Positions 1 through 24,000 are shown, numbered from the stretch's first letter. The stretch is DNA of 24,000 bases from Alphaproteobacteria bacterium (GCA_026126165.1 JAHCJR010000051.1:1015-25014); one strand, 5' to 3'. A program made the numbers and translations. Notes: generated by a model from the letters alone, not told the origin.

Positions 1-2
1 AT

Positions 3-845
3 ATGGCGCGTCTGCAGGACAAGGTGGTCGTCATCACTGGCGGCACGAGCGGAATCGGCAAGCGGGCAGTGGAACTCTGCGCCGCGGAGGGTGCCTTCGT
101 CGTCATGGGCGCGCGGCGGGTGGCGGAAGGCAATGCCATCGACGCCGCGCTTGGCTCGCGCGTCGAGTTCCTCGCCACAGACGTCACGCGCGAGGCCGAC
201 ATGGAGCGCCTGATCGGGCGGGCCATGGAGCGGCATGGCCGCATCGACTGCCTGGTGAACAATGCCGGCGGCCCGGCGCCGGTCGGCGGCATCGAGACCA
301 TTCCCTTCGCCGGCTATCAGGCGGCGATGGACGTGCTGCTGGGCAGCGTGGTGCTCGGCATGAAGCACGTGGCGCCGATCATGTCGCGGCAGGAGGCGGG
401 CTCGATCATCAACATCGCCTCGGTTGCCGGGCTGCGCGCCGGGCTGTCATCCTCGATGATCTACAGCGCCGCCAAGGCCGCGGTCATCCATCTGACGCGC
501 TGCGTCGCCATGCAGCTCGGCGAACGCGGCGTGCGGGTCAATTCCATCTCGCCCGGCGGCATCGCCACCGGCATATTCGGCAAGGCGCTCGGGCTGTCGA
601 CCGAGAAGGCCGAGGGGACGGCGGAAGCGGTGGCGGCGGCGCTGGCGAAGCTGCAGCCGATCCCGCGCGCCGGCCGGCCGGACGACATCGCCGAGGCGAT
701 CGTCTATCTCGCCTCCGACCAGTCGAGCTTCGTCAACGGCAACGACCTGGTGGTCGATGGCGGACTGGTCGGCGGCCGCTTCTGGAGCGTGCAGCAGCAG
801 GGCCTCGAGCAGATGCGCAAGGCCTTCGGCATCGCGCCGGAGTGA
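3..845 (+). CDS. SDR-family NAD(P)-dependent oxidoreductase (substrate unknown)
   Basis: 280-aa ORF with ATG at 3. It has the Rossmann motif VVVITGGTSGIGK, an NNAGG motif and the catalytic YSAAK (Y-x3-K). It is convergent with the next gene, with a 4-nt gap. Confidence 0.85.
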   Translation: MARLQDKVVVITGGTSGIGKRAVELCAAEGAFVVMGARRVAEGNAIDAALGSRVEFLATDVTREADMERLIGRAMERHGRIDCLVNNAGGPAPVGGIETIPFAGYQAAMDVLLGSVVLGMKHVAPIMSRQEAGSIINIASVAGLRAGLSSSMIYSAAKAAVIHLTRCVAMQLGERGVRVNSISPGGIATGIFGKALGLSTEKAEGTAEAVAAALAKLQPIPRAGRPDDIAEAIVYLASDQSSFVNGNDLVVDGGLVGGRFWSVQQQGLEQMRKAFGIAPE

Positions 846-849
846 GGCG

Positions 850-1710
850 TCAGCCGATCTCCGCCAGCCCGTTGTTGAGCACCACCACCTTCCGCTCCGG
901 CACGCTGCAGCGGAAGGCGGCGCGCCCCTCCGCCTCGCGCCAGACCTCGGTCCGGATCGTTTCGCCCGGATAGACCGGCGAGGAGAAGCGGCAGTCCATG
1001 CGCCTGAGGCGGGCCGGCTCGTAGTCGCAGAGCAGCCTGAGCAGCGCATGGCCGGCGATGCCGTAGGTGCAGAGGCCATGCAGGATCGGCCGGTCGAAGC
1101 CGGCCGACCTGGCCACCTTCGGATCGGCATGGAGCGGATTGTAGTCGCCCGAGAGCCGGTAGATCAGCGCGGCCTGCGCCAAGGTCGGCAGGTCGAGCGA
1201 AAGATCGGCCGGCCGCTCGGGCAGCGGATGGGGATCGCGGGTCGGTCCGCCCGGTCCGCCGAAGCCGCCGTCGCCGCGCATGAAGGTGGTGCTGTTCAGG
1301 GTGCAGAGCAGATCGCCGGACGCCTTGTCGAAGACCTCGCGCGTCGAATACATCAGCGCGCCCTTCTCCTTGCCCTTGTCGAAGATCTCGATCACCCGGG
1401 CGCGGCCGATCACCGTGCCTTCCGCCGGCAGCGGCCGATGCAGCACGAGGCCCTGCTCGCCATGCAGGACGCGCCGCCAGTCGGCGCCGGTTTCGGGATT
1501 CTTCAGCCAGAAGCCGGGATAGCCCAGCACCACCGCCAGGGTGGGCAGTGCCTTCAGGCCATCCTCGTAGACGAAGCGAAGCTGCTTCTCGTCCATCGGA
1601 TCGTGGCCCAGTCCAAGTCCGAGGGCATAGAGGATCGTATCCTTGGCGCGATAACTGTGCTCGATCTCCGGGAAGCGCCAGTTCTTGAGTTTCTCATAGT
1701 CGATCGCCAT
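850..1710 (-). CDS. MaoC-like (R)-specific enoyl-CoA hydratase, hydratase-2 type, double hot-dog
   Basis: 286-aa ORF. YRLSGDYNPLHADPKVARSAGFDRPILHGLCTYG closely matches the hydratase-2 motif of the MFE-2/HSD17B4 hydratase domain as I remember it. The ATG (1708-1710) lies 11 nt after the stop of the upstream SDR and is preceded by an AAGGGG SD-like sequence. Confidence 0.85.
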   Translation of the reverse strand: MAIDYEKLKNWRFPEIEHSYRAKDTILYALGLGLGHDPMDEKQLRFVYEDGLKALPTLAVVLGYPGFWLKNPETGADWRRVLHGEQGLVLHRPLPAEGTVIGRARVIEIFDKGKEKGALMYSTREVFDKASGDLLCTLNSTTFMRGDGGFGGPGGPTRDPHPLPERPADLSLDLPTLAQAALIYRLSGDYNPLHADPKVARSAGFDRPILHGLCTYGIAGHALLRLLCDYEPARLRRMDCRFSSPVYPGETIRTEVWREAEGRAAFRCSVPERKVVVLNNGLAEIG

Positions 1711-1721
1711 GGCGCGCCCCT

Positions 1722-2645
1722 TCAGACCGGATCCCAGGAGAAAACGTCGCCCGAACGCTCCAGCTTGTAGAACGAGGAACGAAGGGCCGGCAGCAGATGC
1801 TCGCCGATGCTCTCCGGCGTCCAGCCGCCGTCGCGATGCACCGAGCGGATCGGGCGCGACTGGCTCATCAGGAAGATCTCGTTCTTGCGCACGGCGAAGA
1901 TCTGGCCGGTGACCTCGCGCGCGCCATCGCCGCAGAGAAAGACGGTGAGCGGCGCGATCTTGTCCGCCGACATGGTTTTCAGGCGCTCGACGCGCGCTTC
2001 CTCCTCCGGCGTCGCGGTTGGAATGGTGCCGATGAGCCGGCTCCAGGCGAAGGGCGAGATGCAGTTGGAGCGCACGTTGTAGCGCGCCATGTCGAGCGCG
2101 ATCGATTTCGACAGGCCGACGATGCCCATCTTCGCCGCCGCATAGTTGGCTTGCCCGAAATTGCCGACCAGGCCCGAGGTCGAGGTGAAATGGACGAAGG
2201 CGCCGCTTTCCTGCTCGCGGAAGTGGTTGGCGGCGGCGCGCGAGACATAGAAGCTGCCGAACAGGTGCACCTTCACCACCTGCTCGAAATCCAGCACCGA
2301 CATCTTGTGGAAAATACGGTCGCGCAGGATGCCGGCATTGTTGACGACGCAGTCGATGCGGCCGAACCGGTCAACGGCGGTCCTGATGATGGCTTCGGCG
2401 CCGGCCGGATCGGCGACGCTGTCGGTATTGGCGACGGCCGCGCCGCCGGCCGCGACGATTTCGTTCGCCACCTCCTGCGCCGGACCGATCGAGCCCGGTC
2501 CTTCGCCATCGGCGCCGCCGCCCAGATCGTTGACCACGACGCTGGCGCCCTGCCTGCCGGCGAGAAGCGCGATCTCGCGACCGATGCCGCGACCCGCGCC
2601 GGTCACCACCATTACCTTGCCTTCGACGCAACCGTTTGCCGTCAT
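1722..2645 (-). CDS. SDR, MFE-2 N-terminal-like (3R)-3-hydroxyacyl-CoA dehydrogenase
   Basis: The true start is taken at the internal ATG (2643-2645, MTANGCVEGKVMVVTGAGRGIG) of the 532-aa track ORF. The upstream part of that ORF overlaps the GST gene out of frame. VVVNDLGG...GRIDCVVNNAGILRDR...GNFGQANYAAAKMG resembles the dehydrogenase domain of eukaryotic HSD17B4. Confidence 0.85.
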   Translation of the reverse strand: MTANGCVEGKVMVVTGAGRGIGREIALLAGRQGASVVVNDLGGGADGEGPGSIGPAQEVANEIVAAGGAAVANTDSVADPAGAEAIIRTAVDRFGRIDCVVNNAGILRDRIFHKMSVLDFEQVVKVHLFGSFYVSRAAANHFREQESGAFVHFTSTSGLVGNFGQANYAAAKMGIVGLSKSIALDMARYNVRSNCISPFAWSRLIGTIPTATPEEEARVERLKTMSADKIAPLTVFLCGDGAREVTGQIFAVRKNEIFLMSQSRPIRSVHRDGGWTPESIGEHLLPALRSSFYKLERSGDVFSWDPV

Positions 2646-2758
2646 GCGCTTCCCCCGTTCGCCACTCGCGTGCCGCTCATGCAAGCGGCCGCGGGCACCA
2701 TAAGCATCGCGGCGCTGGACCGCAACGACGGGGCTTGCATGGCTGCCAGCCGAGGCTG

Positions 2759-3373
2759 CTATTCGCGCATTTTCACCGCGGCGATCGCCGACGGACGGGC
2801 GTAGCAGCGGTTGAGCCAGTCGGCCAGCGCGGGATAGTCGTGCAGCATCATCTTGCGGGCACGGAACAGCACCGACGCCACGTTGAGATCGGCAACGGTG
2901 AACTGGCGTCCCAGCAGATAGGGCGTGCGGGCCACTGTCTGGTCGAGCACCTTGAAGGGGCGCTGCATTTCCTCGAGCGCGGCCTTGGCGAGCTTGGTGT
3001 TGCGCTTGGCCGGCGGCAGGACATGATCGTTCAACGCCCAGGCGATGATCGGCTTGTCGAGTTCGGAGAGCGCGAACATGCTCCACTGCCAGCACAGTGC
3101 TTCGCCCTTCAGGCTCTGCGGATAGAAACGCTTGGAATGCTTCTTCGCCAGGTAGAGCGTGATCGCAAGCGATTCCCAGAGCGTGAAATCGCCATCCCGG
3201 ATGGCAGGTATCTTGCCGTTCGGGTTGATCGCCAGATACTCGGGCGAATCGAGGGTTTCGGTGCCGCCGAAGCCGATCAGGATGTGCTTGAACTTGAGGT
3301 CCAGTTCGTGCGCCACCCACAGCACCCTGAAGGTGCGCGAAGCGGCGACGCCGTAGATCGACAGTGAAGTCAT
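2759..3373 (-). CDS. glutathione S-transferase family protein
   Basis: 204-aa ORF, ATG at 3371-3373. It has an N-terminal thioredoxin-like GST region (GKIPAIRDGDFTLWESLAITLYL, the typical cis-Pro / Glu-Ser GSH-binding segment) and a helical C-terminal domain. Confidence 0.85.
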   Translation of the reverse strand: MTSLSIYGVAASRTFRVLWVAHELDLKFKHILIGFGGTETLDSPEYLAINPNGKIPAIRDGDFTLWESLAITLYLAKKHSKRFYPQSLKGEALCWQWSMFALSELDKPIIAWALNDHVLPPAKRNTKLAKAALEEMQRPFKVLDQTVARTPYLLGRQFTVADLNVASVLFRARKMMLHDYPALADWLNRCYARPSAIAAVKMRE

Positions 3374-3511
3374 GTCCCCCTCTCCCCCAAAAGCCGGCCC
3401 GCTGGTCCTTGACCTGGCCAGTCTATAGCCTTGCGCCTCGGCCTGCGTGCCCTAAAGTCGCTGCCAAAGCATGCGAGCCAGACCGTGACCTCAGCCAGCA
3501 GCGATGCAGCC

Positions 3512-4228
3512 ATGCAGCCCGTCCGCTTTCTCGATGCCGGCGAGCAGGCGCTGGTCGTCGAGTTCGGCGACGGGATCGACCCGGCGCTGAATGCCATGGT
3601 GCATGCATTCGATGCGGCGCTGCAAGAGGCGGCGATTCCCGGCTTGCAGGAGACCCTGCCGACCTACCGTTCCGTCCTCGTCCATTTCGATCCTGCGACC
3701 ATCGACCGCGCGGCGCTCAGCGCGCGACTGCGCGAACTGGCCGGCCTGGCGGCGCGCGGGCGGTTTCATCCGGCGCGCCGCTGGCTGGTGCCGGTTGCCT
3801 ATGGCGGTGCCGCAGGGATCGACCTGGACGACGTGGCGCGGGCGCTCGAACTCTCCACGGCAGAGGTCGTGCGGCTGCATGCGGGTGCCGAGTACGTAGT
3901 TTACATGCTGGGTTTCTCGCCTGGTGTTCCGTATCTCGGTGGGCTGCCGCAACGGCTGCACCTGACCAGGCGGGCGGAGCCGCGCCTGCGCACGCCGGCG
4001 CGCAGCGTGATGATCGGCGGCCAGCAGGCGGCCATTCTCCCCGGCGAGATGCCGAGCGGCTGGCACGTGCTTGGCCGCACGCCGGTGCATCCCTTCGACC
4101 TGCGGCGTGCCGAGCCGTTCCTGTTCCGCCCGGGCGATCTGCTCCGTTTCGAGCCGGTGAGCGAGGCGGAGCTCGCGCGCCTGGAAGCCCGGACCGACTG
4201 GCTGGCGCCGGTGGAGCGGCTGGCATGA
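3512..4228 (+). CDS. pxpB: 5-oxoprolinase subunit PxpB (allophanate hydrolase subunit 1 / KipI family)
   Basis: Start taken at ATG 3512 (MQPVRFLDAGEQALVVEF) inside track ORF 3431..4228. VPVAYGG..G.DL..VA, EYVVYMLGFSPGVPYLGGLP and RRAEPRLRTPARSVMIGG match E. coli YbgJ/PxpB as remembered. Confidence 0.8.
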   Translation: MQPVRFLDAGEQALVVEFGDGIDPALNAMVHAFDAALQEAAIPGLQETLPTYRSVLVHFDPATIDRAALSARLRELAGLAARGRFHPARRWLVPVAYGGAAGIDLDDVARALELSTAEVVRLHAGAEYVVYMLGFSPGVPYLGGLPQRLHLTRRAEPRLRTPARSVMIGGQQAAILPGEMPSGWHVLGRTPVHPFDLRRAEPFLFRPGDLLRFEPVSEAELARLEARTDWLAPVERLA

Positions 4229-5277
4229 GTGCCCTCGTGGTCGTGGCGGCCGGGCCCGGATCGAGCTTGCAGGATACCGGCCGCATCGGCTGGCTGCGTC
4301 ATGGCGTCTCGCGCGCGGGGGCGTTCGACCGGCGCTATCAGGCGGCGGCGAACATCCTGGTGGGCAACGATCCGGGGCTGGCTTGCGTCGAAATGACCCT
4401 GGCCGGCGACAGCTACCGGCTGGATGCCGAAAGTGCGCTGGTTGCTTTTGCCGGACGCTTCCGGCTGCGGATCGACGGCGAGGATGCGGCGCCGTTCCGC
4501 GCCCATCTGCTGCATCGCGGGCAGACCCTGTCCGTCGGTCCGGCGGAAGGCGAGGTGCGGGGCTATCTGGCGATCGCCGGCGGCTTCGATCTCGCCCCCG
4601 TCCTTGGCAGCCTGTCCACCCATGTCCGTACCGGCATTGGCCCGCTTGGCGGGCGGGCGCTGCGGGCTGGCGAGCGGCTGCCACTGCATCAGGCCCGCGC
4701 CCCCGCCCGCCCACCGCTCGCCATCGATCCGGCGCTTCTGGTCCGCCCGCCGGCCGCGCTCCGCGTGATGCTCGGGCCCCAGGACGGGCATTTCACGCCG
4801 GAGGGCATAGCGACCCTGTTCGGCGCACGCTTCCGGGTGACGGCAGACGCGGACCGGATGGGCTATCGGCTGGCGGGTCCGCCGATCGCGCATGCGCTGG
4901 GCTACAACATCGTCTCGGACGGCATCCCGCCGGGCGCCATCCAGGTGCCCGGCGACGGTCAGCCGATCCTGCTCGGTCCCGACCGGCAGACCACCGGCGG
5001 CTACCCGAAGATCGGCTGCATCATCGGCCCCGATCTCGGCCTGCTGGCGCAGGCTTCGCCCGGGCAGGAGTTGACCTTCCGTCAGGTCGGTATCGAGGAA
5101 GCGACGGCGGCCGAACTCGCGGAACGGCGCTTTATCGCCGGGTTGGCGGGCCGGATGCGCCCTGCCGGCGCGGCGGGACTGGACAGCGGGCTGCTTCTGG
5201 AGGCCAATCTGATCGATGGCGTGATCGACATGAACGCACCGGAATGGCGCGGGGGCAACGAGGAGGCAGGACAATGA
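4225..5277 (+). CDS. pxpC: 5-oxoprolinase subunit PxpC (allophanate hydrolase subunit 2 / KipA family)
   Basis: Start at ATG 4225 (MSALVVVAAGPGSSLQDTGRIGWLRHGVSRAGAFD...ANILVGND), in frame inside the 637-aa track ORF. It overlaps the pxpB stop as ATGA (4225-4228), which suggests translational coupling. Confidence 0.8.
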   Translation: MSALVVVAAGPGSSLQDTGRIGWLRHGVSRAGAFDRRYQAAANILVGNDPGLACVEMTLAGDSYRLDAESALVAFAGRFRLRIDGEDAAPFRAHLLHRGQTLSVGPAEGEVRGYLAIAGGFDLAPVLGSLSTHVRTGIGPLGGRALRAGERLPLHQARAPARPPLAIDPALLVRPPAALRVMLGPQDGHFTPEGIATLFGARFRVTADADRMGYRLAGPPIAHALGYNIVSDGIPPGAIQVPGDGQPILLGPDRQTTGGYPKIGCIIGPDLGLLAQASPGQELTFRQVGIEEATAAELAERRFIAGLAGRMRPAGAAGLDSGLLLEANLIDGVIDMNAPEWRGGNEEAGQ

Positions 5278-6050
5278 ACCGTGGCGTCGACCTGAACTGC
5301 GACATGGGCGAGAGCTTTGGTGCCTGGACGATGGGCAGCGATGCCGAGATGCTGGATATCGTCAGTTCCGCCAATGTCGCCTGCGGCTTTCACGCCGGCG
5401 ATCCGCTGGTCATGGCCGAGACGCTGCAACAGGCACGCCGTCGTGGCGTCGCGGTGGGCGCGCATCCGGGCTTTCTCGATCTCTGGGGTTTCGGCCGGCG
5501 CCAGATTCGCGGCGACAGTCCGGCCGATATCGAGCGGATGATCGCCTATCAGATCGGCGCGCTGATGGGCGTCGCCGCCCTGGTCGGCAGCGCGGTGACG
5601 CATGTCAAGGCGCATGGCGCGCTGTCCAACATGGCGGCGGTCGAAATGGACCTGGCGCTGGCCATCGCCCGCGCGGTCAAGGGGGTCGAGCCCGGCCTGA
5701 TCTTCGTGGTCATGCCCGGCAACTGCCTCGAGCGGGCGGGCGAGGCGGAAGGGCTGCGCCTGGCGCGCGAGGTCTTCGCCGACCGCACCTATGACGACGA
5801 TGGCAACCTGACGCCGCGCAAGCAGCCCGGCGCCGTCATCCACGATGCCGCGCTGGCGGCGGGCCGGGTGCTGGAAATGGTTCAGGACGGCGCCATCCGC
5901 GCGACCTCGGGCAAGCGCATTCCCGTGCGCATCGACACGATCTGCGTGCATGGCGACAACCCGGCGGCGGTGGCCATGGCGCGGGCCGTGCGCGGCACGC
6001 TGGAAGGGGCCGGCATCGCCATCAGGCCGATGCGCGAACTGGTCGCCTGA
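5274..6050 (+). CDS. pxpA: 5-oxoprolinase subunit PxpA (LamB/YcsF family)
   Basis: Start at ATG 5274 (MNRGVDLNCDMGESFG...SSANVACGFHAGDP...GAHPGF), which is the LamB/YcsF signature. It overlaps the pxpC stop as ATGA (5274-5277). Confidence 0.85.
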   Translation: MNRGVDLNCDMGESFGAWTMGSDAEMLDIVSSANVACGFHAGDPLVMAETLQQARRRGVAVGAHPGFLDLWGFGRRQIRGDSPADIERMIAYQIGALMGVAALVGSAVTHVKAHGALSNMAAVEMDLALAIARAVKGVEPGLIFVVMPGNCLERAGEAEGLRLAREVFADRTYDDDGNLTPRKQPGAVIHDAALAAGRVLEMVQDGAIRATSGKRIPVRIDTICVHGDNPAAVAMARAVRGTLEGAGIAIRPMRELVA

Positions 6051-6056
6051 GCCGGC

Positions 6057-6593
6057 TCAGCCGCCGCCGCGCGGCCGGCGGAAGATCTGCGCGCCATGGC
6101 GGTGCGGGGCGGGCGCCACCGGCCGGCTTCGGGCCGAGATCGGCCGTTCCGCGAAGCGCCCGAGCGAGATCAGCCGGTCGTACATGACGATGGCGCCGGC
6201 GACGCCGAGATTGATGCAGAAGCTTGTGGGAATGCGTACCACCTGCTGGCAGCGGGCGAGCAGGGCGGGGGAGAGGGAGCCACGTTCCGGCCCGAACACA
6301 TAGGCTGCCTGGAGCGGATGCTTGAAGCTCGGCAGCGGAATCGCCTCGTCCATGAGTTCGATGCCGACCAGCAGGCAGGATTGCGGCAGTTGCAGTTCCT
6401 CCACCCGATCGAAGACGTACCACGGCAGGTTGTCGGCGGTGCGGCTGGTGTCGGAACGCAGCGCGGTCACCTTCCGTTCCGCGCCGAGGGTGAAGACGAA
6501 GCTGGCGCCGAAGGCATGCGCCGAACGAAACAGGTTGCCGGCATTCATCGGCTTCGATAAGCCTTCGACGCCGACGCCGAAATAGCCGCGCAT
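6057..6593 (-). CDS. SpoU/TrmH-family RNA 2'-O-methyltransferase
   Basis: Only the C-terminal 178 aa of the 656-aa track ORF look genuine (ATG at 6591-6593, MRGYFGVGVEG...). The motifs AYVFGPERGSLS and RIPTSFCINLGVAGAIVMYD are typical SPOUT-knot motifs. The rest of the track ORF is antisense to the asparaginase gene. Confidence 0.75.
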   Translation of the reverse strand: MRGYFGVGVEGLSKPMNAGNLFRSAHAFGASFVFTLGAERKVTALRSDTSRTADNLPWYVFDRVEELQLPQSCLLVGIELMDEAIPLPSFKHPLQAAYVFGPERGSLSPALLARCQQVVRIPTSFCINLGVAGAIVMYDRLISLGRFAERPISARSRPVAPAPHRHGAQIFRRPRGGG

Positions 6594-6653
6594 GGACACC
6601 CTCGCTTTCGGACCAGGCCGCGCCAACAACCGCCCATATAGACGAGGACCGCG

Positions 6654-7685
6654 ATGATCGCCAGTTTTCCGCAACCGCCCGGACCGGCGCCCCTGCTGGT
6701 CGAGGTGACGCGCGGCGGTTTCGTCGAGAGCCGTCACCATGTCATCTGCGCCCTCACCGACGGGCAGGGCGCGCTGCTCGCCGCCTGGGGGGATGTGGAG
6801 ATGCCGGTTTCGCCCCGCTCCGCCTGCAAGCCGCTGCAGCAGATCGCTCTTGTCGAAAGCGGCGCGGCGGATGCCTTCGGCCTGTCGGCGGAGGAACTGG
6901 CGCTCGCCTGCGCCTCCCATAGCGGCCAGAAGGAGCATGTGGCGCGCGTCGGCGCCTGGCTCGGACGGCTCGGCCTCGGCGAAGCCGACCTGGAATGCGG
7001 CGCGCATTTTCCCTATCACGAACCTTCGGCACAGGAACTCTGGCGCACCGGCACGCGTCCGACCCAGTTGCACAACAACTGTTCGGGAAAACATGCAGGC
7101 TTCCTGACGCTCGCCCGCCATCTCGATCTGCCGACCAGAGGCTATGTCGAGAAGGCGCATCCGGTGCAGCAGCAGATCGCCACGGTGATGGGCGAGATGA
7201 CCGGCGCGCCGCTCCGCGAGGCGCCCTGGGGCCCCGATGGCTGCGGCATCCCGACCTATGCCTATCCGCTGGCGGCGCTGGCGCGCGGCCTGGCGCGGAT
7301 GGCGGCACCGGACGGGCTTGCCCCGGCACGGGCGGCGGCCTGCCGCCGGCTGCTCGACGCCATGGGCGGCCAGCCGCTGATGGTGGCCGGGGAAGGTCGC
7401 TTCGACACCGCCGCCATGCGCGCCACCGGACCGCGCATCGTGACCAAGGGCGGCGCCGAGGGCGTGCATGTCGCGGCGATCCGCGAGCGCGGCTGGGGTC
7501 TTGCCGTCAAGTCGCTGGACGGCGCGGCCCGCGCCGCCGACGCGGCGACGGCGGCTGTGCTTGACTGGCTCGGCCTGCTGGGACCGGCAGAGCAGGCGGC
7601 GCTGGCGCCTTTCCGCCGCCAGCGGCTGGAGACGCGGCGGGGGATCGAGGCCGGCTTCGTGCGCATGGCCGAGGCGGGATTTTGA
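6654..7685 (+). CDS. asparaginase, Rhizobium etli-type (Asparaginase_II family, class 3)
   Basis: 343-aa ORF. VEVTRGGFVESRHH, SACKPLQ, ACASHSG, NNCSGKHAGFL, GPDGCGIP, MVAGEGRFDT and TKGGAEGV align with the R. etli thermolabile asparagine amidohydrolase family as remembered. Confidence 0.8.
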   Translation: MIASFPQPPGPAPLLVEVTRGGFVESRHHVICALTDGQGALLAAWGDVEMPVSPRSACKPLQQIALVESGAADAFGLSAEELALACASHSGQKEHVARVGAWLGRLGLGEADLECGAHFPYHEPSAQELWRTGTRPTQLHNNCSGKHAGFLTLARHLDLPTRGYVEKAHPVQQQIATVMGEMTGAPLREAPWGPDGCGIPTYAYPLAALARGLARMAAPDGLAPARAAACRRLLDAMGGQPLMVAGEGRFDTAAMRATGPRIVTKGGAEGVHVAAIRERGWGLAVKSLDGAARAADAATAAVLDWLGLLGPAEQAALAPFRRQRLETRRGIEAGFVRMAEAGF

Positions 7686-7701
7686 GGCGCCGACAGGGGC
7701 T

Positions 7702-7730
7702 TTGACCGGAACGGGCATCCGGGTTATCAC
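7702..7730 (+). promoter_or_regulatory. candidate sigma70-type promoter for the quinone oxidoreductase / methyltransferase unit
   Basis: TTGACC (7702-7707), a 17-nt spacer, then TATCAC (7725-7730), about 30 nt upstream of a GAGGAGG SD and ATG 7762. This is a sequence match only. Confidence 0.3.
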
Positions 7731-7761
7731 GCGTGGCGAGGGAACACGAGGAGGAGCGGGC

Positions 7762-8739
7762 ATGAAGGCGGTGCTGTGCAAGGCGTTCGGCGGACCGGAA
7801 ACGCTGGTGGTGGAGGAGGTGCCGAGCCCGCCCATCGGGCGCAAGGATGTGCGCATCGCGGTGCATGCGGCGGGCCTGAACTTTCCCGACACGCTGATCA
7901 TCCAGGGCAAGTACCAGTTCAAGCCGCCGTTTCCCTTCAGCCCGGGCCTTGAAGTCGCCGGCGTGGTCGAGGCGGTGGGACCGGAAGTCACCCTGGTCGC
8001 GCCTGGCCAGCGGGTGATGGCGACCACCGGCCATGGCGGTTTCGCCGAGGAGGCGGTGGCGACGGAGGAGAAGGTCTATCCCATCCCGGACCGCATGAGT
8101 TTCGAGGAGGCTGCCGGCTTCCCGATCACCTACGGCACGACCTACCACGCGCTGGTCGACCGCGCGCAGATGAAGCCGGGCGAATGGCTCCTCGTCCATG
8201 GCGCGGGCGGCGGCGTCGGGCTCAACGCGGTGGAACTTGGCCGGCTGATGGGCGCCAAGGTCATCGCCACGGCCGGCTCGCCCTCCAAGCTGGCGCTGGC
8301 CAAGGAGTATGGCGCCGACTATCTGATCGATTATTCCAAGGAGAAGATCCGCGACCGGGTGAAGGAGATCACCGGCGGCAACGGTGCCGACGTGATCTAC
8401 GATCCGGTCGGCGGCGATGTCTTCGACGAATCCATGCGTTGTATCGCCTGGAACGGCAGGCTGCTGGTGATCGGCTTCGCTTCCGGGCGAATTCCGGAAG
8501 TGCCGGCCAATCTGGTCCTGCTCAAGGGTTGCCAGATCGTCGGCGTGTTCTGGGGTTCCTTTGCCGCCCGCGATCCGGACGCCAATCGCCACAACTTCCA
8601 GACCCTGCTTGGCTGGTTCGACGAAGGCCGCCTCAAGCCCTACGTCTCGGGCCATTACCGGCTTGAGGAGGTGCCGCAGGCGATGAATGCCCTGCTCGCC
8701 CGCAAGGTCTCCGGCAAGGCCGTCATCAAGGTACGCTAG
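7762..8739 (+). CDS. NADPH:quinone oxidoreductase family protein (MDR / zeta-crystallin-like)
   Basis: Start at ATG 7762 (MKAVLCKAFGGPETLVVEEV), preceded by GAGGAGG. AAGLNFPD, the LVHGAGGGVGL nucleotide-binding motif and GKYQ...PFSPGLEVAGVV are present. The upstream part of the 423-aa track ORF overlaps the asparaginase gene. Confidence 0.85.
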   Translation: MKAVLCKAFGGPETLVVEEVPSPPIGRKDVRIAVHAAGLNFPDTLIIQGKYQFKPPFPFSPGLEVAGVVEAVGPEVTLVAPGQRVMATTGHGGFAEEAVATEEKVYPIPDRMSFEEAAGFPITYGTTYHALVDRAQMKPGEWLLVHGAGGGVGLNAVELGRLMGAKVIATAGSPSKLALAKEYGADYLIDYSKEKIRDRVKEITGGNGADVIYDPVGGDVFDESMRCIAWNGRLLVIGFASGRIPEVPANLVLLKGCQIVGVFWGSFAARDPDANRHNFQTLLGWFDEGRLKPYVSGHYRLEEVPQAMNALLARKVSGKAVIKVR

Positions 8740-8744
8740 AAACG

Positions 8745-9965
8745 ATGGGCGGCGGGATCGACCGGGTTCGCGCGCAGTACGAGGTCTATCCCTATCCTTC
8801 CCGCAATCCGGACGACGAGGCGCGCCGGCTCGTGGTCGGCTCGCCCTCGCATCTGGCGGAGATCGAGCATTACTGTTTTGCCGGCCGCCTGCCGCGCCCC
8901 TTCCGCGCGCTGGTGGCCGGTGGCGGCACCGGCGACGGGCTGGTCATGCTGGCGCAGCATCTGCACACGCGCGGCATCGAGGCGGAGGTCACCTATCTCG
9001 ACCTCTCGGCGGCGGCCCGCTCGGTGGCGGAAGCGCGCATCGCGCGGCGGGGCCTGCGCAACGTCCGCTTCGTCACCGGATCGCTGCTCGAGGTGGCCCG
9101 CCTGGCGCCCGGCCCGTTCCACTATGTGGATTGCTGCGGCGTGCTGCATCACCTGCCCGATCCCGATGCGGGCCTGCTTGCCCTGGTCAGCGTGCTTGCG
9201 CCCGATGGCGCGCTCGGCCTCATGCTCTATGGCGAACTGGGCCGCACCGGCGTCTATCCGATGCAGCGCGCGTTGCGTCTGCTGGCCGCCGACCTGCCGC
9301 CGGCCGAACAGGTGCGGCTGGCGCGCCGTCTGCTCGGCGGACTGCCGGAGAGCAACTGGCTGCGCCGCAACCCGTTTCTCGGCGATCGGCAAAGCGAGAG
9401 CGATGCGGATCTCTACGATCTGCTGCTGCATTCGCAGGACCGCGCCTACCGCGTGCCGCAGATCCTCGCCATGCTGGAGACGGCCGGCCTTTCGCTCGCC
9501 GCCTTCATCGAGCCGGCCAAGTACGAACCCGCCACCTGGCTCGGCGACACGGTCATTCTCGAGCGCTGTGCCCGGCTGCCCGAGGCGGATCGATGGGCGC
9601 TGGCGGAAGACGTGGCCGGCGCCATGAAGGCGCATGTCTTCTATGCCGTGCGCCGGGCGCGTGCCGGACAGAGCATGGCGCGGGCCGACGCGCCGGATGC
9701 CATCCCCGTGCTGCGCGAGATCCAGCCGGCGGCGCTCGCGCGCACGCTGGCGCGCGGCGGCCATCTCAAGGTCGCTCTGGATGGGCGCGAACTGAAGCTG
9801 CCGATCCCCGAGGGCATCGCCGAGATCGTCGCCGCCATCGATGGCCGGCGCACGCTCGCCGAAATCCGCCGCCTGACGGGCTATGCGGAAGCGGATTTTG
9901 CCGCGCGCCATGCGCGGCTGCGCGCATTGCTTGCGCCCCTCAACCTGCTGCTCTGCCGCTACTGA
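8745..9965 (+). CDS. class I SAM-dependent methyltransferase with C-terminal PqqD/RRE-like extension
   Basis: 406-aa ORF starting 5 nt after the preceding stop. Motif I is ALVAGGGTGDG, with post-I LDLS and CCGVLHHLPDP. About 200 further residues end in IAEIVAAIDGRRTLAEIRRL...LRALLAPLNLL. Confidence 0.75.
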   Translation: MGGGIDRVRAQYEVYPYPSRNPDDEARRLVVGSPSHLAEIEHYCFAGRLPRPFRALVAGGGTGDGLVMLAQHLHTRGIEAEVTYLDLSAAARSVAEARIARRGLRNVRFVTGSLLEVARLAPGPFHYVDCCGVLHHLPDPDAGLLALVSVLAPDGALGLMLYGELGRTGVYPMQRALRLLAADLPPAEQVRLARRLLGGLPESNWLRRNPFLGDRQSESDADLYDLLLHSQDRAYRVPQILAMLETAGLSLAAFIEPAKYEPATWLGDTVILERCARLPEADRWALAEDVAGAMKAHVFYAVRRARAGQSMARADAPDAIPVLREIQPAALARTLARGGHLKVALDGRELKLPIPEGIAEIVAAIDGRRTLAEIRRLTGYAEADFAARHARLRALLAPLNLLLCRY

Positions 9966-10465
9966 CCGGTCTCGTGGCGGAAGCGGATGAAGTCGAGTTC
10001 CGGCGGCGCCACCGCCGTCTGGCAAAGCAGGTCGTGCACCTGGCCGCGATGATGGGTCTGGTGATTGAACAGGTTGGTCAGGATGAGGTCGGCCCGCTCG
10101 CTCATCCGCTCGCCCTTGAGGGTGGCGAAGGAAAGACGCCGCAGGAAATCTTCCTCGGTCAGGCCGTCGACATAGGCTTCGAGCAGTGCGTCCTCGGCCT
10201 GTCGCGCCACATGCAGCCCGAGGAAGTCCGCATAGAGTTCCTGGTCGAGCGCATAGATGCCGGAACTCGTGCCCTGCAGGCGTCCGAGCCAGAGCCTGTC
10301 CACCACGAGCAGGTGGTTGAGCGTGCCGTGAATGCTCTTGAAGAAAGCCGGCCGCGTGCGCAGATACTCGGCCTCCGGCAACTTGCGGCAGGCACCGAAG
10401 AGCCGATCGTTGGCCCAGGCATTGAAGCGCGCCATGCGCCGGAAATGCTCGCTTGCGTAGCCCAT
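9959..10465 (-). CDS. DinB-family (four-helix-bundle, metal-dependent) protein
   Basis: 168-aa ORF. FNAWANDRL, GTLNHLLVVDRLWLGRL and NLFNHQTHHRGQV are typical DinB/YfiT His-triad motifs. It lies 39 nt downstream of the acetoacetyl-CoA synthetase gene on the same strand. Confidence 0.8.
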   Translation of the reverse strand: MGYASEHFRRMARFNAWANDRLFGACRKLPEAEYLRTRPAFFKSIHGTLNHLLVVDRLWLGRLQGTSSGIYALDQELYADFLGLHVARQAEDALLEAYVDGLTEEDFLRRLSFATLKGERMSERADLILTNLFNHQTHHRGQVHDLLCQTAVAPPELDFIRFRHETGQ

Positions 10466-10504
10466 CGCGCCTTCCCCCTGCTGCCCCGCCGCTGCGCCCG
10501 TCCG

Positions 10505-12457
<1,953 letters not shown>

Positions 12458-12590
12458 GTCTCTCTACTCCTCCCCGTGGCGCGGTGCCCAAGGCTAAGGC
12501 CCGGCCGGGCCGGCATCAAGCGCCGCACGCATGACCGCCCGGCTGCTTTCGCGTTCGTGATCGCCGGACCGGGTGCTAGACTGGCGCGCA

Positions 12591-13589
12591 ATGTCCGATT
12601 GGGAAACACGGCTGGCTGCCCGCACGGGCTGGGCGAGGCTTGCGCCGAATGCACGCGGGGCCGTGTGGACCCTGTGCGCTGCCTTCCTCTTCTCCCTCAT
12701 GGCGCTGCTGGTCAAGCTGCTCGGCAACCGGCTCGACAGTTTCCAGATCGCCTTCTTTCGCGCCGCCTTCGGCCTGCTCGGCATCCTTCCCTTTGCGCTC
12801 GCCGCGGGTGCCGCATGCTGGCAGACGCGACGCTTACCCCTGCATTTCCTGCGCGGCTCGATCGGCATGCTGGCGATGTTCTGCGGCTTCTATGCGCTGA
12901 CGCACCTGCCGCTCGCCGATGCGGTGGCGCTGAGCTTCACCAAGCCGCTGTTCCTCATCGTGCTGGCGACGATCCTGCTCGGCGAGAAGATCCGCGCCCG
13001 CCGCATCACCGCCACCGCCGCCGGCTTTCTCGGCGTGCTGATCATGCTGCGCCCGGGTGGCGAGCCGGACCCGGCGGCGCTGGTGGCGCTTGCCGGCGCG
13101 CTCTGTGTCGCCTTCGTCGTGGTCACGGTGAAGAAGCTCGTGCAGACCGAGCGGCCGGTCACGGTGATGTTCTATTTCGGCCTGATCTCTACCGCCATCG
13201 CCGCCATCCCGGCCGCCCTGGTCTGGCAGCAGCCGACGGCGGGCGAGTTCGTGGCGCTGGTCTCGATCGGCCTGCTCGGCGCGACGGCGCAGAGCTGCAT
13301 GATCCGCGGTTACCAGGTGGCGGAGGCGATGGCGGTGGCCTCGCTGGACTATACCCGGCTGATCTATGCGGGACTATTCTCGATCTTTATCTTTCACGAG
13401 ATCCCCGACCGGTGGAGCGTGTTCGGCGCGGCGATCATCGTCGCCTCGACCTTCTACATCGTCTATCGCGAGAACCAGCTCGGCCGCCGTCCGACCGCCC
13501 CGATGGTGGACCAGGCGCCGATCAAGCCGGACGATATCGCCACCCAGACCCGGACGGGGGACAAGGACGACAGGCGGGCGGCGGACTGA
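12591..13589 (+). CDS. DMT-superfamily (EamA-like) transporter
   Basis: This is a hydrophobic multi-pass protein with two EamA-like halves. The ATG at 12591 is preferred over the GTG at 12573 used in the track, but the start is uncertain. A hydrophilic ~40-aa C-terminal tail follows. Confidence 0.8.
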   Translation: MSDWETRLAARTGWARLAPNARGAVWTLCAAFLFSLMALLVKLLGNRLDSFQIAFFRAAFGLLGILPFALAAGAACWQTRRLPLHFLRGSIGMLAMFCGFYALTHLPLADAVALSFTKPLFLIVLATILLGEKIRARRITATAAGFLGVLIMLRPGGEPDPAALVALAGALCVAFVVVTVKKLVQTERPVTVMFYFGLISTAIAAIPAALVWQQPTAGEFVALVSIGLLGATAQSCMIRGYQVAEAMAVASLDYTRLIYAGLFSIFIFHEIPDRWSVFGAAIIVASTFYIVYRENQLGRRPTAPMVDQAPIKPDDIATQTRTGDKDDRRAAD

Positions 13590-13592
13590 GCC

Positions 13593-13967
13593 TCAGGCGC
13601 CGGGCGGCTCGATTTCCCCGCCCAGGGTCCGCCGGGCGCGTTCGCGGTGTTCCGGGCGGATATGTGCGCCGATTGCCTTCATGGCGGCCAGCAGGACGGC
13701 GAGATCGTCGGTATAACCGAGACCGAGAATGATGTCGGGGATGACGTCCGCCGGCAGCACGAAATAGGCGAGCGCGCCGAACAGCGTCGCCCGGGCGAAG
13801 AGCGGGGTGGCGCGGTCGTTGGCGCAGTACCAGGCCGCCAGGAGGTCCTCGCTGAAGGGGATCCGGCCCAAGGTGGCGCGGAATTTCGGCCAGAACCCCT
13901 CGCGCACGCGCTTCTCGTCCTGGCGGAGCTTTTCCTCGTCGAACGCCTCTTGGTCGCCCTCGCGCAT
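13593..13967 (-). CDS. YkvA/DUF1232-family membrane protein
   Basis: LLAAWYCANDRATPLFARATLFGALAYFVLPADVIPDIILGLGYTDDLAVL matches the DUF1232 core. The ATG at 13965-13967 is preferred over the TTG at 13985. It is convergent with the EamA gene, with a 3-nt gap. Confidence 0.7.
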   Translation of the reverse strand: MREGDQEAFDEEKLRQDEKRVREGFWPKFRATLGRIPFSEDLLAAWYCANDRATPLFARATLFGALAYFVLPADVIPDIILGLGYTDDLAVLLAAMKAIGAHIRPEHRERARRTLGGEIEPPGA

Positions 13968-14095
13968 CTTTTCCAGCCTCCTCAACGACCCTTTCCGCCA
14001 TATGGGGATGGCCGGGCCCTCTCGCCAGCCCGCCGCCGATCTGCTAAGAACCGCGCCGGGTTTTCGACAACGGGAATGGACGAGAGGACGGGCCC

Positions 14096-14857
14096 ATGGA
14101 CCTCAAAGGTGTGGTTGCGATCATCACGGGCGGCGCGTCGGGGCTTGGCGCGGGCACGGCGCGGGAGCTGGCCGGTGCGGGCGCGAAATGCGCGCTCTGG
14201 GACATGAACATCGATCTGGCCGCAAAGACCGCCGCCGAGATCGGCGGCATGGCGGTGCAGGTCAACGTGGCCGACGCCGATTCGGTCGCCAAGGGCCTGG
14301 CGGAGGTCAAGGCCAGGCTCGGTGCGCCGCGCATCCTGGTGAATTGTGCGGGCATCGGCCGCGCCGGCAAGACCGTCGGCCGCGACGGGCCGCTGGCCCT
14401 CGAGCAGTTCGCGCAGGTGATCAATGTCAACCTGATCGGCACCTTCAACTGCATCCGCCTCTGCGCCGCCGAGATGGGCAAGCTCGAGCCGCTCGCGGAT
14501 GGCGAGCGCGGGGTGATCATCAATACCGCCTCCGTCGCCGCCTTCGACGGCCAGATCGGGCAGGCGGCCTATTCCGCCTCCAAGGGCGGCGTGGTCGGCA
14601 TGACGCTGCCCATCGCCCGCGACCTGATGGATGTGGGCATCCGGGTCTGCACCATCGCGCCCGGCCTCTTCAACACGCCGATGATGCATGGCCTGCCCGA
14701 TAACGTGAAGGCGGCGCTCTCCGCCTCGGTGCCCTTCCCGAAGCGGCTCGGCGAACCGTCCGAGTATGGCAAGCTGGCGCGCCACATCGTCGAGAATCCG
14801 ATGCTGAACGGCGAGACGATCCGGCTGGACGGTGCGATCCGGATGGCGCCGCGCTGA
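14096..14857 (+). CDS. 3-hydroxyacyl-CoA dehydrogenase type 2-like SDR (HSD17B10-like)
   Basis: The 253-aa ORF resembles human HSD17B10 as remembered along most of its length: [81 protein letters not shown] and [12 protein letters not shown]. Confidence 0.9.
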
Positions 14858-14878
14858 CCGGGCGGCCTGCAGCCGGTT

Positions 14879-15175
14879 TCAGGCGCGGGCCGCCGCCGTC
14901 TCGATGAAGCGGGCGAGCGCGATATCGCGCGCGCTCAGGCCGCCGGCATCGTGCGTGGTGAGCAGGATCTCGACGCGGTTGTAGACATTGAACCATTCCG
15001 GATGATGGTCCATCCGTTCCGCCATCAGCGCGACCCGGCTCATGAAGCCGAACGCCTCGTTGAAGTCGCGGAAGGTGAAGGTCTTGCCGATCGCCTCGCG
15101 CCCCTCGGCCGGCTTCCAGCCTGACAGTTCCGCCAGCGCCGCCTGCCGCTCCGCCCCGGTCAGCTTGGGAATCAT
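14879..15175 (-). CDS. phhB: 4a-hydroxytetrahydrobiopterin dehydratase (PCD/DCoH family)
   Basis: The 98-aa product starts at ATG 15173-15175 ([11 protein letters not shown]...), preceded by an AAGGAGA SD 5 nt upstream. DHHPEW.NVYNRV is the PCD signature. The longer 238-aa track ORF is an artefactual extension. Confidence 0.85.
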
Positions 15176-15238
15176 GCCGTTCTCCTTTGGATACATGCCG
15201 CCATTCCAAACCCCGCCACCATGTTCTAGCCTGTGACG

Positions 15239-15643
15239 ATGAGCAATTCGAGACACTTCACCACCGCGCCGACGCTCGACGAACTCGACGAACTGGCGCG
15301 CCTGGCCTTCGCGACGATTCCGGACGAACTGCGCCGGCATTGCCAGGGACTCGTGATCCGCATCGCCGACTTTCCGGACGAGGACGTCATCGAGGAGATG
15401 GAACTCGAAACGCCCTTCGACCTGCTCGGCCTCTATCAGGGCGTGAGTCTCGAGCGGCGCAGCATGCAGGATTCCGGGTCGCTGCCCGACATGATCTTCC
15501 TTTATCGCCGGCCGCTGCTCGATTTCTGGTGCGAGACGGGCGAGGATCTCAAGGCACTGGTCCGCCACGTAATGATCCACGAGATCGGTCACCATTTCGG
15601 TTTCTCCGACGAGGACATGGAGGCGCTCGAGCAGGGCGACTGA
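15239..15643 (+). CDS. zincin-like minimal metallopeptidase family protein (DUF1025/Zincin_1-like)
   Basis: The ~134-aa acidic protein has the HExxH motif ([17 protein letters not shown]) near its C-terminus. The start could be ATG 15239 or GTG 15233. Confidence 0.7.
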
Positions 15644-15675
15644 ATGGCGCCGGCATCCATCTGGGGGAAAGCAGC

Positions 15676-16698
15676 ATGAAGCAATGGCGAGTGTCCGGCG
15701 GTGCCGGTCTCGATCACCTGCAACTCGTCGAAGTGCCGGTGCCCGAACCGGGACCGCGCGAGGTACTGGTCCGGCTCGGCGCCGCCGCGCTGAACTATCG
15801 CGACCTGCTCACCATAAAGGGCGGCTACGGATCGCGTCAGTTGAAGGAGCTGGTACCGCTTTCGGACGGCGCCGGTACGGTCGAGGCCCTCGGGCCGGGC
15901 GTCACGCGGTTCGGAGTGGGCGATCGCGTCACCGCCAATTTCTTCCAGTCCTGGATCGGCGGTCCGCCATCCGAAGCACGCCTGGCGGGCAACCTCGGCG
16001 GCATGCTCGAGGGCACGCTCACCGAATACCGGGTGTTCCACGAGGACGGGCTGGTTGCCACGCCGCCCCATCTCAGTGACGCCGAGGCGGCGAGCCTGAC
16101 CTGCGCCGGCCTGACCGCGTGGAGCGCCGTGGTCACCCAGGGTCGCGTGCAGCCCGGCGAGACGGTTCTGGTGCAGGGCACGGGCGGGGTATCGCTCTTT
16201 GCCCTGCAATTTGCCCGCATGGCGGGGGCCAGGATCATCGCCACCTCATCGAGCGAAGAGAAGCTGGCAAGGCTGCGCCAACTCGGTGCCGACGAAACGA
16301 TCAATTACCGGACCACGCCGGACTGGGGCAAGGTGGCGCGCGGGATGGCTGGCGGCCTGGGTGTCGATCACGTGGTGGAAGTGGGTGGTGCGGGCACGCT
16401 AAACCAGTCGATCCGCGCCGTCCGCGTCGGCGGCACCATCAGCATGATCGGCGTGCTGGCGGGCCCGGCCGAAGGGGATCTCGCCATTCCCCTGGTGGTC
16501 ATGCAGAACATCCGCCTGCAGGGCGTCACCGTCGGCTCGCGCGACCAGATGGAGGCCATGTGCAGGGCCATCGCCCGTCTGGGCGTGCGTCCGGTGATCG
16601 ACCGGATATTTCCCTTCGCCGAGGCAAAGGACGCTTTCGCCCACATGGCTGCGGGCCGGCATTTCGGCAAGGTGGCGATCGCGCTGCGGGATGATTGA
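15676..16698 (+). CDS. zinc-type alcohol dehydrogenase / quinone oxidoreductase-like MDR protein
   Basis: Start at ATG 15676 ([33 protein letters not shown]). AAALNYRD is present, as is the nucleotide-binding motif [17 protein letters not shown]. The gene lies 32 nt downstream of the zincin gene. Confidence 0.85.
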
Positions 16699-16728
16699 CG
16701 CTGCGCCCGGCCCTGCGCTGGCGCGGAA

Positions 16729-16832
16729 CCCTCACCCAACCCTCTCCCACAAAGTGGGAGAGGGTTCCTTTTTCTCCCTCTCCCACGATGTGGGCTTGAG
16801 CCGCGAAGCGGATCAGGTGGTCGGGGTGAGGG
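16729..16832. repeat. REP/BIME-like nested palindromic intergenic element
   Basis: The outer inverted repeat is CCCTCACCC (16729-16737) / GGGTGAGGG (16824-16832). It encloses the perfect 11-bp hairpin and a second, degenerate CCCTCTCCCAC-GAT-GTGGG copy (16776-16794). Confidence 0.45.
16740..16775 (+). terminator. intrinsic terminator-like hairpin (part of a REP-like element)
   Basis: Perfect 11-bp stem CCCTCTCCCAC / GTGGGAGAGGG with an AAA loop (16740-16764), followed by TTCCTTTTTCT. It lies 42 nt after the stop of the MDR gene. Confidence 0.55.
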
Positions 16833-16844
16833 GACGAAGCGGCC

Positions 16845-17309
16845 TCAGGCCGCCTGCGCCTCGCCCTCGATGGCCGGGCGGGCGCGCTCGACCTTGATCT
16901 TGCGCGGCTTCATCGCTTCCGGCACTTCGCGGATCAGCTCGATCTGCAGGAGTCCATTCTCCAGGCTGGCTCCTGCCACGCGGATCGTGTCGGCCAGCGC
17001 GAAGCGGCGCTCGAATGCGCGGCGGGCGATGCCGCGATGCAGATAGCGGACCTGTTCGCCTTCGGGCTCGGCCTTTGCCTTGCCGCTCACGATCAGGGTG
17101 CGATCCTGCACGGTGATGTCGAGATCGTCCTCCGCGAAGCCGGCGACCGCGAGCGTCACGCGATAGCGGTCCTCGTCATGGGCCTCGATATTGTAGGGAG
17201 GGTAGCCCTGCGCGGATTCGTCCATGCGGGCGACGGTCTCGAACAGCCGGTCGAAATGATCGAAGCCGACGGTCGAACGCAGAAGGGGGGAAAGGTCGAA
17301 GGCACGCAT
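16845..17309 (-). CDS. Hsp20/alpha-crystallin-family small heat-shock protein (IbpA-like)
   Basis: MRAFDLSPLLRSTVGFDHFDRLF...YPPYNIE...YRVTLAVAGF...L.I...N.L.I is IbpA-like. The second ATG (17307-17309) is preferred because it sits 8 nt from the AGGAGG SD. The first ATG (17313-17315) is only 2 nt from it. Confidence 0.9.
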   Translation of the reverse strand: MRAFDLSPLLRSTVGFDHFDRLFETVARMDESAQGYPPYNIEAHDEDRYRVTLAVAGFAEDDLDITVQDRTLIVSGKAKAEPEGEQVRYLHRGIARRAFERRFALADTIRVAGASLENGLLQIELIREVPEAMKPRKIKVERARPAIEGEAQAA

Positions 17310-17406
17310 CGTCATATCCTCCTTGGAGCAACATGAATGATGACTTGGTCCGCCGTGAAGCCGGACCTACGATCCGGCCGGAGCCCGCCAAGCGGCGCCC
17401 CGGCCA
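17310..17406 (-). promoter_or_regulatory. ROSE-like RNA thermometer in the hsp20 5' leader
   Basis: The mRNA-sense sequence is UCAUGUUGCUC-CAAG-GAGGAUAUGA (17312-17336). It folds into a 10-bp stem (8 Watson-Crick and 2 G-U pairs) with a single bulged G in UUGCU opposite the SD. The stem sequesters GGAGGA and the first AUG. Two further GC-rich hairpins lie upstream in a ~97-nt leader. Confidence 0.5.
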
Positions 17407-17413
17407 CATCCCG

Positions 17414-17441
17414 ATTTGGGGAGGGCCGGCCCGGATTCAAG
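17414..17441 (-). promoter_or_regulatory. candidate RpoH (sigma32)-type heat-shock promoter of hsp20
   Basis: The minus-strand sequence is CCCCTTGAA-N14-CCCCAAAT. The -35 CTTGAA is at 17436-17441 and the -10 is at 17414-17421. The remembered consensus is CTTGAA-N13-15-CCCCATNT. Confidence 0.45.
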
Positions 17442-17476
17442 GGGAAGGATTAACCCCGCCTGGTTAGGATGGTCCG

Positions 17477-17899
17477 ATGTCCGACGCGCCCGCTCCCGCC
17501 ATGCCAAGCCTGTTCCTGGCCCGGACCTACGGGGAGGCGGAGTCTCTCCTGGCGGAGGCACGGGACTATCTGGCCTTCTGCGTCCGCACCGCCCATGCCG
17601 CGGTGCCGCCCGAACGCAAGCTGCATTTCGCCCTGGAATCGAGCCGGCTCACCGCGCGGCTGGTCAACCTGATGGCCTGGCTCCTGCTGCAACGGGCGGT
17701 CCATGCCGGGGAACTGTCCCGGCAGGCGGCGCTCGCCGAGGCGCCGGAACTCTCCCGCCGCGCCGGCATTCTCGCCAACCCGTCCGGCGAGGGCCTGCCG
17801 CTCGCCATGCAGGAACTCCTGCAGCGTTCGCACCGGCTCTATGTGCGCGTGGCCCGCCTCGACGCGATGGCAAGGGAACGGGTGCAGTCCGACCCCTGA
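17477..17899 (+). CDS. rcdA: DUF1465-family protein, RcdA-like (regulator of CtrA degradation)
   Basis: 140-aa ORF. ESSRLTARLVNLMAWLLLQRAVHAGEL and LLQRSHRLYVRVARLD resemble Caulobacter RcdA (ESMRLTTRLMQLASWLL.QRAV..GE...ERSERLY.RV..LD) as remembered. Confidence 0.7.
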   Translation: MSDAPAPAMPSLFLARTYGEAESLLAEARDYLAFCVRTAHAAVPPERKLHFALESSRLTARLVNLMAWLLLQRAVHAGELSRQAALAEAPELSRRAGILANPSGEGLPLAMQELLQRSHRLYVRVARLDAMARERVQSDP

Positions 17900-17969
17900 G
17901 GCGATCGGACAATGCCTGGAACGACCTGGACTCTCTGGATCGGTGCGCGCCCCGAGCGGTGCGCGCGCG

Positions 17970-18194
17970 TTATTTCATGCCGAGATTGGCGAAGCGCTTT
18001 TTGAACTTGGCGACCTGGCCGCCGGAATCGACAAGCCGGGTCTGGCCACCGGTCCAGGCCGGATGCGAGCGCGAATCAATGTCGAGCACCAGGGTTTCAC
18101 CCGCCTTGCCCCAGGTCGAACGGGTCTTGTAGGTGGTCCCGTCGGTCATCTGGACCGTGATTTCGTGATAGTCGGGGTGAATCTTCGCTTTCAT
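17970..18194 (-). CDS. rpmE: 50S ribosomal protein L31 (bL31), Cys-less form
   Basis: The 74-aa product is [30 protein letters not shown]...[19 protein letters not shown] (ATG at 18192-18194). No CxxC zinc-ribbon cysteines are present. The longer track ORF is an artefactual extension. Confidence 0.95.
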
Positions 18195-18219
18195 GGCGCC
18201 GTCTCCAGAACGAGCGCGC

Positions 18220-18248
18220 TTTATAGCCACTGACCGGTGGGGAGGCAA
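18220..18248 (-). promoter_or_regulatory. candidate sigma70-type promoter of rpmE
   Basis: The minus-strand sequence is TTGCCT (18243-18248), a 17-nt spacer, then TATAAA (18220-18225). This leaves a ~20-nt leader containing a GGAGA SD. This is a sequence match only. Confidence 0.4.
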
Positions 18249-18462
18249 GCGCTTTCCGCCCCGAAGCAGCCATGCGGGGGAGCCGTGGGCATGGTCAAGG
18301 ATTGCGAAGATTCTTGAGTATTTACAAATACTTGCGGCACTACCTGCAAACCGTCCGCCAAACCCCGTGGGCGACGGCGGCCTTGCTGGGCCGTGCCGGG
18401 GGCTGCTATACCCCGATCTTCGAGGCCAAGGGGGCCGGGAACCGCCGGGGACAGGCAGCAGC

Positions 18463-18795
18463 ATGCATCTGAGCGACGCGGAGTTCGAGACCCTGGTCGA
18501 ACGTGTCCTGGAGCGCTGGCTCGATGCCATCGAGGATGCGGAACTGGCGCCGCTCGAGGCGGAGCTGCAGAACGGCATTCTGACCGTGCGCGCGGAGGGG
18601 GCGGGGACTTTCATCGTGAACAAGCATATGCCGCTCAAGCAGCTCTGGTATTCCTCGCCCTATTCCGGCGCGAGCCATTATGTGTTTGAGCCCGTCTCGC
18701 GGCTCTGGCGCAACACGCGCGAGGGCCAGGACCTGGCCGGCCTGTTCGGGGCCGAACTCTCGCGCGCCGGCGGCGGCAGAGTGGCGCTCGACTAG
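18463..18795 (+). CDS. cyaY: iron donor protein CyaY (bacterial frataxin)
   Basis: The 110-aa product starts at ATG 18463 ([25 protein letters not shown]...NGILTV....[23 protein letters not shown]). It aligns with E. coli CyaY as remembered. Confidence 0.85.
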
Positions 18796-20619
<1,824 letters not shown>

Positions 20620-20633
20620 CGCGGAGGGATGGC

Positions 20634-20921
20634 ATGTCGCGATTTTCGATTCTGGCGTTCTGTCTCGCCATGTCGGCCATAGTTCCGATCGAGGCGCGCG
20701 CGCAGGCGCCCGACAGTGCATCGGAGCAGGCTTATTGCGCGGCGCTGGTGCGCCAGTTCGATCGCTACTACGTGCGCGGCGAAGGCGGCACCGGTTCGGT
20801 CGGCAGTCTCGACCGGGCGCTGGGCGACAAGCTTTGCCGGGACGGCCGCTACGCGGAAGGGCAGGAGCGCCTGCGCCGCGCGATCCGCGCCATCGGCTTC
20901 GTCCCGGTCGAGCGTCCCTGA
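20634..20921 (+). CDS. small secreted hypothetical protein (signal peptide, 2 Cys)
   Basis: The 95-aa ORF starts 14 nt after the ABC stop and is preceded by GGAGGG. The N-terminus MSRFSILAFCLAMSAIVPIEARA-QA looks like a Sec signal peptide with an AxA site. I recognise no family. Confidence 0.55.
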   Translation: MSRFSILAFCLAMSAIVPIEARAQAPDSASEQAYCAALVRQFDRYYVRGEGGTGSVGSLDRALGDKLCRDGRYAEGQERLRRAIRAIGFVPVERP

Positions 20922-20923
20922 AC

Positions 20924-22324
20924 TCAGCGTTCGGTCAGCTTCATCTCGATGCGCCGGTTGCGGCGGTAGGCGATCTCGTCCGAACGCGGGTCGAGCGGCT
21001 GGAACTCGCCAAAGCCCGCAGCGGCGATGCGCGATGGCGGCACACCGCGGCTGATCATGTATTTGCTCACCGCCACGGCGCGCGCCGTGGAGAGTTCCCA
21101 GTTTGAGGGAAATTGCGGCGTGCTGATCGGCAGCGCGTCGGTATGGCCGTCGACGCGCAGGATCCAGGGCAGCCGGTCCGGGATGCGCGCCGAGACCTGG
21201 ATCAGGGTGCGCGCGATGGAATCGAGCTGGCGCCGGGCATTCTCGCTCAATTCGGCCGAGCCGCGGTCGAACAGCACCTCCGACTGCAGCACGAACCGGT
21301 CGCCGACGATCTGCACGTCCGGGCGGTTGCCGAGCACCTTGCGCAACTCGCCGAAGAACTCCGAACGGTACTGCGAGAGTTCCTCGACCTTCTGCGCGAG
21401 CGCCAGGTTGAGCCTGCGCCCGAGATCGGCGATCTGGACCTGGGATTCCTTGTCCCGCGCTTCCGCCACTTCCAGCGCGGCCTCGAGCCGTGCGAGCTGG
21501 GCGCGCAGCGCGGCGATCTGCTGGTTGAGCAGATCCACTTGCGCGCGGGCCTCCTCGGACACTTTCGTCTCGCCTTCGAGCCGGTCCTGGGTCTGGAGAT
21601 AGAGGCTCTGCAGCTGCGAGAGGCGAATCTCGCGCTGCTCGATCTCCTTCTGCGCCAGCAGCGTGCGTTCGCGCTCGTCGGCAAGGCGGGCTTCCAGCTC
21701 GCGGGTCCGGTCGCGAAGCTGTCCGCGCTCGCTTTCCAGACTGCCGACCCGGCCTTCCAGTTCCTGGCTACGGGTGCGCAGGCGCTCGCGCTCGTCGGCA
21801 AGCTCCGTGACCCGGCCTTCCAGTTCCCGGCCGCGGGTGCGCAACTGCTCGCTCTCGCCGGTGAGTGCCGCGACCTGGCCCTCCAGTTCGGCGCGAAGCC
21901 GGCGCAATGCGTCGATGTCGCGCTTGAGGCTCTCCAGTTCGGCGAGGCGCAGCCTGATTTCGTCCTCGCGCACGGCGAGCGACTTTTCCGCCTCCTCCGA
22001 TCGCCGCGTCAGGGCGTCGACCTTGAGCACCAGTTCGTCACGCTCCATTTCCGTGCGCGCCAGGCTCGCGCTCAGCACGGCAAGCGACTCGCGGAGGTCG
22101 GCGTTCTGCCTGCGCTCGAGATTGAGGGTCTCGGCCAGTTCGGCAATCTGCGCCGAGAGTTCCTTGAGGGCCCGGTCCCGTCCCGACAGGGCCTGCGTCA
22201 GGAAGTTCTGCGCCAGGACGAAGACGGTAAGCAGGAAGACGATGACCAGCAGCAGCGTCGACAGCACGTCGACGAACCCTGCCCAGGGATCGTAGCCCAG
22301 TCGCTTGGTGCGCGCCCGCGCCAC
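20924..22324 (-). CDS. MotB-like peptidoglycan-anchored protein with long coiled-coil spacer (N-terminal TM with Asp, C-terminal OmpA_C domain)
   Basis: The 466-aa ORF has a GTG start 6 nt after the MotA-like stop. The TM segment is WAGFVDVLSTLLLVIVFLLTVFVL, with an Asp as in MotB/ExbD/TolR. Residues ~45-320 are E/R/L/A/Q-rich heptad-like sequence. The C-terminus (RVDGHTDALP...NWELSTARAVAV..Y....GV...RI...GFGE..P......NRRIEMKL) is an OmpA/MotB peptidoglycan-binding domain. Confidence 0.8.
   Translation of the reverse strand: MARARTKRLGYDPWAGFVDVLSTLLLVIVFLLTVFVLAQNFLTQALSGRDRALKELSAQIAELAETLNLERRQNADLRESLAVLSASLARTEMERDELVLKVDALTRRSEEAEKSLAVREDEIRLRLAELESLKRDIDALRRLRAELEGQVAALTGESEQLRTRGRELEGRVTELADERERLRTRSQELEGRVGSLESERGQLRDRTRELEARLADERERTLLAQKEIEQREIRLSQLQSLYLQTQDRLEGETKVSEEARAQVDLLNQQIAALRAQLARLEAALEVAEARDKESQVQIADLGRRLNLALAQKVEELSQYRSEFFGELRKVLGNRPDVQIVGDRFVLQSEVLFDRGSAELSENARRQLDSIARTLIQVSARIPDRLPWILRVDGHTDALPISTPQFPSNWELSTARAVAVSKYMISRGVPPSRIAAAGFGEFQPLDPRSDEIAYRRNRRIEMKLTER
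21665..21889 (-). repeat. intragenic tandem repeat, 63-bp (21-aa) period, about 3.5 copies, within the MotB-like coiled coil
   Basis: The protein units are ELEGQVAALTGESEQLRTRGR / ELEGRVTELADERERLRTRSQ / ELEGRVGSLESERGQLRDRTR / ELEARLADERER (residues 146-220). The DNA units share long near-identical stretches, for example CGGCCTTCCAGTTCC.GGC..CGGGTGCGCA occurs twice. Confidence 0.7.
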
Positions 22325-22330
22325 GGCGGA

Positions 22331-23470
22331 TCAGCCCTTGCGCTCTTCGTCCGCCAGGGCGGCGATGGTGCGCGTCAGCAGCCTGATCTCGCTGCGCATC
22401 TCCTGAGAGAGCTGCTGGCGTCCCTCGCGCAGTTCCTCGAGCATCCGCGTCGCATAGACGTCGAGATTGCGCAGATGCGTCCGGCTCGCCTCGTCGAGGC
22501 CGCCCATGTCCTGCGCGCCGGCGAGCTTGGCCAGCACCGGCTTGAGTTCCATCTGGCTTTCCGCGAGGCGCACCAGCAGCGACTGTTCGGCGCGCATCTG
22601 GTCGCCGAGCGTCGCCAGCCGCTCGGAGAGCTGCAGCAGCGCGTGATTGGCGGAATTTCGCGCATCCTCGCCGCGCGCGATGGTGCGCTGGAGATTGTCC
22701 AGGCTGTCGGCGGTCTGTTCCAGCAGCGCCTGGACATAGGCCGGCACGGAGGCATCCGCCTCGATCGCCAGTCCGCCGCGGGTGATCTTGGTCTGCGAGG
22801 CGAGCCACTCCTCGAACTCATTGTAGAAGCGGTTCTGCGCCTGGCCCGCCTGCAGGTCGAGGAAGCCCAGCACCAGCGATCCGGCGAGGCCGAACAGCGA
22901 GGACGAGAAGGCGGTGCCCATGCCCGAGAGCGGATGTTCGAGGCCGCTCTTGAGCTGGGCGAAAAGCTGGCCGAAATCGCTGCTTTCCGGTGCCAGCGCC
23001 CGGATCGTCTCGCCGACCGAGCTCACCGTTTCCAGCAGGCCCCAGAAGGTGCCGAGCAGGCCGAGGAAGATCATGAGGCCGATCAGGTAACGGGAAATCT
23101 CCCGCTCCTCGTCGAGCCGGGCGCTGATCGAATCGAGCAGCGAGCGCGTGGAGAGGGTGGAGAAGGAGATGCGCTGGTTGCGATCGCCGAACATCGCCGC
23201 CATGGGCGCGAGCAGGCGCGGCGCCGGCGGCAGCGAGATGCCGGGCTCCGGGCGGCGGAAATTGTTCAGCCATTCCACCTCGGTGCGCAGCAGGAAGACC
23301 TGGCGGAAAATGAAGCCGATGCCGAACAGCAGCACCAGCAGGATCAGGCCGTTCAGCAGCGGATTGGCCAGGAAGGCGCGCTGCATCGGCATGAAGAGCA
23401 ACGCCGAGACGCCGGCCACCGCCGCGAGGAAGAGCGCCATGCGGGTCAGGAAGCGTTGCGGTCTGGTCAT
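22331..23470 (-). CDS. MotA/TolQ/ExbB-family proton-channel protein with ~170-aa C-terminal helical tail
   Basis: The 379-aa ORF has ATG at 23468-23470, preceded by GGAGAC. It has four hydrophobic segments in a 2+2 MotA-like layout. Family signatures are FLGLLGTFWGLLETV and GMGTAFSSSLFGLAGSLVLGFLD. Residues ~210-379 are helical, charged and coiled-coil-like. Confidence 0.8.
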   Translation of the reverse strand: MTRPQRFLTRMALFLAAVAGVSALLFMPMQRAFLANPLLNGLILLVLLFGIGFIFRQVFLLRTEVEWLNNFRRPEPGISLPPAPRLLAPMAAMFGDRNQRISFSTLSTRSLLDSISARLDEEREISRYLIGLMIFLGLLGTFWGLLETVSSVGETIRALAPESSDFGQLFAQLKSGLEHPLSGMGTAFSSSLFGLAGSLVLGFLDLQAGQAQNRFYNEFEEWLASQTKITRGGLAIEADASVPAYVQALLEQTADSLDNLQRTIARGEDARNSANHALLQLSERLATLGDQMRAEQSLLVRLAESQMELKPVLAKLAGAQDMGGLDEASRTHLRNLDVYATRMLEELREGRQQLSQEMRSEIRLLTRTIAALADEERKG

Positions 23471-23649
23471 CGGCGTCTCCGGGCGGAGTTGGGGAAGCGG
23501 CGGGCGCGCGCCGCCGCCCGGCGAGGCGCTCCCTGATACTGACCGGTGGATAATGGCCGGTCGGAGCCCTGCCGCGTCAAGGCCGGAGCGTAGCCGAGTC
23601 GGTCAAAAAGCCCATGACCCCGCTTCACATTTCCGCCAAGGCAGGCCGT

Positions 23650-24000
23650 TCAGCGTGCGGCGGGCAGCAGGTCGACGCGGTTCCGGGGGCCGCTATCGGT
23701 CGGGCCGACGGCGCGCACATCGATCCGCGTCGCGGCGATGCCGCGTTCGGTCAGGTAGGCACGCACCGCCAGCGCGCGGGAGAGGGCAAGCCGCTTGGCC
23801 GCCGCCGGGCTGTCGCCTTCCGCATAGGCATTGACCTGGACCCGCTCCTGGGTATTGGCGTTCAGCCGGTCGGCCAGCGCGGCGAGCTGGCCTTCCGCGG
23901 CCCGGGCCAGGCCCGGACTGCTGCCCTCGAAGGGAATGCTGATCGGCAGGTTCACGCCGCCGGCGGGCAGTGCTGCGGTCTGGGCCGGCGCGGCTGCCGG
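23650..24000 (-). CDS. OmpA-like domain protein (C-terminal part; 5' end outside the window)
   Basis: The frame stays open from 23955 to the window edge with no stop, so the gene probably starts beyond 24000. F.GSSPGL......L..LA..L.......V.V.AYA...........LSRALAVRAYL...GI...RI.V...G fits an OmpA_C-like fold. Confidence 0.65.
   Translation of the reverse strand, partial: PAAAPAQTAALPAGGVNLPISIPFEGSSPGLARAAEGQLAALADRLNANTQERVQVNAYAEGDSPAAAKRLALSRALAVRAYLTERGIAATRIDVRAVGPTDSGPRNRVDLLPAAR

What the first reader, a model, noticed from the sequence alone, without database searches (positions are those of the whole stretch)
20924..24000. Orphan stator-like module: MotA/ExbB-family channel with a long tail, a MotB-like anchor with a ~275-aa coiled coil, and an upstream OmpA-like gene
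Seen in sequence: three co-directional minus-strand genes. The gene at 22331..23470 has the MotA/TolQ/ExbB signatures (LGLLGTFWGL; GMGTAFSSSLFGLAGSLVLGF), a 2+2 TM layout, and an extra ~170-aa charged helical C-terminal tail. The gene at 20924..22324 starts 6 nt after its stop (TGA-TCCGCC-GTG). It has a single TM helix carrying an Asp (GFVDVLSTLLL), as in the proton-binding helix of MotB/ExbD/TolR, and ends in a clear OmpA/MotB peptidoglycan-binding domain. Between these sit ~275 residues of heptad-like E/R/L/A/Q sequence, where canonical MotB has a short plug or linker. At about 0.15 nm per residue, a continuous coiled coil would be about 40 nm. That is longer than a typical periplasm, so it would have to fold back, lie along the wall or reach the outer membrane. 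A further OmpA-like gene lies 179 nt upstream.

The window contains no flagellar, exbD/tonB, tolR/tolA/pal or Zorya zorC/zorD-like genes. Neighbours are an ABC exporter and a small secreted orphan.

Inference: this looks like a 5:2-type ion-driven motor or anchor complex of unknown output. It could be, for example, an envelope-spanning mechanotransducer or ruler, or a ZorAB-like envelope sensor. I do not recognise it as any characterised system.
Basis: partly seen in the sequence, partly recalled or inferred. Interest (0 to 1): 0.75.

Follow-up and report, generated by a model that had tools for sequence, protein, structure and literature searches.

The report
Conserved wall-anchored stator-like motor pair
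These genes encode a flagellar-stator-like membrane channel and a cell-wall anchor on a very long coiled-coil stalk; the pair is conserved across many Alphaproteobacteria, including ones without flagella, is usually mislabelled "flagellar motor protein", and its real job is still unknown.

Summary
Three co-directional minus-strand genes encode three proteins.

- **A (22331-23470):** a 4-TM subunit of the ExbB/TolQ/ZorA/MotA superfamily with a 170-aa cytoplasmic helical tail.
- **B (20924-22324):** one TM helix with an invariant Asp, a roughly 285-aa unbroken heptad coiled coil, and a MotB-type peptidoglycan-binding domain.
- **Upstream gene (23650 to beyond 24000):** a secreted OmpA-like protein, Pro/Ala-rich in its Minwuia homologue.

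The pair is not an orphan. B passes NCBIfam PRK09039.1-2. Each protein search returned at least 8000 90%-identity clusters. The A-B pair is adjacent in 82 of 83 genome loci, from Rhodospirillales and Acetobacteraceae to Rhizobiaceae. These loci sit in a housekeeping neighbourhood and never hold flagellar, Ton, Tol or ZorC/D genes.

The "motA/motB" genes studied in non-flagellated Komagataeibacter belong to this family. Overexpression there gave elongated cells, and GFP fusions were polar.

B ranges from 344 to 836 aa, changing in heptad or 21-aa steps. The window itself holds a 63-bp tandem repeat. This argues against a periplasmic ruler.

The best reading is a proton-driven, wall-anchored 5:2-type motor with a housekeeping envelope or morphogenesis role and an unknown output. 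It is a new variant of a known kind, of moderate to high interest.

The parts
23650..24000 (-). 3' part (116 codons) of the upstream gene, which runs off the window. It encodes a secreted protein with a divergent C-terminal OmpA-like domain.
   Evidence: PF00691 scores 42 bits. Homologues sit directly upstream of A on the same strand in 59 of 83 loci, median 332 aa. The Minwuia homologue has a signal peptide, about 200 aa of Pro/Ala-rich linker and the OmpA-like C-terminus. The gap to A is about 32-33 nt in Minwuia and Acetobacter.
23471..23649 (-). 179-nt intergenic region between the upstream OmpA-like gene and A. GGAGA lies 5 nt before the ATG of A.
   Evidence: Sequence read. No sigma-70-like promoter, no convincing terminator and no CtrA box was found.
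22331..23470 (-). A subunit, 379 aa. It has four TM helices (about residues 9-29, 38-61, 128-150, 184-206), a 65-aa cytoplasmic loop and a C-terminal tail.
   Evidence: Family length is constant at about 380 aa, and 611 50%-identity clusters match at E<1e-30.
23036..23065 (-). A residues 136-145, LGLLGTFWGL, in TM3. This is the signature helix shared with ExbB and TolQ (GLFGTVWG).
   Evidence: Invariant in alignments A1 and A2. It is the only segment that hhalign matches to E. coli TolQ and ExbB.
22862..22924 (-). A residues 183-203, GMGTAFSSSLFGLAGSLVLGF, in TM4 with the conserved Ser/Thr face.
   Evidence: G183, M184, F188, S189, S191, G194 and L195 are invariant. The segment is covered by the PADLOC ZorA matches at 125-262.
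22334..22843 (-). A residues 210-379, the cytoplasmic tail. It comprises a low-confidence linker (227-256) holding the conserved PAYxxALLEQTA motif, then two amphipathic helices (257-319 and 327-378).
   Evidence: AF2 secondary structure and pLDDT. Hydrophobic period is 3.5-3.6. The tail is always present but diverges between orders: identity to the S. meliloti homologue stops near residue 308.
22325..22330 (-). 6-nt spacer between the A stop codon (TGA) and the B start codon (GTG). This suggests translational coupling.
   Evidence: The gaps are 2 nt in Minwuia, S. meliloti and Acetobacter.
20924..22324 (-). B subunit, 466 aa, a member of NCBIfam PRK09039.1-2 ('peptidoglycan -binding protein').
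   Evidence: NF006543 scores 447 bits against a cut-off of 305. B lies directly downstream of A in 82 of 83 loci.
22208..22282 (-). B residues 15-39, the single TM helix. It carries the WxGFVD motif; Asp19 is encoded at 22268-22270.
   Evidence: W14, V18 and D19 are invariant in 37 diverse homologues and conserved in S. meliloti. The N-terminus carries 5 basic residues, which places it in the cytoplasm.
21332..22192 (-). B residues 45-331, the continuous heptad coiled-coil stalk. It would be about 42 nm long if straight.
   Evidence: Autocorrelation peaks at multiples of 7. Period 3.5 is coherent across the whole stretch. AF2 gives helices 15-214 and 223-331. The ends are conserved and the middle is an insertion hot-spot.
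21745..21889 (-). 63-bp tandem repeat, 2.3 copies, 80% matches. It encodes 21-aa (three-heptad) units at B residues 146-194.
   Evidence: TRF. The closest relative, P0122 (88-93% identical), is exactly 21 aa shorter here.
20927..21298 (-). B residues 343-466, the MotB-type OmpA-like peptidoglycan-binding domain. It carries GHTD, NWELSxARA and NRRIE.
   Evidence: PF00691 scores 66.7 bits. PDB sequence hits are MotS, MotB and PomB. Foldseek top hits are MotS, DVU_2228, PomB and H. pylori MotB at E 5e-10 to 1e-8. The motif residues are invariant.

Best explanation
The genes encode a housekeeping envelope module conserved in many Alphaproteobacteria. It is a peptidoglycan-anchored, proton-driven stator-type complex.

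**Shown here**
- A is a ZorA/ExbB/TolQ/MotA-superfamily channel subunit.
- B has the TM-Asp of MotB/ZorB/ExbD/TolR, a continuous coiled-coil stalk and a MotB-type wall-binding domain.
- The two genes are tightly coupled and always adjacent.
- The family sits in a fixed core-genome neighbourhood and also occurs in non-flagellated bacteria.

**Inferred by analogy with solved MotAB and ZorAB**
- Five A subunits surround the two B TM helices.
- The B dimer is held on the wall through its parallel coiled coil and dimeric OmpA-like domains.
- Protons passing by Asp19 and the Ser/Thr face of A TM3/TM4 turn the A ring around B.
- The work or signal leaves through the cytoplasmic coiled-coil tail of A, a short version of the ZorA tail, to an unidentified partner.

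**Likely role**
- The long stalk acts as a flexible tether needing only a minimum length of about 165 residues. It does not act as a ruler.
- The most likely biological role concerns envelope or cell-shape and division housekeeping. It is not flagellar rotation or phage defence.
For: **Superfamily membership of A**
- Top Foldseek PDB hits are ExbB, TolQ and ZorA, with MotA from rank 47 (prob up to 1.0, TM-score on target 0.45-0.61).
- 17 of 17 diverse members hit ZorA profiles and 14 of 17 hit PF01618.
- The GLLGTFWG helix aligns to TolQ and ExbB.

**B subunit**
- Asp19 is invariant.
- The domain is MotB-type.
- The stalk is an unbroken heptad coiled coil.

**Coupling and co-occurrence**
- The A-B gap is 2-6 nt.
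- The two genes are adjacent in 82 of 83 loci.

**Housekeeping status**
- Each protein search returned at least 8000 clusters.
- Synteny with IMPase, EF-P, an MsbA-related ABC exporter, rpmE and DUF1465 is conserved from this window to S. meliloti.
- The family is present in a Holosporales MAG and in Acetobacter tropicalis, and the Komagataeibacter genes below belong to it.

**Experimental evidence**
- In K. hansenii, overexpression elongates cells and GFP fusions are polar (PMC6570709).
- Disruption mutants were obtained and synthesised more dense, compact cellulose (PMC7347698).

**ZorAB precedent**
- ZorAB is a wall-anchored 5:2 motor that signals through a cytoplasmic tail (bioRxiv 10.1101/2023.12.18.572097).
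Against: - Stoichiometry, ion flow and rotation were not tested, and no multimer model could be run.
- Sequence similarity of A to solved stators is thin. A profile search of PDB sequences found none, and hhalign probabilities were 9-55%.
- Pfam MotA_ExbB is below its cut-off for this protein.
- The A tail is modelled with low confidence (pLDDT 55-74) and is poorly conserved between orders.
- No cytoplasmic partner gene is linked. The only linked third gene is periplasmic, which would fit a periplasmic output better.
- Parts of the B stalk are strongly conserved in sequence. This suggests the stalk binds something and is more than a tether.
- The Komagataeibacter data come from overexpression and may be indirect.
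Confidence: 0.5

Rival explanations
1. Tol/Ton-like periplasmic force transducer. The A ring is the fixed part, and proton flow drives movement of the B dimer. The conserved stalk then pulls on or remodels a periplasmic, wall or outer-membrane partner. That partner could be the linked Pro/Ala-rich OmpA-like protein. In effect B would be a TolR-TolA-Pal-like fusion.
For: - The only conserved third gene is periplasmic: a secreted OmpA-like protein with a Pro/Ala-rich linker in the Minwuia homologue. It is present in 59 of 83 loci with gaps of about 30 nt.
- Segments of the stalk are strongly conserved (RDRxKELEARLAxExERTLLAQKE; LLNQQIxALRxQL), as expected for a binding surface.
- The A signature helix is closest in sequence to TolQ and ExbB, and the top structural hits are ExbB and TolQ.
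- The overexpression filamentation in K. hansenii resembles that reported for tolQR (PMC6570709).
- An MsbA-related exporter lies convergent in 25 of 83 loci.
Against: - B ends in a MotB-type wall anchor with all binding motifs intact. In known systems such an anchor makes B the fixed part.
- The upstream gene is missing in 24 of 83 loci and in S. meliloti.
- Its length does not co-vary with B length (r=0.10).
- Stalk length varies 2.4-fold, which is hard to reconcile with a defined reach.
Confidence: 0.25
2. Static tether or scaffold. The complex no longer works as a motor. It simply ties the inner membrane to the wall, or builds a periplasmic coiled-coil scaffold at the poles.
For: - The very long coiled coil has weak hits to cytoskeletal rod families such as crescentin and SMC.
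- GFP fusions were polar in K. hansenii.
- No output partner has been identified.
Against: The Asp of B and the channel-lining helices of A are the most conserved parts of both proteins across hundreds of 50%-identity clusters. That pattern is expected only if ion coupling is under selection.
Confidence: 0.1
3. Zorya-like anti-phage envelope sensor. A ZorAB-type motor detects envelope damage and signals through its tail to effectors encoded elsewhere.
For: - ZorA profiles are the best sequence matches for A: 17 of 17 members, best 8e-15.
- ZorB3 matches B at 7e-23.
- A has a cytoplasmic coiled-coil tail, as ZorA does.
Against: - No ZorC/D/E/F/G-like gene occurs in the window or in any of the 83 loci.
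- NCBIfam ZorA scores 16 bits against a cut-off of 500.
- The tail is 170 aa, and the ZorA matches cover only the TM3-TM4 core of A (residues about 125-262).
- The fixed core-genome position is conserved from Rhodospirillales to Rhizobiaceae and the distribution is very broad. That is unlike defence islands.
Confidence: 0.07
4. Flagellar stator, as the database labels say ('flagellar motor protein MotA', 'chemotaxis protein MotB').
For: - Source annotations give these names.
- A has 4 TM helices, and B has one TM helix plus an OmpA-like domain. B matches MotD and MotS models at 1e-28 to 1e-30 over the C-terminal domain only.
Against: - No curated MotA model is matched. MotB, MotD and MotS scores are far below their cut-offs: 105 against 283, and 101 against 264.
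- There is no MotB_plug hit.
- hhalign to E. coli MotA gives 9% probability.
- No flagellar genes are linked.
- The family is present in Komagataeibacter, which lacks flagella.
Confidence: 0.03

Closest known systems
ZorAB, the membrane core of the Zorya anti-phage system (PDB 8QYD, 8VVN; bioRxiv 10.1101/2023.12.18.572097)
   Same: - It gives the best sequence-profile matches for A.
- A has a TM core followed by a cytoplasmic coiled-coil tail.
- B has a TM-Asp and a dimerising peptidoglycan-binding domain.
- It is among the top structural hits.
   Different: - The tail here is 170 aa, whereas the ZorA tail projects about 70 nm.
- B here carries a 165-650-aa periplasmic coiled coil. I do not recall ZorB having one (own knowledge, not checked here).
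- There are no ZorC/D effectors.
- The pair is a core gene pair in a fixed housekeeping locus, not a mobile defence island.
Flagellar stators MotAB, PomAB and MotPS
   Same: - A has a 4-TM topology.
- B has an N-terminal TM-Asp and a MotB-type OmpA-like domain, which gives the best structural matches.
- The gene order is A then B, with tight coupling.
   Different: - There is no detectable similarity in the FliG-binding cytoplasmic loop, which is 65 aa here.
- There is no plug motif.
- Curated MotA and MotB models are not met.
- There is no flagellar context.
- The family is present in bacteria without flagella.
- A long coiled coil replaces the short linker.
ExbB-ExbD and TolQ-TolR(-TolA-Pal)
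   Same: - The GL(L/F)GT(F/V)WG helix is shared.
- These are the top Foldseek hits.
- The role is a non-flagellar envelope role.
- Taken together, B resembles a TolR TM helix plus a TolA-like long helix plus a Pal-like anchor.
   Different: - A has 4 TM helices rather than 3.
- B lacks the ExbD/TolR periplasmic domain.
- No TonB or TolA partner gene is linked.
Komagataeibacter hansenii 'motA/motB' (Jacek et al. 2019, PMC6570709)
   Same: - It is the same family. Their BLAST hit WP_086640501 sits in the cluster of P0304, which matches window A at E 7.5e-83 and 50% identity.
- The Acetobacter locus has the same three genes, and its B is NF006543 at 455 bits.
   Different: - Its B is the short form (321-326 aa against 466 aa here).
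- It was interpreted as a motility gene pair, and no mechanism was proposed.

Membership tests
NCBIfam PRK09039 (NF006543, 'peptidoglycan -binding protein') | Whole-protein score above the curated cut-off of the equivalog model. | tested here: met
   Window B scores 447.4 bits against a cut-off of 305. Acetobacter B scores 454.9 bits. S. meliloti B scores 692 bits on the sister model NF006544.
MotA/TolQ/ExbB/ZorA superfamily (A subunit of 5:2 motors) | Pfam PF01618 at the gathering score. | tested here: not met
   The score is 17.2 bits against 22.9. Still, 14 of 17 diverse family members match at E<=0.01, best 4.7e-5.
MotA/TolQ/ExbB/ZorA superfamily (A subunit of 5:2 motors) | Fold of the TM core: long TM helices extending into the cytoplasm. 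| tested here: met
   The top Foldseek PDB hits are ExbB, TolQ and ZorA, with MotA from rank 47. Probability reaches 1.0 and TM-score on the target is 0.45-0.61, but E is only about 1e-3.
MotA/TolQ/ExbB/ZorA superfamily (A subunit of 5:2 motors) | A5B2 assembly around two B TM helices. | not testable with these tools
   Only monomer prediction was available.
MotB/ZorB-type B subunit | Single N-terminal TM helix with a conserved Asp. | tested here: met
   D19 is invariant in 37 homologues within the WPGFVD motif.
MotB/ZorB-type B subunit | C-terminal OmpA-like peptidoglycan-binding domain with binding motifs. | tested here: met
   PF00691 scores 66.7 bits. GHTD, NWELSxARA and NRRIE are invariant. 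The best folds are MotS, PomB and MotB. Actual peptidoglycan binding was not tested.
Flagellar stator MotAB | Curated MotA and MotB equivalog models met. | tested here: not met
   No MotA model is hit. B scores 105 against 283 (MotD), 101 against 264 (MotS) and 64 against 301 (MotB).
Flagellar stator MotAB | MotB plug helix (PF13677). | tested here: not met
   No hit at E<=0.1. The coiled coil starts directly after the TM helix.
Flagellar stator MotAB | Linked to, or dependent on, flagellar genes. | tested here: not met
   None occurs in the window or in the 83 loci. The family is present in Komagataeibacter, which lacks flagella.
Zorya (ZorAB plus effectors) | ZorA full-length model with its long tail. 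| tested here: not met
   NF033917 scores 16 bits against a cut-off of 500. PADLOC matches cover only residues 125-262. The tail is 170 aa.
Zorya (ZorAB plus effectors) | Adjacent ZorC/ZorD (or E, F, G) genes. | tested here: not met
   No such conserved neighbour occurs in 83 loci. PADLOC finds nothing for the third gene.
ExbBD / TolQR | B subunit with an ExbD/TolR periplasmic domain, and a TonB or TolA partner. | tested here: not met
   B carries OmpA-like and coiled-coil regions only. No TonB or TolA gene lies in the neighbourhood.

The most novel reading that the evidence does not exclude
This family could be the housekeeping sister of Zorya's ZorAB. It would be a wall-tethered rotary motor found widely in Alphaproteobacteria that reports or exploits the mechanical relation between the inner membrane and the wall. 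Its periplasmic coiled-coil tether changes length through in-register 21-aa repeat gain and loss. Its cytoplasmic tail would drive an unknown morphogenetic or cell-cycle partner. This would be a fifth functional class of 5:2 motor, beside flagellar, Ton/Tol, gliding/T9SS and Zorya.
Probability: 0.2. Interest if true: 0.85.

Novelty: new variant of a known kind. Interest (0 to 1): 0.6.

Why it matters
Ion-driven 5:2 motors are known to power four kinds of process: flagella, Ton/Tol envelope transactions, gliding and type IX secretion, and Zorya immunity.

This family would add a widespread housekeeping member with a distinct design: a wall anchor on a 24-100 nm coiled coil, plus a short ZorA-like tail. 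It occurs in a class that includes rhizobia, acetic-acid bacteria and Holosporales.

Thousands of genomes currently label it "flagellar motor protein MotA" or "chemotaxis protein MotB". That label misleads motility inference in non-flagellated species.

The system is experimentally tractable in Sinorhizobium, Azospirillum and Komagataeibacter.

For this particular window the value is modest. The locus is an ordinary member of the family. Its one local peculiarity is the recent 63-bp repeat expansion in the stalk.

Tried and rejected
- **Contig look-up:** the window's own contig was not on record by exact protein look-up, so the upstream gene could not be completed from its source.
- **PDB sequence searches:** single-sequence and profile searches with A found no stator.
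- **Profile-profile comparison:** hhalign against E. coli TolQ, ExbB and MotA aligned only the signature helix.
- **Regulatory motifs:** the CtrA-box search found nothing in the window, and the promoter and terminator scan of 20500-24000 found nothing useful.
- **Longer A homologues (467-614 aa):** they carry no extra Pfam domain.
- **Ruler hypothesis:** tested by comparing lengths. B varies from 344 to 836 aa, with no correlation to A (r=-0.01) or to the upstream protein (r=0.10). Rejected.
- **Alpha-proteobacterial 'signature proteins':** checked whether the pair is among those of Gupta. CC3292 (224 aa) and CC3295 (169 aa) differ in length from A (379 aa) and B (466 aa), and those papers do not mention MotA or OmpA.
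- **S. meliloti Rgs/Tol paper:** it does not mention MotA, MotB, OmpA or ExbB.
- **Literature:** No paper on Caulobacter, Brucella, Agrobacterium or Sinorhizobium orthologues turned up.
- **Taxonomic reach:** presence in Caulobacterales, Sphingomonadales, Rhodobacterales proper and Rickettsiales could not be established. Cluster look-ups gave mostly unnamed MAG proteins.

Full report
**1. Observation**

The ORF list confirms three co-directional minus-strand genes.
- A lies at 22331..23470 (379 aa, ATG).
- B lies at 20924..22324 (466 aa, GTG).
- An OmpA-like ORF ends at 23650 and runs off the window.

The A-B junction reads TGA-TCCGCC-GTG. The gap between the upstream gene and A is 179 nt.

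The rest of the window encodes ordinary genes and nothing flagellar, Ton, Tol or Zorya-like:
- short-chain dehydrogenases, a MaoC hydratase and a carboxyltransferase;
- asparaginase II, an alcohol dehydrogenase and a methyltransferase;
- DinB, an acyl-CoA synthetase and an EamA transporter;
- an IbpA-type small heat-shock protein and a DUF1465 protein;
- ribosomal protein L31, frataxin/CyaY and an MsbA-related ABC exporter (TIGR02204, 893 bits).

**2. The A subunit**

Evidence from sequence profiles is as follows.
- Pfam MotA_ExbB matches below its cut-off, at 17.2 against 22.9 bits.
- PADLOC ZorA1 and ZorA3 profiles match residues 125-262 at about 1e-10.
- At family level, 14 of 17 diverse members hit PF01618 at E<=0.01. 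All 17 hit ZorA1 and ZorA3 profiles, best 8e-15.
- A profile of 57 homologues found no stator among PDB sequences.
- hhalign to E. coli TolQ, ExbB and MotA aligned only the FLGLLGTFWGL / YIGLFGTVWG helix for TolQ and ExbB. Probabilities were 31-55%, against 9% for MotA.

Structure prediction gives clearer support.
- AlphaFold2 with the alignment gave a confident TM core (pLDDT 85-96) and a weaker tail.
- The top Foldseek PDB hits are ExbB, TolQ and ZorA, with MotA from rank 47. Probability reaches 1.0, TM-score on the target is 0.45-0.61, and E is about 1e-3.

The basic-residue distribution puts the N-terminus, the 65-aa TM2-TM3 loop (10 Arg) and the tail in the cytoplasm. This is read directly from the sequence.

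The tail has three parts. A low-confidence linker holds the conserved PAYxxALLEQTA motif. Two amphipathic helices follow, at 257-319 and 327-378, with hydrophobic period 3.5-3.6.

**3. The B subunit**

- The N-terminal 14 residues carry five basic residues.
- The TM helix carries the WPGFVD motif, and W14, V18 and D19 are invariant.
- Residues 45-331 are helical. AF2 gives helix 15-214, a short low-confidence break, then helix 223-331.
- Residue autocorrelation peaks at every multiple of 7 up to 63.
- The 3.5-residue hydrophobic period is stronger over the whole stretch than over its parts, which indicates one continuous heptad register. A straight stalk would be about 42 nm.
- The C-terminal domain is OmpA-like (PF00691, 66.7 bits) with GHTD, NWELSxARA and NRRIE invariant.
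- Its closest solved relatives by sequence and by fold are stator B subunits: MotS, DVU_2228, PomB and H. pylori MotB.
- B as a whole passes the curated cut-off of NCBIfam NF006543 (PRK09039.1-2, "peptidoglycan -binding protein") at 447 against 305 bits. MotB, MotD and MotS models stay far below theirs.

**4. Distribution and context**

- Each protein search returned at least 8000 90%-identity clusters, the cap of candidates scored.
- A has 611 50%-identity clusters at E<1e-30, nearly all about 380 aa long.
- A genome scan returned 80 loci. They come from Rhodospirillales, Azospirillum, Acetobacteraceae, Kiloniellales, Defluviicoccus and other Alphaproteobacteria.
- Adding Minwuia and Sinorhizobium, A is followed directly by B in 82 of 83 loci. 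The exception is a truncated contig.
- The upstream OmpA-like gene is present in 59 loci.
- Other recurrent neighbours are all housekeeping:
  - inositol monophosphatase (53 loci);
  - EF-P (45);
  - the convergent MsbA-related exporter (25);
  - thiamine-phosphate synthase (24);
  - rpmE (21);
  - Hsp20 (16).
- The S. meliloti chromosome shows the same order as the window: IMPase, A (368 aa), B (342 aa, NF006544 at 692 bits), convergent ABC, rpmE, DUF1465.
- Rhizobium, Ensifer and Shinella have the pair, as do a Holosporales MAG and Neomegalonema.
- I could not establish presence in Caulobacterales, Sphingomonadales or Rickettsiales.

**5. Published work on the family**

A search for "ExbB proton channel" plus "alphaproteobacteria" found Jacek et al. 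2019 (PMC6570709).
- They studied "motA" (348 aa, 4 TM) and "motB" (321 aa, one TM plus an OmpA-like domain) of Komagataeibacter hansenii, which has no flagella.
- These were the only motility-like genes in that genome.
- Their Table 1 lists WP_086640501 of Acetobacter tropicalis as 63% identical to their MotA.
- That accession is a member of the cluster represented by P0304, which matches window A at E 7.5e-83 and 50% identity.
- The A. tropicalis locus has the same three genes: OmpA-like 351 aa, A 353 aa, B 326 aa.
- Its B is NF006543 at 455 bits and 52% identical to the C-terminal half of window B.

The Komagataeibacter genes therefore belong to this family. The link for B rests on adjacency and architecture.

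Reported phenotypes are these.
- Overexpression gives elongated cells, three-fold wider colony spreading and looser cellulose. GFP fusions are polar.
- Disruption mutants were obtained and synthesised more dense, compact cellulose (review PMC7347698).
- The authors state that the partner receiving the energy is unknown.

**6. The stalk is not a ruler**

- Across 80 loci B ranges from 344 to 836 aa, while A stays near 380 aa. B length correlates neither with A (r=-0.01) nor with the upstream protein (r=0.10).
- Within Acetobacteraceae alone B runs from 326 aa (Acetobacter) to 702 aa.
- Lengths among close homologues step by 7 or 21 residues.
- Insertions fall at two hot-spots in the middle of the stalk. 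The first 75 or so and the last 130 or so stalk residues are well conserved.
- In the window a 63-bp tandem repeat (21745-21889, 2.3 copies, 80% matches) encodes 21-aa units. The closest relative, P0122, is exactly one unit shorter.

The stalk therefore grows and shrinks in register. A minimum of about 165 stalk residues (about 24 nm) seems to be required, and extra length is tolerated. The periplasm cannot vary 2-4-fold in width, so long stalks must tilt, bend or lie along the wall. That last step is inference.

**7. How it most likely works**

Shown here:
- homology of A and B to the two subunits of 5:2 ion-driven motors;
- strongest conservation on the ion-coupling elements;
- a wall-binding domain of the stator type;
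- tight A-B coupling;
- core-genome, non-flagellar and non-defence context.

Inferred by analogy with MotAB and ZorAB (ZorAB: and PDB titles):
- an A5B2 complex;
- B fixed to peptidoglycan;
- proton flow turning A around B;
- output through the cytoplasmic tail of A.

I give this reading 0.5.

The main rival, at 0.25, places the output in the periplasm in a Tol-like manner. Three observations favour it. The only linked third gene is periplasmic. Parts of the stalk are conserved like a binding surface. Overexpression causes filamentation.

Other rivals are a purely static tether (0.1), a Zorya-like defence sensor (0.07) and a flagellar stator (0.03). The last is contradicted by every test made.

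**8. Comparison with known systems and novelty**

The system works like MotAB or ZorAB but meets the membership criteria of neither, nor those of ExbBD or TolQR (see the membership table). It is a full member of the named but uncharacterised PRK09039 family.

The window's locus is thus an ordinary member of a known database family. The family as a system is a distinct, mechanistically unexplained variant of the 5:2 motor theme.

I rate it "new variant of a known kind" with interest 0.6. The pair is not an orphan, and some experimental work already exists. The score stays substantial because a widely conserved housekeeping stator with an unknown output is a real open question.

Noticed in passing
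window 21745-21889 (within B): A 63-bp tandem repeat (2.3 copies, 80% matches) encodes three-heptad units of the coiled coil. The nearest relative (P0122, 445 aa) has one unit fewer. Stalk length is therefore polymorphic between close relatives and changes in register.
   Followed up: yes
window 18388-18795 (+) and 18796-20619 (+): A frataxin/CyaY gene abuts an MsbA-related ABC exporter (TIGR02204, 893 bits) with no gap between them. The exporter lies convergent to B in 25 of 83 loci, and in S. meliloti the two 3' ends overlap by 14 nt. Whether this long-conserved adjacency has any functional meaning for the motor pair is unknown.
   Followed up: partly
window 20660-20921 (+): An 87-aa ORF with a signal-peptide-like N-terminus lies between the ABC exporter and B. 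It has no NCBIfam hit and no homologue in any of the 82 related loci searched. It may be a lineage-specific small secreted protein, or it may not be a gene.
   Followed up: partly
window 16845-18194: An IbpA-type small heat-shock gene (16845-17315, -), a DUF1465 gene (17477-17899, +; from memory this is the family of Caulobacter RcdA, not checked here) and rpmE (17970-18194, -) form part of a synteny block shared with S. meliloti.
   Followed up: partly
L061, L063, L058, L081, L004 (B homologues): Some lineages carry B proteins of 620-836 aa, which is up to about 650 residues of periplasmic coiled coil. Acetobacter and Komagataeibacter have 321-326 aa. No other feature of the loci was seen to change with this.
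   Followed up: partly
alignment A3, row P0138 (462 aa): This B homologue seems to contain an internal duplicate of the linker segment (ADLGQRLN...YRSDFFG...IVGDRFVLQSE) inside its coiled coil. That suggests an internal duplication or an assembly artefact.
   Followed up: no
L009, L018, L057 (record titles): Three loci with typical family members are labelled Gammaproteobacteria, Patescibacteria and Mycobacteriaceae MAGs. Their 56-60% identity to the window suggests mis-binning or mislabelling rather than true occurrence outside Alphaproteobacteria.
   Followed up: no
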